DNA of 64,000 bases, from positions 83,715 through 147,714 of the forward strand of contig CAIYBN010000145.1 of NCBI GenBank assembly GCA_903924465.1, written 5' to 3'. Source of the DNA: an uncultured Myxococcales bacterium. Lineage in GTDB: Bacteria; Myxococcota_A; UBA9042. The notes under the pieces are model-generated. The model saw nothing but the letters and a program-made list of their open reading frames with translations, was not told the origin of the DNA and did no database searches. Position 1 is the stretch's first letter; each line of letters starts with the position of its first letter. Below, in pieces: positions 1 to 64,000 of the stretch. The position numbers and the translations under genes are program-made.

Positions 1-1450
1 TGCGCGCCACTTCGGTGACGAGGCCGATGGCGACGCCGATCGCGAGCGCCTTCATCACGTGCGGATTTGGATGCGCCAAGCCGTCCAGCGCGCCGACGAA
101 CTTGTAGGTCATCGCGCTGCCCCATTTCTCGGCGCCGGCGACGTGGCCGGTGAACTGGTTCTCGCGCAGGACCGGGTAGGCGCGCATGAACAAGCGGGCG
201 AGCATCACGCTCATGAACGCGCCCATGACGATGCCGATCACCTGGTAGCGGAACTGGATGTTGCGGTTGGTGCCCAGCCGCCAGCCGGTGGAACGGTCCT
301 GCTGCATGTCCACGCCGACGCTGGTGGAAATGAGCAGGATGGACGCGGCCATCAAGCCCGTGCCCGCGTTGGTCAGGCCGACGGTCGCAAGCACAAAGAC
401 GGTGATGACAAAAGCCGAGGAGATGGGATTGGAATCCGAAATGCCGCAGGAGATGCCGTTGATCAGCACGAACAGGAAGACCAGGGCGATGGCGATCAGC
501 ACGAACAGCAGCGGCGTGTGCATCAGCTGCGTGGCGACGACGATGACCGCGGCGGCCCAAAAGACCACCCAGGCGATCAACCGGCGCATGTCGCGCTTGG
601 CCCAGACGTCGGTCACCATCGGGTTCAGATTGTGGCGGTCGAGGAAGCGCGCGATGGCCTGACGGAAAATGAGCGTCAAGTCGACGATGGCCGCGCCCAT
701 GATCATGCCGAGCGCGATGATGAAGCCGATTTTGCGGAATGGCTTGCCGGGTTCAAGCCAGCCGATCTCGTTCAGCCACGGCGTGAGCCACAAGCCGACT
801 GCGCCCATGGCCGCGCCGGAAACCGCGATACGACAGCCGACAATCATCCCGGCGCCGATGTTGGCCGCCGAGATGCCGCTGGCTTCGACCGTGGCGTTGA
901 AGCTGCTGGTCAAGCCCACGACGATGCCGCCGACGGTGCCGGTGGCGAGTTGGCCGATGGAGCGCTTGAGCAGGCGAATGTCGGTCAAGGCGCGCAGGAT
1001 GTTGGCGACCGCGAAGCCGGACGGGTAGGTCAGCTGCATGCGGTCGACCAGCACCGGCGTGTAGAGCATGCCAACGCCGACGCCGAACATGCCAATGCAC
1101 AGGAAGTACAGGATGAGGTGCCACGCGGGCGGTTCGGGCAGGCCGAGCCAAACCATCGCCTGGATCAGCACCGCCATGCCGGCCATGCCGGAGACGGACG
1201 CCGCCATGGTCTGCATGTAGTTGGCGCCGTGCTTGCCTTCGGCGCCATAGCCGAACGTCACCGCGGAGCCAAGGATGCCGGCGAGCACCTGGCCGCCGAC
1301 GAAGAAGCCCAGCGAGAAGTTCATATAGGCAGCGGTGATGCCGCCCAGCGGGCCGAGGAAAAGGATGGCGACCGCGCCGAGCAGGACATAGTACTTGCGC
1401 GAGCCGATCGGCGGCAGCCACGTTTTCTTCTGGACGGCGGTGTCAGTCAT
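1..1450 (-). CDS. OPT/YSL-family oligopeptide transporter (3' end runs off the window)
   Basis: Read manually from ATG at 1450 on the minus strand: MTDTAVQKKTWLPPIGSRKYYVLLGAVAILFLGPLGGITAAYMNFSLGFFVGGQVLAGILGS...GANYMQTMAASVSG...LTYPSGFAVANILRALT. Many TM segments; the 'N-x-x-QT-x-AS' and 'LxYPSGxA' motifs are typical of OPT transporters. Absent from the ORF track because there is no stop in the window. Confidence 0.8.
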   Translation of the reverse strand, partial: MTDTAVQKKTWLPPIGSRKYYVLLGAVAILFLGPLGGITAAYMNFSLGFFVGGQVLAGILGSAVTFGYGAEGKHGANYMQTMAASVSGMAGMAVLIQAMVWLGLPEPPAWHLILYFLCIGMFGVGVGMLYTPVLVDRMQLTYPSGFAVANILRALTDIRLLKRSIGQLATGTVGGIVVGLTSSFNATVEASGISAANIGAGMIVGCRIAVSGAAMGAVGLWLTPWLNEIGWLEPGKPFRKIGFIIALGMIMGAAIVDLTLIFRQAIARFLDRHNLNPMVTDVWAKRDMRRLIAWVVFWAAAVIVVATQLMHTPLLFVLIAIALVFLFVLINGISCGISDSNPISSAFVITVFVLATVGLTNAGTGLMAASILLISTSVGVDMQQDRSTGWRLGTNRNIQFRYQVIGIVMGAFMSVMLARLFMRAYPVLRENQFTGHVAGAEKWGSAMTYKFVGALDGLAHPNPHVMKALAIGVAIGLVTEVAR

Positions 1451-1630
1451 CTCGTCGCTCACGCTCAGGTCGGGGCGGTTTTGGCGATGCACGACACGAT
1501 CCGAGCGCGCTACGTCACCCGGATCTGCGATCCCAGCTTGCCGCAGGTCCGTCGGCAATCTTGCGCAGGCGCACCGATGCGCGTCAAGAAGCGACGGTGT
1601 CGCCGCGCCACGTGTTGCGTAGGCAAGTTC

Positions 1631-1659
1631 TTGACCCGTCAGCGTTTGATGACTAAGCT
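1631..1659 (+). promoter_or_regulatory. sigma70-type promoter for the Cys-rich lipoprotein gene
   Basis: TTGACC(1631-1636)-N17-TAAGCT(1654-1659), about 60 nt upstream of ATG 1719. Confidence 0.55.
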
Positions 1660-1718
1660 TCACGGCTCAGCCTGCCCCGTTGATGTGACCCAAGGCAGCG
1701 ATTTTTGGAGTGTTTTTC

Positions 1719-4154
1719 ATGAAGCTTCTTTCCACCAGCCTCAGTTTCGCCGTCCTTTGCTGTTTGGCCTTGGCGGTCAACGCGTGCGGCAGCTCCACAA
1801 CGCCCGCCGGAACGTCCGCCGACTCGACCACCGGCAGCGACAGCGCCGGCTCCGACATCGCGTCCGGCGCAGACGGCAGCGGCGATACGGCTGTGGGCGA
1901 TGGCTCCAACTCGTGCTGCGCGGATCACGGCGCCGAGTGCGGATTCATCAAGGAATGTCCCAAATCCTGCGGCGCGTGCAGCACCAGCCAGAAGTGCGAC
2001 GCGACCCACAAGTGCATTGCCGACATCAAGGTCCCGCTGAACAAGTTCGGCGAGCCTTGCGGACCCAACAAGGATTGCCCGTTTCCGGCCGACACCACCG
2101 ATCAAACCGCCATGACCACCTACTTCGACTGCATCAACGCGCAGTGCGCAGACGGCGTGTGCAACGGCGGCGTCTGCACCAAACAGTGCACCATCGCGAC
2201 GGACGACAAGAACAACTCGACCGGCGCCGCTGGCGCAGACGGCATCGAGGACGTGGGCGCGACCAGCGACTGCAGCGGCGCGGTCGACGGCGTTTGGGGC
2301 AGCAAGTTCGCCTGCGTGCAACTGCTTTCGCCGCAAAATGGCAACGCGGCCAATTACATCTATTGCACGCCGGAATCCAGCTACAAGCCTTGCCAGGCGG
2401 ACAAGGACTGCGATGCCGGCGACTCCTGCCAGCTGCAGTTGATCTACGGCGCCTACCAGCAGATGTGCGGCCCGGCGATGAAGACCCCCGTCGGCACGAC
2501 CGGCTCGTACACGTACAAGCCCGGCAACACCATCGGCCAGCCCTGCAACAACGACCCCACCAAGGGCGACCTCGCGATGTGCGGCAATGACTTCTGCGGC
2601 GGCGCAGGCTTTTGCCTCGGCTTCTGCAAGACCGACGCCGATTGCGGGACGGGCGGATACAGCTGCAAGGCGAACGTCCAGGTCTCCAGCAACCCCGTGT
2701 ACAAGGCCAGCCTGTGCCTGCCCAAGGATTGCCAGGTGGACGGCGACTGCGGCACCGGATTCTTCTGCCGGCCCTATTGGAACGGCGTCAAGAAAGTGAC
2801 CGGCGAGCCCGATCCGAACGATGCGACCAAGACCGTGTACCCGGCCTTCCAGCCCGGCTGCCAGCCGATCGCCAACAAGACCGTCAAGCCCGGCGAGACG
2901 TGCGACCCGTATGTGAATAGCACCGGCGCGACCAAGCCCGGCGCGGCGTGCCAGAACCCGTACGCGTGCGTCGACGGCAGCTGCGGCAGCTTGTGCAAGA
3001 CCACCAGCGATTGCGCCACCGACCAACAGTGCGGCGTGGAAGAGATTCCGCTCGACGTCGACAACCCGCAGGGCACCGGCCAGACCGATGGCATTTATGA
3101 TTTCGAATTGTCGCTCAACATTTGCGCCTACCTGCCCAAGGCGGCCGGCAAGTGCGCGGCGTCGAAGGACTGCAGCGGTGCGGCCTCGTATTGCAAGGCA
3201 TTCGTGCACAAGCTGGACTTGCCCGTTGACGCGACGCCGATTGGCCACGACACCGTCAACGGTGTGTGCGTGGCGCCGGACACCAAGGCGGCCAAGGACG
3301 GCGAGGTCTGCGGCCCCGCGGCCAACGACGCCTTCTGCGCGAGCGGCTATTGCCTGGGCACCCAATCCTCCACCGGCACGCTCCAGCCGGGCTTCTGCGC
3401 CGACTACTGCTCCAGCAAGAGCGATTGCCCGGCGACGGTTTCCTTGGGCGGCACGAGCTACAAGAACATCTGCCGCTCGCTTCGGTTGGGCTACAACAAC
3501 ACCCTCGACGACATTCGCGACGACCTGTGGCTGCCGATTTGCTACCCGATCGCCGCGACCAACTCGCTGGAAGATTGCAGCACGACCAAGAAATGCACGG
3601 CAGCGGGCGAACAGTGCTTGCCGATGACGATTGCGGCCGGTCCGGACTCGGGCGCCAAGGTCGAATTCATCTGCGCCGCGGTTGGCACCACCGCAACGAA
3701 GAATGTGGGCGAAGCGTGCACCGCGAATCCAGCTGCCAACGCGGATCCAGAGTGCAAGCCCGGCCTTGGCTGCACGCCGGACGCGGGCGGCAAGGGTTTC
3801 TGCACCGCGCTGTGCGCCAAGGATGCGGACTGCGGCAGCGGCAATGACGGCATGATGTGCGACCTGCAGAACCAGTGGCTGCCGCGCAAGGATGTCACCA
3901 AGGCGGCGATTGTGCCGATCTGCAAGAAGGCCAAATCGTGCCTGCCATGCGGATTTGACGGCGATTGCGCCGGTGCGTACGCGTGCAGCAACATCGCCGC
4001 GACCGGCACAGCAGCCGATGGCCGCTGCGCGCCGACCTGCACGGTCGATGCCGATTGCGCGGGCAAGGACGGCGGCTCGAAGTGCGTCGCCGCGCTCGGC
4101 ACGGACGGCAAGGCAACCGGCGCCAAGGTTTGCGCCCCGGCGGCTTGCAAGTAA
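1719..4154 (+). CDS. Large Cys-rich lipoprotein with CxxDxDC-type repeats
   Basis: GGAG RBS at 1707-1710; lipobox (LALAVNA-C-GS); Asp/Ser/Gly linker; recurring C-x2-D-x-D-C modules (CQADKDC, CKTDADC, CQVDGDC, CAKDADC, CTVDADC). Confidence 0.8.
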   Translation: MKLLSTSLSFAVLCCLALAVNACGSSTTPAGTSADSTTGSDSAGSDIASGADGSGDTAVGDGSNSCCADHGAECGFIKECPKSCGACSTSQKCDATHKCIADIKVPLNKFGEPCGPNKDCPFPADTTDQTAMTTYFDCINAQCADGVCNGGVCTKQCTIATDDKNNSTGAAGADGIEDVGATSDCSGAVDGVWGSKFACVQLLSPQNGNAANYIYCTPESSYKPCQADKDCDAGDSCQLQLIYGAYQQMCGPAMKTPVGTTGSYTYKPGNTIGQPCNNDPTKGDLAMCGNDFCGGAGFCLGFCKTDADCGTGGYSCKANVQVSSNPVYKASLCLPKDCQVDGDCGTGFFCRPYWNGVKKVTGEPDPNDATKTVYPAFQPGCQPIANKTVKPGETCDPYVNSTGATKPGAACQNPYACVDGSCGSLCKTTSDCATDQQCGVEEIPLDVDNPQGTGQTDGIYDFELSLNICAYLPKAAGKCAASKDCSGAASYCKAFVHKLDLPVDATPIGHDTVNGVCVAPDTKAAKDGEVCGPAANDAFCASGYCLGTQSSTGTLQPGFCADYCSSKSDCPATVSLGGTSYKNICRSLRLGYNNTLDDIRDDLWLPICYPIAATNSLEDCSTTKKCTAAGEQCLPMTIAAGPDSGAKVEFICAAVGTTATKNVGEACTANPAANADPECKPGLGCTPDAGGKGFCTALCAKDADCGSGNDGMMCDLQNQWLPRKDVTKAAIVPICKKAKSCLPCGFDGDCAGAYACSNIAATGTAADGRCAPTCTVDADCAGKDGGSKCVAALGTDGKATGAKVCAPAACK

Positions 4155-4206
4155 CCGTTGCCGCAGCGGCGCAAAACTCCTCTCAAATCCATGTGCTGCG
4201 GTCCGC

Positions 4207-7200
4207 TTACCTGACCCAGATGCTGATGTCGTCGATCCCGTAGGAAGCGACGGATGGGTCGGCTGTGAGTGTCGTGACGAACTGCAAGAGCGCGCTGGCC
4301 GCACTGTGCGCGAACGTCACGTTGATGTTGCGTTTCAGGTCGGCGAGCGCCGCGTTGCCGCAGGAATTCGGATTGAGAACGCTGACCGCCGGGTTGGTCA
4401 CCGTGTCGCTCCAAACCTGCGTGCTATCGGTCTGCAGCATCACCGAGTTCCCGACCCAGGCGTCAATGCACTGCACCGTCCCTTGCACGCGCATTTGCGT
4501 GTGGCCGGGTAAGTTGCCCAACGCGTCGTTGATCGCGTAGCTCTTGCCGGCGATGTCCGCGCCGCCCAGGAGGCCACTGGTGCCGCAGACCGACAGCGTC
4601 TTTGGTAGCCAGGCGCCAGCCGAGGTGTTGAAGTCGTTGTCCACCACGCGCGTCCAGCCGGCCGCGTCGCACCAAAGTTGGACCGCTGGAGCGGCTGACC
4701 ATTTCAACCAGTAGACGTCGTGCGCCAGCACGCCATCCAGATCCAGGATGGCCTTGCAACTGGTCGCCGGCTGGCCCTGCGAGCCCAACACGCCGCAGCC
4801 TTGCACGCCGTCGCCCGCGTAGGGTGCGTTGCACGTGCACGTGAAGCTACCCGGTGTGTTGGTGCACGTCGCGTAGGCGTTGCACGGGGAGCCGGCGCCG
4901 CGGATGGACAGGCTACCGACCTCCACGCCCAAGGTCGCGTTCTTGCTGCCGTCCACCGTGTCGAAGGCAAACCGCACGCGCACCGATTTGCCGCCGTAGC
5001 CGCTCAAATACGCCGTGTAGTGCTTGTTCACGCCCATGGCCGCGGTTTGCGAAGATTTGTCCCACACCGCGACGACCTGTTCCGTGGCGCCCGAGCCGAG
5101 GACGAGTTGCACCGTGAACTTGTCCACGGACGTGGCCGCGTCCGTGGCGATGAGCACGTCAAAGCCAAGTTGGTGCCAGGGATGCGCGGACAACGTCACG
5201 GCTGGTCCCGTCGCCGTGCCTTTGTTCGCCCAGGTCGTGCCGTTGAGCGAGGTGTCGTAGTTGCCGGCCGCGGGATTGCCGTAGTAGAGCAAACCGTTCC
5301 ACAGCTGCCAGGACACGGGCGGCGGGACGGCGCTCACCTGCGGATTGCTCGGCGCGTAATCGAATGGCGCGTCCAACGTCCAGTTCACAACGCCCTGGGT
5401 GCTGAAGTCCCACGACCACTCCGACGCCGGGCATTCGTCGATGTCCACGCACACGAGGCCGTCGCCGCTGTAGCCCGGTTGGCAGGCGCACGAGAAACTG
5501 CCGGGGGTGTTGGTGCACAGGCCGTTCGTGCTGCAGTTTGCCGCGCCCGTGCTGCACTCGTCGATGTCCATACAGGTCTTGCCATCGCCGCTGTAGCCAC
5601 TTTTGCAGGTGCAGAGCGCACTGCCGACGGTGTTCATGCAGGTGGCGTCTGGCGCGCAACCGGCAATGCCCAGCAGGCATTCGTTGATGTCCGCGCACGT
5701 CAGGCCATCGCCGCTGTAGCCGGGAAGGCACGTGCAGGTGTAGCTGCCGGGCGTGTTGGCGCACGTGGCGTCTACGCCGCACGGCGTCGAGGTGCTGCAC
5801 TCGTCGATATCCACGCACCCGATGCCGCCCGCGCTGCCGTCGCCGACAAAGCCAGCGGGGCACGTGCACGAGAAACTCCCGATGGCGTTCTTGCAGCTGG
5901 CGTTGACATCGCAAGGCGACATCGTCGCGGCGCATTCGTTGATGTCAAAGCACGTCAAGCCATTGCCCGAGAAGCCAGGCTTGCAGGCACACGTGAAGCT
6001 GCCGGGGGTGTTCGTGCACGTCGCGTCGCTCGCGCATCCGGCGGTTCCGAGCGCACATTCGTCGATTTCCGTGCAGTCGGTACCGGCGAGACCGCAGCCT
6101 TCCCAGCCAGAATCGCAAATGCACTCGGCCTCAGCGCCAGCGTTCGCGGTGCCTGGGACGGAGTTGCAAGTCGCCACCGGCGGGATAGGCTCCGTCGCGC
6201 ACGTCGCGTGGGCCGCGCAGGCGTTCGCGGGGCACAAATCCTGGGTGGCGCAGTACGATTTGCCATCGCCAAAGAAGCCGGGCTGGCACGTGCACAGGTA
6301 GTCGCCGTCGGTGTTGTCACACTTGGCGTTGGCGGCGCACGGCGTGGCGAACTTTTGGCATTCGTTGATGTCCGTGCAGGTCTTGCCGTCTCCGGTGTAG
6401 CCGGACTTGCAGCTGCACACGAACGCGCCGGGCGTGTTGGCACACGTCGCGTTCGCGCCGCACATCGCGGTGCCGTCCGCGCACTCATCGATATCGCTGC
6501 AATCCTTGCCGTTGCCGCTGAATCCTGGTTTGCAGGCACACATGAAGCTGCCCGGCGTGTCCGTGCAGATGGCGTCGACTGAACACACGGCTTCGCCACT
6601 GGAGCATTCGTCTTGCTGGACGCAGATCCCGTCGCCAAAATCCTTGTAGCCCGGGTTGCAGGGACAGGCGAAGCCGCCGGACAGGTTCTTGCAGGTGGAA
6701 TCGACCGGGCAGCCGGCGTTGCCCGCCAGGCATTCGTCAAAATCCTGGCAGGCATGTCCGTCGCCCACGAACCCATTGCTGCAGGTGCAGGTGTAGCCGC
6801 CGTCAGTGTTGGCGCAGGTGGCGTTGACATCGCAGGCGGCGATGCCCGTCTGGCATTCGTCCACGTCCGTGCAGGTCAGGCCGTCGCCGCTCCAACCTGG
6901 GGCGCACACGCAGGTGAAACTGCCAGCGCTATTCGCGCAGAGTCCGTGGATGTTGCACGGTCCAGGCGCCGCTTGGCACTCATCGATGTCGGTGCACGTG
7001 ACGCCGTTGCCGGTGTAGCCCTCCTGACACTTGCACTGGAAGCCACCGATCGTGTTGTTGCAGCTGGCGTGCGCGCTGCAATAGCCGCTCAAACACTCGT
7101 CGACGTCGATGCACGTGGTTCCGTCGCCGGTAAAGCCGTTGACGCAGGTGCAGATCGGTTCAAGCGTGTCGGTATTGGCGCACGTCGCGTTCTTGTCGCA

Positions 7201-8244
7201 GGTATTCGCCTTGGCGCACACGTCGAACGCCTGAACCGTCACGGTCGGACTGGTGGCCAACGGCGCGCTCCGCTGATCGTCCGACGCGATGGCGGTGCAG
7301 GTCAATTGTGCGCCCACGGCGGGCGGCGTGCCGGTGGCGTCCGAAGCCAGTTTGTGCACGTTGATGGCGTTTTGCGTGACTCCTGGGTTGCCATAGTCGC
7401 CGATCCGCCAGCCCCAGACGATCGACACCGCGTCGCCATCCGGATCACTCGCCGCCACCGCGACAGCGCAGGTCACTTCGGTCAGCAAATCCACCGTTCC
7501 GGGAATGATCTTCAGCACCGGCTGGCTTGGCGGCGCATCGCCAATCACCACTTGCGCGGTCGCACCCGGACTCTCGCTCGTGCCATCGTCGGCCACCGCC
7601 GTGACAATCCACGTTTCGCCGCGCTTGTGCGTGCCCGCCGCAAGCTCGCCGTTGACGCCACCCGGGTGCACGGTCGCGTCGCCAGCCTTGTGCCAGTCAA
7701 AACGCACATGCAGCTTGTCCGGAGCGCGGTCCACGTCGGTCGGCGGCTTGGTCAGCACGGGCACCAGATCGTCCAGGGTCGTCGGCTTCTCCGGCTGAAT
7801 GGTCACGGTCGGCGCGGTGGGCGGCGTGTTGATGAGCAGCCCGAGGTCGCGCCCCGCGTGCACGCCATTGCCATCGGCCACTTCCACATGAATCGCCTGG
7901 GGCCCAGCCGGCAAATCCGCTTTGTCGAACACGCTCCGCGCGGTTGCATCCAGCGGGCCGCTCGCCAGCACCTTGTTGTCTGCTGTCGTCCAAACGGCCG
8001 TGAGTTGGTCGTAGGAAACCGTTCCACCGGTCACCCGCGCGACAAAATGGACATTGTCGCCGACATTGACCGACGCGCCGTTTTGCGGCGACTCGATCGT
8101 GACCGCCAACGGCATCGCAACCGCGTCGCCGGCATCGTCCGGCACGTCCTCCAGCGTGGCATCCGGCGGCACAATCCGGATTTCACCGCAACCGAGCGTA
8201 AGCGCAAACATCGGCGACAGCACAGCCCGGAACAGATACGACAT
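4207..8244 (-). CDS. Fibrillin-like surface lipoprotein: Ig-like domains, about 15 calcium-binding EGF repeats, an inserted jelly-roll domain, and fibrinogen-like and C-terminal beta domains
   Basis: Lipobox-like LTLG-C; tandem D-I-D/N-E-C...C-x-N-T-P-G-S-F-x-C-x-C-x2-G-Y/F-x-G-D-G repeats; 'ATSCKAIL...DVYWL...WCD..GWTRV' resembles a fibrinogen-like motif. Start chosen at MSYLF (8244). Confidence 0.85.
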
Positions 8245-8260
8245 GCGGCGCGCCTCGGGT

Positions 8261-8287
8261 GACAGCAAACTTCAGCAGTTTGCAGTC
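8261..8287. promoter_or_regulatory. Dyad (candidate operator) in a divergent promoter region
   Basis: GAC-A-GCAAACT-N5-AGTTTGC-A-GTC inverted repeat between the divergent starts at 8244 and 8378. Confidence 0.4.
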
Positions 8288-8377
8288 TTCGCGCCACCCA
8301 CACAAGCCGCTTGCGCCGATGCCGTCATGCGGCCAAGATCATCCGCGCGGCACACAACCGCATCCGGGGGAGCGAGC

Positions 8378-9109
8378 ATGCGACGTCTATTCGTGATTTT
8401 GTGCTGGTGCGCCTCAAGTTGCGCCGCCAAGGCCACCGATCCGGCCGCTGTCGATGATACCGCGGCTGTCGTGGACACGTCGGACAATGCTTCCATCGAT
8501 GGCGCGAGCGGCGGTGACATCGGCGCCAACATCACCTGCGGCGAGAATTGGGCGCAGGGCTACTGCGTGAAATTCACGTTCCACGGCCAAAAGTTCGATG
8601 GCCGCACGTTCACCTTGCAGCGCGACCTGACCGGCACGTCCAGCACGGTGGTCTTTGGCAACAGCCACATGCAGCCACCCGCGGCGTCGCTCGCGATTCA
8701 CGACACGTGGCAGTTGGGTCCCTTCAAAGACGTGCTCGATTTTACATTGGTCTTCGGCAATCTCGTCGACGCGCCCGGCTTTCCGCCGTTCGTGCCCAAC
8801 GCCGCCGACTATCCGTTCAGCTGCAAGCCGCCGTACGTCGACTTTTCCTATGGCAACATCCGCTACCGCTCGACCTGCCCCGGACTGCAAGGCGACATCA
8901 ACGTCAAGCTGTGGACCGCGACACCCGGCCAGCAGTTCACCGGCCGTTTTTCTGGACATTTGCAGCAGTACTTGCCCGGCCCCGGCGGATCGGATGACTG
9001 CAACCCCAGCGACGCGGCGGCGACCTGCAAGTCCGCGCTCAACACGGTCGACGTGGAAGGCACCTTTGGCCTGACCTTGCCCGCGCTCAACAGCGACGTG
9101 GCGCCGTGA
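8378..9109 (+). CDS. Hypothetical lipoprotein
   Basis: MRRLFVILCWCASS-C-AAK signal with lipobox, Asp-rich linker, globular Cys-containing domain. The ORF-track start at 8054 overlaps the divergent gene and was rejected. Confidence 0.7.
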   Translation: MRRLFVILCWCASSCAAKATDPAAVDDTAAVVDTSDNASIDGASGGDIGANITCGENWAQGYCVKFTFHGQKFDGRTFTLQRDLTGTSSTVVFGNSHMQPPAASLAIHDTWQLGPFKDVLDFTLVFGNLVDAPGFPPFVPNAADYPFSCKPPYVDFSYGNIRYRSTCPGLQGDINVKLWTATPGQQFTGRFSGHLQQYLPGPGGSDDCNPSDAAATCKSALNTVDVEGTFGLTLPALNSDVAP

Positions 9110-9963
9110 TGGACACGACGCGCTCCTGGCATCCCGACGGCGCATGGCTGCCGCTCGCGACGTTCGACGGCGCCCGCATCCACTTTGTCCGCCCGCGACC
9201 GGGTGCCGGACCGCCGCTGCTGCTCATCCACGGCTTTGCCCAATCGTCCTGGGCCTGGCGATTTGTGCTCCCGCAGCTTTGCCAGCAATTCGACGTGATT
9301 GCCGTGTGTCTGCCTGGACTTGGCTGGTCGGACAAACCGTTGAATGTGGACTACCGCTTCCCGGCGCAAGGGGCGCGGCTGCTGGAGTTGCTTGACCGCC
9401 TGAACCTGCCCACCGCGCATGTCTGCGGCAATTCGCTCGGTGGCGCGCTGGCGTTGCGGCTGGCCGCGACGCATCCGGAACGGGTGGATCGCTTGATCCT
9501 CGTTGGTCCCGCCGCCCACGGCATGTTTCCGGCGGCACTGGCAGCCGAGCTGCAGCATGAGGCGATGGCGCCGCTGTGGTCCGTGCCGGGATTTTCCTGC
9601 TTGCTCAAGCTGGGTTTGAAACACGGCGCCTATGTGCACCTGCCGATCGACGACCACTATATGGCGCACTTCATGGCGCCGCTGCGTTCACCGGGCGCGG
9701 TGCCCGTCACGCTGCGGGTCGCCCGATATTTCCGCAAGGATCTGCAGGATCTGGAGCCGCTCTTGCCGCAAGTCACCGTACCGACGCTGCTGATCTGGGG
9801 CGGCCACGATCGCCTGGTGCCGCGCCACATTGTGCGCCACGTGATACGCCGTGTGCCGCAGACGCACTTGGTCGTCTTCGCGGACAGCGGCCACTGCCCA
9901 CAGGAAGAAGAGCCGGTCCGGTTTGCCGCCAGTTGCATGGCATTTTTGCTGGAGAAACCGTGA
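9106..9963 (+). CDS. Alpha/beta-fold hydrolase
   Basis: LLIHGF oxyanion motif, GNSLGG nucleophile elbow, WGGHD acid region, SGHCPQEE catalytic His. Overlaps the upstream stop. Confidence 0.9.
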   Translation: MMDTTRSWHPDGAWLPLATFDGARIHFVRPRPGAGPPLLLIHGFAQSSWAWRFVLPQLCQQFDVIAVCLPGLGWSDKPLNVDYRFPAQGARLLELLDRLNLPTAHVCGNSLGGALALRLAATHPERVDRLILVGPAAHGMFPAALAAELQHEAMAPLWSVPGFSCLLKLGLKHGAYVHLPIDDHYMAHFMAPLRSPGAVPVTLRVARYFRKDLQDLEPLLPQVTVPTLLIWGGHDRLVPRHIVRHVIRRVPQTHLVVFADSGHCPQEEEPVRFAASCMAFLLEKP

Positions 9964-10703
9964 AGAAGGCCCTGATTACCGCCGGACACAAGCGTTTGGG
10001 TCGGGCGATCGCGCTGGCGCTCGTCGATGCTGGCTTCGACGTCGCGATTCACTACCGCGCAGATCCACAGGCTGCCGAGGACGTCGTTGCGGCTGCGCGC
10101 GCGCGCGGGCGCCGGGCGATCGCTTTGCAGGCCGAGCTGACAGACTCCGCCGCGGTGCGGCAGTTGGTCGCCCAGGCTGCCGACTTTCTGGACGGTCTGT
10201 CGCTGGTCGTGCTGGCCGCCGCCAGCTATGTGCCGACGCCGATGGCGACCCTGGATGCCGGACAACTTGATCGCGCGTTCGCACAGAACGCCCGCGCGCC
10301 GGTGGAGTTGGTTCTGGCGGCCCGGCCGTTTCTGGCGGCGTCTGGCGACGGCCGTGTGGTGGTGCTGGGCGATCTGGCCGGGCAGATCCCGTACGCTGGC
10401 TATTTGGCCCATTCGATGGCCAAGGCGGCGCTGCACGCGGCGGTGCGCGGCTTGGCGGCCGAGCTGGCACCGGAGGTGACCGTCAACGCGATCGTGCCTG
10501 GGGCGGTGCTGCAGCCGGACGATCTGCCGCAATCCGCGTGGCGGCACCTGCTCGAGGCGGTGCCGCAAGGGCAGGTCCTGGCGACGGATCCGGCCGCGGG
10601 CAGCCGTGCGGTCGCGGAATCCGTCATACACTTGAGCCACTGCAGCCGTTTCGTCACCGGCACGTTCCTGACAATCGACGGTGGCCGAACCGCCAGATGG
10701 TGA
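9960..10703 (+). CDS. Short-chain dehydrogenase/reductase, pteridine reductase (PTR1/FolM)-like
   Basis: GTG start overlapping the upstream TGA: MKKALITAGHKRLGRAIALAL..GFDVAIHY; VTVNAIVPG; FVTGTFLTIDGGR. Catalytic position reads HSMAK instead of YxxxK. Confidence 0.85.
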   Translation: MKKALITAGHKRLGRAIALALVDAGFDVAIHYRADPQAAEDVVAAARARGRRAIALQAELTDSAAVRQLVAQAADFLDGLSLVVLAAASYVPTPMATLDAGQLDRAFAQNARAPVELVLAARPFLAASGDGRVVVLGDLAGQIPYAGYLAHSMAKAALHAAVRGLAAELAPEVTVNAIVPGAVLQPDDLPQSAWRHLLEAVPQGQVLATDPAAGSRAVAESVIHLSHCSRFVTGTFLTIDGGRTARW

Positions 10704-10819
10704 CCCGACTTCGCGCGCGGATCTCTTGAACCGTTTGCACACCACGCGCGTTCTGGCTAACGTCGACAGCGCGTCACACCGGGCGCAAGCCGGGTCATCC
10801 CCCCAACGACGAGGCGAAC

Positions 10820-12010
10820 ATGTCAATTCGATTGAGTTCTTTGCTGACGTGCCTGCTGGCAGGCTCGGCCTTTGCTGCCGGTGCGCAGGCCAATGAGGCG
10901 GAAGCGGCCAAGCCCAAGCTGTTGCTGGCGCCAGCGGTCTACATTGGCGAGGTCCGGGCGATCTACGAAAAGCGCATCCAGAAGGCGATCGGCGACGCCC
11001 TGGCGTCATCCAGCCGCGTCGAGTTGCTGACGGACAAGGATCGCGCTGAGAAACCGGCCTTGCCAAAGGACAAAATCGCCCCGGTCAAGTCAACGCCGCA
11101 GTCGCGGCACATCGATGAGGCCGATGTCTGGCGTCAGGAAGCCACCGATTTGGCCGCTGATGGCAAGGCCAAGGAGGCGCTGACCAAGTTCCGCGAGGCC
11201 ATCGCCGCGTACGAGCGTTCCTCGGCGGAACTGGTCGATTTTTCCAAACTCGCCGATGCCTACGCCCGGGCAGGCTTGGCCGCATACGCATCAGGGGCAG
11301 GCTTGGCCGAGGCAACGCGATTGTTCGAAGCAGGCGTGACCATCCAGCCCACGTTGGTCATCGATCGCCGCAAGCAGGACAAGGAACTGTTGGACGCGTT
11401 TGACGGCGTGCACGATCGCCTGGAAAACGGCAAACGATTTGCCATCGGCGTCGAGGGTACGGGGGAAGGCGCTGAAGTCTTTGTGGATGGCGTCAAGATC
11501 GGCGCGCTGCCCGGGAAGTCGACCCCGCTGCCGCTGGGTACGCACTATGTGCAGGTGCGCGGCGCGAACTGGCAGCCGTGGGCGACTGCCGTGAAGGTGA
11601 AGAACAAGGATTTGGCGGTGACGGCCAAGCTCGTTGAAATCAAAAAAGAGAAGGCGGCGCGCAAGGAAGTGGAACTCGGCATCGATGCGATGGAAGACTG
11701 CGCCAAGTCGGGGGCGTTCGCGACGGACAAGTGCCGGATTCCGGCCGGCAAACTCGGCAAACAGACGGGCGCGACCTACATCGTGTTCTGCGCGGTCAAG
11801 CCGGATCGCTATGGCCGGCTGTCGCTACACCCGTTCGTGCTGGAAACGGCATCTGGCGCGACAGTTGCACTCAAGGCGATCGACGTGGCCACAGATTTGG
11901 CCGACCTGAACGCGCGCGCTGCGACGCTGGAGGGCGATGTGGCTGACAGCACCGAACATTTTGCCAAATCGCGGGCGCTGACCGGCACGCCCAAGGTCTA
12001 CGGCAAGTAG
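10820..12010 (+). CDS. Secreted PEGA-domain protein with a TPR-like helical region
   Basis: Signal peptide (..GSAFA); EVFVDGVKIGALP..LPLGTHYVQVR PEGA motif; preceding helical repeats. Confidence 0.75.
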   Translation: MSIRLSSLLTCLLAGSAFAAGAQANEAEAAKPKLLLAPAVYIGEVRAIYEKRIQKAIGDALASSSRVELLTDKDRAEKPALPKDKIAPVKSTPQSRHIDEADVWRQEATDLAADGKAKEALTKFREAIAAYERSSAELVDFSKLADAYARAGLAAYASGAGLAEATRLFEAGVTIQPTLVIDRRKQDKELLDAFDGVHDRLENGKRFAIGVEGTGEGAEVFVDGVKIGALPGKSTPLPLGTHYVQVRGANWQPWATAVKVKNKDLAVTAKLVEIKKEKAARKEVELGIDAMEDCAKSGAFATDKCRIPAGKLGKQTGATYIVFCAVKPDRYGRLSLHPFVLETASGATVALKAIDVATDLADLNARAATLEGDVADSTEHFAKSRALTGTPKVYGK

Positions 12011-12174
12011 CGCAAAACCGCGCCGCCATCCCGCTGAATTTCCTGCAAGAAAACTAGGCATTGCGTTGCTTCTCTGCGGGCGTTACCCTACAGGCGGGGG
12101 ACTGCGTACGGCATCGTGGACGGGTGGGACACGGCGCCGACAACCACAGTTCTCGCAATCGTGCGAGGCAGAAG

Positions 12175-15100
12175 ATGTCCAGACGTTTTGGCGTGTTCGG
12201 GGTGTTCTCGGGTGCCAGCCATGGGCTCGTGGTTGCGGGTCTCTTGGCTGCGGCCGCGTGCAGCGATCCGTCGCCCGACACGGGTGGAACCGGCGCAGGC
12301 AACGGCAACGGCGGCAATGGTGATGGGACCGTCGATCCAACCACGCTGAAGCTGGAGACCGAGGTCATCGGCGACGCGCACGCGGGCCTGCCTTTTGCCG
12401 TGAAGTGCCGGACTTTCAAGCCCGTGGTCGCCGACGACGTGAACCAGGGCTACGGCGCGGAAGTGCCGCTGCCGTCCGCCGCGACCGTGACCATCACGGC
12501 TGGCCCAGCGCAACCGGTGTCGGTGGAAGACGTTCACGTCACGTTGGCGAAAGTGGGCACGTATCAGGTGGCGTGCCAGTTGCCGGCCTACAAGCTCGTG
12601 GACACGACGCCGGCCGATTTGGACGTCGTTGCAGGTCTGGCGGTGACGCTGGATACGCTGCTGCAGCCGCCCGCGGGTAGCCCAGCAGGCACGCCTGCGC
12701 CTGCGGATGTGGTGGCGAATACCCCGGTTGCAGTGACCTGCACGGCGCAGGACAAGTATGGCAACGACGTGCTGGACGGGTTTTCCGTCCAAGTGGCGCC
12801 CGCAGATGCGCCGCAGCCCAAAGCGTTCCTGACCCAGCTGAAGAAGGCGGGCGACTACCAGATTGCCTGCATCGTCGATGGCTTGGCCGACACGACGCCC
12901 GCGCTGCTGCATGTGCATGCGGACGTGCCCGTGCACCTTTTTGCCATTTTGGACCCGCCGGAAACGGAAGCCGGATCGGCCAGCTCGGTGACGTGCGTCG
13001 CTAACGACGCGTATGGCAATCCGATCGCAGATTTTCCGTTTGCCATCGACTTTTCGGGCGACAAGGACATCAAGTTGACCGGTTTGTACGTCACGTCGAC
13101 CAAGGCCGGCGCGCACAAGGTGGCGTGCGTTCCGGAAACGGGCGACTGGAACGCCTATCAGCTCCATCCAGCCTCACTGCTGGTCGATCCGGGTCCGCCC
13201 GCGGTGCTGCAGGTCCAAACCGTGCCGGCCAAACAGGTGTACGGCGATGGCGAAAAGGTGCAATTCCTGAGTGTTGTCAAGGACTCGTACGACAACGTGA
13301 TCCCGTCGGCGACCGTGTCGCTGTCCGTCACCGATCCGGCAACGGGCTATAAGGTCAAGGATCCGCAGACCGTTCAGTTCAACGTCGATGCCAAGTATAC
13401 CGTGCACTTGCAGGTGGATCAGGCGCCGGACATCGCCAAGGATGTCCTGATCATTGTGGATGGCACGCCGCCGACGCTGACGATCGACTATCCGAATTGG
13501 GGCGACACCCTGACCGGTAAGCCGTCGATTCAGGTGACCGGCACTGCAGCTGACGGCACGTCCGGTCTGGCGGGGCTCGTACTCACGCCGAACTGGGACG
13601 ATACCGCAAAGAAGAAGCCCGTGCTCGGCTCGGCGGATCCGGACTCAGGCCTGACTTCGTGGGCCACGCAAGTGCCAGCCAAGCACGGCTTGAACACGGC
13701 GCAGGTGGAAGTGACCGATCTCGGTGGCCAACTGTCCAAGGCGACGCGTGGCTACTACTACTCCGGGCAGTACTATCCGACCGACGGCGCCCATCCCAAG
13801 GACGCGCCGGTCAAGGATGGCATCCAGGTCTTCCTGGGCAAGGACTTCATCGACGACGGCGTCCACGACTACAACAATCCCAACGATCTTGCGACCATCA
13901 TTGAGATGGTGCTCGCAGGCATGGACCTGAATTCGCTCCTCCCGCCCAACCTCAGCCAAGGCGCGATTGAAATCAAGGTCAGCAACGTCTCCATCAAGAA
14001 GCCGCAGGTATCGCTTGAGCCAGTCAATGGCGGCCTGAAGATGATGATTACGATCAATGACTTCTACGCCGACATCGCGGTCAAAGCCACGCAAAAAATC
14101 GGCCCCATCAGCATCACGGTCAAGGTGTCCGGCAACATCACGATGAGCATGATCCAGATTGCCACCGAGCTCGACGTCGGCGTGACGCCGTATGGCGGGC
14201 CCACCGTCAAGGTGAAATCGACCAACGTGTGGCTCAAGGACTTCAAGCTCCATTTGAACGGCCTCCTCGGCCTGTTCGACTTCATCACCAACGCGATCAT
14301 CAGCAGCTACGTCAGCACGCTCCAGAACACCGTGAGCCAGATGCTGAACGATCAGATTCCGCCGCTGCTGCTCGGCATTCTCAACACCTTCGCGATCAAC
14401 CAGGCTGTGCCGCTGCCTGCGCTGTTACCGGGAATGCCGACGACGACCTTGACGCTCGCGAGTTGGCTCACGACGCTGACGTTCACGCCGCAGGGCTTGC
14501 TGGTCAAGCTGGATGCGGAGCTGTCGGCGCCCAAGGGCACGGCGCACGTCAATTTGGGTGCGGTCGGTCGGCAGGCGGGCTGTCCGGGCCAGGCCAAGGA
14601 TGAGTTCGCCATCGACGTCAAGCAGCGGATGCAGCTCGCGATTCACGACGACATCATCAACCAGTTGCTCCACTCAATTTGGTATGGCGGCGCGCTCAAG
14701 ATGGATGGTCTGACGGCCGCGAGTCTCGGGCTGACGGGTGCGAGCGCGTCCATGGGCGGCTTCTCGCTGGACGGCGCAACATTTGACCTGGACTTGTTCC
14801 TCGCGCCCATCGTGGAGTCCTGCTCGCAGCCGACGCCGATGGACCTGCGCGTCCAGGCGGGCGACGTCTACCTGAAGGCGAACCTGAAGCTGGGCGATCA
14901 GCCGCTGTCCATCGGCATCTTCATCAGTGCGGATCTGCCCGCATCGCTGGCGATGGGCAAGAACGCCACGACGGGCGCTCAGGAACTGTCGGTGAAGATC
15001 GATGCGTCCAAGCTCAACCTGATGATGGAAATCATCGATATCACCAAAGATTTCGCCGATGCGAAAGGTGCGTTTGAGGACATCCTGAAGGCGCAGATCA

Positions 15101-15273
15101 ATACCCAATTGGCCAATGGCATTCCGGGCTTGAGCAACATCGTCGTGCCCTTGCCGGCCATTGATTTGGGCAGCCTCATCCCGGGCATGGCGCCGGGCAT
15201 GAAGTTGAACCTGACACTGAAGGATCTGGTCCGGGCGGGTGGCTACACCGCGATCGACGCGCAGATCAACTGA
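12175..15273 (+). CDS. Large lipoprotein with Ig-like repeats and a putative C-terminal BPI/LBP/CETP (TULIP)-like region
   Basis: Lipobox LLAAAA-C-SD; repeated 'VTCxAxDxYGN' Ig-like units; 'DGTPPTLTIDYP' Big-like unit; C-terminal ~480 aa with long beta strands and 'MQLAIHDDIINQLLHSIWYGG', resembling the LBP/BPI C-lobe helix. Confidence 0.7.
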   Translation: MSRRFGVFGVFSGASHGLVVAGLLAAAACSDPSPDTGGTGAGNGNGGNGDGTVDPTTLKLETEVIGDAHAGLPFAVKCRTFKPVVADDVNQGYGAEVPLPSAATVTITAGPAQPVSVEDVHVTLAKVGTYQVACQLPAYKLVDTTPADLDVVAGLAVTLDTLLQPPAGSPAGTPAPADVVANTPVAVTCTAQDKYGNDVLDGFSVQVAPADAPQPKAFLTQLKKAGDYQIACIVDGLADTTPALLHVHADVPVHLFAILDPPETEAGSASSVTCVANDAYGNPIADFPFAIDFSGDKDIKLTGLYVTSTKAGAHKVACVPETGDWNAYQLHPASLLVDPGPPAVLQVQTVPAKQVYGDGEKVQFLSVVKDSYDNVIPSATVSLSVTDPATGYKVKDPQTVQFNVDAKYTVHLQVDQAPDIAKDVLIIVDGTPPTLTIDYPNWGDTLTGKPSIQVTGTAADGTSGLAGLVLTPNWDDTAKKKPVLGSADPDSGLTSWATQVPAKHGLNTAQVEVTDLGGQLSKATRGYYYSGQYYPTDGAHPKDAPVKDGIQVFLGKDFIDDGVHDYNNPNDLATIIEMVLAGMDLNSLLPPNLSQGAIEIKVSNVSIKKPQVSLEPVNGGLKMMITINDFYADIAVKATQKIGPISITVKVSGNITMSMIQIATELDVGVTPYGGPTVKVKSTNVWLKDFKLHLNGLLGLFDFITNAIISSYVSTLQNTVSQMLNDQIPPLLLGILNTFAINQAVPLPALLPGMPTTTLTLASWLTTLTFTPQGLLVKLDAELSAPKGTAHVNLGAVGRQAGCPGQAKDEFAIDVKQRMQLAIHDDIINQLLHSIWYGGALKMDGLTAASLGLTGASASMGGFSLDGATFDLDLFLAPIVESCSQPTPMDLRVQAGDVYLKANLKLGDQPLSIGIFISADLPASLAMGKNATTGAQELSVKIDASKLNLMMEIIDITKDFADAKGAFEDILKAQINTQLANGIPGLSNIVVPLPAIDLGSLIPGMAPGMKLNLTLKDLVRAGGYTAIDAQIN

Positions 15274-15304
15274 GCAAAGGGCGCTGGCGAAATGGGACCA
15301 ACAA

Positions 15305-15333
15305 TTCGCGAGCGGCGTGAGATGTGGTAGTTT
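15305..15333 (+). promoter_or_regulatory. sigma70-type promoter with extended -10
   Basis: TTCGCG-N17-TAGTTT with TG at 15325-15326, upstream of ATG 15410. Confidence 0.4.
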
Positions 15334-15409
15334 GAACGGGGGCTCTGGTTCCTCGGCGCCCTTGGCGCATGGACTGGTGAGCGGCGCTGATGCACGGGAG
15401 TGGCACGAG

Positions 15410-17893
15410 ATGAATCAACAACTTCGCACAAAACACCCGGCTTCCTCGTTGCTGATCGCGACGCTGGTGCTGGTTGCGGCGGCGTGTTCGAGCGGCACGA
15501 CTTCCGGACCGTCTGGGCCTCCCGAAGACACGCTGGTCCTCTGCTCGGACGGTATCGACAACGACGGCAACGGCCTGATCGACTGCCTGGACCCGAATTG
15601 CGCCAATTCCACCGACAAGAAGATCCAGGCCCACTGCGCCAAGGGTGACACCGCCATCGGCGACGGCAAGGGTGACGCGGACACGACGCTAACCGATGGC
15701 ACGGGCACCGACAAGGACGGCATCGATTTGGACGAAACCGGCACCGGCGACGGCAACACCGCTGACACCGAGGTCGCCACCAGCACTTGCCCGCTGGCCG
15801 GCGGATTCGGCTGCCCGTGCACCACGGCCAGCGACTGCGACAGCGGCTATTGCGTCGACGGCGATCAGGGCAAGATTTGCACGCAGACCTGCTCCGACAA
15901 TTGCCCCGCCGATTGGGTCTGCAAACAGACCAACGGCACAGATGCTTCATGGATTTGTCTCCCCGCCTTCCCGAGCCTGTGCATGCCATGCGCGAACAGC
16001 GACGAGTGCCAGGTCAACGGCATGACTGGCAGCCTCTGCGTGCCGTTCGTGCGCTCCGATGAAGGCCAAGGCCACGGCTTTGTCGACGGCTCATTTTGCC
16101 TCGCGCCGTGCGCGCCGGACCCGAAGGGCGGCGCAGGTCTGTGCAAAACCGGCTACAAATGCAAGGTACTCACGCTCAGCGCCACCAGCAAGCCGGTCAG
16201 CATGTGCACGCCGGACAGCGGCGATTGCGCATGCCACGACAACTGGGCGCAAGCCGGTAAGTCGACGATTTGCACGAAATCCAGCGTTGCGGGAACGTGC
16301 ACGTCCAAGCGGCAGTGCGGCGTGAACGCGACGGGGCAGACCGTGCTTTCGGTGTGCGACGCGCCGCAACCTGCGACGGAAGTCTGCGGCGACAACGTGG
16401 ATAACGACTGCAACGGCCTGACCGATGAGCCCGGAGCGGCGGGCTGCAAGGACTGGTACCCCGACAACGACAAAGACGGCTACGGCACGGGACTACCCAC
16501 CTGCACATGCAACGACCTGGGTCAGGGCTACAGCAACATGGGCGGCGACTGCAACGATCTGTCCACGTCGATTCACCCAGGCGCCGTGGAAATCTGCAAC
16601 AACATCGACGACAACTGCAACGGCGTCACCGACGAGTCCGGCTCCAAGGGCTGCACGGTCTTCTTCCACGATCTCGACGGCGACGGCTGGGGCAACCCGA
16701 ACGACTCGGCGTGCTTGTGCAAGTCCAAGCAAACGTCAGACTGGATCACCCAGGGTGGCGATTGCGACGATACGCCGGGCTCGGGCGCCAAGATCAACCC
16801 GACGGTCCAGGAAGTCTGCGACGGCGTGGACAACAACTGCAACGGCAAGACGGATGAAGAAGGCGCGGTCGGCTGCAAGCTGTACTACGTCGACGCCGAC
16901 AACGACACTTTTGGCCTCCTGACCCAAGGCAAATGCCTGTGCGCCGCGACCAAGGTCTACTCGGCGGGCCAGCCCGGCGATTGCGACGATTCGAATCCTG
17001 CCATCAACCCGAGCATGCCGGAAATCTGCGACAACATCGACAACAACTGCGACGGCGTCACGGACGGATCCGGCGCGGACGCGTCGTGCCCCGTCGTGGC
17101 TTCCGGCAATCCCAAATGCCAGCCCGGCGGCATCTGCGGCGTGGGCGGTTGCGCCAAAGGATTCTTCGACGTCAACGGCGACCCGACCGATGGCTGCGAG
17201 TGTCAGTCCGCGCAGAATACCGGCAACTTGGGAACGTTCTGCGGCACACCGATCGACGTTGGCGTCCTGCCCGATGGCAGTGCGACCATCCAGAAAGCCG
17301 GGCAAATTCTGCCGGGTGAAGGCGGCGACTGGTACAAGTTCAACGCCACGGACACCCCCGACACCGGCAGCAGTGCGACGGGCAACTGCGACCAGTACAA
17401 CGTGCACATCTCGTTTGTGCTCAATCCCGGCAATATCTTCGTCTTCGACGTCTACCGCGGCAGCTGTGGCTCGGCGGATCAGGTCTGCGCAGCCGAAACC
17501 GTGCATGACTGGTCGACATCGTTCTACGGCCCGATGTCACCGTTTGGGCCCAAGAACAAGGCCAGCAACAATTTGCTTGGCGCCTACGAGAAGTCGCCCT
17601 ACCCGGAAGTGGCCGGTGAGTGCAATTGCATCCCGGCGAACGCCGTGCTCAAGCCGTGCACGCCGACGCCCGTCCCCCTGGGCGGTCCGCCGGCCTTTGA
17701 CAACCCGAAGAACGACCCCCAACTCGCGGGCTGCGGTCCACAGGGTCTGCCGGGCATGAACATCTGCACGGACAATTCGTCGTGGTACTACGTCCGCGTC
17801 TTTACCAAACCCGGTGCGACGCTCACCTGCGACCAGTACATCATCAAGTTCGACAACTCGTCGTCCAGCAATACGGCGCCGCCCCAGAACTGA
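15410..17893 (+). CDS. Cys-rich lipoprotein with putative metal-binding (MopE-like, ExCxxxDNxCxGxxDE) repeats
   Basis: Lipobox VAAA-C-SS; CSDGIDNDGNGLIDCLDPNC; four E-V/I-C-x2-3-D-N/D-x-C-N/D-G-x-T-D repeats alternating with three (W/F/Y)xDxDxD(G/T)(Y/W/F)G motifs. Confidence 0.8.
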   Translation: MNQQLRTKHPASSLLIATLVLVAAACSSGTTSGPSGPPEDTLVLCSDGIDNDGNGLIDCLDPNCANSTDKKIQAHCAKGDTAIGDGKGDADTTLTDGTGTDKDGIDLDETGTGDGNTADTEVATSTCPLAGGFGCPCTTASDCDSGYCVDGDQGKICTQTCSDNCPADWVCKQTNGTDASWICLPAFPSLCMPCANSDECQVNGMTGSLCVPFVRSDEGQGHGFVDGSFCLAPCAPDPKGGAGLCKTGYKCKVLTLSATSKPVSMCTPDSGDCACHDNWAQAGKSTICTKSSVAGTCTSKRQCGVNATGQTVLSVCDAPQPATEVCGDNVDNDCNGLTDEPGAAGCKDWYPDNDKDGYGTGLPTCTCNDLGQGYSNMGGDCNDLSTSIHPGAVEICNNIDDNCNGVTDESGSKGCTVFFHDLDGDGWGNPNDSACLCKSKQTSDWITQGGDCDDTPGSGAKINPTVQEVCDGVDNNCNGKTDEEGAVGCKLYYVDADNDTFGLLTQGKCLCAATKVYSAGQPGDCDDSNPAINPSMPEICDNIDNNCDGVTDGSGADASCPVVASGNPKCQPGGICGVGGCAKGFFDVNGDPTDGCECQSAQNTGNLGTFCGTPIDVGVLPDGSATIQKAGQILPGEGGDWYKFNATDTPDTGSSATGNCDQYNVHISFVLNPGNIFVFDVYRGSCGSADQVCAAETVHDWSTSFYGPMSPFGPKNKASNNLLGAYEKSPYPEVAGECNCIPANAVLKPCTPTPVPLGGPPAFDNPKNDPQLAGCGPQGLPGMNICTDNSSWYYVRVFTKPGATLTCDQYIIKFDNSSSSNTAPPQN

Positions 17894-17918
17894 CCTACCT
17901 TTTGCGAGTCGTCCTTTT

Positions 17919-18713
17919 GTGAAGATTTTCCCTTTGAAGTCACCGCTTGCGCTGTCGCTGGCCGCCTTGCTCGCGCTGGCTGGCTGTCTCTCTCCGCTGG
18001 CCGAACCGAACGACGGTGGTCCCGAGGTGTCGGCGCTCTTTGAAGTCTCGCCGGTCAACGACACTGTGCAATGGACGCCTGATACCGGCGCAGATCTGGT
18101 TGCCGATGCCGTAGCCGACACCGCAGACGTTTCCGCAACAGAGGACGCAGTCGTGCTCCCGGACAGCGCGACCGGCGACAGCGCGCTGCCCGACGATGCC
18201 ACCGCCTCCGACATCGCCGACGACGGCACCGCCACGACGTTGCCAGATGCTGTCACCGGCGCGGACGTGATCAAAACGTGCGGTGATGGCAAGTGCTCGA
18301 AAGCAGACAAGGAAAACTGCAAAGTCTGCCCCGACGACTGTGGCGACTGCCCGTCCATCTGCGACGACGGGACGTGCCAGAGCGACGAAACGTGCACCGA
18401 CTGCCCCGCGGACTGCGGCTCGTGCACGCCGGTCTGCTCGCTCTTTGACTCCAGCGGTTGCCAGGCAACGGAGCAGTGCTATCCCGACGGCAAGGCCAAC
18501 CTGTGCAGCGCGCCCGGCACCCTATCCGTGGGCGACGCGTGCATCTACTTCAACGCCTGCCAAAAGGGCCAATTGTGCGTCGGCGGCCTGTGCCGCGTGA
18601 TTTGCGATTACACCGGCACAAATACCCAGTCCCTCTGCGAGCCTGGCGTGACGTGCGGCAAGGTCAACGTCAGCGGTCCAGCCGCCGCCGGTCTCGGCGT
18701 CTGCTTGCCGTAG
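17919..18713 (+). CDS. Small Cys-rich lipoprotein
   Basis: GTG start; LLALAG-C lipobox; long Asp/Ala/Thr linker; CGDGxC...CxxCPxDCG repeats. Confidence 0.7.
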   Translation: MKIFPLKSPLALSLAALLALAGCLSPLAEPNDGGPEVSALFEVSPVNDTVQWTPDTGADLVADAVADTADVSATEDAVVLPDSATGDSALPDDATASDIADDGTATTLPDAVTGADVIKTCGDGKCSKADKENCKVCPDDCGDCPSICDDGTCQSDETCTDCPADCGSCTPVCSLFDSSGCQATEQCYPDGKANLCSAPGTLSVGDACIYFNACQKGQLCVGGLCRVICDYTGTNTQSLCEPGVTCGKVNVSGPAAAGLGVCLP

Positions 18714-18715
18714 CG

Positions 18716-20284
18716 CTATTTGCCCTTGCCCAGCGGCTCGATCGGCGTGCGCGGATACAGGACATCGCGCGACACCACATCTTCAATCGCCGCCATCGCC
18801 GCCAGCACGCGCTCTTCGCGGTAAGGCGGCGCGACGACCTGCACGCCCACGGGCATACCATCCGCGTGCAACTCCGCAGCAGCGCAGCGCTTTTCCACCG
18901 TATCGCGCGGATTCGCGCGCACGGTCTCGCCTTCCAGCACGCGTGTCACGGGCGTCACGCCGGCCGGATAGTTCAGCATCACGTAGCGAAACGCGTAGGA
19001 CAGCGTCATCGTCAAATCGCCCGACGTACCAATCAGCATGGCCGGCATCGTGTGCGGCGGGCACAGCACCAGATCCAGCTGCTGCGCCGACCACGCGTCC
19101 AGCTCCGCACGTCGAAGCAAGGTGCGCTGGTTCGTCAAAGCCCAGAGCTCAGCCACCGGCTTTTGGCCCAGCGACCGCAGCAAACGCGCCATCCGCTTGT
19201 CGCCCCGGGCGTCGAAGATCGCCGCCAGCAACGCGCGAATTGGACTGGGCAATAGCGCGGCCTTGACGCTCGGCTGCAGCTGCCGCGCCGGCATTTCGCC
19301 CGCCAGCATGTTGCGCAGCGTCGTGCCACCGTCCGAGGAAATGCCCGCCAGCCAGGTGAAGAGCAGGTCCGGCCCCGGCGGCTGGTAGTCCACGATCGTC
19401 GCGCCCGCCGCCCGGAGCGCGTCCGCCGCCAACCGCACCGCGCGCTGGATGCCGGCATTTGGCGTCAGATAGCCATCGTCGAGCGTCACGCCCACGCGCA
19501 TGCCGCGCAGATCCACGCCCGCGATGTCCGGAATCGGCCACGGTGGGACGGCGGGATCCAGTTGCGCCGCTTTGGGCAAATCCACCGCCTGCATCAGCAG
19601 CGCCAGATCGCGGGCGTGCCGGGCCATCGGGCCCATTTGCGACCGCACCATTTCCTGGCCGGCGATGCCCGTGGCCGAGCCGCGGTTGCTCCAGCGATCC
19701 ACCGTCGGCTTCAGGCCGTGAATGCCGCAAAAATGTGCGGGAATGCGGATGGACCCACCGATGTCGGTACCAATCCCCAGCGCGCTCATGCCCGCCGCCA
19801 GCGCTGCCGCTTCACCGCCCGAAGAGCCGCCCGGCGAGCGCGCGGTGTTCCAGGGATTGTGCGTGATGCCCCAAATGTCGTTCTCGGCTTCCTGCGCCAA
19901 CAGCAGCTGCGGCACATTGGTCTTGCCGATCACGATCGCCCCGGCTTCCTTGAGCAGCCGCACGGTCACCGCGTCGGTCTTCGCCGGCTGGTTGCGGCGG
20001 TTCTTCAGGCCCATCGTGGAATCGGTGCCGGCGATATCGATATTTTCCTTGATCGTCACCGGCAAGCCGTGCAGCAGGCCCCACGATTCACCGCGCAGAC
20101 GCGCCGCATCGGCTTCATCCGCGCGCTGCAACGCCTCGGCGTCAAACTCGAGGACGAACGCCCGCACTTCCGCATCAACTGCGTGGCGGCGATCGATCAG
20201 CGCCTGGACGATCTGTCGGGAAGACACCTGCCGCGTTTCCAGGTGCGATTTCAGTTGAAGCGCGGAGAGCTCGTGGATCTGCAT
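18716..20284 (-). CDS. Amidase-signature family protein (fatty-acid amide hydrolase-like)
   Basis: GLPVTIKE (Lys), SPGGSSGGEAA, GIGTDIGGSIRIPAHFCG (Ser-cisSer-Lys triad). Confidence 0.93.
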   Translation of the reverse strand: MQIHELSALQLKSHLETRQVSSRQIVQALIDRRHAVDAEVRAFVLEFDAEALQRADEADAARLRGESWGLLHGLPVTIKENIDIAGTDSTMGLKNRRNQPAKTDAVTVRLLKEAGAIVIGKTNVPQLLLAQEAENDIWGITHNPWNTARSPGGSSGGEAAALAAGMSALGIGTDIGGSIRIPAHFCGIHGLKPTVDRWSNRGSATGIAGQEMVRSQMGPMARHARDLALLMQAVDLPKAAQLDPAVPPWPIPDIAGVDLRGMRVGVTLDDGYLTPNAGIQRAVRLAADALRAAGATIVDYQPPGPDLLFTWLAGISSDGGTTLRNMLAGEMPARQLQPSVKAALLPSPIRALLAAIFDARGDKRMARLLRSLGQKPVAELWALTNQRTLLRRAELDAWSAQQLDLVLCPPHTMPAMLIGTSGDLTMTLSYAFRYVMLNYPAGVTPVTRVLEGETVRANPRDTVEKRCAAAELHADGMPVGVQVVAPPYREERVLAAMAAIEDVVSRDVLYPRTPIEPLGKGK

Positions 20285-20394
20285 GACCCTCAGCATCCGC
20301 GATTCGGCGCAACCTTGCAACGGCCGCACGAATTGCCGGATTGTGCTATGTTCCCGGCCGCGGGGCGACCCAACGTCACCCAAGTGGAGTTGCC

Positions 20395-20868
20395 ATGCGC
20401 ACTTGGCCTTTGGGCAGTCAGATTTTCGTCGTGGGCAACGTCAACAACCACAACTACACGATTGGCAAGGCCTACATCGTGGCTGAGATTGACGACGACG
20501 GCACACTGCGGGCGCGCGATCCGGAGAGCGGCGTGACGGGGAACTGGCTGCGCTGGCAGGATGTCGACAGTGTCGCGCCGGTGGGCTGGCAGTGGGTGCG
20601 CACGGTGTTGCCGCCCGAGGTCGTGCTCTTTCTGGAAGCGTTCGAAGGTATCGAGCAGATCACGCTGCGCGAGCCGATGAAGGCCCGGCTGATGCAGCGC
20701 TTGCCCAGCCTTTTTGACGCGATCCTCGAGGAGTCGCAGAAGATGCGCGTGGAAGATACCGCCGCGCCACCGACTCCGACGGTGGAAAAGCCGCGGGGTG
20801 ATGCTGCTTTGCGGCGCTTTTTTGGCAACGTGCCGGAAGCCGACAAAGATGACGACCTGGCGTCCTGA
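20395..20868 (+). CDS. Hypothetical protein, probably the first gene of the hflKC unit
   Basis: 157-aa ORF with typical codon usage; extended -10 TG-c-TATGTT at 20344-20352; 18 nt upstream of hflK. Confidence 0.65.
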   Translation: MRTWPLGSQIFVVGNVNNHNYTIGKAYIVAEIDDDGTLRARDPESGVTGNWLRWQDVDSVAPVGWQWVRTVLPPEVVLFLEAFEGIEQITLREPMKARLMQRLPSLFDAILEESQKMRVEDTAAPPTPTVEKPRGDAALRRFFGNVPEADKDDDLAS

Positions 20869-20886
20869 CGCCGCGAAGGACAGAAC

Positions 20887-21912
20887 ATGACGATTCCCCA
20901 CCGCGATGCCGGCTTCCGCCCGCCCGAATGGCGTCCGCCCGGAACCTGGATTCACTGGCTGCTGTGGGTGGTTCTGGCCCTGCTGGCTGTGGCGACGGCA
21001 CGCTCGGCGTTTTACACGGTCGGTACCGATGAACAAGCCGTGGTGCTGCGGCTGGGACGCTACACAACAACAGAAGGCGCCGGCTTTCATTTCAAGCTGC
21101 CGTTTGGTCTGGACACGGTCGCGCGTTTTCCGACCGAGCGCGTGCTGAAGCAGGAATTCGGCTTTCGCACGACCAAGGCGGATGTGCGCTCGGAGTTCGT
21201 CAAGGGCCCTTATGCCTTGGAATCGTTGACGTTGACGGGTGATTTGAACATCGCCGACGTCGAATGGATTGTCCAGTACCGCATCACCAGTGCGACGGAT
21301 TACTGGTTTCACCTGAACGACCCGGACGCGACGGTGCGTGACCTTTCGGAGGCCGTGTTGCGCGAAGTGGCGGGCAGCCGCACGGTGGACGACCTGCTGA
21401 CCGTCGGCCGCAACCAGATCGAGGCCGAAGCGCAGATTTTGCTGCAGAAATCGTTCAACAGCTACAAGGCTGGCATCAAGGTCATCGCCGTGCAGCTGCG
21501 CGGTGTGACGCCGCCCGAGCCGGTGCAGGCCAGCTTCAACGACGTAAACCGCGCCGAACAGGATCGCGAGAAGATGATCAACGAGGCGCGCGCGGCCTAC
21601 AACCGCGAGATTCCCAAGGCGGAAGGCGAGGCGCTGCAGACGGTGGAACGCGCGGAAGGCGCCCGGCGGGAGCGCATCAACCGCGCCAAGGGCGACGCGG
21701 AACGGTTCCGGCAGATTCTGACCGAGTACAAGAAGTCGCCGGAAGTGACACGCAAACGCCTGTACCTGGAAACGATGGCGCAGGTTTTGCCGAAGATCGA
21801 TGAATTGACGGTGCTGGATGGCGGCCAGAAGGGCGGGATTCTTCCTGTGCTGCAACTGGGCTCGGGCGCAACGAAACTGCCGGACGCCCCGGCCGCTGGA
21901 GGTACACCATGA
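20887..21912 (+). CDS. hflK: FtsH protease modulator HflK
   Basis: N-terminal TM; SPFH domain (YTVGTDEQAVVLRLG, LTGDLNIADVEWIVQYRI); VQASFNDVNRAEQD, IPKAEGEA, VTRKRLYLETM. Confidence 0.93.
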   Translation: MTIPHRDAGFRPPEWRPPGTWIHWLLWVVLALLAVATARSAFYTVGTDEQAVVLRLGRYTTTEGAGFHFKLPFGLDTVARFPTERVLKQEFGFRTTKADVRSEFVKGPYALESLTLTGDLNIADVEWIVQYRITSATDYWFHLNDPDATVRDLSEAVLREVAGSRTVDDLLTVGRNQIEAEAQILLQKSFNSYKAGIKVIAVQLRGVTPPEPVQASFNDVNRAEQDREKMINEARAAYNREIPKAEGEALQTVERAEGARRERINRAKGDAERFRQILTEYKKSPEVTRKRLYLETMAQVLPKIDELTVLDGGQKGGILPVLQLGSGATKLPDAPAAGGTP

Positions 21913-22865
21913 GCCAGCGCGTCGCCCTCATTTCGCTCATCGCCATCGTCGTCGGCTTCTGGCTGGCGGCAAATTGTCTGGTCGTCGTCAACGAATTCGA
22001 GCAGGTCGTCATCACCGAGTTCGGCGAGCCGATCGGCAAAACCCGCACCAACCCCGGCCTGATGTTCATCGCACCGTGGGACAAGGTCCACCGCTTCAGC
22101 AAGCAGCTGCTGCGCTGGGACAGCGACCGCGCGCAGGTACCGACCAAGGACAAGCGCTTCATCTGGGTCGACTGCACGGCGCGCTGGCAGATCGTCGATT
22201 CGTTGAAATTCCTGCGCAGCGTGCGGGATTTTGAAGGCGCGCAGACTCGTCTCGACGACGTGATTGAGTCGACCGTGCGGCTGACGATTTCGGAGAATAA
22301 CCTGATCGAAGCGGTGCGCCCGGACACGCGCGCGGTCGAGATGCCCGGCATGGACACGGAAACGCACGACGAACTGGTCGTGCGCAAGGGCCGCCTGGAG
22401 CTGCACCGGGAAATCCTCGAGCGGGCGCGCAAGATGACGCTTTCGGCGTACGGCATTGATATCGTGGACGTGCGTTTGAAGCGCATCAACTACATCGAGG
22501 CGGTGCAGCAGAACGTCTTCGGTCGGATGATCGCGGAGCGCCAGAAGGTGGCCGAGCAGTATCGCTCGGAAGGTGCCGGCAAGGCGGCAGAAATCCAGGG
22601 CACGATGGAGCGCAAGTTGGCGGAGATTCGCTCCGAGGCCTACCGCAAGGCGCGCGAAATTGCCGGTCAGGGCGAGGCGGAATCGACGAAGATCTATGCC
22701 GACGCGTACAACGCCGATCCGGAGCTCTACGCGTTCCTCGCGACGCTGGAGGCCTACCCGCAGATTCTCGGCGCGGGTCGCGGCGCGGGCACGCGGACGC
22801 ACGTGCTGTTGGGCACCGACGCGGAACTGCTGACGTATTTGAAGAGTTCGAAGCTGGCCCGATAG
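21909..22865 (+). CDS. hflC: FtsH protease modulator HflC
   Basis: ATGA overlap with hflK; VVITEFGEP, VPTKDKRFIWVD, RMIAERQKVAEQYRSEG, YADAYNADPE. Confidence 0.93.
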   Translation: MSQRVALISLIAIVVGFWLAANCLVVVNEFEQVVITEFGEPIGKTRTNPGLMFIAPWDKVHRFSKQLLRWDSDRAQVPTKDKRFIWVDCTARWQIVDSLKFLRSVRDFEGAQTRLDDVIESTVRLTISENNLIEAVRPDTRAVEMPGMDTETHDELVVRKGRLELHREILERARKMTLSAYGIDIVDVRLKRINYIEAVQQNVFGRMIAERQKVAEQYRSEGAGKAAEIQGTMERKLAEIRSEAYRKAREIAGQGEAESTKIYADAYNADPELYAFLATLEAYPQILGAGRGAGTRTHVLLGTDAELLTYLKSSKLAR

Positions 22866-22868
22866 GCT

Positions 22869-22911
22869 GCACCGGCGGCGACGCGAATGAATGGCGCGCC
22901 GCCGGTGCTTT
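22869..22911 (+). terminator. Hairpin terminator between convergent genes
   Basis: GCACCGGCGGCG (22869-22880) / CGCCGCCGGTGC (22897-22908), followed by a short T run. Confidence 0.55.
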
Positions 22912-22922
22912 CCCCAAAATGA

Positions 22923-25268
22923 CTACAGTTTCGCGTTGGTGAACGACGTCTGCTTGACGTTGCGCAGCAGGTCCGTCATCAGCGCACTGCCGAGGACCGC
23001 CTGCACGGTCTGCGGCGTCTTCAGCACGAACGCCCCGACATTGCACGTCTTGGCCGTGGCGCGGTAGTCCTGATCGCCGCCCAGCGGCTGCAAATTCGGC
23101 AGCTTGATCGTCGCGCCGATCGCCGACTTGGGCAGCAGCACGAGCCAGCTCGCGCCCTGCGTGCTTTCCAGCGTCGCGCGGTAGAAATCGGCCCCGGGGA
23201 CTTCCACGACCTTCAGCGTACCCGCCGTCGGATCAAAGACCGAGCCAATCGGCAGCGGCAGGAACGTGGGAATCGTCAGCGTGGCGGGGGCGAAATCCGG
23301 CTGGGTGATCTCGATCGAACCACCTTCCTGGTGCGTCGTGAGCACCTTGCCGTTGGCGTCCTTGGTCGTGCCGGCCAGCACCACCGCCGCCGAGACAATG
23401 ACGTGGTTCGCTGCACCAAACTGCAGGCCGGAATGCAAGGGCGCCATCGACAGGTTCAGCCACGGCTGGTCACCCGGCGTCTCCGGATCGCCGTCGACGA
23501 TGCCGTCCGACGGATCCGTCTTTTCATTCTTGTCGGCCGCCGCGCTCAGGCCCAACGGAACGATTTCACCCGACGGCAGTTCCGCGCCGCCGATGGCGAA
23601 CACCAGATCGGCAAACGTGCCATCGCCCAGCGACGGCAACAGCGGCGGCGTAACCGTCGTCTTGACCAGCAGCGGGAATTGCGGATTGAGATCAAGCTCG
23701 TGAATCGGGGTGGACACCGTCGTGGCAAACGGCACGTCCATCACGACCTGCGAATAGAACGTCGACAGGTACGGCAGCAACACCGCGACGATCTTGCCGA
23801 TGTCGACACCGCCATCAATCGCGTCAAAGACTTTGCCAATTTGCGCGTAAATCGTCGCCAGCTCGATGTGACCGGCGAGGGTCCACAGCTTGTGCGAACC
23901 CGGCGTCGCGGACAGCAGGTACTTCACCACGACCGGCTTGCCGAGGCCAAAGGTGACGCCGCCGGGAATCTGGTTGTAGTTGCCGGGATTCAGGAATGTC
24001 GGCGCGTCCTTGTCGAACTTGCGCGTCACGTTCGGGCCAAGAATCGACGCGATGGAGAAGCTCAGCAGGCTGTTGTTGAACGACAGCGACGTCAGGCCGA
24101 GTGCCGCTTCGCCGGTTCCGCTGTACGTGATCGAGCCCGTCAGCACGTCCTGGTTGATGAGCTTCGTGCCGGGGTGAACCACCTTGCCGTTGTCGTCGAT
24201 GATCTTGTCCATCACCAGCGTGCCATCATCGCTCAACGCCACGTCGGCATACGCGACCAGTGGCGCGGTGACGGTGATATCGCCCGTTGTACCTTCCGGC
24301 TTGTAGCCAAGCACGGAAACCGGCGCGTGGTTCGGCGCGAAGACGTGGATGTCGGCTGGGAAAGTCAGCGCCGCGATGTTGGCTTGACCGTTGACCAACG
24401 CGATGGTCTGCGGCGTGGCGGGCGTGACCGCATCGGCCTCACCGACCACGACAATGTTGCCGGTCAGCGGCGCCAGCGTCTCTTCATCAAACGCGGCCAC
24501 GCGCAGCAAACCGCTCGTCAGCTTGCCGACGTTGTGGATCACCGCCGGATTTGAATTCTTACCATCGCCGCCCACGACTTGGGCGGTCACGGTGTAATCG
24601 CCAGCCGCGTCGGGCAGCGTGATCTTGCCAGCAGCAGCCGTCGGCGCACCCGCGCCCGTCACCGCAAAGGTGAAGGTCGCAGACGCCACGACGTCGCCCT
24701 TGTCCGTGATCGCTTGCGCGCCCAGATCGACGGTCAAATCGACCGACTGGCCCGGCTTGCCGACGAGCGCCGTGCGCAGCAACCGCGCGTGCAGCCCGGA
24801 AGCCGCGGGGGGCGCGATGCAGCCACCTTGCGAGCACATTTTGCCGGTGCCGCACTCCGCATCCTTGGTGCACTGGCCTTGCAGGCAGACGCCGTTGGGC
24901 ACGTCACAGACGCAGGTGAATCGGTCGTCGAGGCATTCGGGCTGGCCAATGCGTCCTGCGCAATCGGCGTTGGCCGCACACACGAATTTGGCGACACAGC
25001 AGCCGGCCGGGCATTCGTACTTGCCCATGTCGCCGCACAAGCTGACGTCGAACTGGCCCTGCGGGGTGACACACGCCTTCGCGCAAACGCCAGTATCGGT
25101 CGTCGCGTCGGTCGCAGAGACATCGCCCGGCACGTCCGCCGGCGCATCGTCGCTGACGCCGGTGTCCGTATCCGCCGTGCTGCTCGTGCCGCAGGCACCG
25201 AGAGCCAGGAACCCTACGGACAGCGCCATCCACATCAAGCGCGTCTGAAAAAAGCCAGTTACCTTCAT
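22923..25268 (-). CDS. Large hypothetical lipoprotein (Cys-rich N-terminus, beta-rich body)
   Basis: LALGA-C-G lipobox, Asp-rich linker, CxxDxEC repeats, then about 600 aa of beta-rich sequence. Confidence 0.75.
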   Translation of the reverse strand: MKVTGFFQTRLMWMALSVGFLALGACGTSSTADTDTGVSDDAPADVPGDVSATDATTDTGVCAKACVTPQGQFDVSLCGDMGKYECPAGCCVAKFVCAANADCAGRIGQPECLDDRFTCVCDVPNGVCLQGQCTKDAECGTGKMCSQGGCIAPPAASGLHARLLRTALVGKPGQSVDLTVDLGAQAITDKGDVVASATFTFAVTGAGAPTAAAGKITLPDAAGDYTVTAQVVGGDGKNSNPAVIHNVGKLTSGLLRVAAFDEETLAPLTGNIVVVGEADAVTPATPQTIALVNGQANIAALTFPADIHVFAPNHAPVSVLGYKPEGTTGDITVTAPLVAYADVALSDDGTLVMDKIIDDNGKVVHPGTKLINQDVLTGSITYSGTGEAALGLTSLSFNNSLLSFSIASILGPNVTRKFDKDAPTFLNPGNYNQIPGGVTFGLGKPVVVKYLLSATPGSHKLWTLAGHIELATIYAQIGKVFDAIDGGVDIGKIVAVLLPYLSTFYSQVVMDVPFATTVSTPIHELDLNPQFPLLVKTTVTPPLLPSLGDGTFADLVFAIGGAELPSGEIVPLGLSAAADKNEKTDPSDGIVDGDPETPGDQPWLNLSMAPLHSGLQFGAANHVIVSAAVVLAGTTKDANGKVLTTHQEGGSIEITQPDFAPATLTIPTFLPLPIGSVFDPTAGTLKVVEVPGADFYRATLESTQGASWLVLLPKSAIGATIKLPNLQPLGGDQDYRATAKTCNVGAFVLKTPQTVQAVLGSALMTDLLRNVKQTSFTNAKL

Positions 25269-25313
25269 GATTTTCCCCTCAAAATGCCAACAGCCACCCC
25301 GGCGGCGGCAAGG

Positions 25314-25342
25314 AGCATAGCGGTTTCAGCAGCGCGTCACAA
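25314..25342 (-). promoter_or_regulatory. sigma70-type promoter for the 25268 lipoprotein gene
   Basis: Minus strand TTGTGA(25342-25337)-N17-TATGCT(25319-25314). Confidence 0.5.
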
Positions 25343-25356
25343 TCGCCGCGTACCGG

Positions 25357-25845
25357 TCAAGAAAAGCGGGTTCTTCCGCGCTTGTGCAGGAGCTCCAGAC
25401 TGACGCGATTCGAGGCCTTTTCGGGCGGGCGGATCGCCGCCACACGCGTCGGTGCGCACTCGGCGACACGCGCGTCGAGCCAGGCCAGCCGCGCGGCGCT
25501 CAACGCAAGGCCCACCTGCCAGCGCCGTTCCAGTCGTCGCTGCCAAGTCAGAACGCGATCCGCCACCACGGTGCGCCGCAGAAACTCCGGCATGGGTCGA
25601 ACGATACGCATACGCCAGACCGAATGCGCGGGTTTGCCCGCATCAAGCCCGGCCAATCTCTTCTGGAGTTCCAGCACCAGCGCCCGCACGTTGGCTTCCG
25701 AATGCGCATCGGCGTGGAGTTCCTGCCACGCGCGCACGGCAACCTGGCGCGCGTCTGCCCGTTCCGCACGCGGCACAAGCGGCATCAACACCGCCAGCCG
25801 CTCCGCATCCTGGCGCAGAATCGCTCGCAGCGCGCGCGTGCCCAT
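25357..25845 (-). CDS. Hypothetical protein
   Basis: 162-aa ORF starting 3 nt after the DUF192 stop; no recognizable motif. Confidence 0.45.
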   Translation of the reverse strand: MGTRALRAILRQDAERLAVLMPLVPRAERADARQVAVRAWQELHADAHSEANVRALVLELQKRLAGLDAGKPAHSVWRMRIVRPMPEFLRRTVVADRVLTWQRRLERRWQVGLALSAARLAWLDARVAECAPTRVAAIRPPEKASNRVSLELLHKRGRTRFS

Positions 25846-25848
25846 CCG

Positions 25849-26394
25849 TCAGGGCACTGGCGCAGCCGCATCGGGCCGCGGTTCGTAAACGAAGCGCGTG
25901 CCAGCGTGAATGCCCAGCTTGCCCGCAGTATGCGCCGTCAATTCGAGGACATAGCGGGAGTCCGCGCCCACCGATCGGTGATCTTCCGTCAGCGGTGGCA
26001 CGTTCTCGACGACACCCGCCACGCGCCAGTCGCGATCGATGAACACCATGTCCAAGGGGATGTAGGTGTTGCGCATGTAGAACACCCAGTCGTTGTCATA
26101 GGGCATGAAGAAGAGCATGCCGTGGTCGTCCGCCATCCGGTGACGGAACATCAGCCCTTGCTGACGTTCGCCATCCTTGCGCGCCAATTCCAGATCGATC
26201 GTCGGACTATTGGGACGGTCGGCGATGCGCATCACGCCGCGTCCTGCAAAATGTTCTATCTGTTCATGTTCTTGCGACTCGCGGCTCGCCGCCGTCGGTT
26301 GCGCGATCGTCGGTGGCACGTCCACAGTTGGCTCCACCGCAGCACGACTGCACGCGCACGCCGCGCACACGATCCAGCTGAGCGTCATGCGCAT
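25849..26394 (-). CDS. DUF192 family lipoprotein
   Basis: ELAR...RQQGLMFR...GMLFF...FYMRNTYIPLDMVFID...YVLEL..G pattern typical of DUF192. Confidence 0.88.
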   Translation of the reverse strand: MRMTLSWIVCAACACSRAAVEPTVDVPPTIAQPTAASRESQEHEQIEHFAGRGVMRIADRPNSPTIDLELARKDGERQQGLMFRHRMADDHGMLFFMPYDNDWVFYMRNTYIPLDMVFIDRDWRVAGVVENVPPLTEDHRSVGADSRYVLELTAHTAGKLGIHAGTRFVYEPRPDAAAPVP

Positions 26395-26945
26395 GGTGAC
26401 CTGCCGATCGACAACACGTCGACGCGCCGCTGCACCGCCGTCACGTTCGCTGGCGGCGTGGCGAGATCGTGAAAGTACGGCGCCAACTCGACGAATCGCG
26501 GATGTGCGAGCGTCAGGCCGAGGCCAACGCACAACTCAACGAGCCGCGCCTCAGCCTCCTCACGCACCGCGCGATCGTACCGACGGGCGAGCCCAACCAT
26601 CTGGCCGAGCACGACGCGCAACTGCCGGAACGGCTTTTCCTGCGCCAATGCTTGAATCACCAGCGCCTTGCCGCGACCCGGATCCAGCGACTGCGCCCAG
26701 TTCACCGCCAACGCGAACGCCTCATCGCTCTCCAGAAACGGCACCTCAAGCCAGCCATCCTCTTGCAACAACCGCAGCTCGAACGCCGCAGCGACGGCGG
26801 GCGAATTCTTGCGTCGCGGTGCGGAAAACAGCTCGCCCGTCACGGGATTCCAGTGCCCCATGCGCAACGGGCTCGCCTCAGCAAACAGCTGAACCAGCTT
26901 GGGCCAGTCGCCTTTGGCCACCGTCAAAGTCGCTTCTGATGGCAT
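26385..26945 (-). CDS. UPF0158-like protein
   Basis: 'WLEVPFLESDEAF...ALAQEKPFRQLRVVL' resembles the UPF0158 core. Confidence 0.55.
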   Translation of the reverse strand: MPSEATLTVAKGDWPKLVQLFAEASPLRMGHWNPVTGELFSAPRRKNSPAVAAAFELRLLQEDGWLEVPFLESDEAFALAVNWAQSLDPGRGKALVIQALAQEKPFRQLRVVLGQMVGLARRYDRAVREEAEARLVELCVGLGLTLAHPRFVELAPYFHDLATPPANVTAVQRRVDVLSIGRSPCA

Positions 26946-27108
26946 CTCAATTCCCCAGGGCGGCCGTGCGGCTCGTCTGCCATCGCCGCCCCATGGGGCC
27001 AAAGTACCAGCTTCTCCGGACGAGCGCGAGAACCCACAAAGAACGGAGCGTCACAAAAACTTTTGAACCTTCCTGGAAACTGAGGCAACCCAACGACCGT
27101 CCCCTTCG

Positions 27109-27123
27109 AACCGACGGTCGGTT
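27109..27123. promoter_or_regulatory. Perfect dyad AACCGAC-G-GTCGGTT
   Basis: 7-bp inverted repeat with a 1-nt spacer in the divergent intergenic region. Confidence 0.4.
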
Positions 27124-27183
27124 TGACAGGGGAACAAGGACACGGCGTTCGTCTCTTCGCGAGATCGACAAAATGTGTCGATG

Positions 27184-27199
27184 TGTGAACTTCTTCACG
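27184..27199. promoter_or_regulatory. CRP/FNR- or Rex-type operator
   Basis: TGTGA-ACTTCT-TCACG matches TGTGA-N6-TCACA at 9/10 and also the TGTGAA-N4-TTCAC core; centred about 74 bp upstream of the predicted start site. Confidence 0.5.
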
Positions 27200-27229
27200 C
27201 GTCACAGCGACCAAATGCACACCTGAGAG

Positions 27230-27259
27230 TTGACAGGCAGCAGGAGTGAGCCATACAGT
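27230..27259 (+). promoter_or_regulatory. sigma70 promoter of the polysaccharide-export cluster
   Basis: TTGACA(27230-27235)-N18-TACAGT(27254-27259). Confidence 0.6.
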
Positions 27260-27260
27260 A

Positions 27261-27340
27261 CCGTTGCTTGCGTTGCGTTCACCTTCGCAGGACGAACTTC
27301 ACGCCTTCGGGCGTGCGGCACTCGAAGCGACGCGGAACGG
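27261..27340 (+). ncRNA. Candidate structured 5' leader or sRNA (three-way junction)
   Basis: GCGTTGC/GCGACGC closing stem, GTTC/GAAC arm, CACGCC-TTCG-GGCGTG arm with a cUUCGg tetraloop, outer CCGTT/AACGG. No known family recognised. Confidence 0.35.
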
Positions 27341-27459
27341 GGTTAGCAGTTAGGCTCCTATCCAAAAAGAGCTGCAATTAGGCACGTTTTCGGATCTGTG
27401 ACTGTGTGAGCGTGTGTTTTGAACCGACCGGATGTTGCCCGTCGGAGTGAGGCCAGAGG

Positions 27460-28011
27460 ATGAAGCGCCAGTACCTTGCCATGATGATCGGAGCGTGCTG
27501 CTTGATCGTTGCGGGTCGCGTGGTCGCCGAAGATGCGCCGCCGGCCGATCCTTCCTCGATTGATTCGAAAATGCAGCAGTCGAAGGCGTTTATCGACAAG
27601 ATGAGCGCCATGGTCAGCGAAGGCTTTGCCGAGCTCGAAGATGCGCGCAAGTCGCAGAACATCAACCGCGTCAACTGCGTGAACGACGCATTGACGACGA
27701 TGAACGGCCTGAAGCGCTTGGCGGACAGCAACTTCACCGCGCTGCAAGAATGCGCGTCCCGTCGCGACGGCGACTGCGCGGAACACGAATACGTGAAAGT
27801 GTCGATCGCCTTCAACAAGGCGGAAGAACTGCAAGGCCAGCTCAAGGGCTGCGGTGGTCCTGCTGTGGACGGTACGATCGACGGTCGGCCGTACATCGAA
27901 AAGAACGTGGACAAGGACATGCCGGAAATCAACCCGACCGCTGGTCTCACCGACCTGGCGCCGCCGATTGAATATCCGCCGTCCGCGAGCCCATTTTTGG
28001 CCCATCCATAG
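27460..28011 (+). CDS. Small secreted alpha-helical Cys-containing protein, first gene of the export cluster
   Basis: Signal peptide; amphipathic helices with 'RVNCVND', 'ECASRRDGDC', 'LKGCGG'; Pro-rich tail; 27 nt before the beta-barrel gene. Confidence 0.75.
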   Translation: MKRQYLAMMIGACCLIVAGRVVAEDAPPADPSSIDSKMQQSKAFIDKMSAMVSEGFAELEDARKSQNINRVNCVNDALTTMNGLKRLADSNFTALQECASRRDGDCAEHEYVKVSIAFNKAEELQGQLKGCGGPAVDGTIDGRPYIEKNVDKDMPEINPTAGLTDLAPPIEYPPSASPFLAHP

Positions 28012-28038
28012 CGCTCCCGCATCCGAGGAAGTCTGAAC

Positions 28039-29397
28039 GTGCTTAAGATTCAACCGACATCCTGCCGAACGCTTGGACGCTCGCTGGCGGTTTTGGTCGC
28101 GGCGGTCGTCCTCGGACTTCCGGCCGCGCCGGTCTTTGCCCAGTCGTCGGAAATGACGTTGCCCTCGATCGCCAAAGATCGCGGACTTCGGAGCGGCGAT
28201 TTTCTGCTGAGGCCGTCGGTCACCGTGACCGGCCATTACGACACCAACATCTTCAATGCCAGCCCGCAAGAAGCGCTGATCAACCCAATCCGCGGCGCGG
28301 CGTCGATTCGTGTACTGCCGAAGCTGTCGTTGCAGAACGACCTGACCGGCAACACGGTGTTCAACTTCGCCGCCGCTGGCGATGGCCGCGTCTACGTCTC
28401 TGGCGACGCTGCGGTCAAGAATCTCAACAACTTTGGTGGCAGTTCCAGTCTGGACGTCACGTTCGGTCAGCGCAAGCCGATCGCATTTACGTTGTTCGAC
28501 TTCTTCAACCGGTCCCTGCGTGCCAACAACTGGGAAACGCTGCAGACTTTGAACCGCAACTCCAACGATGTCGGTGGTCGCGTTGAATTCCATCCGGGTG
28601 ACACGCCCGAGCGTCGGCCGTTCAACATCGCGTTGTCGGGCGCCTACTCGATCGACCGGTTTGAGGACTACGGCGGGTTCAACACCAATACCATCCGCAC
28701 CCGTTTGAATGGCTCCTGGCGCTTCCTGCCCAAGACCGCCGCCTATCTTGACGCCACTTGGGACTTCCGGACGTTCACGGACAGCTATCTTCAAGATCAC
28801 AATTTGACTTACAATTCCAAGCCGTTTCGGGCACGCGGCGGCATTTCAGGCGCCATCACCAAGCGCATCAGCTTCGACCTCTCGGCAGGCTGGGGCATGT
28901 CGTTGCTCAGCTCGGCCGTGACGCCCGGTTTCAGTTCGTTCCTCGCCGGCGCGTCCTTTGGTTTTCGGCCGACGGAAACAACGCGCCTGACCGTGGGTTA
29001 CACGCATGACATGCGCGACGCCTACTTGGGCGGTTTTGCAGATGTGCACCGCTTCGGCTTCTTGGGCAAGCAACGCTTTGGCACGATCATCGATGTGTCC
29101 GCGAGCTTTGGCGCATCGTACCTGAAGTTCGGTGCCGCGCAGGCGACGTACGGCGTGAGCGTGCTCGGTGCCAACGCCGTTGCGGGGATGCCTGGCTACT
29201 TCCAGCGGCACGATTGGCAGCTCGACGGCAACCTGACGGTGATGTTCGAGGTCACGCGCTACGTGGGCTTGTCGCTTGGCTACAACCTGCGGTCCGTCAT
29301 TACGCCTTTCAAGCTGACGTCGAGCAATGCGCTGATTCTGGACGCAGGCGAGTACACGGCGCATGAGGTGTTTGCCTCGGTCATCGCTCGTTACTGA
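28039..29397 (+). CDS. Outer-membrane beta-barrel, Wzp/EpsX-like partner of the short OPX protein
   Basis: Signal peptide; 'LRPSVTVTGHYDTNIF' start typical of capsule-associated barrels; alternating strands; C-terminal 'FASVIARY'; adjacent to wza and wzc. Confidence 0.75.
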   Translation: MLKIQPTSCRTLGRSLAVLVAAVVLGLPAAPVFAQSSEMTLPSIAKDRGLRSGDFLLRPSVTVTGHYDTNIFNASPQEALINPIRGAASIRVLPKLSLQNDLTGNTVFNFAAAGDGRVYVSGDAAVKNLNNFGGSSSLDVTFGQRKPIAFTLFDFFNRSLRANNWETLQTLNRNSNDVGGRVEFHPGDTPERRPFNIALSGAYSIDRFEDYGGFNTNTIRTRLNGSWRFLPKTAAYLDATWDFRTFTDSYLQDHNLTYNSKPFRARGGISGAITKRISFDLSAGWGMSLLSSAVTPGFSSFLAGASFGFRPTETTRLTVGYTHDMRDAYLGGFADVHRFGFLGKQRFGTIIDVSASFGASYLKFGAAQATYGVSVLGANAVAGMPGYFQRHDWQLDGNLTVMFEVTRYVGLSLGYNLRSVITPFKLTSSNALILDAGEYTAHEVFASVIARY

Positions 29398-29712
29398 GCG
29401 CCCGACGCTGATCGCCGCGTGCAATTCTTTTCACACCACCTTCGGGGCCGTTGGGGCGAAATTGATCCTCGGCGCATGGCATGGCAACCAAACCGCCCTG
29501 CCTGAGATTCGCGAGAATCTGAACGCTGCGCCAAACTAGCCGTGTTGCCGCCCACACCTCGGGCTGGACGTGTTCCCTGGAGCCCCGACCCGATGCCCGC
29601 AGTTCCCCATCGACAACCCGCTGACAGTGCGATCCGGAAAACCCGATCCGCGCTGTTGCTGTTGGCCGGGTCGACAATTCGTGCCTTTGGCGCTGCGCGG
29701 CTCGAACGCGGC

Positions 29713-30318
29713 ATGCACGCTGGACCGTGGGTCGGTGTGCTGCTGCTGGCGCTGCTGGTCGGTGGCTGCTCGGCGACTGCGAATGCCGGTTACAGCGACG
29801 TGCATGTGGACGTGCGCTCCGCGATCCAGGCGGCAAGTTTGGGACCTGGCGATGAATTTGACGTGCGTGTGTACGAGGAACCGGCGCTTTCGGGCGTGCA
29901 CACCGTCTCGCCCACCGGTCAGATCGACTACCCGCTGATCGGCACCGTGACGGTTGAAGGCCTCGTGGCGTCGCAGGTCGCCGCGTTGTTGCGGCAAAAG
30001 CTGGCGCAAGGCTACCTCAAGCACCCGTATGTTACCGTCCAGGTCAAGACGCTGAGTTCCAAGAAGATTTTCGTGCTCGGCGAAGTCAAGACGCCGGGCC
30101 GGTTTGCCTACGCCGACAACATGACGATCGTCGAAGCCGTGACGTTGGCCGGCGGCTTTGCCGCGATGGCCGAGCGCAATTACGCGATCGTCACGCGCAT
30201 GGACGCGACCGGTGAGCGGCGCATTCCGGTGCCGGTCGACAAAATCATGCAAGGGCTGGCGGTCAATTTTCAGGTCCAGCCCGGCGACATCATCTACGTA
30301 CCGGAGACCATCCTGTGA
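29713..30318 (+). CDS. wza: Polysaccharide export protein, short periplasmic OPX type
   Basis: LVGG-C lipobox; LGPGDEFDVRVYEE...GQIDYPLIG (Poly_export), IFVLGEVKTPG, N...QPGDIIYVPE (SLBB). Ends 'VPETIL' with no outer-membrane helix. Confidence 0.88.
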   Translation: MHAGPWVGVLLLALLVGGCSATANAGYSDVHVDVRSAIQAASLGPGDEFDVRVYEEPALSGVHTVSPTGQIDYPLIGTVTVEGLVASQVAALLRQKLAQGYLKHPYVTVQVKTLSSKKIFVLGEVKTPGRFAYADNMTIVEAVTLAGGFAAMAERNYAIVTRMDATGERRIPVPVDKIMQGLAVNFQVQPGDIIYVPETIL

Positions 30319-32663
30319 CGGCGCCACTTCACGTATCCAATCAGGCGGTTCCAGGCGAACAGCCGGTTGACGCCATGGTCGCCCGGTTACGCGACATTCT
30401 GGGGCGCCGCCGCTGGTGGTTCCTCGTCACGACCGCGCTCGTCTTCGCCGCCGCCATCGTCTTCGTGCGCCATCAGCGACCGATCTTCCGCGCAACCGGC
30501 ACGCTGCAAATCGATGGCGCGCCGCCCAAAGTTCTGGGCGACATGAGTGAGGTCTACGGCCTTGGCGCGGCAGGTTCAAGCAACGGTATGCGCCAGTACT
30601 ATCGGGCACAGCAGTCGATCCTGCAGTCGCGCGACTTGGCCGCTATGGTGGTCAGCCGTCTGGCGTTGAGTCACGACGAACGGTTTTTTGGCTTTGCGTA
30701 TGCCGAGAAGCCGCTCTCCACGGCGCAAAAAGAGTCGATCATGGCCAACGCGGACGCGGTCGGCATGATGGCCAGCCGGGTTCTTGTCGAAATGACCGAA
30801 GACACGCTGATTGCCAAGATTTCCGTGGAAGACCCCGATCCCGAGTTTGCCCGCGACCTCGCAAACGCCGTGATGGCGGCCTATAAAGACCGCAATATCA
30901 ATAACAAACGGCGGGTCGTGCAGGATGCGTATGCGGATTTGCGCGCGATGCGCAAGAAGTTGGAAGAGACCAAGACGCAGTCGCAGCAGGCGCAGTACGA
31001 CTTTGAGCGCCAGCACGATCTGAGCGACAACCGTCGATTGGCCGTGAACGAGCGCAATCTGGAACTAAATCGTGCGCTCCGGGAAGTGCATGGCATCCGG
31101 CTCAAGGCGGAACTCGATGTCGGCCAGCTCAAAAAGGCCAAAGGCGTCCACGATATCTTCTCGATTTCCGCACCCAGCCTGATGCGCGATGGCTTGGTCG
31201 GCGAATTGAAGCGGCGCTGGCTTGAACTGGGCACCAAACGGCGCGAACTGGCCGCGACGTATCTGGAGAAGCACCCGCGCCTGGAAGCGATTGATCAGCA
31301 GATGAATCAGCTGGAATCGCTGGCGGTCCGCCATGCGGCGACGATGCTGGACTCCGCGATGCAGGGGCTGGCCGCTGCGCGCGTGGAAGAAGAAGACATC
31401 ATGCAGCAGTTGAAGGTGACCAAGGAGGAGGACGGGGAAATTCGTCAGACCAAGCTGGAACACGACAAACTGGTGGCGAAGTCTGAAGAAGACAAGATGT
31501 TCTACGAGAAGGTCGCGAAGCGCTACGCGGAGACGGACCTGACCAAGGACGTGGGCGTGAACAACGTGTCGGTGCTCGACGCCGCCGTGACGCCGCATGG
31601 GCCAGTCAGGCCGAACATGCAGTTGAGCCTGGCGATCGGCATCCTGCTGGCCCTGGTGATGGGCGTCGTGGCAGCGCTGATCGCGGAAATGCTGGACAAC
31701 ACGATTCAGGGACGTGCGGACGTCGAACGCATTCACAACCTGCCGTATCTGGGCGCGATTCCGACTTTCGAACCTGGCGACGTGGCAGAGGGCAAGGAAC
31801 TGCCCGGGAACGTCAACGACCTGTACGTCTACTACCGGCCGAACTCGCGCGTCGCTGAAGCGGCCCGGTCGGTGCGCACGAACCTGCTCTTCATGCGCCC
31901 GGACAAGCCCCTCCACACGCTGCTGGTGTCCTCTGCGCATCCGCGCGAAGGCAAGACGTCGACCTCCGCAACCCTGGCGATCACGCTGGCGGCGGCTTCC
32001 GGACGTTGCATCCTCATCGACACGGACTTGCGCAAGCCGCGTTTGCACAAGGTCTTTGGCGTGCCCAATGTCGGCGGCGTGACGGGCTACATCTTGTCGC
32101 GCGAGCCCGTGACCAACTTTGTCCAGCCGACCCAAGTGCCGGGCCTGGATTTCATGCCGTGCGGCGCGCTGCCGCCCAATCCATCCGAGATCCTGCACAC
32201 CGAGCGCTTCAAGGCGATGGTCGAGGAACTCAAACAGCACTACACGGCCGTCGTGTTTGACTCGCCGCCGATTGAGATTGTGTCCGATGCCCTGGTGATC
32301 GCGGCGCTGGTCGATGGTGTTGTGCTTGTGGCACACACGGCCAAGTCGCGGCACGACTGGGTGGCATCCGCCGTTGCACACTTGCGCAGCGTCAATGCAC
32401 CGCTGATGGGCATCGTGCTGTCGCGCACGGGAATTCAGGGCGTCGGGTACGGCTATTACTATGGCAAAGGCTACCGCAAGGGCGGCGCGTACCGGGCGCG
32501 GTACCAGTACCAGTACCGCTATGGTGCCGAGGAAGAGCAGGACCAACTGGAAGCAGCCCACTTTGCCCAACCCGGCGGCGCGCGAATCGATCGCGGCGAC
32601 TCCGGCGGCAATGCCGCGTTTGCGCCTCCGCCTGTCGATCACGAAGATCCGCCGGATGTGTAA
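30315..32663 (+). CDS. wzc: Polysaccharide co-polymerase with a fused BY tyrosine kinase
   Basis: Two TMs flanking a coiled-coil periplasmic region; YLEKHP; AEAARSVRTNL; Walker A PREGKT, IDTDLRKP, FDSPP; C-terminal Tyr cluster. Confidence 0.92.
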   Translation: MTAPLHVSNQAVPGEQPVDAMVARLRDILGRRRWWFLVTTALVFAAAIVFVRHQRPIFRATGTLQIDGAPPKVLGDMSEVYGLGAAGSSNGMRQYYRAQQSILQSRDLAAMVVSRLALSHDERFFGFAYAEKPLSTAQKESIMANADAVGMMASRVLVEMTEDTLIAKISVEDPDPEFARDLANAVMAAYKDRNINNKRRVVQDAYADLRAMRKKLEETKTQSQQAQYDFERQHDLSDNRRLAVNERNLELNRALREVHGIRLKAELDVGQLKKAKGVHDIFSISAPSLMRDGLVGELKRRWLELGTKRRELAATYLEKHPRLEAIDQQMNQLESLAVRHAATMLDSAMQGLAAARVEEEDIMQQLKVTKEEDGEIRQTKLEHDKLVAKSEEDKMFYEKVAKRYAETDLTKDVGVNNVSVLDAAVTPHGPVRPNMQLSLAIGILLALVMGVVAALIAEMLDNTIQGRADVERIHNLPYLGAIPTFEPGDVAEGKELPGNVNDLYVYYRPNSRVAEAARSVRTNLLFMRPDKPLHTLLVSSAHPREGKTSTSATLAITLAAASGRCILIDTDLRKPRLHKVFGVPNVGGVTGYILSREPVTNFVQPTQVPGLDFMPCGALPPNPSEILHTERFKAMVEELKQHYTAVVFDSPPIEIVSDALVIAALVDGVVLVAHTAKSRHDWVASAVAHLRSVNAPLMGIVLSRTGIQGVGYGYYYGKGYRKGGAYRARYQYQYRYGAEEEQDQLEAAHFAQPGGARIDRGDSGGNAAFAPPPVDHEDPPDV

Positions 32664-32810
32664 GCCTTTGCGGTTCAGGTTTGCGTAATCGTGAGTTGAC
32701 CTTGACCTCGGACGGTGTTTCGAGCCATCCTATTCCGCGCGGGAAAGCGCTCGCGTTTGCTCCGGCATGTCCGGTGTGTCGCAACACTGGGCGAAGCCGG
32801 AAGGTGGCGG

Positions 32811-34619
32811 ATGGACAAAGTTGTCGGCATCGATCTTGGAACGACCAACTCCTGCGTTTGCCTGTATGAAAGCGGTGTTGCGCACGTCATTCCGAACGCG
32901 GAAGGCTCCCGTACGACGCCTTCCATGGTGGCGTTTACACCAGACGGGCAGCGCTTGGTCGGCAACATCGCCAAACGCCAGGCGGTAGCCAATCCTCAGA
33001 ACACGGTTTTTGCGACGAAGCGGCTCATGGGTCGCAAATTCAAGACGCCAGAAGTGCAGCGGATGCAGATGACTGCGCCCTTCAAGATTGCCGCCAACGA
33101 CAACGGCGATGCGGCAGTCACGGTGCACGGCAAGCGGTACTCGCCGCCAGAAATCGGCGCGTTTGTGCTGCGTGCGCTCAAGGAGTCCGCGCAGGAATAC
33201 ACCGAAGCGACGATCAAGGATGCGGTTGTTGCGGTTCCCGCCTACTTTGACGACGCCCAGCGCCAAGCCACGCGCGATGCCGGTCGGCTGGCCGGCTTGA
33301 ACGTCCTGCGCATCATCAACGAACCGACGGCCGCCGCATTGGCGTATGGCATCGGCGCAGAATCGTCCGGCACCATCGCGGTCTACGACTTGGGCGGCGG
33401 CACGTTCGATATTTCCATCCTGGATTTCTCCGGCGGCGTGTTTCAAGTCAAAGCGACCCACGGCGACACGTTCCTGGGCGGTGAAGACATCGACGCGCGC
33501 CTGATGGACACGTTGATCGCGGACTTTCTCGCGGACACGAACATCGACGTGCGCAAGGATCCGGTCGCGCTGCAGCGCATGAAGGACGCCGCGGAGCGCG
33601 CCAAGATTGAGCTCTCGACTGTCGATGAAACCGAGATTTCCCTGCCATTTCTGACCGCGGATGCCTCCGGGCCCAAGCACCTGCGGCGACTGCTGCATCG
33701 CACGGAGCTTGAGGCGTTGACCGAAGATCTGGTGGTCCAGACCATCGCTCACTGTCAGGAAGCGCTGACCGGCGCCGGCGTCAGCATCGATCAGATTACC
33801 GACGTGCTGCTGGTCGGTGGCATGACCAAGATGCCGCTGGTGCAACGCACCGTCGCGGATTTCTTTGTACGTCAGCCCAACCGCAGCGTCAATCCGGACG
33901 AAGCAGTCGCGGTCGGCGCGGCGATCCAGGCGGCGATCCTGTCCGGCGATGTCGGCGAAGTCGTGCTTCTCGACGTGAACCCGCTGTCGCTCGGCATCGA
34001 GACGGCCGGCGGCGTGATGACCAAGCTGATTCCGCGCAACGTGACCGTGCCGGTGAGTGTGACGGAAATCTTCACGACTTCCGAGGACTACCAGCCGTTG
34101 GTCAACATCCACGTGCTGCAGGGTGAACGTCCGCTGGCAGCGGATAACACGAGCCTGGCGCGCTTTGAACTGGTTGGCATTCCACCAGCGCTGCGCGGCG
34201 TGCCGAAGATTGAGGTCACGTTCTCGATTGACGCCAACGGCATCCTGAGCGTTGACGCCCGCGACCTGGGCACCAAGAAAGAGCAGAGCCTGCGCGTGCG
34301 GGCGACGTCGGGCCTGACGGAACAGGCGATCGAGCGGATCCTGTCGGAAGCCGAGCAATACCAGGAATCCGATCGGCTGCATGTCGAGATGGCCGATTTG
34401 CGACGGCGTTTGGCGGGCCTGATCTACACCACGGAACGCTCGTTGGCCGAGAGTGCCAATTACTTGACCGAGTCAGAGCTGGCGCAAATCCGTGTGGATC
34501 TGGAAGAAGGTCGCCGGGCGACCGAAAGCGCCGATATGGCGCGCATGGCCAATGCGCTGCGTGAGTTGGAAAAGTCGGCATTTCGCATCACTGAGGTCAT
34601 GTACAAGGATTTGGCGTAG
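32811..34619 (+). CDS. dnaK: Hsp70/DnaK paralog with a short C-terminus
   Basis: GIDLGTTNS, TTPSMVAF, VPAYFDDAQRQATRDAG, NEPTAAALAYG, DLGGGTFDISIL, GDTFLGGEDID, LQGER. Lacks the acidic disordered tail. Confidence 0.93.
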   Translation: MDKVVGIDLGTTNSCVCLYESGVAHVIPNAEGSRTTPSMVAFTPDGQRLVGNIAKRQAVANPQNTVFATKRLMGRKFKTPEVQRMQMTAPFKIAANDNGDAAVTVHGKRYSPPEIGAFVLRALKESAQEYTEATIKDAVVAVPAYFDDAQRQATRDAGRLAGLNVLRIINEPTAAALAYGIGAESSGTIAVYDLGGGTFDISILDFSGGVFQVKATHGDTFLGGEDIDARLMDTLIADFLADTNIDVRKDPVALQRMKDAAERAKIELSTVDETEISLPFLTADASGPKHLRRLLHRTELEALTEDLVVQTIAHCQEALTGAGVSIDQITDVLLVGGMTKMPLVQRTVADFFVRQPNRSVNPDEAVAVGAAIQAAILSGDVGEVVLLDVNPLSLGIETAGGVMTKLIPRNVTVPVSVTEIFTTSEDYQPLVNIHVLQGERPLAADNTSLARFELVGIPPALRGVPKIEVTFSIDANGILSVDARDLGTKKEQSLRVRATSGLTEQAIERILSEAEQYQESDRLHVEMADLRRRLAGLIYTTERSLAESANYLTESELAQIRVDLEEGRRATESADMARMANALRELEKSAFRITEVMYKDLA

Positions 34620-34651
34620 CCGCTCCGCGCGCCAAACTTGCCCACGCCGCC

Positions 34652-35791
34652 ATGCCGACCCAACCGCACGAGACCCACACACCCGACCACTACCGCCTGC
34701 TCGGCGTAGCGCCGCGGGCGACCGACGCGCAGATCAAGGCGGCGTACCGCAAGCTTTCCCGCATTTACCATCCCGATGCCCAAGGTGGCAGTCCGGTGGC
34801 GGAGAACTGCTTCAAGCAGGTCGCGGGTGCCTACGCGGAACTGGCCGATCCCGCGCGGCGTCTGAACTACGATCGCATGCTGATGCTGCGGGACCCCATC
34901 CGCCTTGTCGACGATCCGCGGGCAGAGCGCGCGCTCGATGTGCTGGACACGGTGGTGACGCGGTTGCGCAAACGCCAGACCGCATTGCCGAGCGCCGGTC
35001 ACGGCCGCGACTTGCGGGTCGAACATCCGCTGCCGTTTGCCAAGGCGATGCTCGGCGGTATCGTGACAGTACGGGCGGAATTTGCGACGACTTGCACGCC
35101 GTGCCACGGTGCTGGCACGTCAGAGCCCGAACGCAATCCCGTCTGCCACGTTTGCCAGGGTCAGGGCACGCTGAAGACTGGTCTGCGCCGCCAGGACATG
35201 CGCTGCGCGTTCTGCAGCGGTCGCGGACTGCTCCTGCTGGCGCCATGCAAAGGGTGCGGCGGATCGGGGCAGGTGGCGGCGCATCAGGACGTGGACGTGC
35301 ACGTGCCCATGCGGTGTCGCGACGGCGCCCATTTGCGCGTGCGCGGCGGCGGTGAAGCGGCGCCAGGCGGCAAGGCCGGGGATCTGGTCGTTGTGGTACG
35401 CATCCAGCCGCACGCGTTCCTCCGCGCCGACGGCGACGACTTGGTTTGTCAGGTACCGCTCACGTGGAGCGAGGCTCTCGCAGGCGCGCGCGTGCCGGTG
35501 CCAACGTTGGGCGGCACGCACTGGCTGACGGTGCCGCCCGGAACGCCGCCCGGCCGAGAATTTCGCGTGGGCGGACACGGGCTGCCGGTCGGTTCGAGTC
35601 CCGCGGGCCCCGCCAAACGCGGCGCGTTGCGTGTCCAAGTGTTCATGGACATGCCCAGCGAACTCGCGCCATCACAGGTTGCAGCCGTGCTGGCTCTGGA
35701 AGCGCAATTGGGCGTGCAGCGGTTTGCCCGCGCCACAGCGTATCGCGCGGCCGTCGACGGCTTGGACACTGCGGACGGCCCGAGCAAATGA
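34652..35791 (+). CDS. dnaJ: DnaJ (class A architecture: J domain, four CxxCxGxG motifs, C-terminal domains)
   Basis: DHYRLLGV...YHPD; CTPCHGAG, CHVCQGQG, CAFCSGRG, CKGCGGSG; GDLVVVV..HAFLRADGDDL. Confidence 0.9.
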   Translation: MPTQPHETHTPDHYRLLGVAPRATDAQIKAAYRKLSRIYHPDAQGGSPVAENCFKQVAGAYAELADPARRLNYDRMLMLRDPIRLVDDPRAERALDVLDTVVTRLRKRQTALPSAGHGRDLRVEHPLPFAKAMLGGIVTVRAEFATTCTPCHGAGTSEPERNPVCHVCQGQGTLKTGLRRQDMRCAFCSGRGLLLLAPCKGCGGSGQVAAHQDVDVHVPMRCRDGAHLRVRGGGEAAPGGKAGDLVVVVRIQPHAFLRADGDDLVCQVPLTWSEALAGARVPVPTLGGTHWLTVPPGTPPGREFRVGGHGLPVGSSPAGPAKRGALRVQVFMDMPSELAPSQVAAVLALEAQLGVQRFARATAYRAAVDGLDTADGPSK

Positions 35792-36735
35792 CGGTCGGTG
35801 AGGCCGGCGAGTTGCTCGTCATTCACCAGCTGCGCGGCATCTTCGATGCGCCGAGGGCCGATCTGCTGGTTGCCAACGGCGACGACGCGGTGGTTTGGCA
35901 GCCGGACGGTCCCGTCGCCGCGACGATCGATTCCATCGTCGCCGGTGTGGACTGGCTGGAAGATCGCACGCCACCGGCCGCTATCGGTCACCGCGCGGCA
36001 GCCGTGAACCTGAGTGATTTGGCAGCGATGGGGGCACGTCCGCGGCTTCTGCTGCTGGCGCTCGAAGTGCCACCTGAACAGGATCTCGCCGCGTTGCTGG
36101 CCGCGGCGCGCGCTTTGAAAGCGCTGGCTGACCGGCATGGCGCGACCGTCGTGGGCGGCGATCTGGGATTTTCCCCGGGACCGGCGCGGTGGACCGTGAC
36201 GGCATTGGGCACGCTGCCCGGCGAGCCGATGCGCCGCGATCGGGTGCAGCCCGGCGATGTGATCTGGCTGGCCGGAGCGGTTGGGCTTGCGGCGCTCGGA
36301 CTTGCGGCGCTGCGCGCAGGCGACGACCAACCGCAGTTCATTGCCGCGCACCTGTGGCCTCAGCCGCTGGTCGCTCTGGGGCTGCAACTCCGCAATGCCG
36401 GCGTCCGCGCGGCGATCGATGTCTCCGACGGATTGGGCTTGGATGCGCAGCGGCTTGCCCAAGCCAGCGGGATCGATATGCACTTGAATCTGCCGCGCCC
36501 GGATTGGGTCTCGCCCGAAACAGAGCAGTGGTTGCGGTCGCGCGACCTTGATTGGCGCCTCGCATGTGCTGCGGGTGGCGACGACTACGCCCTCCTGTGC
36601 GCTGCCCCGCCACATCTGGACCTGACGCCGCTCGGCGCACGGCCGATCGGCCACGCGCGGACAGGCACAGGCCTCGTACACCTGACCGTGGACGGAGTTG
36701 CTTGTCCTGTGGACGGTTTTCGTCACGGCCGCTGA
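35788..36735 (+). CDS. thiL: Thiamine-monophosphate kinase
   Basis: ATGA overlap with dnaJ; GDDAVV, GHRAAAVNLSDLAAMGARP, VVGGD, AIDVSDGL, GGDDYALL. Confidence 0.9.
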   Translation: MTVGEAGELLVIHQLRGIFDAPRADLLVANGDDAVVWQPDGPVAATIDSIVAGVDWLEDRTPPAAIGHRAAAVNLSDLAAMGARPRLLLLALEVPPEQDLAALLAAARALKALADRHGATVVGGDLGFSPGPARWTVTALGTLPGEPMRRDRVQPGDVIWLAGAVGLAALGLAALRAGDDQPQFIAAHLWPQPLVALGLQLRNAGVRAAIDVSDGLGLDAQRLAQASGIDMHLNLPRPDWVSPETEQWLRSRDLDWRLACAAGGDDYALLCAAPPHLDLTPLGARPIGHARTGTGLVHLTVDGVACPVDGFRHGR

Positions 36736-36740
36736 AGGCA

Positions 36741-36862
36741 GACACGCGGGCCGAATTCGAAGATCACCGGTCGGCGGTCCGCGGCTCGTCGCCAGGCTGC
36801 GCGTCCGATCCCAGTCCCAGATACCACGGGGTTGACCGGCGAACTTTGGGATTTGAATCAGG
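36741..36862 (+). repeat. Dispersed intergenic repeat, divergent copy
   Basis: Aligns without gaps to the 38.1-kb copy at 26/35 nt (CCGAA...TCCGCGGC) and to the 45.2-kb copy at 24/31 nt (CCCAGTCC...TGACCGGC). Confidence 0.6.
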
Positions 36863-36939
36863 TCGTCGTGCTGAGAACTGGCAATGCGCTGTGGATGTCC
36901 TAGTCTGGGGGCTGCGGTCGGTACCGCACCGGGTTGGCT

Positions 36940-38088
36940 ATGGTCAGCGAACTCATCAGCCAACGCTCGTGGGCAACCGAGGCCGGCACCCGGCGCTTCG
37001 TGCGCTATCACGCCGACGGCAAAGCCGACGATGCCTACGCGGACATTTTCCGCATGCGCCTGAGCACGATCGGCGTGGGCACCTATCTGGGCGCGGCAAC
37101 TGACGAAGTCGACGCGGCATACGAAGCCACGATCATCGACGCGGTCCGCCGCGGCATCAATGTCATCGACACGGCGGGCAACTACCGATGTCAACGCGGC
37201 GAACGGGTGGTCGGACGCGCACTCAAACTGCTGACGACCTCCGGCGAAGTGTGGCGCAGCGAGCTCTTTGTCGCCAGCAAAGCCGGCTTTGTGCCCTTTG
37301 ACGGCGCGCCGCCCGCGGACAAGGCGGGCTGGATGCGCGATTGCACCGTGCGCCGCGGATTGGCCACGGAGGACGATCTGGTCGGCGGCTGCCACTGCAT
37401 GACGCCGGCGTACCTGCGCGAAGCCCTGGATCGCAGCCTCAACAATTTGGGCCTGGAAACCCTGGACGTGCTGTTCCTGCACAACCCCGAGACCCAGCTC
37501 CAGGTGTTGGACCGCGCGACGTTCGAGGATCGCCTGCGCTTGGCCTTTGAGGCGCTCGAAGAGGCGGTGGCGTCGGGCAAAATTCGCGCGTATGGCCTGG
37601 CTACCTGGTCAGCGTTGCGGGCACGGCCGGATGAGCGCGATCACATTTCCTTGGCCCGCATGCTGGAATTGGCGAGTGAGGTCGCAGGCCTGCGCCACAA
37701 CATGCGCGCGGTGCAGCTGCCGGTGAATCTGGCGATGCCGGAAGCGCTGACGCGGGCCAACCAACCCGTTCGCGGCCACATGCTGCCGGCACTCGATGCA
37801 GTGCGCGAATTGGGGCTGCTGGCGCTCGCATCGGGACCGCTGCTGCAAGGGCGCCTGGGGCGAGCCTTGCCGAGCCACGTGCCCACGCTGGAGGGCGCCG
37901 AGACGCCCGCGCAACACGCGCTGCAATTTGCCCGTTCCGCGCCGTCGGTGACCAGTGCGCTGGTTGGCATGGCTTCGGTGCAACACGTCGCGGAAAATAC
38001 CCGCGTGCTGACATGGCCCAAGGCGTCGGCCCAGTGGTTGCAAGCGGCGATGGCAGATCACCCGGGCGCCGGAATGGCGGCACGATGA
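36940..38088 (+). CDS. Aldo/keto reductase
   Basis: STIGVGTYLG, GINVIDTAGNY...GERVVG, FVASKAG, SLNNLGLETLDVLFLHNPE, GKIRAYG, ALQFARS. Confidence 0.9.
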   Translation: MVSELISQRSWATEAGTRRFVRYHADGKADDAYADIFRMRLSTIGVGTYLGAATDEVDAAYEATIIDAVRRGINVIDTAGNYRCQRGERVVGRALKLLTTSGEVWRSELFVASKAGFVPFDGAPPADKAGWMRDCTVRRGLATEDDLVGGCHCMTPAYLREALDRSLNNLGLETLDVLFLHNPETQLQVLDRATFEDRLRLAFEALEEAVASGKIRAYGLATWSALRARPDERDHISLARMLELASEVAGLRHNMRAVQLPVNLAMPEALTRANQPVRGHMLPALDAVRELGLLALASGPLLQGRLGRALPSHVPTLEGAETPAQHALQFARSAPSVTSALVGMASVQHVAENTRVLTWPKASAQWLQAAMADHPGAGMAAR

Positions 38089-38098
38089 TGAAAGGGCC

Positions 38099-38201
38099 GA
38101 TACGCTCCGACCGAAGTTGGAGATCAACTGTTTTCGATCCGCGGCGTGCCACCAGAGGTGCACGCTCGCGGTCCCAGTCCGAAATGCACCAGGTCTCACC
38201 G
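38099..38201 (+). repeat. Dispersed intergenic repeat (REP-like hairpin)
   Basis: 38101-38201 is 86/101 identical to 45189-45289 without gaps; identical 34-nt core GAGGTGCACGCTCGCGGTCCCAGTCCGAAATGCA. Confidence 0.85.
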
Positions 38202-38234
38202 ACGTAAGTGGATGCTCGACATGACTCAGCAGGT

Positions 38235-39620
38235 CTACACGGTGAGCTTGGCCACCAGCTGTTCCATGCCGTCCTTGGCATCCTTGAACAGCATCCGCGT
38301 CGACGGCGAAACGAACAGCGGATTGTCCACGCCGGCGTAGCCCGCGCCACGCGAACGTTTCAGCACCACCACGCGCTTGGCTTTCCAGACTTCCAGAACG
38401 GGCATCCCGTAAATCGGGCTCGTGGCGTCCGTCTGCGCCGCCGGATTGACGATGTCGTTGGCGCCGACGACGAAGACCACGTCCGTTCTGGGAAAATCCG
38501 CATTGATTTCATCCATTTCCAGCACGATGTCGTACGGCACGCTCGCTTCGGCCAGCAGCACGTTCATGTGGCCCGGCAGGCGGCCGGCGACCGGATGGAT
38601 GGCAAATCGCGTGTTCACGCCGCGCTTGCGCAGAATATCAACCAGCTGCTTGACGGCGTGCTGCGCGCGGGCCGCGGCCATGCCAAAGCCCGGCACGATG
38701 ACCACTTCCTTGGCGTTGCGCAGCTCTTCGGTCAGTTCGTCGATCGACGTTTCCGTCATGTCGCCGACGACCTTGGCGCCATTGCCGCCACCGGCTGGCG
38801 CGTCTGCACCGAAGCCACCGAAGATCACCGACCAGATCGAGCGGTTCATCGCCCGGCACATGATGGTCGAGAGAATCGCGCCGGAGCTGCCGACGAGCGC
38901 GCCGGTGATGATGAGCAGGTTGTTGTCGAGCATGAAGCCGGCGGCCGCGGCCGTCCAACCCGAGTAGCTGTTCAACATCGACACCACGACGGGCATGTCC
39001 GCGCCGCCGATCGCCGCAACCAGGTGCACTCCGAGGATGCACGCGAGAAGCGTCATGCCGAGCAGGAAGGGCAGCGCGCTCGTGCCGGCCATCGTCGCGA
39101 ACGGCACCACCATGAACAGCGACGCACTGAACATCAGCAGGTTCGCCAGATGGCGGCCGGGCAGCAGCAAGGGCTTGCCGGAGACACTGCCGCGCAGCTT
39201 CAGGAACGCCACAATCGAGCCGGTGAAGGTGATCGCGCCGATGAGCACGTCCAGCCAGATTTCGACGCGCTCGGCGACGTCCACCGCCGCATGGCTCGGT
39301 TCCAGGAAAGCCGCATAGCCGACGAGCACCGCGGCGAGGCCGACGAAACTGTGCAGCACCGCGACCATCTCGGGCATCGCGGTCATCGCAACGCGCTGCG
39401 CCATCGTGACGCCAACCGCCGCACCGATCGCCAACGCACCGATCAGAAACGCGATGTTATCCTTGCTGCCCGCGACGAGCATCGCCAGGATGGCCAGCGC
39501 CATGCCGACAATGCCGTAGCCGTTGCCGCGCCGGGCGGTCTCCTGCGAAGCCAGGCCGCGGAGCGAACTGATGAACAACACGCCGGCGATGACCCAGGCA
39601 AGCGTCTTGAAGACGTCCAT
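38235..39620 (-). CDS. pntB: NAD(P) transhydrogenase subunit beta
   Basis: MTAMPEMVAVLHSFVGLAAV, MPVVVSMLNSYSGW, IVPGFGMAAARAQH, AIHPVAGRLPGHMNVLLAEA, GANDIVNP. Confidence 0.96.
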   Translation of the reverse strand: MDVFKTLAWVIAGVLFISSLRGLASQETARRGNGYGIVGMALAILAMLVAGSKDNIAFLIGALAIGAAVGVTMAQRVAMTAMPEMVAVLHSFVGLAAVLVGYAAFLEPSHAAVDVAERVEIWLDVLIGAITFTGSIVAFLKLRGSVSGKPLLLPGRHLANLLMFSASLFMVVPFATMAGTSALPFLLGMTLLACILGVHLVAAIGGADMPVVVSMLNSYSGWTAAAAGFMLDNNLLIITGALVGSSGAILSTIMCRAMNRSIWSVIFGGFGADAPAGGGNGAKVVGDMTETSIDELTEELRNAKEVVIVPGFGMAAARAQHAVKQLVDILRKRGVNTRFAIHPVAGRLPGHMNVLLAEASVPYDIVLEMDEINADFPRTDVVFVVGANDIVNPAAQTDATSPIYGMPVLEVWKAKRVVVLKRSRGAGYAGVDNPLFVSPSTRMLFKDAKDGMEQLVAKLTV

Positions 39621-39665
39621 CGCATTTGGCACGAATACTTCCGTCGAAGTTGGCACGGGAAGCTC

Positions 39666-41315
39666 CTATTTGTGGAACATGCGCAACATGCGCCGGGTGA
39701 CCAGGAAGCCACCGCCGATGTTGATCGTCGCAAAGAGCACTGCGAACAGCGCGAGGATGGGTGCAGGCCTGGACAGGTCGCCATGCATGTGCAGCATGCC
39801 GCCGACGACGATGATGCCGGAAATGGCGTTCGTCACCGACATCAGCGGCGTGTGCAAGGCGGGCGTGACGCTCCAGATGACCTGCACGCCGACGAAGCAC
39901 GACAGGACGAAAATCGTCAGCTGTTGGGCAAAATGGTGCAAGCCGCTGGCGTCGCTGCCGGCCGTGCTCAGGCCCAGATAGGCAACCACCAGGATCGCCA
40001 GCGAAACCCATGTGAGCGGCGCCGTGCGGGCAGAGCCCAAGTGTTCGCGTGCAACCTTGCCGTGACCGTGACCGCTCGACTTGACCGGCGCGGGTGCGGC
40101 AACAGCAGCGACCGGCGCCGGCGCGGCTACAGGCGTGGCAGCCGGAGCTGGTGTGGACGCCGCAGGTTTGGCCGGCGGCGGCCACGTGATGGCGCCCTGA
40201 TGCGTGACCGTCGCGCCACGCACGACTTCGTCGTCGAAATCAACCTTCCAGCCTTTGGCGCCGCCCATGTCGGTCAGCAAGTGCACCAGATTCTGGCCGT
40301 ACAGGTTGCTCGCCGTCGTCGGCAGGCGGCCCGCGAGGTCCGTGTAGCCGATCACAATCACGCCGTTGTGCACGACGACCTGGTCGGCGACCGTCACGTC
40401 GCAGTTGCCGCCCGATTCGGCCGCCATATCGACAACAACGGAGCCGGGCTTCATCAGCTCGACCATGTCCTTGAACCACAGCTTGGGCGCCGGCTTGCCA
40501 GGAATCAGCGCCGTCGTGATGACGATGTCGACTTCCTTGGCCTGGGCGCGGAACAGCGCATATTCGGCTTCCAGGAACGCGGGGCTCATTTCCTTGGCGT
40601 AACCACCGCCGCCGTCGCCGTCTTCCTTGAAGGTGACTTCGAGGAATTCGCCGCCCATCGACTCGATCTGCTCGCGGACCGCGGCGCGCGTGTCAAACGA
40701 ACGGATGATGGCGCCCAAGCCCTTGGCCGTGCCCAACGCCGCCAGACCGGCGACACCAGCACCGATGACCAGCACTTTGGCCGGCGGAACCTTGCCCGCG
40801 GCGGTCATTTGGCCGGTGAAAAAGCTGCCGAAACGGTTCGCGGCTTCCAGCACGGCGCGATAGCCGGCGATGTTGGCCTGCGAGGACAGCGCGTCCATCT
40901 TCTGGGCGCGGCTGATGCGCGGGATGCATTCCATCGCCACAACGGTCAGGTTGCGGGCGCGCGCGCGCTCCAGCAGCTCGGCGTTGCGCGCGGGATAGAA
41001 ATAGCCGAGCACCGTCGCGCCTTCACGCACGAGATCGACTTCATGCGCGCCCAGATCGTCGCGTTGGCGCAACGGCCGCAGTTTCAGCAGCACGTCCGCG
41101 GCGGCGTAATGCGCCGCGATGTCCGTCGCAATGGTCGCGCCGGCCTCGACGTATGCCGAATCGCCAAAGTTGGCAGGCAAACCCGCGCCGGATTCCACGG
41201 CGACGTCAAAGCCGAGCGCTTTGAGCTTGCGCACGCTGTCAGGCGTTGCGGCAACTCGGGTTTCAAGGGGCAAAGAATCGGTGGCGAGGGCTTCACGCAC
41301 CACGGCAATGCGCAT
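39666..41315 (-). CDS. pntA: NAD(P) transhydrogenase subunit alpha (single chain)
   Basis: ETRVAATP, RISRAQKMDALSSQANIAGYRAV, GAGVAGL, ITTALIPGKPAP, VTPALHTPLMSVTNAISG. Confidence 0.96.
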   Translation of the reverse strand: MRIAVVREALATDSLPLETRVAATPDSVRKLKALGFDVAVESGAGLPANFGDSAYVEAGATIATDIAAHYAAADVLLKLRPLRQRDDLGAHEVDLVREGATVLGYFYPARNAELLERARARNLTVVAMECIPRISRAQKMDALSSQANIAGYRAVLEAANRFGSFFTGQMTAAGKVPPAKVLVIGAGVAGLAALGTAKGLGAIIRSFDTRAAVREQIESMGGEFLEVTFKEDGDGGGGYAKEMSPAFLEAEYALFRAQAKEVDIVITTALIPGKPAPKLWFKDMVELMKPGSVVVDMAAESGGNCDVTVADQVVVHNGVIVIGYTDLAGRLPTTASNLYGQNLVHLLTDMGGAKGWKVDFDDEVVRGATVTHQGAITWPPPAKPAASTPAPAATPVAAPAPVAAVAAPAPVKSSGHGHGKVAREHLGSARTAPLTWVSLAILVVAYLGLSTAGSDASGLHHFAQQLTIFVLSCFVGVQVIWSVTPALHTPLMSVTNAISGIIVVGGMLHMHGDLSRPAPILALFAVLFATINIGGGFLVTRRMLRMFHK

Positions 41316-41463
41316 GGCAGGCTCCGGGTTCGCGTTCCTGAGGACGCAGACTGGACGTAGAAACGCGCCGTCCAGCGGGGCCAAGAGTGTCGTCCACACC
41401 GCCGAAAACGTCAACGGCGGAGCGCTTCACTCTGTCACAGAAGTGTCTCGCGAACCGGAAGGA

Positions 41464-42999
41464 TCAGGTCGGCGTGCACGCCGTCTTGGCGGCCGGGCAC
41501 TGATTGGTCGTGCACGTGTTGATGCACGCTTGGTCGGACTTGCACGTGCTGTCGCAGGCCTGATGGCAGGTGCTCCAGGCTTCGAAATCCTTGAAGCCTT
41601 GGACGGATGCGGCGCTGTAGCAGCCGTTCTGACAAGTCCCGACGTCGCCGCCGGTCTGGTAGCAGTTCTGGACGCACGTGGTCGTCTGCGCGCAGTCTTT
41701 GGTGCCGCTGGGGTTGTAGCAGGCCACGGCTGTGTCGACGCATCCCGGCGCTGACTTGCCCATGCAATTCAGCATCGCGTAGGCGGTGGTCGCGGTCGCA
41801 GTCGAGCCTTTCTTGACGCAGGCCATCACGCACTTGATGTCCGGCGATTGCCCAGGGCCACCGCTGCAGCCCATCGCGCAGCCGATGACAGCCGGACATG
41901 TCGCGGTTCCATTCGGCGCGATGCACTGGATCATGCTGGCGCTGCACGCCGGGTCGCTCTGATCGCAGCCGATTTTGCTGAACAAGAACTTGTCCGCGTC
42001 GCTCGTGGTGTTGTGGAGGCAACTGAACATACAGGTCGGATCGTTGCCGCCGTTGCCGCAGCCCATGACGCAGACCAGCGCCTCCTCACACGTTTGCGTG
42101 CCCGTGGGCGCGAGGCAGACAACGAGTTTGTCTTCGCAGCCCGCCGTCGCAGTGATGTCCTTGCCGAGACACGGCGCAACGTCCACGTAGGCGTTCTGGC
42201 CCGCCTGGGTCATCTGGCCAAAGCACGCAATTGCACAACCGAATTGGTCTGTCGCTTGGCTGCAAGCGCTCAGGCAGCCCATGGAATCGTAGCAGCCCTT
42301 GGGACCGGTCTTGCCGTCGACAAAACAACCGAACGTCTCCTTCATGCACGCCGCGGTCGGATCGCCGTTATTGGGCGCGGTGGCCATGCAGTCTGCAAAA
42401 GGCTTCGCGGCGGCTTTGCCAGCGGCGCTGATTTTCTCGTAGCAGGTCTGCAAGCAGCTCATGACATTGGTCTTGCCGGCGTTGCAGGTGTCGAAGCAGG
42501 TCTTCACGTCGCCGCAGCCGCCGGTCCCGGTCTTGCCGTCTTCAATGCAGTCAAAGATCTTGGGCATGCAGCGCAGGGACGTGCAGTCCGCCATGCAACC
42601 CGTGTCGGTGGAGCCTTTGCACTGGCCCTCGACGCACTGAGCTTGGACGCAGGTCAACAGCGCGGTCGCCGTCGGCAAGGCCGCTGGCGCGCCGCCCGCG
42701 ATGCACTCCGACGCACAGGAGCTTGCCGTGCTGTTGGCACATGCGGCCTGTGCGCAATCCGTGATGGCTGCGCAGGTGTTGTATTTGTAGGACATCGTGT
42801 CCGTCGGCGTCCCGTCGCCACCGATGGTATCTCCGGACTGCACGTCGCTTCCCGCAGTGTCATTGCCCAACGCATCGCTGCCCGTCGCGTCCTGATCGCC
42901 AACGACGGCGTCATCGGTGGAAGTCGCGGTCGTCGAATTGCCGCATGCGGCGGACCAGGTACACAGACTGAGCCAAAAAACCACGCGCATAGTCTTCAT
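41464..42999 (-). CDS. Lipoprotein with six helical Cys-rich repeats
   Basis: WSAA-C-G lipobox, Asp-rich linker, repeated C-x5-C-x3-C...C-x3-C units. Confidence 0.75.
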   Translation of the reverse strand: MKTMRVVFWLSLCTWSAACGNSTTATSTDDAVVGDQDATGSDALGNDTAGSDVQSGDTIGGDGTPTDTMSYKYNTCAAITDCAQAACANSTASSCASECIAGGAPAALPTATALLTCVQAQCVEGQCKGSTDTGCMADCTSLRCMPKIFDCIEDGKTGTGGCGDVKTCFDTCNAGKTNVMSCLQTCYEKISAAGKAAAKPFADCMATAPNNGDPTAACMKETFGCFVDGKTGPKGCYDSMGCLSACSQATDQFGCAIACFGQMTQAGQNAYVDVAPCLGKDITATAGCEDKLVVCLAPTGTQTCEEALVCVMGCGNGGNDPTCMFSCLHNTTSDADKFLFSKIGCDQSDPACSASMIQCIAPNGTATCPAVIGCAMGCSGGPGQSPDIKCVMACVKKGSTATATTAYAMLNCMGKSAPGCVDTAVACYNPSGTKDCAQTTTCVQNCYQTGGDVGTCQNGCYSAASVQGFKDFEAWSTCHQACDSTCKSDQACINTCTTNQCPAAKTACTPT

Positions 43000-43029
43000 C
43001 GATGCCTCTCCAATGTCGGGGAATTGCGG

Positions 43030-43362
43030 TCAACTACCGCTGGCGCATGCGACGCATTCGCGGGCAAACGGAAGGGCCCGCAGTCGCTGGACGGGAACCT
43101 CATCGCCACATGTCGAACAGAAGCCATAACTGCCCATTTGCATGCGCTGCAGAACTGCAAGGATCTCAGCATATTCCTTTCGCATCGCCGCGTCCAATGC
43201 TTGCAAAACGTCGTCGTTCTCGGTCGATACCGCCTGCTCGGCAAAGTCTGCTTCCAGCGGTTCATGGGTGTGGCGCAGACCGTCTTCGACGTGGCCAACG
43301 CGAAGCTCCAAGTCCAGAAGCCGTTGCCGCAGATTGATCTCGATCTCTTGGTAAGTAGCCAT
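43030..43362 (-). CDS. TraR/DksA C4-type zinc-finger protein
   Basis: Coiled coil with acidic tip DFAEQA; YGFCSTCGDEVPVQRLRALPFARECVAC. Confidence 0.9.
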   Translation of the reverse strand: MATYQEIEINLRQRLLDLELRVGHVEDGLRHTHEPLEADFAEQAVSTENDDVLQALDAAMRKEYAEILAVLQRMQMGSYGFCSTCGDEVPVQRLRALPFARECVACASGS

Positions 43363-43443
43363 ATCTTGCCTCCGCACCCGCGACATCCGTTGGGAGGATA
43401 ACAGCGAACCGGGAGCGAACCAGCGGCGCCCGTCACGCCTCTG

Positions 43444-44043
43444 TCATGGCCGCCGATCGCGTTCGTTGCGGCGAACTGCGCGATCGCGGCGCCGGTCGGG
43501 ATCCAACAGACGCGAAAGCACGTCCGCACCCGTTCTGACCGCATCCGTCACCGCACCTTCGATCGCCCGTTGCATCTGCTGCTTCTGCAACTTGCGCTGC
43601 CGACGCCTCTGCCAACGCTCCGCGTCCAACGCGAGACGCTCGGGACTCGCGGCGAGCGCCCGCCAGCCATGCAGCAACAGACCGATCGCCCAACCGGACG
43701 CCACGATCCAGTGCCAGCCTGCCTGCGGGCTGACGCCCATTCCCGCTGTCGCCGCATCGATGCCCCACAGGCCGAGATTCACCGCGACATAGGTGATGAG
43801 GTGGCTGCGCAGGTGGTGACGGCGCTCGATTTGCAGCTCGGCCACGATCGCGTCGCGCGATTTCGTGCGGTCGACCTCGGCCACGGCGGCGTCAATTTCT
43901 GCCGCCGACAAGCCCACTTCGCGCGCCGTCTCAAGCAGCTGCGCGTGGCTCAGGTCGTCGTGGCCCGCACTCTTGGCCTGACGTTCGATGGCCCGGGCCA
44001 GAATCGCCTGCATCTCGTCGCGGTTGTAGTGACGCTCTGCCAT
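43444..44043 (-). CDS. 2TM-domain membrane protein
   Basis: N-terminal 'YNRDEMQAILARAIERQ' helix; HLITYVAVNLGLWGID...W..GWAIGLLLHGW (2TM-like); basic coiled tail. Confidence 0.7.
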   Translation of the reverse strand: MAERHYNRDEMQAILARAIERQAKSAGHDDLSHAQLLETAREVGLSAAEIDAAVAEVDRTKSRDAIVAELQIERRHHLRSHLITYVAVNLGLWGIDAATAGMGVSPQAGWHWIVASGWAIGLLLHGWRALAASPERLALDAERWQRRRQRKLQKQQMQRAIEGAVTDAVRTGADVLSRLLDPDRRRDRAVRRNERDRRP

Positions 44044-44057
44044 GGCATGGCCTCAAG

Positions 44058-45182
44058 TTACGGGCGGTTGAACCATTCGCCAGGATCCGCCGGCTGACCG
44101 TTGTGGCGAATCTCAAAGTACAGATAGCGACCCTTGAGCGAACCGGACTGGCCGATATCGGCGATCCGTTGGCGCGCCGGGACGACTTCGCCGACGACGA
44201 CGCGGATGTTCTCCAAGTGTGCGTACACCGTGTGCCAACCGCGACCGTGGTCGAGGATGACAGTGTCGCCATAGCCCGTCAGCCAGCCGACGTAGGCCAC
44301 GCGGCCCCAGAACACCGCCCGCACCGGCGCGCCGATCTGTCCGCCAGCGGCCCGGTAATCCAGCCCGCGGTGCATCAGGATCGTGCCGAATTTCGGGTGT
44401 TTGACCTCGCCAAACCCCACCTCGACGCGCCCGGCCACCGGCGGCAACAGCTTGCCTTGGGTCTGCGAAAACGTGTACTTGCGCTCCTGCCATTCCTTCA
44501 GCGTCGCGACCTTGCCGGCCACTTCGCGGCTCGCCGCGTCCAAATCCCGCGCCAGCCGTTCCGCCGTCTTCTTGTCCTCATCGATTTGCACAATCAACGC
44601 CAGCTTGTCGCGCCGTTCCTGCTCTGCCTGCCATTTCTTGTCGTGCAGTTGCAGGTCCAGTTGGTTGAGCGCGCCAAGCGCCGCATCGCGGTCCTTGGTC
44701 AACGCCTCCTGGTCGGTCAGACGCTTGGTGTACTCGCGCAGTCGCGCGCGATCGTCGACAATCAGCCGCCGCAGCAGGCGATCCTTGACGATCGACTTGG
44801 CAAAATCGTCCGTCGACAACGCAAACCGCAGCGAAGGCAGCGCTTCGATCCGGGCCAGCGCCCGCAGCCGCGCTTGCACGGCCAGCCGCATCTTCGCCAG
44901 CTCCGTCTCCGCCTTGGCGCGCGCATCTTCTGCGGAAACCAGCGCATCCGTCGCTTGGGCGCGTTGCACGGACAGCTTGACGATCTTGTTGTCGTTCTCG
45001 GTCGAATCGCGGTCCAGTTCGTCCAGCGCAGTCAAGAGCCCCAGCTCCGTATCCAACTGCTTGGCATAGCGGTCCAGCAGCGCCTTCTTCTCCGCGCCTT
45101 CCAAATGCGGCGGCTGCGGCAACGGTTGTGCGTGGACGGTGAGCGCCGTGCCCAGGATGGCCAAAAGCCACACGCGTTTCAC
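44058..45182 (-). CDS. envC: Murein hydrolase activator EnvC family (coiled coil plus degenerate M23 domain)
   Basis: Signal peptide, long coiled coil, HRGLD, YAHL, and RYLYFEIR in place of PHLHFEIR (HxH lost); downstream of ftsEX. Confidence 0.8.
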   Translation of the reverse strand: MKRVWLLAILGTALTVHAQPLPQPPHLEGAEKKALLDRYAKQLDTELGLLTALDELDRDSTENDNKIVKLSVQRAQATDALVSAEDARAKAETELAKMRLAVQARLRALARIEALPSLRFALSTDDFAKSIVKDRLLRRLIVDDRARLREYTKRLTDQEALTKDRDAALGALNQLDLQLHDKKWQAEQERRDKLALIVQIDEDKKTAERLARDLDAASREVAGKVATLKEWQERKYTFSQTQGKLLPPVAGRVEVGFGEVKHPKFGTILMHRGLDYRAAGGQIGAPVRAVFWGRVAYVGWLTGYGDTVILDHGRGWHTVYAHLENIRVVVGEVVPARQRIADIGQSGSLKGRYLYFEIRHNGQPADPGEWFNRP

Positions 45183-45186
45183 GGTC

Positions 45187-45313
45187 TATACACTCCGCCC
45201 GAAGTTCGAGAACAATCCTTCTCCAACCGTGGCGTGCCACCCGAGGTGCACGCTCGCGGTCCCAGTCCGAAATGCAACTGGTCTGACCGGCAGAGTTTGG
45301 TATTGGAAATCGG
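45187..45313 (+). repeat. Dispersed intergenic repeat (REP-like hairpin) filling the ftsX-envC gap
   Basis: See the 38099 copy; occupies most of the 140-bp spacer. Confidence 0.85.
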
Positions 45314-45322
45314 TCCGCATGT

Positions 45323-46225
45323 TCATACCTTCAGGTAGCGGCCGACGGACAGCGTGCTCGCCGTCAGACCGACCGTTGGGCCACCCAGCACCAGCCACGC
45401 AATCATGCCCGGCGGCATCAGCGACCAGGACAGATTGAGCAGGTGAACATCCCGCACCAGACCGCGCAGTTCCAGGTGCAGAAGCCCGAGCAGCAGCATC
45501 GCCACCAGCGCGCCTGCCAAGCCTTGTAGCGCACCTTCGACCAGGAACGGCAAGCGAATGAAACTCGGCGTCGCGCCGACCAGCGACAGAATCTCGATTT
45601 CGTCGCGGCGGGCAAAAACACCCAGACGGATGGTCGAAAACACGAAGAACATCGCGCTCGCCAGGAGCACTATCGACAGCACGAGGCCGACCGTACGCGC
45701 GATCTCGACCAGCGCAAACAGCAGCCGCAGCTTCTCCGCGCCGGTCGGCACTTCATCCACGGATTTCACCGACTTCAGGCTCGCCGCCCACTTGGCCAGC
45801 TCTTCGACGTCACCGCGGCTCGCCAAATCCGCTTCCAGTTCCACTTCGAGCACGGGCTGGCCGGGAATCGCCGCCTCATCGAGGCCTTCCAACAGTTCGG
45901 GCGTCATCGCCTGCTTGTTGCGCTCGCGATCCTGCTGCGGCGTCAGGAATTTGACGGATTTCACACCCTTGCGCTGGCGAATCTGCGCTTCCACCGCCTT
46001 GATGTCCGGCGTCGTTGCAGCTTCCTGTAGATACACCGGAATCGTCAGTGATTCTCCAAGGCTATGCATCAGGTGGCTGGCATTGACCAGCACCATCGCG
46101 AACAGGCCCACCAGCGTCAGCGCCAGCGCGATCGTCAGCGCGCTTACGGCCGTCAGCCACGGCGATGAACGCACGAGCAGGAACGCTTGATGCAGCACAT
46201 AGCCAATCCGCGGGGCGCGTTTCAC
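45323..46225 (-). CDS. ftsX: Cell-division permease FtsX
   Basis: Four-TM layout; STIRLGVFARRDEIEILSLVGATPSFIRLPFLVEG. Confidence 0.92.
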   Translation of the reverse strand: MKRAPRIGYVLHQAFLLVRSSPWLTAVSALTIALALTLVGLFAMVLVNASHLMHSLGESLTIPVYLQEAATTPDIKAVEAQIRQRKGVKSVKFLTPQQDRERNKQAMTPELLEGLDEAAIPGQPVLEVELEADLASRGDVEELAKWAASLKSVKSVDEVPTGAEKLRLLFALVEIARTVGLVLSIVLLASAMFFVFSTIRLGVFARRDEIEILSLVGATPSFIRLPFLVEGALQGLAGALVAMLLLGLLHLELRGLVRDVHLLNLSWSLMPPGMIAWLVLGGPTVGLTASTLSVGRYLKV

Positions 46226-47193
46226 GACTCACCTCCGCGGTTCTCGGCTTCGGGTTCGGCCGCCAATTCTTCCAGCACCGGAACAGGTTGCGTCATGCGC
46301 ACCGGCGACGACGAGAACGGCGAGCCGACCAGCGGCAGAATCGCGCCGGTGGGAATTGGCCCCGTCGTGTTCGCACCATTCGCTGTTGTCGGCGCTGCAC
46401 CGGGCACGACAAGCCCGGCGATCGGCCCCGTCTGGCGTTCCGTCGGCAACGGCATCGTTTGGCGTTCCGGCGCGGGCCGATCACTCAGCCCCGGGCGCTC
46501 GCCCGCGAGGAATTTGTCCGCACGCGCCGACTTCGGCCGGTCCTCGATCAGCTCACCCTTGGACAACACCAGCGTCCGCATGGCGTAGTGATCGACCAGC
46601 GCTGTGTCGTGCGTGGCGACAACCACCGTCGTGCCTTTGCGATTGATATTCAACAGCAATTCAATGATCTCGTGCGACAGGTCCGGATCCAGGTTTCCCG
46701 TCGGTTCATCCGCCAACAAAATCGCCGGCTCATTGACCAACGCCCGCGCGATGGCGACCCGTTGTTGTTCACCGCCGGAGAGATCGCCCGGGTACGCCTG
46801 CGCACGGTTGAGCAGGCGCGTGGCTTCCAGCATCTGGTTGACGCGACGTTCGATTTCCTTGCCTTTGAGACCAAGAATTTCCAGTGAAATCGCAATGTTC
46901 TCAAAGACCGTGCGCCGCGGAATCAGGCGAAAATCCTGAAAGACCACGCCAATATTGCGCCGCAAGTACGGCACACTGGAGTCGCGCAGGACGTGGATAT
47001 TGCGTCCGCCGATGAGGATCTGCCCGTCGCTGGCGCGTTCCATGACCAGCAGCAGGCGCAGCAACGTGGACTTGCCGGCGCCAGAGGGTCCGGTCAGGAA
47101 CACGAATTCGCCTTCACGCACCCGCAGCGTCACGTCGGTCAGGGCGTCACAGCCGTTCGAGTAGCGTTTCTGGACGTGGTAGAACTGGATCAC
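46222..47193 (-). CDS. ftsE: Cell-division ATPase FtsE with a ~100-aa C-terminal extension
   Basis: GPSGAGKST, LRRNIGVVFQDFRL, LSGGEQQRVAIARALVNEP, LADEPTGNLD, VVVATHD. Confidence 0.93.
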   Translation of the reverse strand: MIQFYHVQKRYSNGCDALTDVTLRVREGEFVFLTGPSGAGKSTLLRLLLVMERASDGQILIGGRNIHVLRDSSVPYLRRNIGVVFQDFRLIPRRTVFENIAISLEILGLKGKEIERRVNQMLEATRLLNRAQAYPGDLSGGEQQRVAIARALVNEPAILLADEPTGNLDPDLSHEIIELLLNINRKGTTVVVATHDTALVDHYAMRTLVLSKGELIEDRPKSARADKFLAGERPGLSDRPAPERQTMPLPTERQTGPIAGLVVPGAAPTTANGANTTGPIPTGAILPLVGSPFSSSPVRMTQPVPVLEELAAEPEAENRGGES

Positions 47194-47385
47194 GGTGCGA
47201 AGGTACCACACGGGCTCCGCGCGTCAAACGATTGTCACGGCGCGATGTGCCACATGGCGTCCGTCATTCGATTGCGGTAAGGGCCGCGACTTTGCAAAAC
47301 TTGACACAGCCGATCGATCGTCGAGACTCCGCACGTTGGATGAGCCCAGGTCGGGGAGCCTGGGGGGTTCCAGTTCTTCCCGGCG

Positions 47386-47394
47386 TGTGATACT
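47386..47394 (+). promoter_or_regulatory. Extended -10 promoter candidate for the outer-membrane barrel gene
   Basis: TG-T-GATACT; a separate TTGACA lies at 47301-47306. Confidence 0.3.
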
Positions 47395-47561
47395 TGCGCG
47401 CCGCCGACCGGGATTCCGGAAGGGTCATCGGGGTCGTCATCGCAGGACGACAGGATGAGGATGAACTCGAAGAGCCTGATAACTACAGGCGAAGATGCGT
47501 GTGACGCAACTCGCCCACCGTGTTTTGTTCGTCCCAGAGGGGCGACTCGAAGGAGAGGAAG

Positions 47562-48902
47562 ATGAAGAAACTGCTGACAGCAGCCCTGACCACTGCGGTG
47601 GGCTTGGCGTTCGCCGGCTCGGCCATGGCGACGGAGACCCGCATCAACAGCCTTTCGGCCGCTGGTGGCTTGGGCGGCGCCTTCAACGAAAAATCGATCA
47701 CGATCCACGACAGCGCGAACATCAACACGTTCCCGCAGTACATGGTTCAGTACAAGAACAGCGTCGATGTGGACAACACGGCGGGTTCGACCTACGGCTC
47801 GATGAACATCCGCTACGCGCTCTCCGACGACCCGGCCCCGCCGGTGTTGATGCTGTTCGGCAAGAGCTCGCCGTGGACGCCGGTCATCAACAGCAAGACC
47901 ATTGGCGGCCTGACCCCGCAGACACTCGCAGGCGGCCCTGCGCAGTTTGGCGGTGCGGGCGTGGCGGATCCGACCAACCACCAGTTCGGTATCGGTTTCG
48001 GCATGAAAGCCGGTGAATCGGTGCGCTTGGGCGCCACGCTCTCGCTCGGTGGCAACCGCAAGGACAAGACCGGCACGACGAGCACGGGCAACCAGTATGA
48101 CGACGAAGAGTCGAACACCTGGGTGGACTTCAACGCTGGCGTCGGCTTCGACATCAACGAAGTCAATAGCTTGGACTTCGGCCTCAACATCGTCGCCGGC
48201 ACGTTCACCAACATGGACAACAGCAACTTGGCGCGCTACGTCTCGAACGGCCTGTTTGGCCTCGCGCTGACGGCCAAGGGCGAGTTCATGGTCAGCCAGA
48301 TCTCCAAGATCGTGCCGTTCCTGCGCATCAACTACGACAGCCGCTCGATCGTCCACCAGTCGCGTAGCGACGAAAATGGCATCGGCAACGAGTCCAAGCA
48401 GGGCACGGTCAACAACACGTGGATCATCCTCGGTACGGATCTGGCGATTGCGCCGCCGAACATGGAAGGCGTGCTGATCCAGCCGGGCGTCGGCTTCATC
48501 TACCACTCGTCGGTGGGCAACGGCTCGAACGCGGCGACGGTTTCGGCGGTTGATCAGGAGAATTCCAACAACCTGATGCCGTGGTACGGCTTCGCGGCTG
48601 AAGCCAAGGCGTTCGAATGGCTGTTCCTGCGCCTCGGCGCTCGTCAGGTCATTTCCCGCACCAACATCAACAACACGGCGACGGCGCCGGCCAACAACGA
48701 GACCCACTTCTCGACGGTCACCAACACGGTGTCGACGGGCTTTGGCATCAAGCTGATGGGCTGGGACCTGGACCTGAACGTCAACCCGGCGTTCTTCAAC
48801 AACGGCCTCGCCATTGTGAACGGCTCGCCGACCGGTGCGCCTGCTGGCGCCGCGCCTGGCGCGGGTTGGGCGGTCGACTGGGCCCTCGGCTACGACTGGT
48901 AA
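47562..48902 (+). CDS. Outer-membrane beta-barrel protein (porin-like)
   Basis: Strong RBS AGGAGAGG; signal peptide ending AMA; alternating strands; C-terminal aromatic beta-signal 'WALGYDW'; own terminator. Confidence 0.8.
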   Translation: MKKLLTAALTTAVGLAFAGSAMATETRINSLSAAGGLGGAFNEKSITIHDSANINTFPQYMVQYKNSVDVDNTAGSTYGSMNIRYALSDDPAPPVLMLFGKSSPWTPVINSKTIGGLTPQTLAGGPAQFGGAGVADPTNHQFGIGFGMKAGESVRLGATLSLGGNRKDKTGTTSTGNQYDDEESNTWVDFNAGVGFDINEVNSLDFGLNIVAGTFTNMDNSNLARYVSNGLFGLALTAKGEFMVSQISKIVPFLRINYDSRSIVHQSRSDENGIGNESKQGTVNNTWIILGTDLAIAPPNMEGVLIQPGVGFIYHSSVGNGSNAATVSAVDQENSNNLMPWYGFAAEAKAFEWLFLRLGARQVISRTNINNTATAPANNETHFSTVTNTVSTGFGIKLMGWDLDLNVNPAFFNNGLAIVNGSPTGAPAGAAPGAGWAVDWALGYDW

Positions 48903-48928
48903 GCCAGCGACTTGCTTGGCAGTTTCTG

Positions 48929-48976
48929 GCAACGCCCCGGGCGGATCTGTGGATCCACCGGGGCGTTGCGCTTTTT
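48929..48976 (+). terminator. Rho-independent terminator
   Basis: GCAACGCCCCGG...CCGGGGCGTTGC stem with an inner GGATC/GATCC pair, followed by TTTTT. Confidence 0.8.
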
Positions 48977-49085
48977 GCGCCGGCCGTGCCACCATGGCCG
49001 GGCCCGAAACGCTCGGGAACAAACTCGCCCCCAAGGGCATTGATCGATGGGTCTCCCGCCACCGTACCACATCGAGGACACGCCA

Positions 49086-50156
49086 GTGACATCACGACTT
49101 GCCTTTGCCGCCCTCGCCTTCGCGTCCACTGCTGCGTGCACCCGTCCCAGCACGTCAGCCACCGCGCCCGCGGGCGCCGCCAAGGCCGCCTCGGAAGCAG
49201 TTGCCCAACCGGGCGCGGCCACAGAAGCCAACGGCGCCGCCGCCGCACCGAATGTCACCGCCAACGGCGTGCCACGTGCGGTCGGTCCGGTCGCGACGGT
49301 CAACGGTCGCGACATCGCCGGCGATCGCTTCAACGCCGAATTTGCCCGCTTGGTCGGCCGGTCCACCAAAGTGCCCGCCGACCGGCTGCGGCGCATCGCC
49401 CAGAATGTCCTGAACCGGCTGATCGAGCAGGAATTGCGCGAACAGGCGATCCGCAATGAAAACATCACGCTGACCGACGCCGAGTTTGAGGATGCCTGGA
49501 AGGAATTCACCGGGCGTTTCCGCAAAGGCGACGGGCGTTTTGACGAATCTGCGCTCACCACCGAGCTGGAGCGCGCGCATACCACGATGGACCAGATGCG
49601 CGAACAGATCCGCCAGCAGCGGTTGGGCGCGAAGCTGGTGCAGAAGCTCGGGAAAGTGGAAGTGAGCGAAGCGGATTCGAAAGCGTATTACGACATGAAT
49701 CCGTCAGCTTGGCTGGAGGCGGCATCACGCGATCTGCGGCCGATCCTGATTCGTGTTCCGGCTGACGCCAGCGCGGACGTGCAGCAGAAAGCCAAACAGA
49801 AAGCCGAGGACGCGTCGGCTGCTCTGAAGAAAGGCCAGGATTTTGAACAGGTTGCCAAGCAATACAGCGAAGGCCCACTGCCGCCGTTGCATTTGACACG
49901 CGCTTCCGCCGAGCCGGAGTTGGAGCCCGTGGCGTTTCAGCTCAAGGTCGGCGAGGTGTCCAAGCCGATCAAGACCCGCTGGGGCTGGTATGTCCTGAGG
50001 TTGATTGAGAAAAATGAAGAACGGACACGACCCTATAGTGAAGTGCGCGACGAAATTCGCACGCAATTGACGACCCGCCGCGGCTACACCGAAGAGCGCC
50101 GCATCCTGGTCGAATTGCGCAAGAAAGCGGAAGTCGTTGAAAAATTGCCGTTTTGA
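49086..50156 (+). CDS. SurA/PrsA-like PpiC-type peptidyl-prolyl isomerase lipoprotein
   Basis: STAA-C lipobox; VATVNGRDI, VLNRLIEQEL; FEQVAKQYS, LKVGEVSKPIKTRWGWYVLRL. Confidence 0.88.
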   Translation: MTSRLAFAALAFASTAACTRPSTSATAPAGAAKAASEAVAQPGAATEANGAAAAPNVTANGVPRAVGPVATVNGRDIAGDRFNAEFARLVGRSTKVPADRLRRIAQNVLNRLIEQELREQAIRNENITLTDAEFEDAWKEFTGRFRKGDGRFDESALTTELERAHTTMDQMREQIRQQRLGAKLVQKLGKVEVSEADSKAYYDMNPSAWLEAASRDLRPILIRVPADASADVQQKAKQKAEDASAALKKGQDFEQVAKQYSEGPLPPLHLTRASAEPELEPVAFQLKVGEVSKPIKTRWGWYVLRLIEKNEERTRPYSEVRDEIRTQLTTRRGYTEERRILVELRKKAEVVEKLPF

Positions 50157-50246
50157 GCGTTCCTCCACCTCGCCCCCTGTGCCATGCTCTGACTCACGAG
50201 GCGTCCAGCTTGCAGCGTGGTGTGTGACCGCGTTCTGGAGTGTCCC

Positions 50247-51404
50247 ATGTCCACGCCCAAACCTCTCCTGAAACCCAGCAATCCGCGGTTCTCCTCGGGG
50301 CCGTGCGCCAAACGGCCCGGTTGGACCCTCGCCGCGCTCGACGGGGCGCTGGTGGGCCGCTCGCACCGTTCCAAACCCGGCAAGGCGCGCATTCAAGCGG
50401 TCCTGGACAAGTCCCGGAGCATCCTCGGCTTGCCCGATGACTACCGCATTGCGATCGTCCCGGCGTCAGACACCGGCGCGGTGGAAATGGCCTTGTGGTC
50501 GCTGCTCGGCGCCCGCGGCGTGGACGTGCTGGCGTGGGAGAGCTTTGGCGAAGGCTGGGTGACAGATATCGTCAAGCAATTGAGGCTGACCGACGTGCGG
50601 GCGTTGCGAGCGGACTACGGCCATCTGCCCGACCTGCAGCGCGTGTCCTGGGACCGCGATGTGGTCTTCACCTGGAATGGCACGACGGCCGGGGTGAAGG
50701 TGCCCGATGGCGACTGGATTCCTGACGACCGCCAAGGCCTGACCATTGCCGACGCGACGTCCGCGGTCTTTGCGATGGACCTGCCTTGGCAGAAGCTCGA
50801 CGTCGTCACCTGGTCCTGGCAGAAAGTGCTCGGCGGTGAAGGCGCGCACGGCATGCTGGTGCTAAGCCCACGCGCCGTCGCCCGCCTCGAGTCCTGGACG
50901 CCCGCGTGGCCGATGCCCAAGCTGTTCCGGATGACCAAGGACGGCAAGATCCAGGAAGGCATCTTTCTGGGCGAGACGATCAACACACCGTCCATGTTGT
51001 GCGTGGAGGACGCCCTGGACGGACTGTTGTGGGCGGAACGCGTCGGCGGATTGCCCGGTCTGGTCGCGCGCTCGCAGGCCAATCTCGCTGTGTTGCAGGC
51101 TTGGGTCACGCGAACGCCGTGGGCGGAATTCCTTGCCGTGGATCCAGCAACACGCTCCAACACGTCCGTCTGCCTGATTTTCACGGCCGACTGGTTTCAG
51201 GCCCTGGATTTGCCGCAACAAACGGCCGTCGCCAAGCAGATGGCCGCGCTGTTGGACGTCGAACAGGTGGCACTCGACGCAGCGTTCTACCGGGACGCAC
51301 CACCGGGCCTGCGAATCTGGTGCGGTTCGACCGTGGAAACCGGCGACGTCGAAGCGCTTTTGCCATGGCTGGACTGGGCGTTTGCGCAGGTTTCGCCACA
51401 TTGA
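50247..51404 (+). CDS. serC: Phosphoserine aminotransferase (Methanosarcina/alphaproteobacterial type)
   Basis: [82 protein letters not shown]. Confidence 0.93.
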
Positions 51405-51408
51405 CATC

Positions 51409-51607
51409 GGCTGGGGCATGGCCACGGCGCGCGCCCACAGGCGTTGCCAGCCACTTTCGTGACTGCGGCGCGGGGAGTCGAGGTTGACCGTCCGCAGACG
51501 AATCGGCAGTCAACCTCAACACCCCAGCCAGTCGCGCCCCCAAGCGTATTCCAGCACAGCGATCCTCGACGTGTCGTACGTTCCAGACAATCACCCGTTT
51601 GGGTGAT
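51409..51607. other. Nested inverted repeats downstream of serC
   Basis: GGCTGGGG(51409)/CCCCAGCC(51522); GAGGTTGAC(51480)/GTCAACCTC(51509); ATCACCC-GTTT-GGGTGAT(51590-51607). Confidence 0.4.
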
Positions 51608-51608
51608 A

Positions 51609-51686
51609 CGGACATCGAGGGGCTGTCCGAAATACCGTCCGACACACCGTCCGACATCGGACACCCTGCTGTCCGATGGTGTCCGG
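51609..51686. promoter_or_regulatory. GTCCG(A) repeat array, candidate enhancer (UAS)
   Basis: GTCCG at 51625, 51637, 51649 (exact 12-bp period), 51671 and 51681; inverted CGGAC at 51609 and 51658. Confidence 0.6.
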
Positions 51687-51766
51687 CCTCCGCGCAGCAC
51701 GCATCCGCCGCTCAGCCGCCCTATTGATTTTCATCGGACTTTTGCGCGGCAAAGTGAGCCGTGCGT

Positions 51767-51783
51767 TTGGCACAGTTCGTGCT
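51767..51783 (+). promoter_or_regulatory. sigma54 (-24/-12) promoter
   Basis: TTGGCACAGTTCGTGCT: GG(51769-70)-N10-GC(51781-82), with the TGGCAC consensus intact. Confidence 0.7.
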
Positions 51784-51830
51784 TTGGCTCACCACGCCGA
51801 CGCGTCGTCTGCGTCGTGGTGAGGTGTGTC

Positions 51831-52844
51831 GTGTCCACCGATCTTCGTCCTGCCAGCACGGCCACGCCGTTGCCGCGACCGCCCGGCCTGACAACGACGC
51901 TCGCCGAGCTGCGCACACGAATGGGCGCCGATCTCGTCTGGTTTGGGCGCATCGGTGAGGTGACGTCGGAGCCCGGACAGGCGCGTGGGCTCTGGTGGAG
52001 CGGCTGTTGGGCAACCGGGAACCGGGCGGCGGCGGACGCCCTCTCATCGATGGATGACCAGCCGGTCGCCCGCGGCTTTTGCCTGGATCTGACGCCACCG
52101 CCGTTGAAGTGGCAAACGCGCACCTATCGCCCTGGCGAAAAAGGCTTCTGGTCCTGCGATTTTGCCCGCAACGCTTATCTGCGTCACGATCTGCAGGAAG
52201 AGCATCGGCTGGTCGTGCGGGACGAAATCGGCGTGCTCGGCGTGCTCGCGGCGGTGTGGGATCGTCGCCGTACCGGGGTTGGCGCGCGGCTGAGCCGGGC
52301 CCTGCGCGACGGTCACGCGCGTTGGGCGCACGAGCGGGTGAGGCAGGCGTTTCGGTACGAAACCGCCGTGGACGCAGCGGCCTCCGGACATCTCATCGTC
52401 GCGCCCGCGGACGGCATCCAATTTGCCACGGCGCCCGCGCACGCTTGGTTGGATGATCGGCGCGCGGAACGGCTGGTGGCTGGCGTCACCCGCTTCGTGC
52501 AAGCCCAGTCGCCCCGGCCGACCCGGATCGCCGTCGCTGGGGCGGAAGTGTGGCTGAATCCGATGCGTGGGCCACGAGGCGCGGCCTGGCTGGTTGAACT
52601 GCACCCCCTCGCCCGATCCAAACCCGCAACCCAGCCGCTGCTGACTCCAGCACAGGCAGCGGTCGTTGACTGGGTGCTGCGCGGTTGCACAGCGGCTGAG
52701 ATCGCGCACAAGCTCGACAAGGGCGTGGAGACCGTGCGAAGCCAGATCAAACAGGCTTACGGTCGATTGGGCGTCACGAACCGCTTGGAATTGGCGCGTG
52801 CCATGAGCAGTTCGGCCGACAGCGGGCTCGGCCTGCACGCGTAG
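51831..52844 (+). CDS. LuxR-family HTH regulator with a putative GAF/PAS-like sensory N-terminus
   Basis: GAGGTG RBS and GTG start; C-terminal LTPAQAAVVDWVLRGCTAAEIAHKLDKGVETVRSQIKQAYGRLGVTNRLELA. No receiver Asp motif. Confidence 0.82.
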   Translation: MSTDLRPASTATPLPRPPGLTTTLAELRTRMGADLVWFGRIGEVTSEPGQARGLWWSGCWATGNRAAADALSSMDDQPVARGFCLDLTPPPLKWQTRTYRPGEKGFWSCDFARNAYLRHDLQEEHRLVVRDEIGVLGVLAAVWDRRRTGVGARLSRALRDGHARWAHERVRQAFRYETAVDAAASGHLIVAPADGIQFATAPAHAWLDDRRAERLVAGVTRFVQAQSPRPTRIAVAGAEVWLNPMRGPRGAAWLVELHPLARSKPATQPLLTPAQAAVVDWVLRGCTAAEIAHKLDKGVETVRSQIKQAYGRLGVTNRLELARAMSSSADSGLGLHA

Positions 52845-52887
52845 CCGCGGCTCGATCCCCGAACCGGGAAGAACGGGGCGGTCGAAG

Positions 52888-54456
52888 TCACAGCTCGCTC
52901 GGTGTGTCGTCGGCTACGCCATCGTCCGTCGTCGTGGCACCGTCGCCCAATCCAGCGGCCCGCAGAGCGAGGCGCAATCCGTGCGGCGACACCCGCAGCA
53001 GCGGCGCCATCGTGTCCAAGTCGCCGCCGGCGCGCGCCCACGCGTCGCGCAGTTCCGCGGGCGTGACGTCAGCCGCGGTCCGGAGCACGGTGCTGCGATC
53101 AATCAGCACATACAAAGTCGACCTTGCAATCCCGAGTTCGCGCGCCGTCGCCGCCAGGCTCCAGTGGTTGCGCGCCAGCGTCGCGGCGACCGCTTCATCC
53201 GTCAACTGCGGCGTTTCCACGTGGCGCGGCCGCCGTGGTGGCGTTTCCGGACGTTCCCCCCCGAGCCAGGTTTCCAGCGAAAAACCGCGACCGAGCCGAT
53301 CGTCGCCGTCGGCCTGGATCACCAACGTGCGAACCAGATTGCGCAACTCGCGCGCATTGCCCGGCCACTTGTGCGACGCCAACCGCGCCACCAGCCCGGC
53401 GGACAGCCAGACCCGCTGCCCAACCTGCCCGACGCGCGCCATCTCTTCGTCGCAAAAATGCGCAATCAGCGTACCCAGATCCTCCAGGCGCTGGCGCAAC
53501 GGCGGCACGTGCACGTGATACCCAGCCAAGCGGTACAACAGCGGCGAACGCACCGGCCCACGATCATCGAGTTGCTGATCCGTGGCCGCGACGACGCGCA
53601 CATTCACCTTGCGCAGCTTCCGATCGCCCAGCCGCTGCACTTCGCCGGTCTCCAGCACGCGCAACAGCATCGCCTGCACGTCCGCGGCCATTTCGCCAAT
53701 CTCGTCGAGGAACAACGTTCCACCATCCGCGCGCACAAATAGGCCGTCGTGATCCTGGGTCGCGCCCGTGAAGGCGCCGCGCACATGACCAAAAAGCACA
53801 GAAGCCGCGGTATCCGCTTTTATTTCAGCAACATTGACAGCAACCCACGGACCATCCTTGCGCGGACTGCCGTCGTGCAAGGCGCGCGCGACCAGTTCCT
53901 TGCCGACGCCCGTTTCACCGGTCACGAGCACTGGAACGGCAAACGGCGCCGCGCGGGCGATCTGCTGGCGCACCGTGTCCAGGGCCTCGCTTCCGCCCAC
54001 CAGCCCACCCATCGGCATGTCCAAGGGCGAAGCGCGCAGATGAAGCAGCAGAGCCGTGCGATTGGACAGTTCGAGCACCACGCCGCGTTCCAGCGCATTC
54101 CATTCCAGCCGTTTCGGTAGACTCAAGGGCTGCCCACCAACCAGCACCCGACTTTCGCCGATCGGCGGGGTCAGAAGAACACCGTCGCGGCAACTCAGGA
54201 CGGTCGGCTGGCGACTCGCGTACGGGTCCCCCAACGGCTGCTTCAACAGCCCATTGGGTAGGGAAAATTCAGGCGAAAGACGCGACAACTCGATAGTTTG
54301 ACCCCGTTCCAACGGATGCAGGAAGGCCCGCGCGCCGATCATCTCCCGCTGCGGATGCGCCAGCACGGTCAGACAAGCGACGCGCTGCTGCCGGGCCAGA
54401 TCCCCTTCCGTCGCGAACGGCAAGGTGTCGATGTCGGGATCGGCGCGGTGAACCAT
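52888..54456 (-). CDS. sigma54-dependent enhancer-binding protein with a degenerate FHA-like N-terminus and tandem C-terminal HTH
   Basis: [47 protein letters not shown]; HTH '[18 protein letters not shown]' followed by a second HTH-like unit. Confidence 0.92.
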
Positions 54457-54498
54457 CAATCGTTACCCGTGGCGCTCAGGGCGTGCCGCAAGATGTCG

Positions 54499-55356
54499 TC
54501 AACCGCCGCGCTGCCGGCGCGCCTGCAAACGCAGCCAAATCTGCACGAGATCCCCAGCCGCGCGAACAAAGTGTCCAGGCCGCAGTTTGGAACCCGCGAC
54601 GTCGTGCCAGACCTGCAGCGGCACTTCGGCAAACGCACTTTCTGGCAGGGGATCCGCGCCCGGACAGCCCCATGCGAGCCGGCCGAGAAGTTCCACATCG
54701 AAGATCCAGCGCGACACAAATGGCTCGGCCAACGCGGCTTCCAGCGCCGGCGTGACGCGAAAGAGCTTGGCGCCGCATTGCGTGTCGTAAATGTGCAACG
54801 CCAGCGTCAGCGACGCCGCGGTGGCAAAGACTCGCCCCAAGTAGTGACGAATCGCCTTGCGTTCCACGGCGTTGCCCAGCAGGCGAACGCGGGCGCCAAT
54901 CAGGACCTGGACTTCCGGCCGGGCGTGCAGCACGTCCAGCAGCCGTCGCAGCTCGGCAGGCGGCGTCGACAGATCGGCATCGAGAAAACCGATCTCTTTG
55001 GATCCTTGGGCGATCGCCAGGAGCAGACCTTGGCGCACCGCCTCGGCTTTGCCGCAATTCTGCGCAAGTTGGAGCCACTGCGCCCGGCCGAGTGAGGCGG
55101 CACAAAGGGTCTCCAGCAGCTGGGCCGTAGCATCCGTCGAGCCGTCATCGACGAAGATGAGCCGTACGTCGCCAGACTGAGCCAGTTCGGCAAAAGCGTG
55201 CGCATCCAGCCGTTGCGCCTCGTTGAAACACGGGACGACGAGAGAAAGCACGGTATCCGCCTGCTGGACCGTCTTGCGCGCCACACGTGCCTCGGAATGA
55301 CCACGATCGGCCAGCCGCAGAGTAGCAGCGTGGCCGCGCCTGACAAGCTTTGGCAC
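54499..55356 (-). CDS. Glycosyltransferase family 2 (Dol-P-glucosyltransferase-like); start uncertain
   Basis: SLVVPCFNE, FVDDGSTD, GKAEAVRQG, GFLDADLST, YDTQCGAKLF, WIFDVELL, GSKLR. Confidence 0.9.
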   Translation of the reverse strand: MPKLVRRGHAATLRLADRGHSEARVARKTVQQADTVLSLVVPCFNEAQRLDAHAFAELAQSGDVRLIFVDDGSTDATAQLLETLCAASLGRAQWLQLAQNCGKAEAVRQGLLLAIAQGSKEIGFLDADLSTPPAELRRLLDVLHARPEVQVLIGARVRLLGNAVERKAIRHYLGRVFATAASLTLALHIYDTQCGAKLFRVTPALEAALAEPFVSRWIFDVELLGRLAWGCPGADPLPESAFAEVPLQVWHDVAGSKLRPGHFVRAAGDLVQIWLRLQARRQRGG

Positions 55357-55359
55357 CGT

Positions 55360-57285
55360 TCAGGCGTCGTCCAGGCGTTCTGTCAGGAAATCACGCACGT
55401 CGGCGAACTTCCGCGTCCGCGTCGCGGGCGGCAGGCTGTCCAACAATGTTTGGCCATAACGCCGCTTCAGCAACCGCGGGTCGAGCAGCGCGACGATACC
55501 CCAATGCCGCTGGCTGCGGATCAGCCGACCAAAGCCCTGGCGCAGCGCGATCACCGCCAACGGAATGGACAGTTCGTCAAATGCGTCGCGACCCAGCGCA
55601 CGCAACTGCTCCGTGCGCGCCTGCAGCAGCGGATCGTCCGGTGGCGGAAACGGAATCTTGTCGACGACAACCACACGCAGCGCGGCAGCCGGCAGGTCCA
55701 CGCCTTGCCAGAAGCCCATCGTCGCCAGCAGCACCGCGGGCTGGGCGGCGACAAACCGGTCCAGCAGCACCTCGCGCGGCGCCTCCCCTTGGGCCAGAAG
55801 CTCCATGCCATACGGCGCCAGTTCCGGCCGCAGCCGCGCCAAAGCATCGTTCAGCGCCCGCCGACTTGAAAAGAGCGCCATCGTCCCACCGCCGGCCGCA
55901 ATCGCCAGATCGAGGATCGACTGCGCCACCGCCGCATCGCGATCCGGCGCAAACGGATCGGGAATCGCCTCAGGCACGTACAGCAGCGCTTGGCGGGCAA
56001 AATCAAACGGCGAAGCCAGACTCAGCGTCGCGACGTGCGCCGGCAGCCCCAGCCTCTCCCGCGCGTGGCGAAAATCGCCCGCCACCGCCAGCGTCGCCGA
56101 AGTGAAGATCCGCACGGCCGACTCGGCCAACAGCGTGCGCTGCAAGATCGGCGCGACGTCGACCGGCCGAGCGATCACCATCGCGTCGTTGCGGCGCAGT
56201 TCAATCCACCGCACCATGCCGTCGTCGACGCGCGGCGGAAACAGCACGCGTTCGATGTCCTGTTGCGCGGAGAAAAGCGACTCATCGAACTTGTGCCAGA
56301 GCGGATCGGTCGCCAGCAGCGGCTCCTGCATCATTTCAGCCAACTCGGCCAAGTGCGCCGCCAACTCGATCGCCGGACTCGCCAGCGCCTCCTGCACCCG
56401 ACCGCGCACGGTCTGCCCGGACGGCTGGGCGCGTATCACCGCGAACAGGCGCAAGGCCGCGGGATCCGCATGGTTCAGGAGCGCCAGCATCGGCTCGCGC
56501 AGCAGCGCATCGGGCAGGCTCGGCAGGGCCAGCCGCAGATCCGTCAGCAGATTGCCAATGCGCCGTTCGCCGATCGACGCGCCAAAGAACGCGCTCGCCG
56601 TGTCCGCCAGTCCATGCGCCTCGTCGATCACGACCACACCAACGTCCGGCAGGATCCCGCCCTGCTCCCAGCGTTCACGCACCGCGTAATCGGCAAACAG
56701 CAGGTGGTGATTGACCACGACCAGGTCCGCCGCCATCGCCCGCCGCCGCGCCTGCAGCACGAAGCAGGTCTCCTGATGCGGGCATTCCTGGCCGAGACAG
56801 TTGTCGGCCGTGGACGTAATCTCCGGCCAGATCGCGTCGTCCTCGGCAATGCCCACCAACTCGCTGCGATCGCCGATTTGCGAATGCCGCGCCACCGATT
56901 CGGCCGCCATCAGCGCCATCGGCAGCGAATACCGCGATTGCTCCAGGCGATGCTGCAACCGCAGCTTGCACAGATAATTGCTGCGACCCTTCAGCACCGC
57001 CACTTCGCGCGTCATGCCGGCCGCCGCCAGCGCCACCGGGATGTCGTTCTGCAGGATTTGCGTCTGCAAATGCCGCGTCGCCGTCGCGATGATCGCCCGC
57101 TTCCCCGACGCCAAGATCGGCAGCAGGTACGCCAGCGTCTTGCCAGTGCCGGTGCCGGCTTCCACCAACAGGTCCGTCTGCGTGGCGATCGCCCGGGCCA
57201 CCGCCGCGGCCATCTGCGCCTGACTCGGGCGGGCTTCAAAATCCGCCAGCACCTGATCGAGCGCGGCCAAATCCGCCGCGATCAC
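55360..57285 (-). CDS. dinG: DinG/YoaA-family ATP-dependent DNA helicase (Fe-S)
   Basis: RPSQAQMA, EAGTGTGKT, LKGRSNYLC, CLGQECPHQETC, VVVNHHLL, IDEAH, FTSATL, QGFGRLIRS. Confidence 0.9.
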   Translation of the reverse strand: MIAADLAALDQVLADFEARPSQAQMAAAVARAIATQTDLLVEAGTGTGKTLAYLLPILASGKRAIIATATRHLQTQILQNDIPVALAAAGMTREVAVLKGRSNYLCKLRLQHRLEQSRYSLPMALMAAESVARHSQIGDRSELVGIAEDDAIWPEITSTADNCLGQECPHQETCFVLQARRRAMAADLVVVNHHLLFADYAVRERWEQGGILPDVGVVVIDEAHGLADTASAFFGASIGERRIGNLLTDLRLALPSLPDALLREPMLALLNHADPAALRLFAVIRAQPSGQTVRGRVQEALASPAIELAAHLAELAEMMQEPLLATDPLWHKFDESLFSAQQDIERVLFPPRVDDGMVRWIELRRNDAMVIARPVDVAPILQRTLLAESAVRIFTSATLAVAGDFRHARERLGLPAHVATLSLASPFDFARQALLYVPEAIPDPFAPDRDAAVAQSILDLAIAAGGGTMALFSSRRALNDALARLRPELAPYGMELLAQGEAPREVLLDRFVAAQPAVLLATMGFWQGVDLPAAALRVVVVDKIPFPPPDDPLLQARTEQLRALGRDAFDELSIPLAVIALRQGFGRLIRSQRHWGIVALLDPRLLKRRYGQTLLDSLPPATRTRKFADVRDFLTERLDDA

Positions 57286-58955
57286 GGCGCCTGTCCGGGT
57301 GCCAATTGCGGCCGCACCTGCGGCTCCGTCTGCCGCACGAACGTCAGCACGGCGGTGTGGCCGAGAAAACGGTGGCTGTCCTCCACCTGCTGCCAGCCCG
57401 ACGCGTTCAGCGTGGGCAGGAGAAACTGCCACACCGATTCCAGCTCCTCGCGCGGCTGCGAAGTCTCGTCGGTCGGTCCAAGCGCATCGCGATCGCCGAC
57501 CAGCACCACAGCGTCTGGTTTCTGCGCGAGGATCGTCGTCAGGTGCTCCAGCGCTTCCGACGGATCGAGCGAACTCCACGCCAGCCGTTTCTCGTGCAGA
57601 TACGGGTCGAGCAGGAACAGCACCGGCATACCACGGCCACCCAGCGCCAGCATCGCGCCTTTTTGCCCCAGATTCTCGCGGGCGAACCGCGCCACTTTGC
57701 GCGCCGACTGGCGATCCGCCGCCTGCGTTTGCGCCAGCAGGTGGCTCGCACCAATGCCGAATACGACTGCCGCAGTCGCAGCGAGTTGCCAACCGGCCTT
57801 GGCACCTTTCACCTCGACGTTCTTCTGGGGCCGCGGCAGCGCCCGCGCGCTCAGGCCCACGCCCACCAGCAGCACCGCGCAGGTCCGCGCGACCGCGATC
57901 GCGTCGGTCAGTCCGTCCACGCGACCTTGCCACGCGCTCCAGGCGGCAAATCCGAGCACCAGCGCGAGCGGCAGAGCCAGTGGCACCAGATCGCGGTCGC
58001 CCAAATCGCGCGGCACCGACACGTTCACGCCAAGCGTCTGCCAGCCGGTTTGCTCGGACGGTGGCAGCGCGATCGGGTCGGGCAGCACACGACCGCGCCA
58101 CAGCCCGGCCAGCGCGGTCAGCACCAAACCGCCACCGAATACCAGCGCCGGCAGTGAGGCATTTTGCAGGTCCAGCTGCCGCGCCAACGCGCCGCGCGTG
58201 CCCGTCGGCAGTACGGCACCCAGCGCTTGCACCGCGGCCAGCCACGGCGGGGTTTCAGCCCAACCGGATGGGTCCATCGTCGCTGTGCCGAGCCACCAGG
58301 ATGCACTCAAGGGCGCGTGTGGCGACAGCGAGCCAACGACGCCGAGACGCAGGCCAACCACCGCAATCGCGGCCGCCAGCCACGCCACGAGACCCGCTCG
58401 TTTGGGCGCATCACCGGTGACAGAACGGGCGGTCAGGTAGACTGCGCCCGGCACCAACAGCAGCACAGACGGTGCCAACACGCCAACCAGCGCGATGGGC
58501 AACGCAGAAAGCGCCGTTTTGCGGGTATCGCCGTCGCGCAACCCCGAGCGCAACAGCGCCAGCGCCGCGAGCGACGCCATCGTGACCGGCGCGACGCCGT
58601 CCGCGCGTTCGCCCATGTCCAGACCGAGGGGTCCCATCGCCAACAGCAATCCTGCCAGCAGTCCCGGAATCGCGCCCCAGCCCGCAGCGCGCGCGAAGCC
58701 GACCGCCAGCGCCGGTGTGGCAATCTCGCACAAAAGCGGAATCAACCGGGCAAAAGCCGAGAAGCCGCCGCCAGCCAGCAGCAGCCCGCGGGTGACCTGC
58801 GTCCACGGTTCGTGACCGGCATCGCCGAGTCCCAACGCCAGCGCCGCTTCGTGCACGCCGAGATCCTGGCCGATCAGCGGCACCAGCCGCACGGCAAGCG
58901 TAATCGCCGTGACGCGGATCAGCAGCGTGCGCAGGTCCTTGGGGTCAATCGTCAT
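57282..58955 (-). CDS. Polytopic membrane protein, GT-C (ArnT/PMT)-like
   Basis: About 10-12 hydrophobic segments, N-terminal 'AVRL...DLGVHEA' loop, soluble C-terminal domain; 4-nt overlap with dinG. Confidence 0.55.
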   Translation of the reverse strand: MTIDPKDLRTLLIRVTAITLAVRLVPLIGQDLGVHEAALALGLGDAGHEPWTQVTRGLLLAGGGFSAFARLIPLLCEIATPALAVGFARAAGWGAIPGLLAGLLLAMGPLGLDMGERADGVAPVTMASLAALALLRSGLRDGDTRKTALSALPIALVGVLAPSVLLLVPGAVYLTARSVTGDAPKRAGLVAWLAAAIAVVGLRLGVVGSLSPHAPLSASWWLGTATMDPSGWAETPPWLAAVQALGAVLPTGTRGALARQLDLQNASLPALVFGGGLVLTALAGLWRGRVLPDPIALPPSEQTGWQTLGVNVSVPRDLGDRDLVPLALPLALVLGFAAWSAWQGRVDGLTDAIAVARTCAVLLVGVGLSARALPRPQKNVEVKGAKAGWQLAATAAVVFGIGASHLLAQTQAADRQSARKVARFARENLGQKGAMLALGGRGMPVLFLLDPYLHEKRLAWSSLDPSEALEHLTTILAQKPDAVVLVGDRDALGPTDETSQPREELESVWQFLLPTLNASGWQQVEDSHRFLGHTAVLTFVRQTEPQVRPQLAPGQAP

Positions 58956-59036
58956 CCGGGTATCCTGCCTTCGGGTCACAAGCCGCGCGAGGGTAGCGTT
59001 GCGATCGGTCAACGGCAAGGCGTGCGATGGTTGGCG

Positions 59037-60347
59037 CTACGGAATCGGTGTGATTCCACGCGAACCAAACACGTCCAGGTAATCGCGGCGGACACCGGAA
59101 CAGGACGAACGCTGGCCACACCCGCTGCATGCCTCTGGGTAAGCCCGTGGCAACAGGTCCTCTTCGCTGAGCGCTGCCAGCGCGAGCGGGGGAAAGAGGT
59201 CGATGACGCCCGCAACCGCGCACAGCGGAAAGCCGCAGGCACCGACTGGATGAACCATCACATCGCCGCTGTACAAAATCCGCAGGGTCTCCTCGAGCAG
59301 GGGGCGCGCCTCATCCAAAGGCACCATCTGTTCGAGCCACAAGGCACGGTCGCGAAACGTTTGTGGCCAGGCAAACCCGAAAGTCAGCTGCCCTTCGGCG
59401 GGCGCCAACGGCCGGAATGTCGCCACAATACACCTGGCCAGATCCGGCAGTCCCGCCAGCGTGCGCCGCTCCACGACCGCATTCAACGCAACCGGCAGTC
59501 CCGCGACGAGCACTTCGCGAATGCCCAGCACCGTGCGTGCGTGCGTCCCAGGCGCGCTCGTCACCTTGTCAGAAATTGTCGCGTCGGCGCTGTGGAATGA
59601 GATCAGTGCCCCTGCCAGCCCAACCTGTCTCAGCCGTTGCAGATAGGAGCGGTTGGACAGAGCGATGGCGTTTGTCTGCAACCAGCTGGCCATTCCGCGA
59701 TCCTGCGCGTACTGCATGAGCCCGAGCAGCGACTTGTATTGGGTCGGCTCGCCGCCCGAAAAGGTCAGTTTCCGGGCGCCTGAACGCGCAAGGTCGTCGA
59801 TCCAGGTCAGCAGGACCGACTCCGGCGGATCGGGATCATCGCGGGCCTGCCAGCAGAAGGAACAATCCTGATTGCAGCCGAATCCCAAGCGGATGATGCC
59901 GCCGCCTTCCGAGAATTCGCGCAATTGACGGTCGTGGAGGTGTTGCCACGCGTGCCATTGCCGCCACGCCGCGAGGAGATCCGCCAGCGGCGCCACGGTC
60001 GGCCCCAGGCGATCGACCGCCATAACACGTTTGCGTAAGTGCTCGACGAGTTCACGGTCGTCACCACTGCCGCCGTAGCCAAATGCCACATGCTGGCCGC
60101 GAAAGTAAGCGCGTTCGGCCGACGGTGGCACCTGCAGGGCGACGCGAAAGTGGTCCCCAACCGTCGCGATGATGTCGATGAGTTTGCCGCGCGGCAGATC
60201 GGTCCGCCACGTGAGCGCCACAGAGTCGGGCACACCCAGCACCAGCCTCAGCGCCGTGGTGACATTCTCATGCCACACCGGCTGCTGCACCGCCAGAAAC
60301 GGCGTGAATTCGAACGGCGTAGATCGCGCACTGGTCATGATGGCCAT
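59037..60347 (-). CDS. Radical SAM enzyme with an N-terminal extension and a C-terminal Cys cluster
   Basis: GCNQDCSFC (CxxxCxxC), FSGGEPT, QTNA; C-terminal CGFPLC and CSGCGQRSSCSG (SPASM/twitch-like). Confidence 0.88.
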   Translation of the reverse strand: MAIMTSARSTPFEFTPFLAVQQPVWHENVTTALRLVLGVPDSVALTWRTDLPRGKLIDIIATVGDHFRVALQVPPSAERAYFRGQHVAFGYGGSGDDRELVEHLRKRVMAVDRLGPTVAPLADLLAAWRQWHAWQHLHDRQLREFSEGGGIIRLGFGCNQDCSFCWQARDDPDPPESVLLTWIDDLARSGARKLTFSGGEPTQYKSLLGLMQYAQDRGMASWLQTNAIALSNRSYLQRLRQVGLAGALISFHSADATISDKVTSAPGTHARTVLGIREVLVAGLPVALNAVVERRTLAGLPDLARCIVATFRPLAPAEGQLTFGFAWPQTFRDRALWLEQMVPLDEARPLLEETLRILYSGDVMVHPVGACGFPLCAVAGVIDLFPPLALAALSEEDLLPRAYPEACSGCGQRSSCSGVRRDYLDVFGSRGITPIP

Positions 60348-60383
60348 CCCTGCCGGCGCGTCAAGGTGAGCCCGCACATGCAG

Positions 60384-61112
60384 CTAACCCTGACCGGCAA
60401 AACCGTCGTCGCGATCCCGGAACAGGAAATTGAACGTCGTCATCGTGCCATAGCACGCCGTGATGTACTGCTGGATCTGCACTTTTTCAGCCGCGTCCAG
60501 GTTGTCGGAGCCGTTGATCTTCTGTTCCAGCACCCGCAGCTTGTCGCGAATCGCCACGACCTTGCGAAACAGCACGTCGATTTCGATTTCCTTGGCCTGC
60601 AGCTCCGCGTTGCCGGGTTGCACGATGACCTTGCCGCCCCGGTAGCGCGTCGCCATCGGCACGTCCGAGACGTTCATCGCCTCGTCCAGCACTTCAGCCA
60701 GAATCGATTTCAGCGTGTGGCGGTCCATCGTGCCCTCTGTGTCGCCGTCGCCCAACGACAGCGGAATGTAGTTCATCTTCGGCGCTTCGTCGTCTTCCTC
60801 GTGCGTCCGCCGCACCGGCGTCGACCGCCGCGCCGCCGCATCGCGCGCCGCACCCTGCTGTACCATCGTCATGCGCCGCTGGCGTTCGCGCTCGCCCGGG
60901 GACACGTCCGCGTCGTCCGGCAGCGGCGAGCCAGGCACCAGCTTGGACCGGTCCAGGTGATAGTTCGGGCAGCCAAATTCCTGCGCGCCCACGGTCGGAT
61001 GCGTCGGCTTGCCCTTGCATTCGCCCATGGTCCGCGACATGCGGTCGGTGAACATCGGCTCAAAGTGCCGACACGAACCGCAGCGATTGTAGACTTCCTG
61101 CACCGAGATCAT
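60384..61112 (-). CDS. Conserved hypothetical protein with an N-terminal Cys motif
   Basis: CGSC...C...C N-terminus; C-terminal 'GGKVIVQPG..LQAKEIEIDVLFRKVVAIRDKLRVLEQKIN...QQYITACYGTMTTFNFLF', which I recognise as a conserved uncharacterised domain. Confidence 0.75.
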   Translation of the reverse strand: MISVQEVYNRCGSCRHFEPMFTDRMSRTMGECKGKPTHPTVGAQEFGCPNYHLDRSKLVPGSPLPDDADVSPGERERQRRMTMVQQGAARDAAARRSTPVRRTHEEDDEAPKMNYIPLSLGDGDTEGTMDRHTLKSILAEVLDEAMNVSDVPMATRYRGGKVIVQPGNAELQAKEIEIDVLFRKVVAIRDKLRVLEQKINGSDNLDAAEKVQIQQYITACYGTMTTFNFLFRDRDDGFAGQG

Positions 61113-61145
61113 GGTCACCAGTTCTCGCAGGCTGTGGCCGCGGCG

Positions 61146-64000
61146 TCAAGGCGCAGGCGCCGTCTTCTCGGCGTCGCAGCGCCGTTTCGCCTCACCGGCA
61201 TCGTCCTTGGCTGAAGTCTTCGCCGCCAGCTCCGCCAGCTCGCACCAGGCTTCCGCGCGATCCTTGCTGGTGCCCGCGCGCTCCGCCGCCAGCCGGTAAG
61301 GCAGGATCGCCGGCGCCAGCTGCCCCTCCGCCTGCAAACGCCGCGCTTCAAACAGCACCGCCAGCCGCCCCGACGGGTCGGTTTCCATCAGCGCCGTCGC
61401 CGCCAGCCGTAGATCCTCCAGTGCATCCGGCTGTCCCGCCTGCCAATCCAACCAAGCCAGCTTGGCCAGCGACGCCGCGAATTTCGGATCATTCGTGTCC
61501 AGCTCCACCGCCGCGCGCACCCGCGCCCGCGCCTCCGCCCGCGTGCCCAGCGGCGCCACGACCTGCAGCCACGGCTTCTTCGCCTCTTCGCCGCCCTTGA
61601 CCAACGCCGCGTGCGCCCGCTCCGCCGCATCCACCCACAGCGCCGCGATCGACGGATCGCCCGGGTCCAGCCGACTCGCCACCGCCAGGTTCGTCACGAT
61701 ATCCAGCGGATCCGAGCCCGGCTTGTGCGCCATCGCCAGCACGGCGCGCTGCTTGACGCCATCGCATTGCCCGTTGGGCACTTTGATCAGTTCCTCGGCT
61801 TCCAGCGCCGCGCCCGGCCGATTCCCTGACGCCGCCAGCACATCCATCTGGAGCGCCCGCAACGTGCAGATATCCCTTTGCGCTGGCCGGCGCTTGGGAT
61901 CCATCATGTGTAATTCGACCAAGCCGGCCGCCAGCACTTCCACAGCGCGCCGACTGTTGCCTTGCTGCAGCGCCGTCGCCGCTTGAGCCAGATAGGGCCT
62001 CAGCGGCCGCTCTGCGTCCCGCGCGGGTGTCACGTCCGCCGGCGCGTCCGCGCTCTCCGATGTGGCTTCGTTCTCCTGCGCATCGTCGTCGGGATCGCTC
62101 TTGGCTGCGGCTTTCTCCGACGTGGCGAATTCTTTCACCAGCCCGGGCAGATACGGTCGAAAATCCTGATCAAACCGCGCCAGCTTCTGCCCCAGCCACA
62201 CCGCGAATGTCCGATCGAGCTCATCCGGCGTCACGCCCAGTTCGCGCTGCACCAGCTCCGGCGTCGTCGCCCCGGTCTTGTAGCCGGCGACCAGATTGCG
62301 CAGCTTGGCAAAGCCGTGACGCTCGCTCAGGAATTCCGTCAACAACATCGCCTGATAATACGCATCGACGATCTCCTGCATCGACTGCGCTTGCGAAAAT
62401 GCCAGATTGAACGCTGCGACATGCGCGAGTTGGCCCGCCTTGAGCCGGTCATAAGCCCGCCGATCCATGCGCATCGCCCAGCGCGGATTGGCCCACGCGC
62501 TTTCCATCATCGCCAGGCCTTCGGTCAGCCAGCGCGGCACGCGGCCGTCGGTCATTTGGATGTGGAAGATGTGGCTCAGCTCGTGCCACAGCACCATTTT
62601 CCAGTTGAACGGCTTCTCGTTGGGCGATCGCGACGTGACCAGATGACCAAAGCACACCGCGTGCGCCCCCAGCGCGGGCAGGCCGACCGTGCGCACGCTG
62701 AATTGCTCCGTTTCCGGGAAGATCTCGACCTGGATCGGCTTGTCCGGCGTGAAACCGTATTTCTGCTCCAGCGCGGTCATCGCCTCCTGCAAGAACGGCA
62801 GCATTTCGCGCTCGAACGCCTTGCGATCCTTGCGATGCACGCGCAAATCGGCCTTTTTGCCCGGCAGCGTCACCATTTGCTTGAGCACGCCGTCGTACAG
62901 CACGTTCAGCTGATTCGCCGTCCGTACGTCAAACGGATCGCCGCCATAGGCCGTTTCCAGCTCCTTCTGCGCCTTGACGTCGTCCGCCACCCGCGCATAG
63001 CTCATACCCAACGCCGCGTGCGCCTGCCACAGCTCGGGCTGAGCGTGGATGGCCGTCTGCAGCAGCAACAGCGTCTCGCGGTAGCGGTGCGCCATTTCCA
63101 GGTACTCGCCGGTCACCAGCCAGAGCCGGCCGTCATCCGGGTTGATCTGCTTTGCGCGCTTTTCCACGGCGGCAAAATCGCCCGGCTGATCGGTGAGCTT
63201 GGCCAGCGCCGCCTGCACCGCCAGCGTGTCCAGGTTGTCCGGTCGCTGGAGCTGTGCGCGGTCCAGAAAGCCCTTGGCAATCGGATAGTCCTCGTCGTGC
63301 AGCGCCACTTCCGCCCGCAGAATCAGCGCATCCAGATCGCGCGGATTGTCCGCCAGCAGCGTGTCCAGCCGCTTGCGCGCACGGTTCACGTCCTGGTCTG
63401 ACTTCAAATCGATCCGCGCCATCAGCGTCACGGCTGCCGGCTGCTTCGGGTCGATCGCGAGCACCTTCTTCAGCGACTTGTCGCCGTCGCGGTAATTGTA
63501 CTTGCTGACAAACAGGCGCCCCCAGGCCAGCTCTAGCGTCAGCCGCTCGCGATCGTTTTCGACAAGCTGGCTCGCTTCCTCGTAGACGCGATTGGCATCC
63601 TTGACGTAGCCGTTCAGCCGCAGCGATTCGGCCACGGCGAGCAGGTCCAGCGGCTCCTTGAATTGGCCGTTCTCGTAGCGATCCGCCAACGGATCCAAGA
63701 GCTTTCTCGCTTCCCGCGCTTTACCCGACTCGTACAGCGCGGCGCCCAACGCCACCAGCAGCTGCGGATCGCCCGGGCTCGCCTTGACCGCCTTGCCCAG
63801 CAGCGCCACGCGCGCCGCCAGCGTCCCCGCTTGGCGCAGGACGTCCGCTTGCGCCAACACCACTTGAGAATCGGGCATTTTGGCGGCCAGGTGCGGCGCC
63901 AGCACCGCCTGCGCCTCCGGAAACCGCCCTTGCCGCAGCAGCGCCTGGACGAGCATCACAGCGTCGCCAGCCGACCACGGCGTCGTGACCAAGGAACTTT
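61146..64000 (-). CDS. TPR-repeat protein with a gluzincin (peptidase MA-like) domain; 5' end outside the window
   Basis: Multiple TPRs; WHELSHIFH (HExxH) with downstream PRWLTEGLA; the frame stays open to the window edge. Confidence 0.85.
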   Translation of the reverse strand, partial: SSLVTTPWSAGDAVMLVQALLRQGRFPEAQAVLAPHLAAKMPDSQVVLAQADVLRQAGTLAARVALLGKAVKASPGDPQLLVALGAALYESGKAREARKLLDPLADRYENGQFKEPLDLLAVAESLRLNGYVKDANRVYEEASQLVENDRERLTLELAWGRLFVSKYNYRDGDKSLKKVLAIDPKQPAAVTLMARIDLKSDQDVNRARKRLDTLLADNPRDLDALILRAEVALHDEDYPIAKGFLDRAQLQRPDNLDTLAVQAALAKLTDQPGDFAAVEKRAKQINPDDGRLWLVTGEYLEMAHRYRETLLLLQTAIHAQPELWQAHAALGMSYARVADDVKAQKELETAYGGDPFDVRTANQLNVLYDGVLKQMVTLPGKKADLRVHRKDRKAFEREMLPFLQEAMTALEQKYGFTPDKPIQVEIFPETEQFSVRTVGLPALGAHAVCFGHLVTSRSPNEKPFNWKMVLWHELSHIFHIQMTDGRVPRWLTEGLAMMESAWANPRWAMRMDRRAYDRLKAGQLAHVAAFNLAFSQAQSMQEIVDAYYQAMLLTEFLSERHGFAKLRNLVAGYKTGATTPELVQRELGVTPDELDRTFAVWLGQKLARFDQDFRPYLPGLVKEFATSEKAAAKSDPDDDAQENEATSESADAPADVTPARDAERPLRPYLAQAATALQQGNSRRAVEVLAAGLVELHMMDPKRRPAQRDICTLRALQMDVLAASGNRPGAALEAEELIKVPNGQCDGVKQRAVLAMAHKPGSDPLDIVTNLAVASRLDPGDPSIAALWVDAAERAHAALVKGGEEAKKPWLQVVAPLGTRAEARARVRAAVELDTNDPKFAASLAKLAWLDWQAGQPDALEDLRLAATALMETDPSGRLAVLFEARRLQAEGQLAPAILPYRLAAERAGTSKDRAEAWCELAELAAKTSAKDDAGEAKRRCDAEKTAPAP

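Follow-up and report, generated by a model that had tools for sequence, protein, structure and literature searches.

A secreted three-helix-bundle protein genetically tied to the WzpB-type porin as a likely fourth part of BPS-type polysaccharide exporters

The window, i.e. the whole stretch of 64,000 nucleotides that was analysed, contains four co-directional genes on the + strand at 27460-32663. They encode a small secreted protein of a family termed FAM here, a Wzp-type β-barrel, an OPX protein and Wzc (Table 1). All four open reading frames of the original prediction were recovered in these places, as was the 27-nt spacing between the first two genes, with the FAM stop at 28011 and the GTG start of the barrel at 28039. 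The ATG of the FAM gene is preceded by a GGAG ribosome-binding site 11-14 nt upstream, the barrel start has a ribosome-binding site of its own (GAGGAAG), and the GTG of wzc overlaps the OPX stop by 4 nt. The promoter candidate upstream of the FAM gene is a consensus match only, and about one such site is expected in the region from shuffled sequence. The arrangement is far beyond chance, as all related loci examined repeat this gene order. No wzx, wzy or glycosyltransferase genes were found within ~8 kb of the module. Its earlier description as a stand-alone module has to be qualified, however, as synthesis genes are present elsewhere in the genome, as in M. xanthus; the single Bac_transf gene is located on another contig (C120).

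Table 1. Positions of the genes and features of the export module within the window.
Feature	Position	Strand	Basis
Sigma-70-like promoter candidate TTGACA-18-TACAGT, upstream of FAM gene	27230..27259	+	Consensus scan, 10/12 positions
FAM gene, 183-aa secreted protein, first in module	27460..28011	+	ORF and translation
FAM Sec signal peptide, residues 1-23, predicted cleavage VVA/ED	27460..27528	+	Sequence reading
FAM three-helix bundle (predicted), residues 31-131, with Cys73 and Cys131	27550..27852	+	AlphaFold2
FAM acidic, proline-rich tail, residues 132-183	27853..28008	+	AlphaFold2 and alignment
WzpB-type 18-stranded outer-membrane β-barrel, 452 aa	28039..29397	+	Pfam, phmmer, AlphaFold, fold match
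Class-3 OPX lipoprotein, WzaB-type, 201 aa	29713..30318	+	Domains, PDB relative, lipobox
PCP-2A Wzc with fused BY-kinase and Tyr-rich tail, 782 aa	30315..32663	+	Pfam, NCBIfam

The barrel matches Pfam BBP2_2 (3.8e-12) and Myxococcus WzpB (phmmer, 1.8e-15), and a profile from 20 or more relatives matches it strongly. AlphaFold predicts 18 long strands with pLDDT above 90. The best fold matches found by Foldseek are AlgE structures (E 5e-9), and the C-terminus (...ARY) resembles an OMP β-signal. With its 18-stranded PgaA/AlgE-like fold, its homology to WzpB and its gene directly 5' of a class-3 OPX gene, the barrel is a Wzp-type porin.

The OPX protein is encoded by the only Poly_export gene of the genome. 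It begins at Met58 of a longer open reading frame (nt 29713) and contains a Poly_export domain (PF02563, 9.9e-21), an SLBB_2 domain (9.1e-10) and nothing else. A Wza_C outer-membrane helix was absent in the Pfam search and the protein stops 2 residues past SLBB, in agreement with the original prediction of a 201-aa OPX protein lacking this helix. The lipobox reads LLVGG-C (MHAGPWVGVLLLALLVGG-C by sequence reading), and the protein is presumably lipidated; lipidation is required for the oligomerisation of WzaB (PMC12819527). Among PDB entries, M. xanthus WzaB is the nearest (9N9A, E 1.3e-40), with Wza structures at ~1e-15. An assignment as EpsY (WzaX) was rejected, the NCBIfam EpsY equivalog scoring 66.6 bits against a cut-off of 320. 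Two hydrophobic residues form the C-terminus in all but two of the 50 OPX relatives examined. In WzaB this dipeptide (Phe203-Phe204) docks on the porin, according to the WzaB literature. The fused kinase expected for Wzc is present: besides Wzz (PF02706) and GNVR (PF13807), the protein carries a BY-kinase domain (NCBIfam TIGR01007 tyrosine autokinase, 158.6 bits against a cut-off of 108) and a C-terminal cluster of ten tyrosines (YGYYYGKGY...YQYQYRYG). This agrees with the PCP-2A type, which is defined by periplasmic Wzz and GNVR domains flanked by two TM segments and by a fused BY-kinase in the cytoplasm. Since the OPX protein is closest to WzaB, the module is an exporter of the BPS-type WzcB/WzaB/WzpB.

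The BPS machinery of M. xanthus, WzcB-WzaB-WzpB, has been described as a 'Snap-Flex Funnel' (Mellouk et al. 2026, PMC12819527; Islam et al. 2020, PMC7310880; Saidi et al. 2022, PMC9603273). In the window the OPX protein is likewise a lipoprotein that lacks an outer-membrane helix and has two hydrophobic residues at its C-terminus, the barrel shows homology to WzpB, and Wzc is of the PCP-2A type like WzcB, which WzcX and WzcS are not. Export genes lie apart from synthesis genes in both organisms. The two systems differ in that wzc is contiguous with wzp and wza in the window, as reported for Sandaracinus, whereas it lies ~1 Mb away in M. xanthus. Furthermore, the OPX protein ends with IL (VPETIL) rather than with FF (VPESFF) as in WzaB, and by alignment it has K-H at the position of the R106-R107 motif.

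The first gene of the module encodes a protein with a Sec signal and without a membrane anchor. All aligned members of the family have a hydrophobic N-terminus with an AxA/AQ site behind it. A reading as lipoprotein was rejected, because an N-terminal Cys is not conserved across members. AlphaFold2 predicts helices at residues 31-64, 68-100 and 104-131 (pLDDT 93-98), i.e. three instead of the approximately four amphipathic helices originally expected, the 'fourth' being the signal peptide. The bundle segment is 99-102 residues long in 50 of 50 members. The cysteines of the NCVN and terminal GC motifs, to which the original prediction had drawn attention, are nearly invariant and covary: C73 and C131 are spaced 58 residues apart in 47/50 members and are lost jointly in the other three. 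A disulfide between them probably staples the bundle.

For the tail (residues 132-183) no secondary structure is predicted (AlphaFold2, pLDDT 62-83). It was said to be proline-rich, and it does contain 10 Pro; its net charge is -5 and it ends ...YPPSASPFLAHP. The alignment reveals a [FY]xG[DE]Tx[VI]x[VT]x[IV]DPx[IL]PxxDP block and a C-terminal PPxASP[F/Y] motif. Net charge of the tail is negative in 49/50 members (mean -7.2), with ~7 Pro per 50 residues. The family was defined with an acidic, Pro-rich tail of 45-60 residues, and the protein from the window shares the Sec signal, the three-helix bundle of ~101 residues and the Cys pair 58 residues apart. No Pfam or NCBIfam relative was matched, and a Foldseek search of the bundle against the PDB returned nothing below E 0.05.

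The family comprises 651 cluster representatives at E<1e-3. It is present in 280 of the 401 genomes that were sampled from the phylum and in 183 of 255 genera, mostly as a single copy, and its sequences are conserved with a clear purifying pattern. The gene-neighbourhood survey suggested along with the original prediction was carried out on 93 loci plus the window, covering about 25 families with Myxococcus and Stigmatella included. All primary FAM copies examined sit directly upstream of a Wzp-type barrel gene on the same strand, and the short OPX gene follows in most FAM-bearing lineages, including Myxococcus (wzpB, wzaB). In families without an HMM hit, a remote homolog occupies the same position (hhalign probability 94%, E 9e-8). 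Hence, FAM is an obligate genetic partner of the WzpB-type porin, and the linkage is strictly syntenic. Six families retain FAM and the barrel without an OPX gene nearby; consequently, the tightest link of FAM is to the barrel. The divergence of FAM tracks that of the barrel with a partial correlation of 0.75 given OPX (52 non-redundant loci), a value that similar evolutionary rates and saturation alone could yield; for FAM and OPX the partial correlation given the barrel is 0.27 at the same loci.

In M. xanthus the ortholog is MXAN_1917 (E 8.9e-53 against the family HMM). The order in Myxococcus is a 187-aa FAM protein, then WzpB, then WzaB, matching MXAN_1917, 1916 and 1915 of the BPS cluster table, at the edge of which MXAN_1917 is listed as 'hypothetical protein' (Islam et al. 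2020, supplementary file 4, PMC7310880). In databases it is also 'hypothetical', with one UniRef entry reading 'Lipoprotein', and no function was assigned to it in the literature searched. MXAN_1917 resembles its counterpart from the window in its position 5' of wzpB, the Cys pair and the PPPASP tail, but the two are only ~28% identical and the tail ends with PVR instead of PF. Myxococcus has three Poly_export genes and one FAM gene, which adjoins wzpB. Thus, FAM is specific to one of the three OPX/barrel pairs, that of the WzpB-type module. A position always 5' of the barrel, together with this specificity for one pair, points to a conserved component beyond the three-part model. That model, published in January 2026, consists of PCP, OPX and porin and does not include the conserved upstream gene (PMC12819527). 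The notion that the first gene is not explained by three parts has therefore stood: MXAN_1917 is absent from the model and yet is a conserved partner of wzpB.

We propose that FAM is an accessory periplasmic subunit partnering the WzpB-type porin in BPS-type Wzx/Wzy export, a reading to which we give a probability of roughly 60%. Judged from sequence and gene order, FAM most likely resides in the periplasm, probably with its disulfide formed, where it would bind the porin and might affect export, and it would fit as the likely fourth part of a machine now described with three. It would sit on the porin in the periplasm, the bundle acting as a cap or adaptor and the acidic tail contacting the conduit of porin and OPX at its cationic periplasmic face or in its cationic lumen. 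In a Wzp-type porin a cationic lumen would suit an anionic polymer. The lumen of WzpB and the channel of WzaB are both reported to be cationic (PMC9603273, PMC12819527). Possible tasks of FAM there would be to stabilise the OPX-porin junction, to gate it or to couple it. The reported affinity of sWzaB for WzpB is only 9.5 µM, which leaves room for a stabilising factor; FAM could explain this weak affinity in vitro as well as what gates the periplasmic channel, described as 'ungated', that connects to a porin gated at the surface. Against the proposal, WzaB and WzpB bind in vitro without added MXAN_1917, and published complementation of wzpB and wzaB deletions works without adding it, the chromosomal MXAN_1917 still being present in those strains.

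A natural in-frame read-through of FAM and barrel was modelled as a fusion with AlphaFold2 (16 paired rows among 97). This model gave no sign of docking, because the pLDDT of the FAM tail fell from 62-83 to 30-69, which likewise counts against the proposal. It is a weak test, being a monomer with a tethered C-terminus, the barrel signal peptide as linker and no PAE or coordinates.

There are precedents for small partners of outer-membrane barrels. AlgK-AlgE, LptE-LptD, CsgE/CsgF-CsgG and the plugs of TonB-dependent transporters are cases in which a small periplasmic or lumenal protein assists, plugs or gates a barrel. A three-helix bundle with an acidic tail is not known among these partners, FAM showed no homology to them, and the analogy is functional only. 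Two of these systems touch on the present one, since the barrel from the window folds most like AlgE and the FAM gene usually comes directly behind that of a TonB_C protein. The group-4 capsule operon of E. coli has the order gfcABCD-gfcE(wza)-etp-etk. As in the window, small accessory periplasmic proteins or lipoproteins come first, then an outer-membrane β-barrel, then Wza and finally Wzc. The barrel, GfcD, is a binding partner of GfcB and GfcC (cited in PMC9603273), which sets a precedent for accessory proteins on the barrel of a polysaccharide pathway. GfcB and GfcC are, however, β-rich and without sequence or fold relation to FAM, and GfcE is a class-1 OPX protein with its own outer-membrane pore, unlike the OPX protein of the window.

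Alternatively, FAM could be a dedicated biogenesis factor of the WzpB-type barrel, i.e. a periplasmic holdase or targeting protein outside the working translocon, as known from AlgK for AlgE and LptE for LptD. The strictest linkage is to the barrel and not to the OPX gene, given the six families with FAM and barrel only, and the gene lies immediately 5' of the barrel everywhere. AlgE as the best fold match of the barrel and a transient interaction, which would fit the lack of stable docking in the fusion model, point the same way. We nevertheless regard this explanation as rather unlikely. No FAM accompanies WzpX and WzpS, the other two Myxococcus barrels, which share the fold, so that barrel folding as such needs none; recombinant WzpB refolds and binds WzaB in vitro; and with its rigid bundle and a conserved linear motif at the C-terminus FAM resembles a docking module more than a holdase.

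The gene neighbourhood on the other side of FAM raises a further question. Outside the window's family, FAM follows a GltG-like gene on the same strand within 492 nt at 33 of 37 loci, and upstream of the latter are ExbD-, GltF-, GltE- and GltD-like genes, of which ExbD was confirmed. The TonB_C domain of the GltG-like protein scores 29.5 bits against a cut-off of 24.6 in one such locus (L097) and 21.7 bits in Myxococcus. Over most of the phylum, a Glt-like/TonB-like gene cluster thus ends at its 3' side with FAM and the barrel. The systems to compare are the Agl-Glt and Agl-Nfs envelope machines and their paralog G4 (Luciano et al. 2011, PMC3169522; Wartel et al. 2013, PMC3858216), since FAM, wzpB and wzaB come straight after gltD/E/F/G-like genes in most of the phylum; in M. 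xanthus the preceding G4 genes are MXAN_1922 to 1919, and MXAN_1922 is the gltD homolog of cluster G4 in the M. xanthus literature. The linkage of FAM to G4 is a new observation; it could not be seen in the original prediction, because it has been lost in the window's own family.

Accordingly, FAM might belong to the Glt-like G4 envelope machine as a periplasmic link through which the GltG-like TonB_C protein acts on the porin or the polymer. The Nfs (G3) machine offers a precedent, as it works on the polymer that the Exo/MASC Wza system, a class-3 OPX system, exports. The G[DE]Tx[VI]x[VT]x[IV]DP block of the FAM tail would also be in line with this membership, as we take it to resemble a TonB box. 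In the window's own family (28 genomes), however, adjacency to G4-like genes is lost, while FAM, barrel, OPX and Wzc stay together and FAM is still conserved. Moreover, the Glt and Nfs clusters lack a FAM homolog: the search of the three other GltG-containing regions of Myxococcus gave nothing better than E 0.06. A polar MXAN_1922 mutant was reported without a motility defect on hard or soft agar. We therefore consider G4 membership improbable.

A bolder version of the same idea, for which the odds seem equally long, is that FAM is a trans-acting plug or TonB-box protein, a TonB-box-like strand of its tail being gripped by the GltG-like TonB_C domain so that the PMF opens or clears the outer-membrane porin. 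In the window no TonB-like gene adjoins the module. The acidic tail would then occupy the cationic WzaB/WzpB conduit, and TonB_C of the G4 GltG-like protein would be powered by ExbB/D- or Agl-type motors. If this were true, outer-membrane export by BPS-type class-3 OPX systems would be energised and gated instead of passive, and the long-orphaned G4 Glt-like cluster would gain a function.

It is very improbable that FAM is no machine part at all but a cargo or surface protein that leaves through the porin or together with it, or else a periplasmic regulator that has nothing to do with export: the Sec signal without membrane anchor, the missing family assignment and the existence of orphan paralogs (one a vWA-like fusion) would allow it, but invariant synteny with the barrel across the phylum, a single copy per genome, the fixed bundle length and the conserved terminal motifs argue for a structural partner.

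A gene that equals the porin in conservation and keeps to its side throughout the phylum suggests that the three-part model is incomplete for the BPS-type system. FAM is specific to one of the three pathways of M. xanthus, and MXAN_1917 belongs to a genetically tractable organism with established BPS phenotypes. The TonB_C/ExbD/Glt-like linkage also provides a lead on G4, the function of which has been unknown since 2011.

Five extra FAM paralogs in the window's own family speak against the accessory-subunit reading. They are orphans with no barrel nearby, and one of them is fused to a vWA-like domain.

We consider the 183-aa secreted protein encoded by the first gene of the polysaccharide export module, whose family is termed FAM here, to be an accessory subunit of the WzpB-type porin in the periplasm, with a probability of about 0.6. 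The original prediction had placed this gene in front of a β-barrel gene, a short OPX gene and a wzc gene with a fused kinase, in a module standing apart from synthesis genes. ORF analysis together with Pfam and NCBIfam domain searches confirmed this order and the coordinates. No polysaccharide synthesis genes were found in the flanks, which comprise a DUF192 gene on the opposite strand and a 349-aa uncharacterised gene upstream, and dnaK, dnaJ and a ThiL-like gene downstream. One promoter-like site was noted for the module, and a search for terminator-like sites between its genes gave none. The FAM and barrel genes share a reading frame, with 27 nt between the FAM stop and the GTG start of the barrel gene, which has its own ribosome-binding site (GAGGAAG). 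The OPX ORF most plausibly starts at Met58, yielding a 201-aa protein with the lipobox LLVGG-C, and its stop overlaps the GTG of wzc. The gap between the barrel stop and this OPX start measures 50–280 nt in orthologous loci and 0–90 nt in most other families.

Features of the export module and its surroundings in the window
Feature	Position	Strand	Remarks
349-aa gene	26177-27226	+	
Promoter-like site	27230-27259		
FAM ORF	27460-28011	+	183 aa
Barrel ORF	28039-29397	+	Pfam BBP2_2, 3.8e-12
Gap, barrel stop to OPX start	29398-29712		315 nt
OPX ORF	29542/29713-30318	+	Poly_export and SLBB, no other domain; Met58 at 29713
Wzc ORF	30315-32663	+	Wzz, GNVR and BY-kinase domain; NCBIfam TIGR01007 above cut-off
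dnaK-dnaJ pair	32715-35791		

The best solved relative of the OPX protein is 9N9A (E = 1.3e-40), which is M. xanthus WzaB according to the depositors' paper. An assignment as EpsY/WzaX was ruled out, since the score for the NCBIfam EpsY equivalog, 66.6 bits, is far below the cut-off of 320. The barrel protein shows homology to Myxococcus WzpB and is predicted by AlphaFold2 to have 18 strands; among solved structures, AlgE comes closest to it in fold. Among the Wzc proteins of M. xanthus only WzcB carries a fused kinase, and the window Wzc resembles it in this respect. At the C-terminus, the window OPX ends in VPETIL whereas M. xanthus WzaB ends in VPESFF, and a role in docking on the porin has been published for the terminal dipeptide of WzaB. 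In 50 loci with an OPX gene beside FAM and barrel, nearly all OPX C-termini consist of VPE[ST] followed by two hydrophobic residues (FF, IL, VL, LL, WL, VF, AF or IY). Judged by sequence, these ends fit the published Phe-Phe docking motif and would generalise it. The genome of the window has a single Poly_export gene and a single Bac_transf gene, the latter on another contig.

FAM itself has no match in Pfam or NCBIfam, and a Pfam search with all 50 aligned relatives gave no informative match. A sequence-profile search of the PDB revealed no relative, and Foldseek against the PDB returned generic helical bundles only (best E = 0.05). The 45 close homologs in public data are all annotated as hypothetical, and at E<1e-3 the family has 651 cluster representatives (clusters at 50% identity). 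FAM was found in 280 of the 401 genomes that sample the phylum, an undercount since divergent homologs escape the HMM. It covers 183 of 255 genera, and a genome nearly always has a single copy; a further word-based search of proteins, using the distant FAM alignment, brought nothing new. The AlphaFold2 model (50-row alignment, mean pLDDT 88) consists of a signal-peptide helix, three long helices (31–64, 68–100 and 104–131, pLDDT 93–98) and a tail (132–183) that is predicted to be unstructured. A lipoprotein reading of the N-terminal IGAC-C was rejected: the Cys is kept in close relatives only and an AxA-type site follows. The bundle segment has 99–102 residues in all 50 members. The spacing of Cys73 and Cys131 is 58 residues in 47 of them, and the other three lack both; this pattern supports, along with the modelled helix topology, a putative disulfide from the start of helix 2 to the end of helix 3. 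The Pro-rich tail is 44–77 residues long and net negative in 49/50 members (mean −7.2). It contains the block [FY]xG[DE]Tx[VI]x[VT]x[IV]DPx[IL]PxxDP and terminates in (E/R)PPxASP[F/Y].

The close FAM homologs stem from freshwater 'uncultured Myxococcales' MAGs. Since they have the entire neighbourhood in common with the window, they do not constitute independent evidence, and loci from distant families were therefore taken. In 20/20 of these, FAM, barrel and OPX follow each other on one strand. Ten further families have FAM followed by the barrel without exception, six of them lacking an OPX gene within 9 kb. In three families that possess a WzaB-like OPX but no FAM match, a secreted helical protein of ~210 aa occupies the same position and proved to be a remote FAM homolog (hhalign probability 94%, E = 9e-8). 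Altogether, every primary FAM copy adjoins a barrel gene in the 93 loci compared and in the window, so the neighbourhood survey proposed with the original prediction comes out in its favour. The rule is broken only by five additional paralogs (L090–L094), all from the window's own family, which are orphans with no barrel or OPX gene nearby. One of them, L094 (G324:C348:1602-3518), has 639 aa and combines the FAM bundle plus half of its tail with a vWA-like C-terminal region. The basic paralogs have a bundle charge of +10, unlike the neutral primary copies. Mislabelling seems likely for several public MAG records (L010, L011, L016, L018, L021), which contain this myxobacterial locus but have 'Klebsiella pneumoniae' or 'uncultured Enterobacteriaceae' as their title.

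The pairwise divergence of FAM follows that of the barrel with r = 0.96 (52 non-redundant loci). The partial correlation is 0.75 for FAM with barrel given OPX, 0.27 for FAM with OPX given barrel and 0.37 for barrel with OPX given FAM; all of these values are no more than suggestive, as they could also arise from similar rates and saturation. A FAM that serves the barrel solely as its specific assembly factor would likewise be expected beside this gene, including in the loci with no OPX nearby, but we regard this as unlikely. As a weak test of docking, a read-through fusion of FAM and barrel (query P0317, TAG read as Q) was modelled by AlphaFold2 on an alignment to which 16 other in-frame loci contributed paired rows and which was supplemented with unpaired ones. 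Confidence was high for the barrel; the pLDDT of the FAM tail fell to 30–69, and the model showed neither strand pairing nor support for docking. For an accessory subunit of the porin, the charge of the tail may be relevant. The WzpB lumen and the WzaB channel are reported to be cationic (PMC9603273, PMC12819527), and the acidic FAM tail would be suited to both. The published affinity between WzaB and WzpB is weak (9.5 µM), which would leave room for a stabilising or gating role of FAM.

The Myxococcaceae appear to be missing from the 401-genome sample, because no genome in it exceeds 61% identity to M. xanthus WzaB. A Myxococcus genome was therefore located through the exact WzaB protein. Upstream of its wzpB and wzaB lies a 187-aa gene that matches the FAM profile with 8.9e-53 and the window protein with 4e-20. 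The supplement of Islam et al. 2020 (PMC7310880) lists the local genes of the BPS cluster in order, among them MXAN_1913 (DsbE-like protein) and MXAN_1914 (inositol monophosphatase). Since table and locus agree gene for gene, the ortholog is MXAN_1917. It is annotated as hypothetical, and no main-text mention was found in the literature searched; the mechanistic papers of 2022 and 2026 describe a tripartite WzcB-WzaB-WzpB machine (PMC9603273, PMC12819527). The Myxococcus genome contains three Poly_export genes but only one FAM, located at wzpB; FAM is thus confined to the BPS-type module.

In 33 of 37 loci from outside the window's family, FAM lies at most 492 nt downstream of a gene for a GltG-like protein of ~450–490 aa, on the same strand. 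An ExbD homolog precedes the GltG-like gene in about 20 loci, the ExbD assignment being confirmed by a domain search, and genes for a 91-aa GltF-like protein, a 489-aa GltE-like TPR protein and a large GltD-like TPR protein are found further upstream. The loci with this set are drawn from L061–L080, L088–L089 and L095–L107, and the window is not among them. In M. xanthus numbering the genes are MXAN_1919 to 1922. MXAN_1922 is the gltD homolog of cluster 'G4', of unknown function, and motility was normal in a polar mutant of this gene (Luciano et al. 2011, PMC3169522). A linkage of the Glt-like set to FAM, barrel and OPX was seemingly not noted in the literature searched. From the 33/37 adjacency it follows that the ancestral order in the phylum is the G4 cluster, FAM, wzpB, wzaB and sometimes wzcB. 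A paralogous relation between FAM and a Glt/Nfs component was ruled out: beside the other three Myxococcus clusters that contain GltG there is no homolog of FAM, and none of barrel or OPX either. The paralogous Nfs machine acts on a polymer for which Exo/MASC, a class-3 OPX system, is the exporter, and by this analogy it is plausible that G4 is functionally paired with the BPS-type exporter.

The G4 adjacency would also accommodate FAM as a coupling element of the TonB-like G4 machine. In the window's family, however, the G4 linkage has been lost, with GltG- and GltE-like genes on other contigs, while FAM is still found alongside barrel, OPX and Wzc; it is thus tied primarily to the exporter, and we consider the coupling role improbable. 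That FAM is a cargo or a regulator appears very remote. A more far-reaching mode of action can also be imagined for FAM. The conserved block in the FAM tail appears to resemble a TonB box, and the TonB_C domain of the GltG-like protein exceeds the Pfam cut-off in the FAM locus L097, whereas its Myxococcus counterpart narrowly misses it. FAM might act as a trans-acting plug whose TonB-box-like strand is pulled by this domain, which we judge to be a doubtful proposal. If true, export across the outer membrane would be energised.

The 349-aa gene lies 234 nt upstream of FAM on the same strand and has no Pfam match, although a weak DUF483 match is on record for its orthologs; it is kept at this position in the window's family only, taking the place that the GltG-like gene has in other families. 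The dnaK-dnaJ pair is located directly 3' of the export module, as seen in the window and in L002–L004, L063, L071 and L072; this holds for the window's family and extends to further families in its class, where the pair follows OPX even if there is no intervening wzc (L071, L072).
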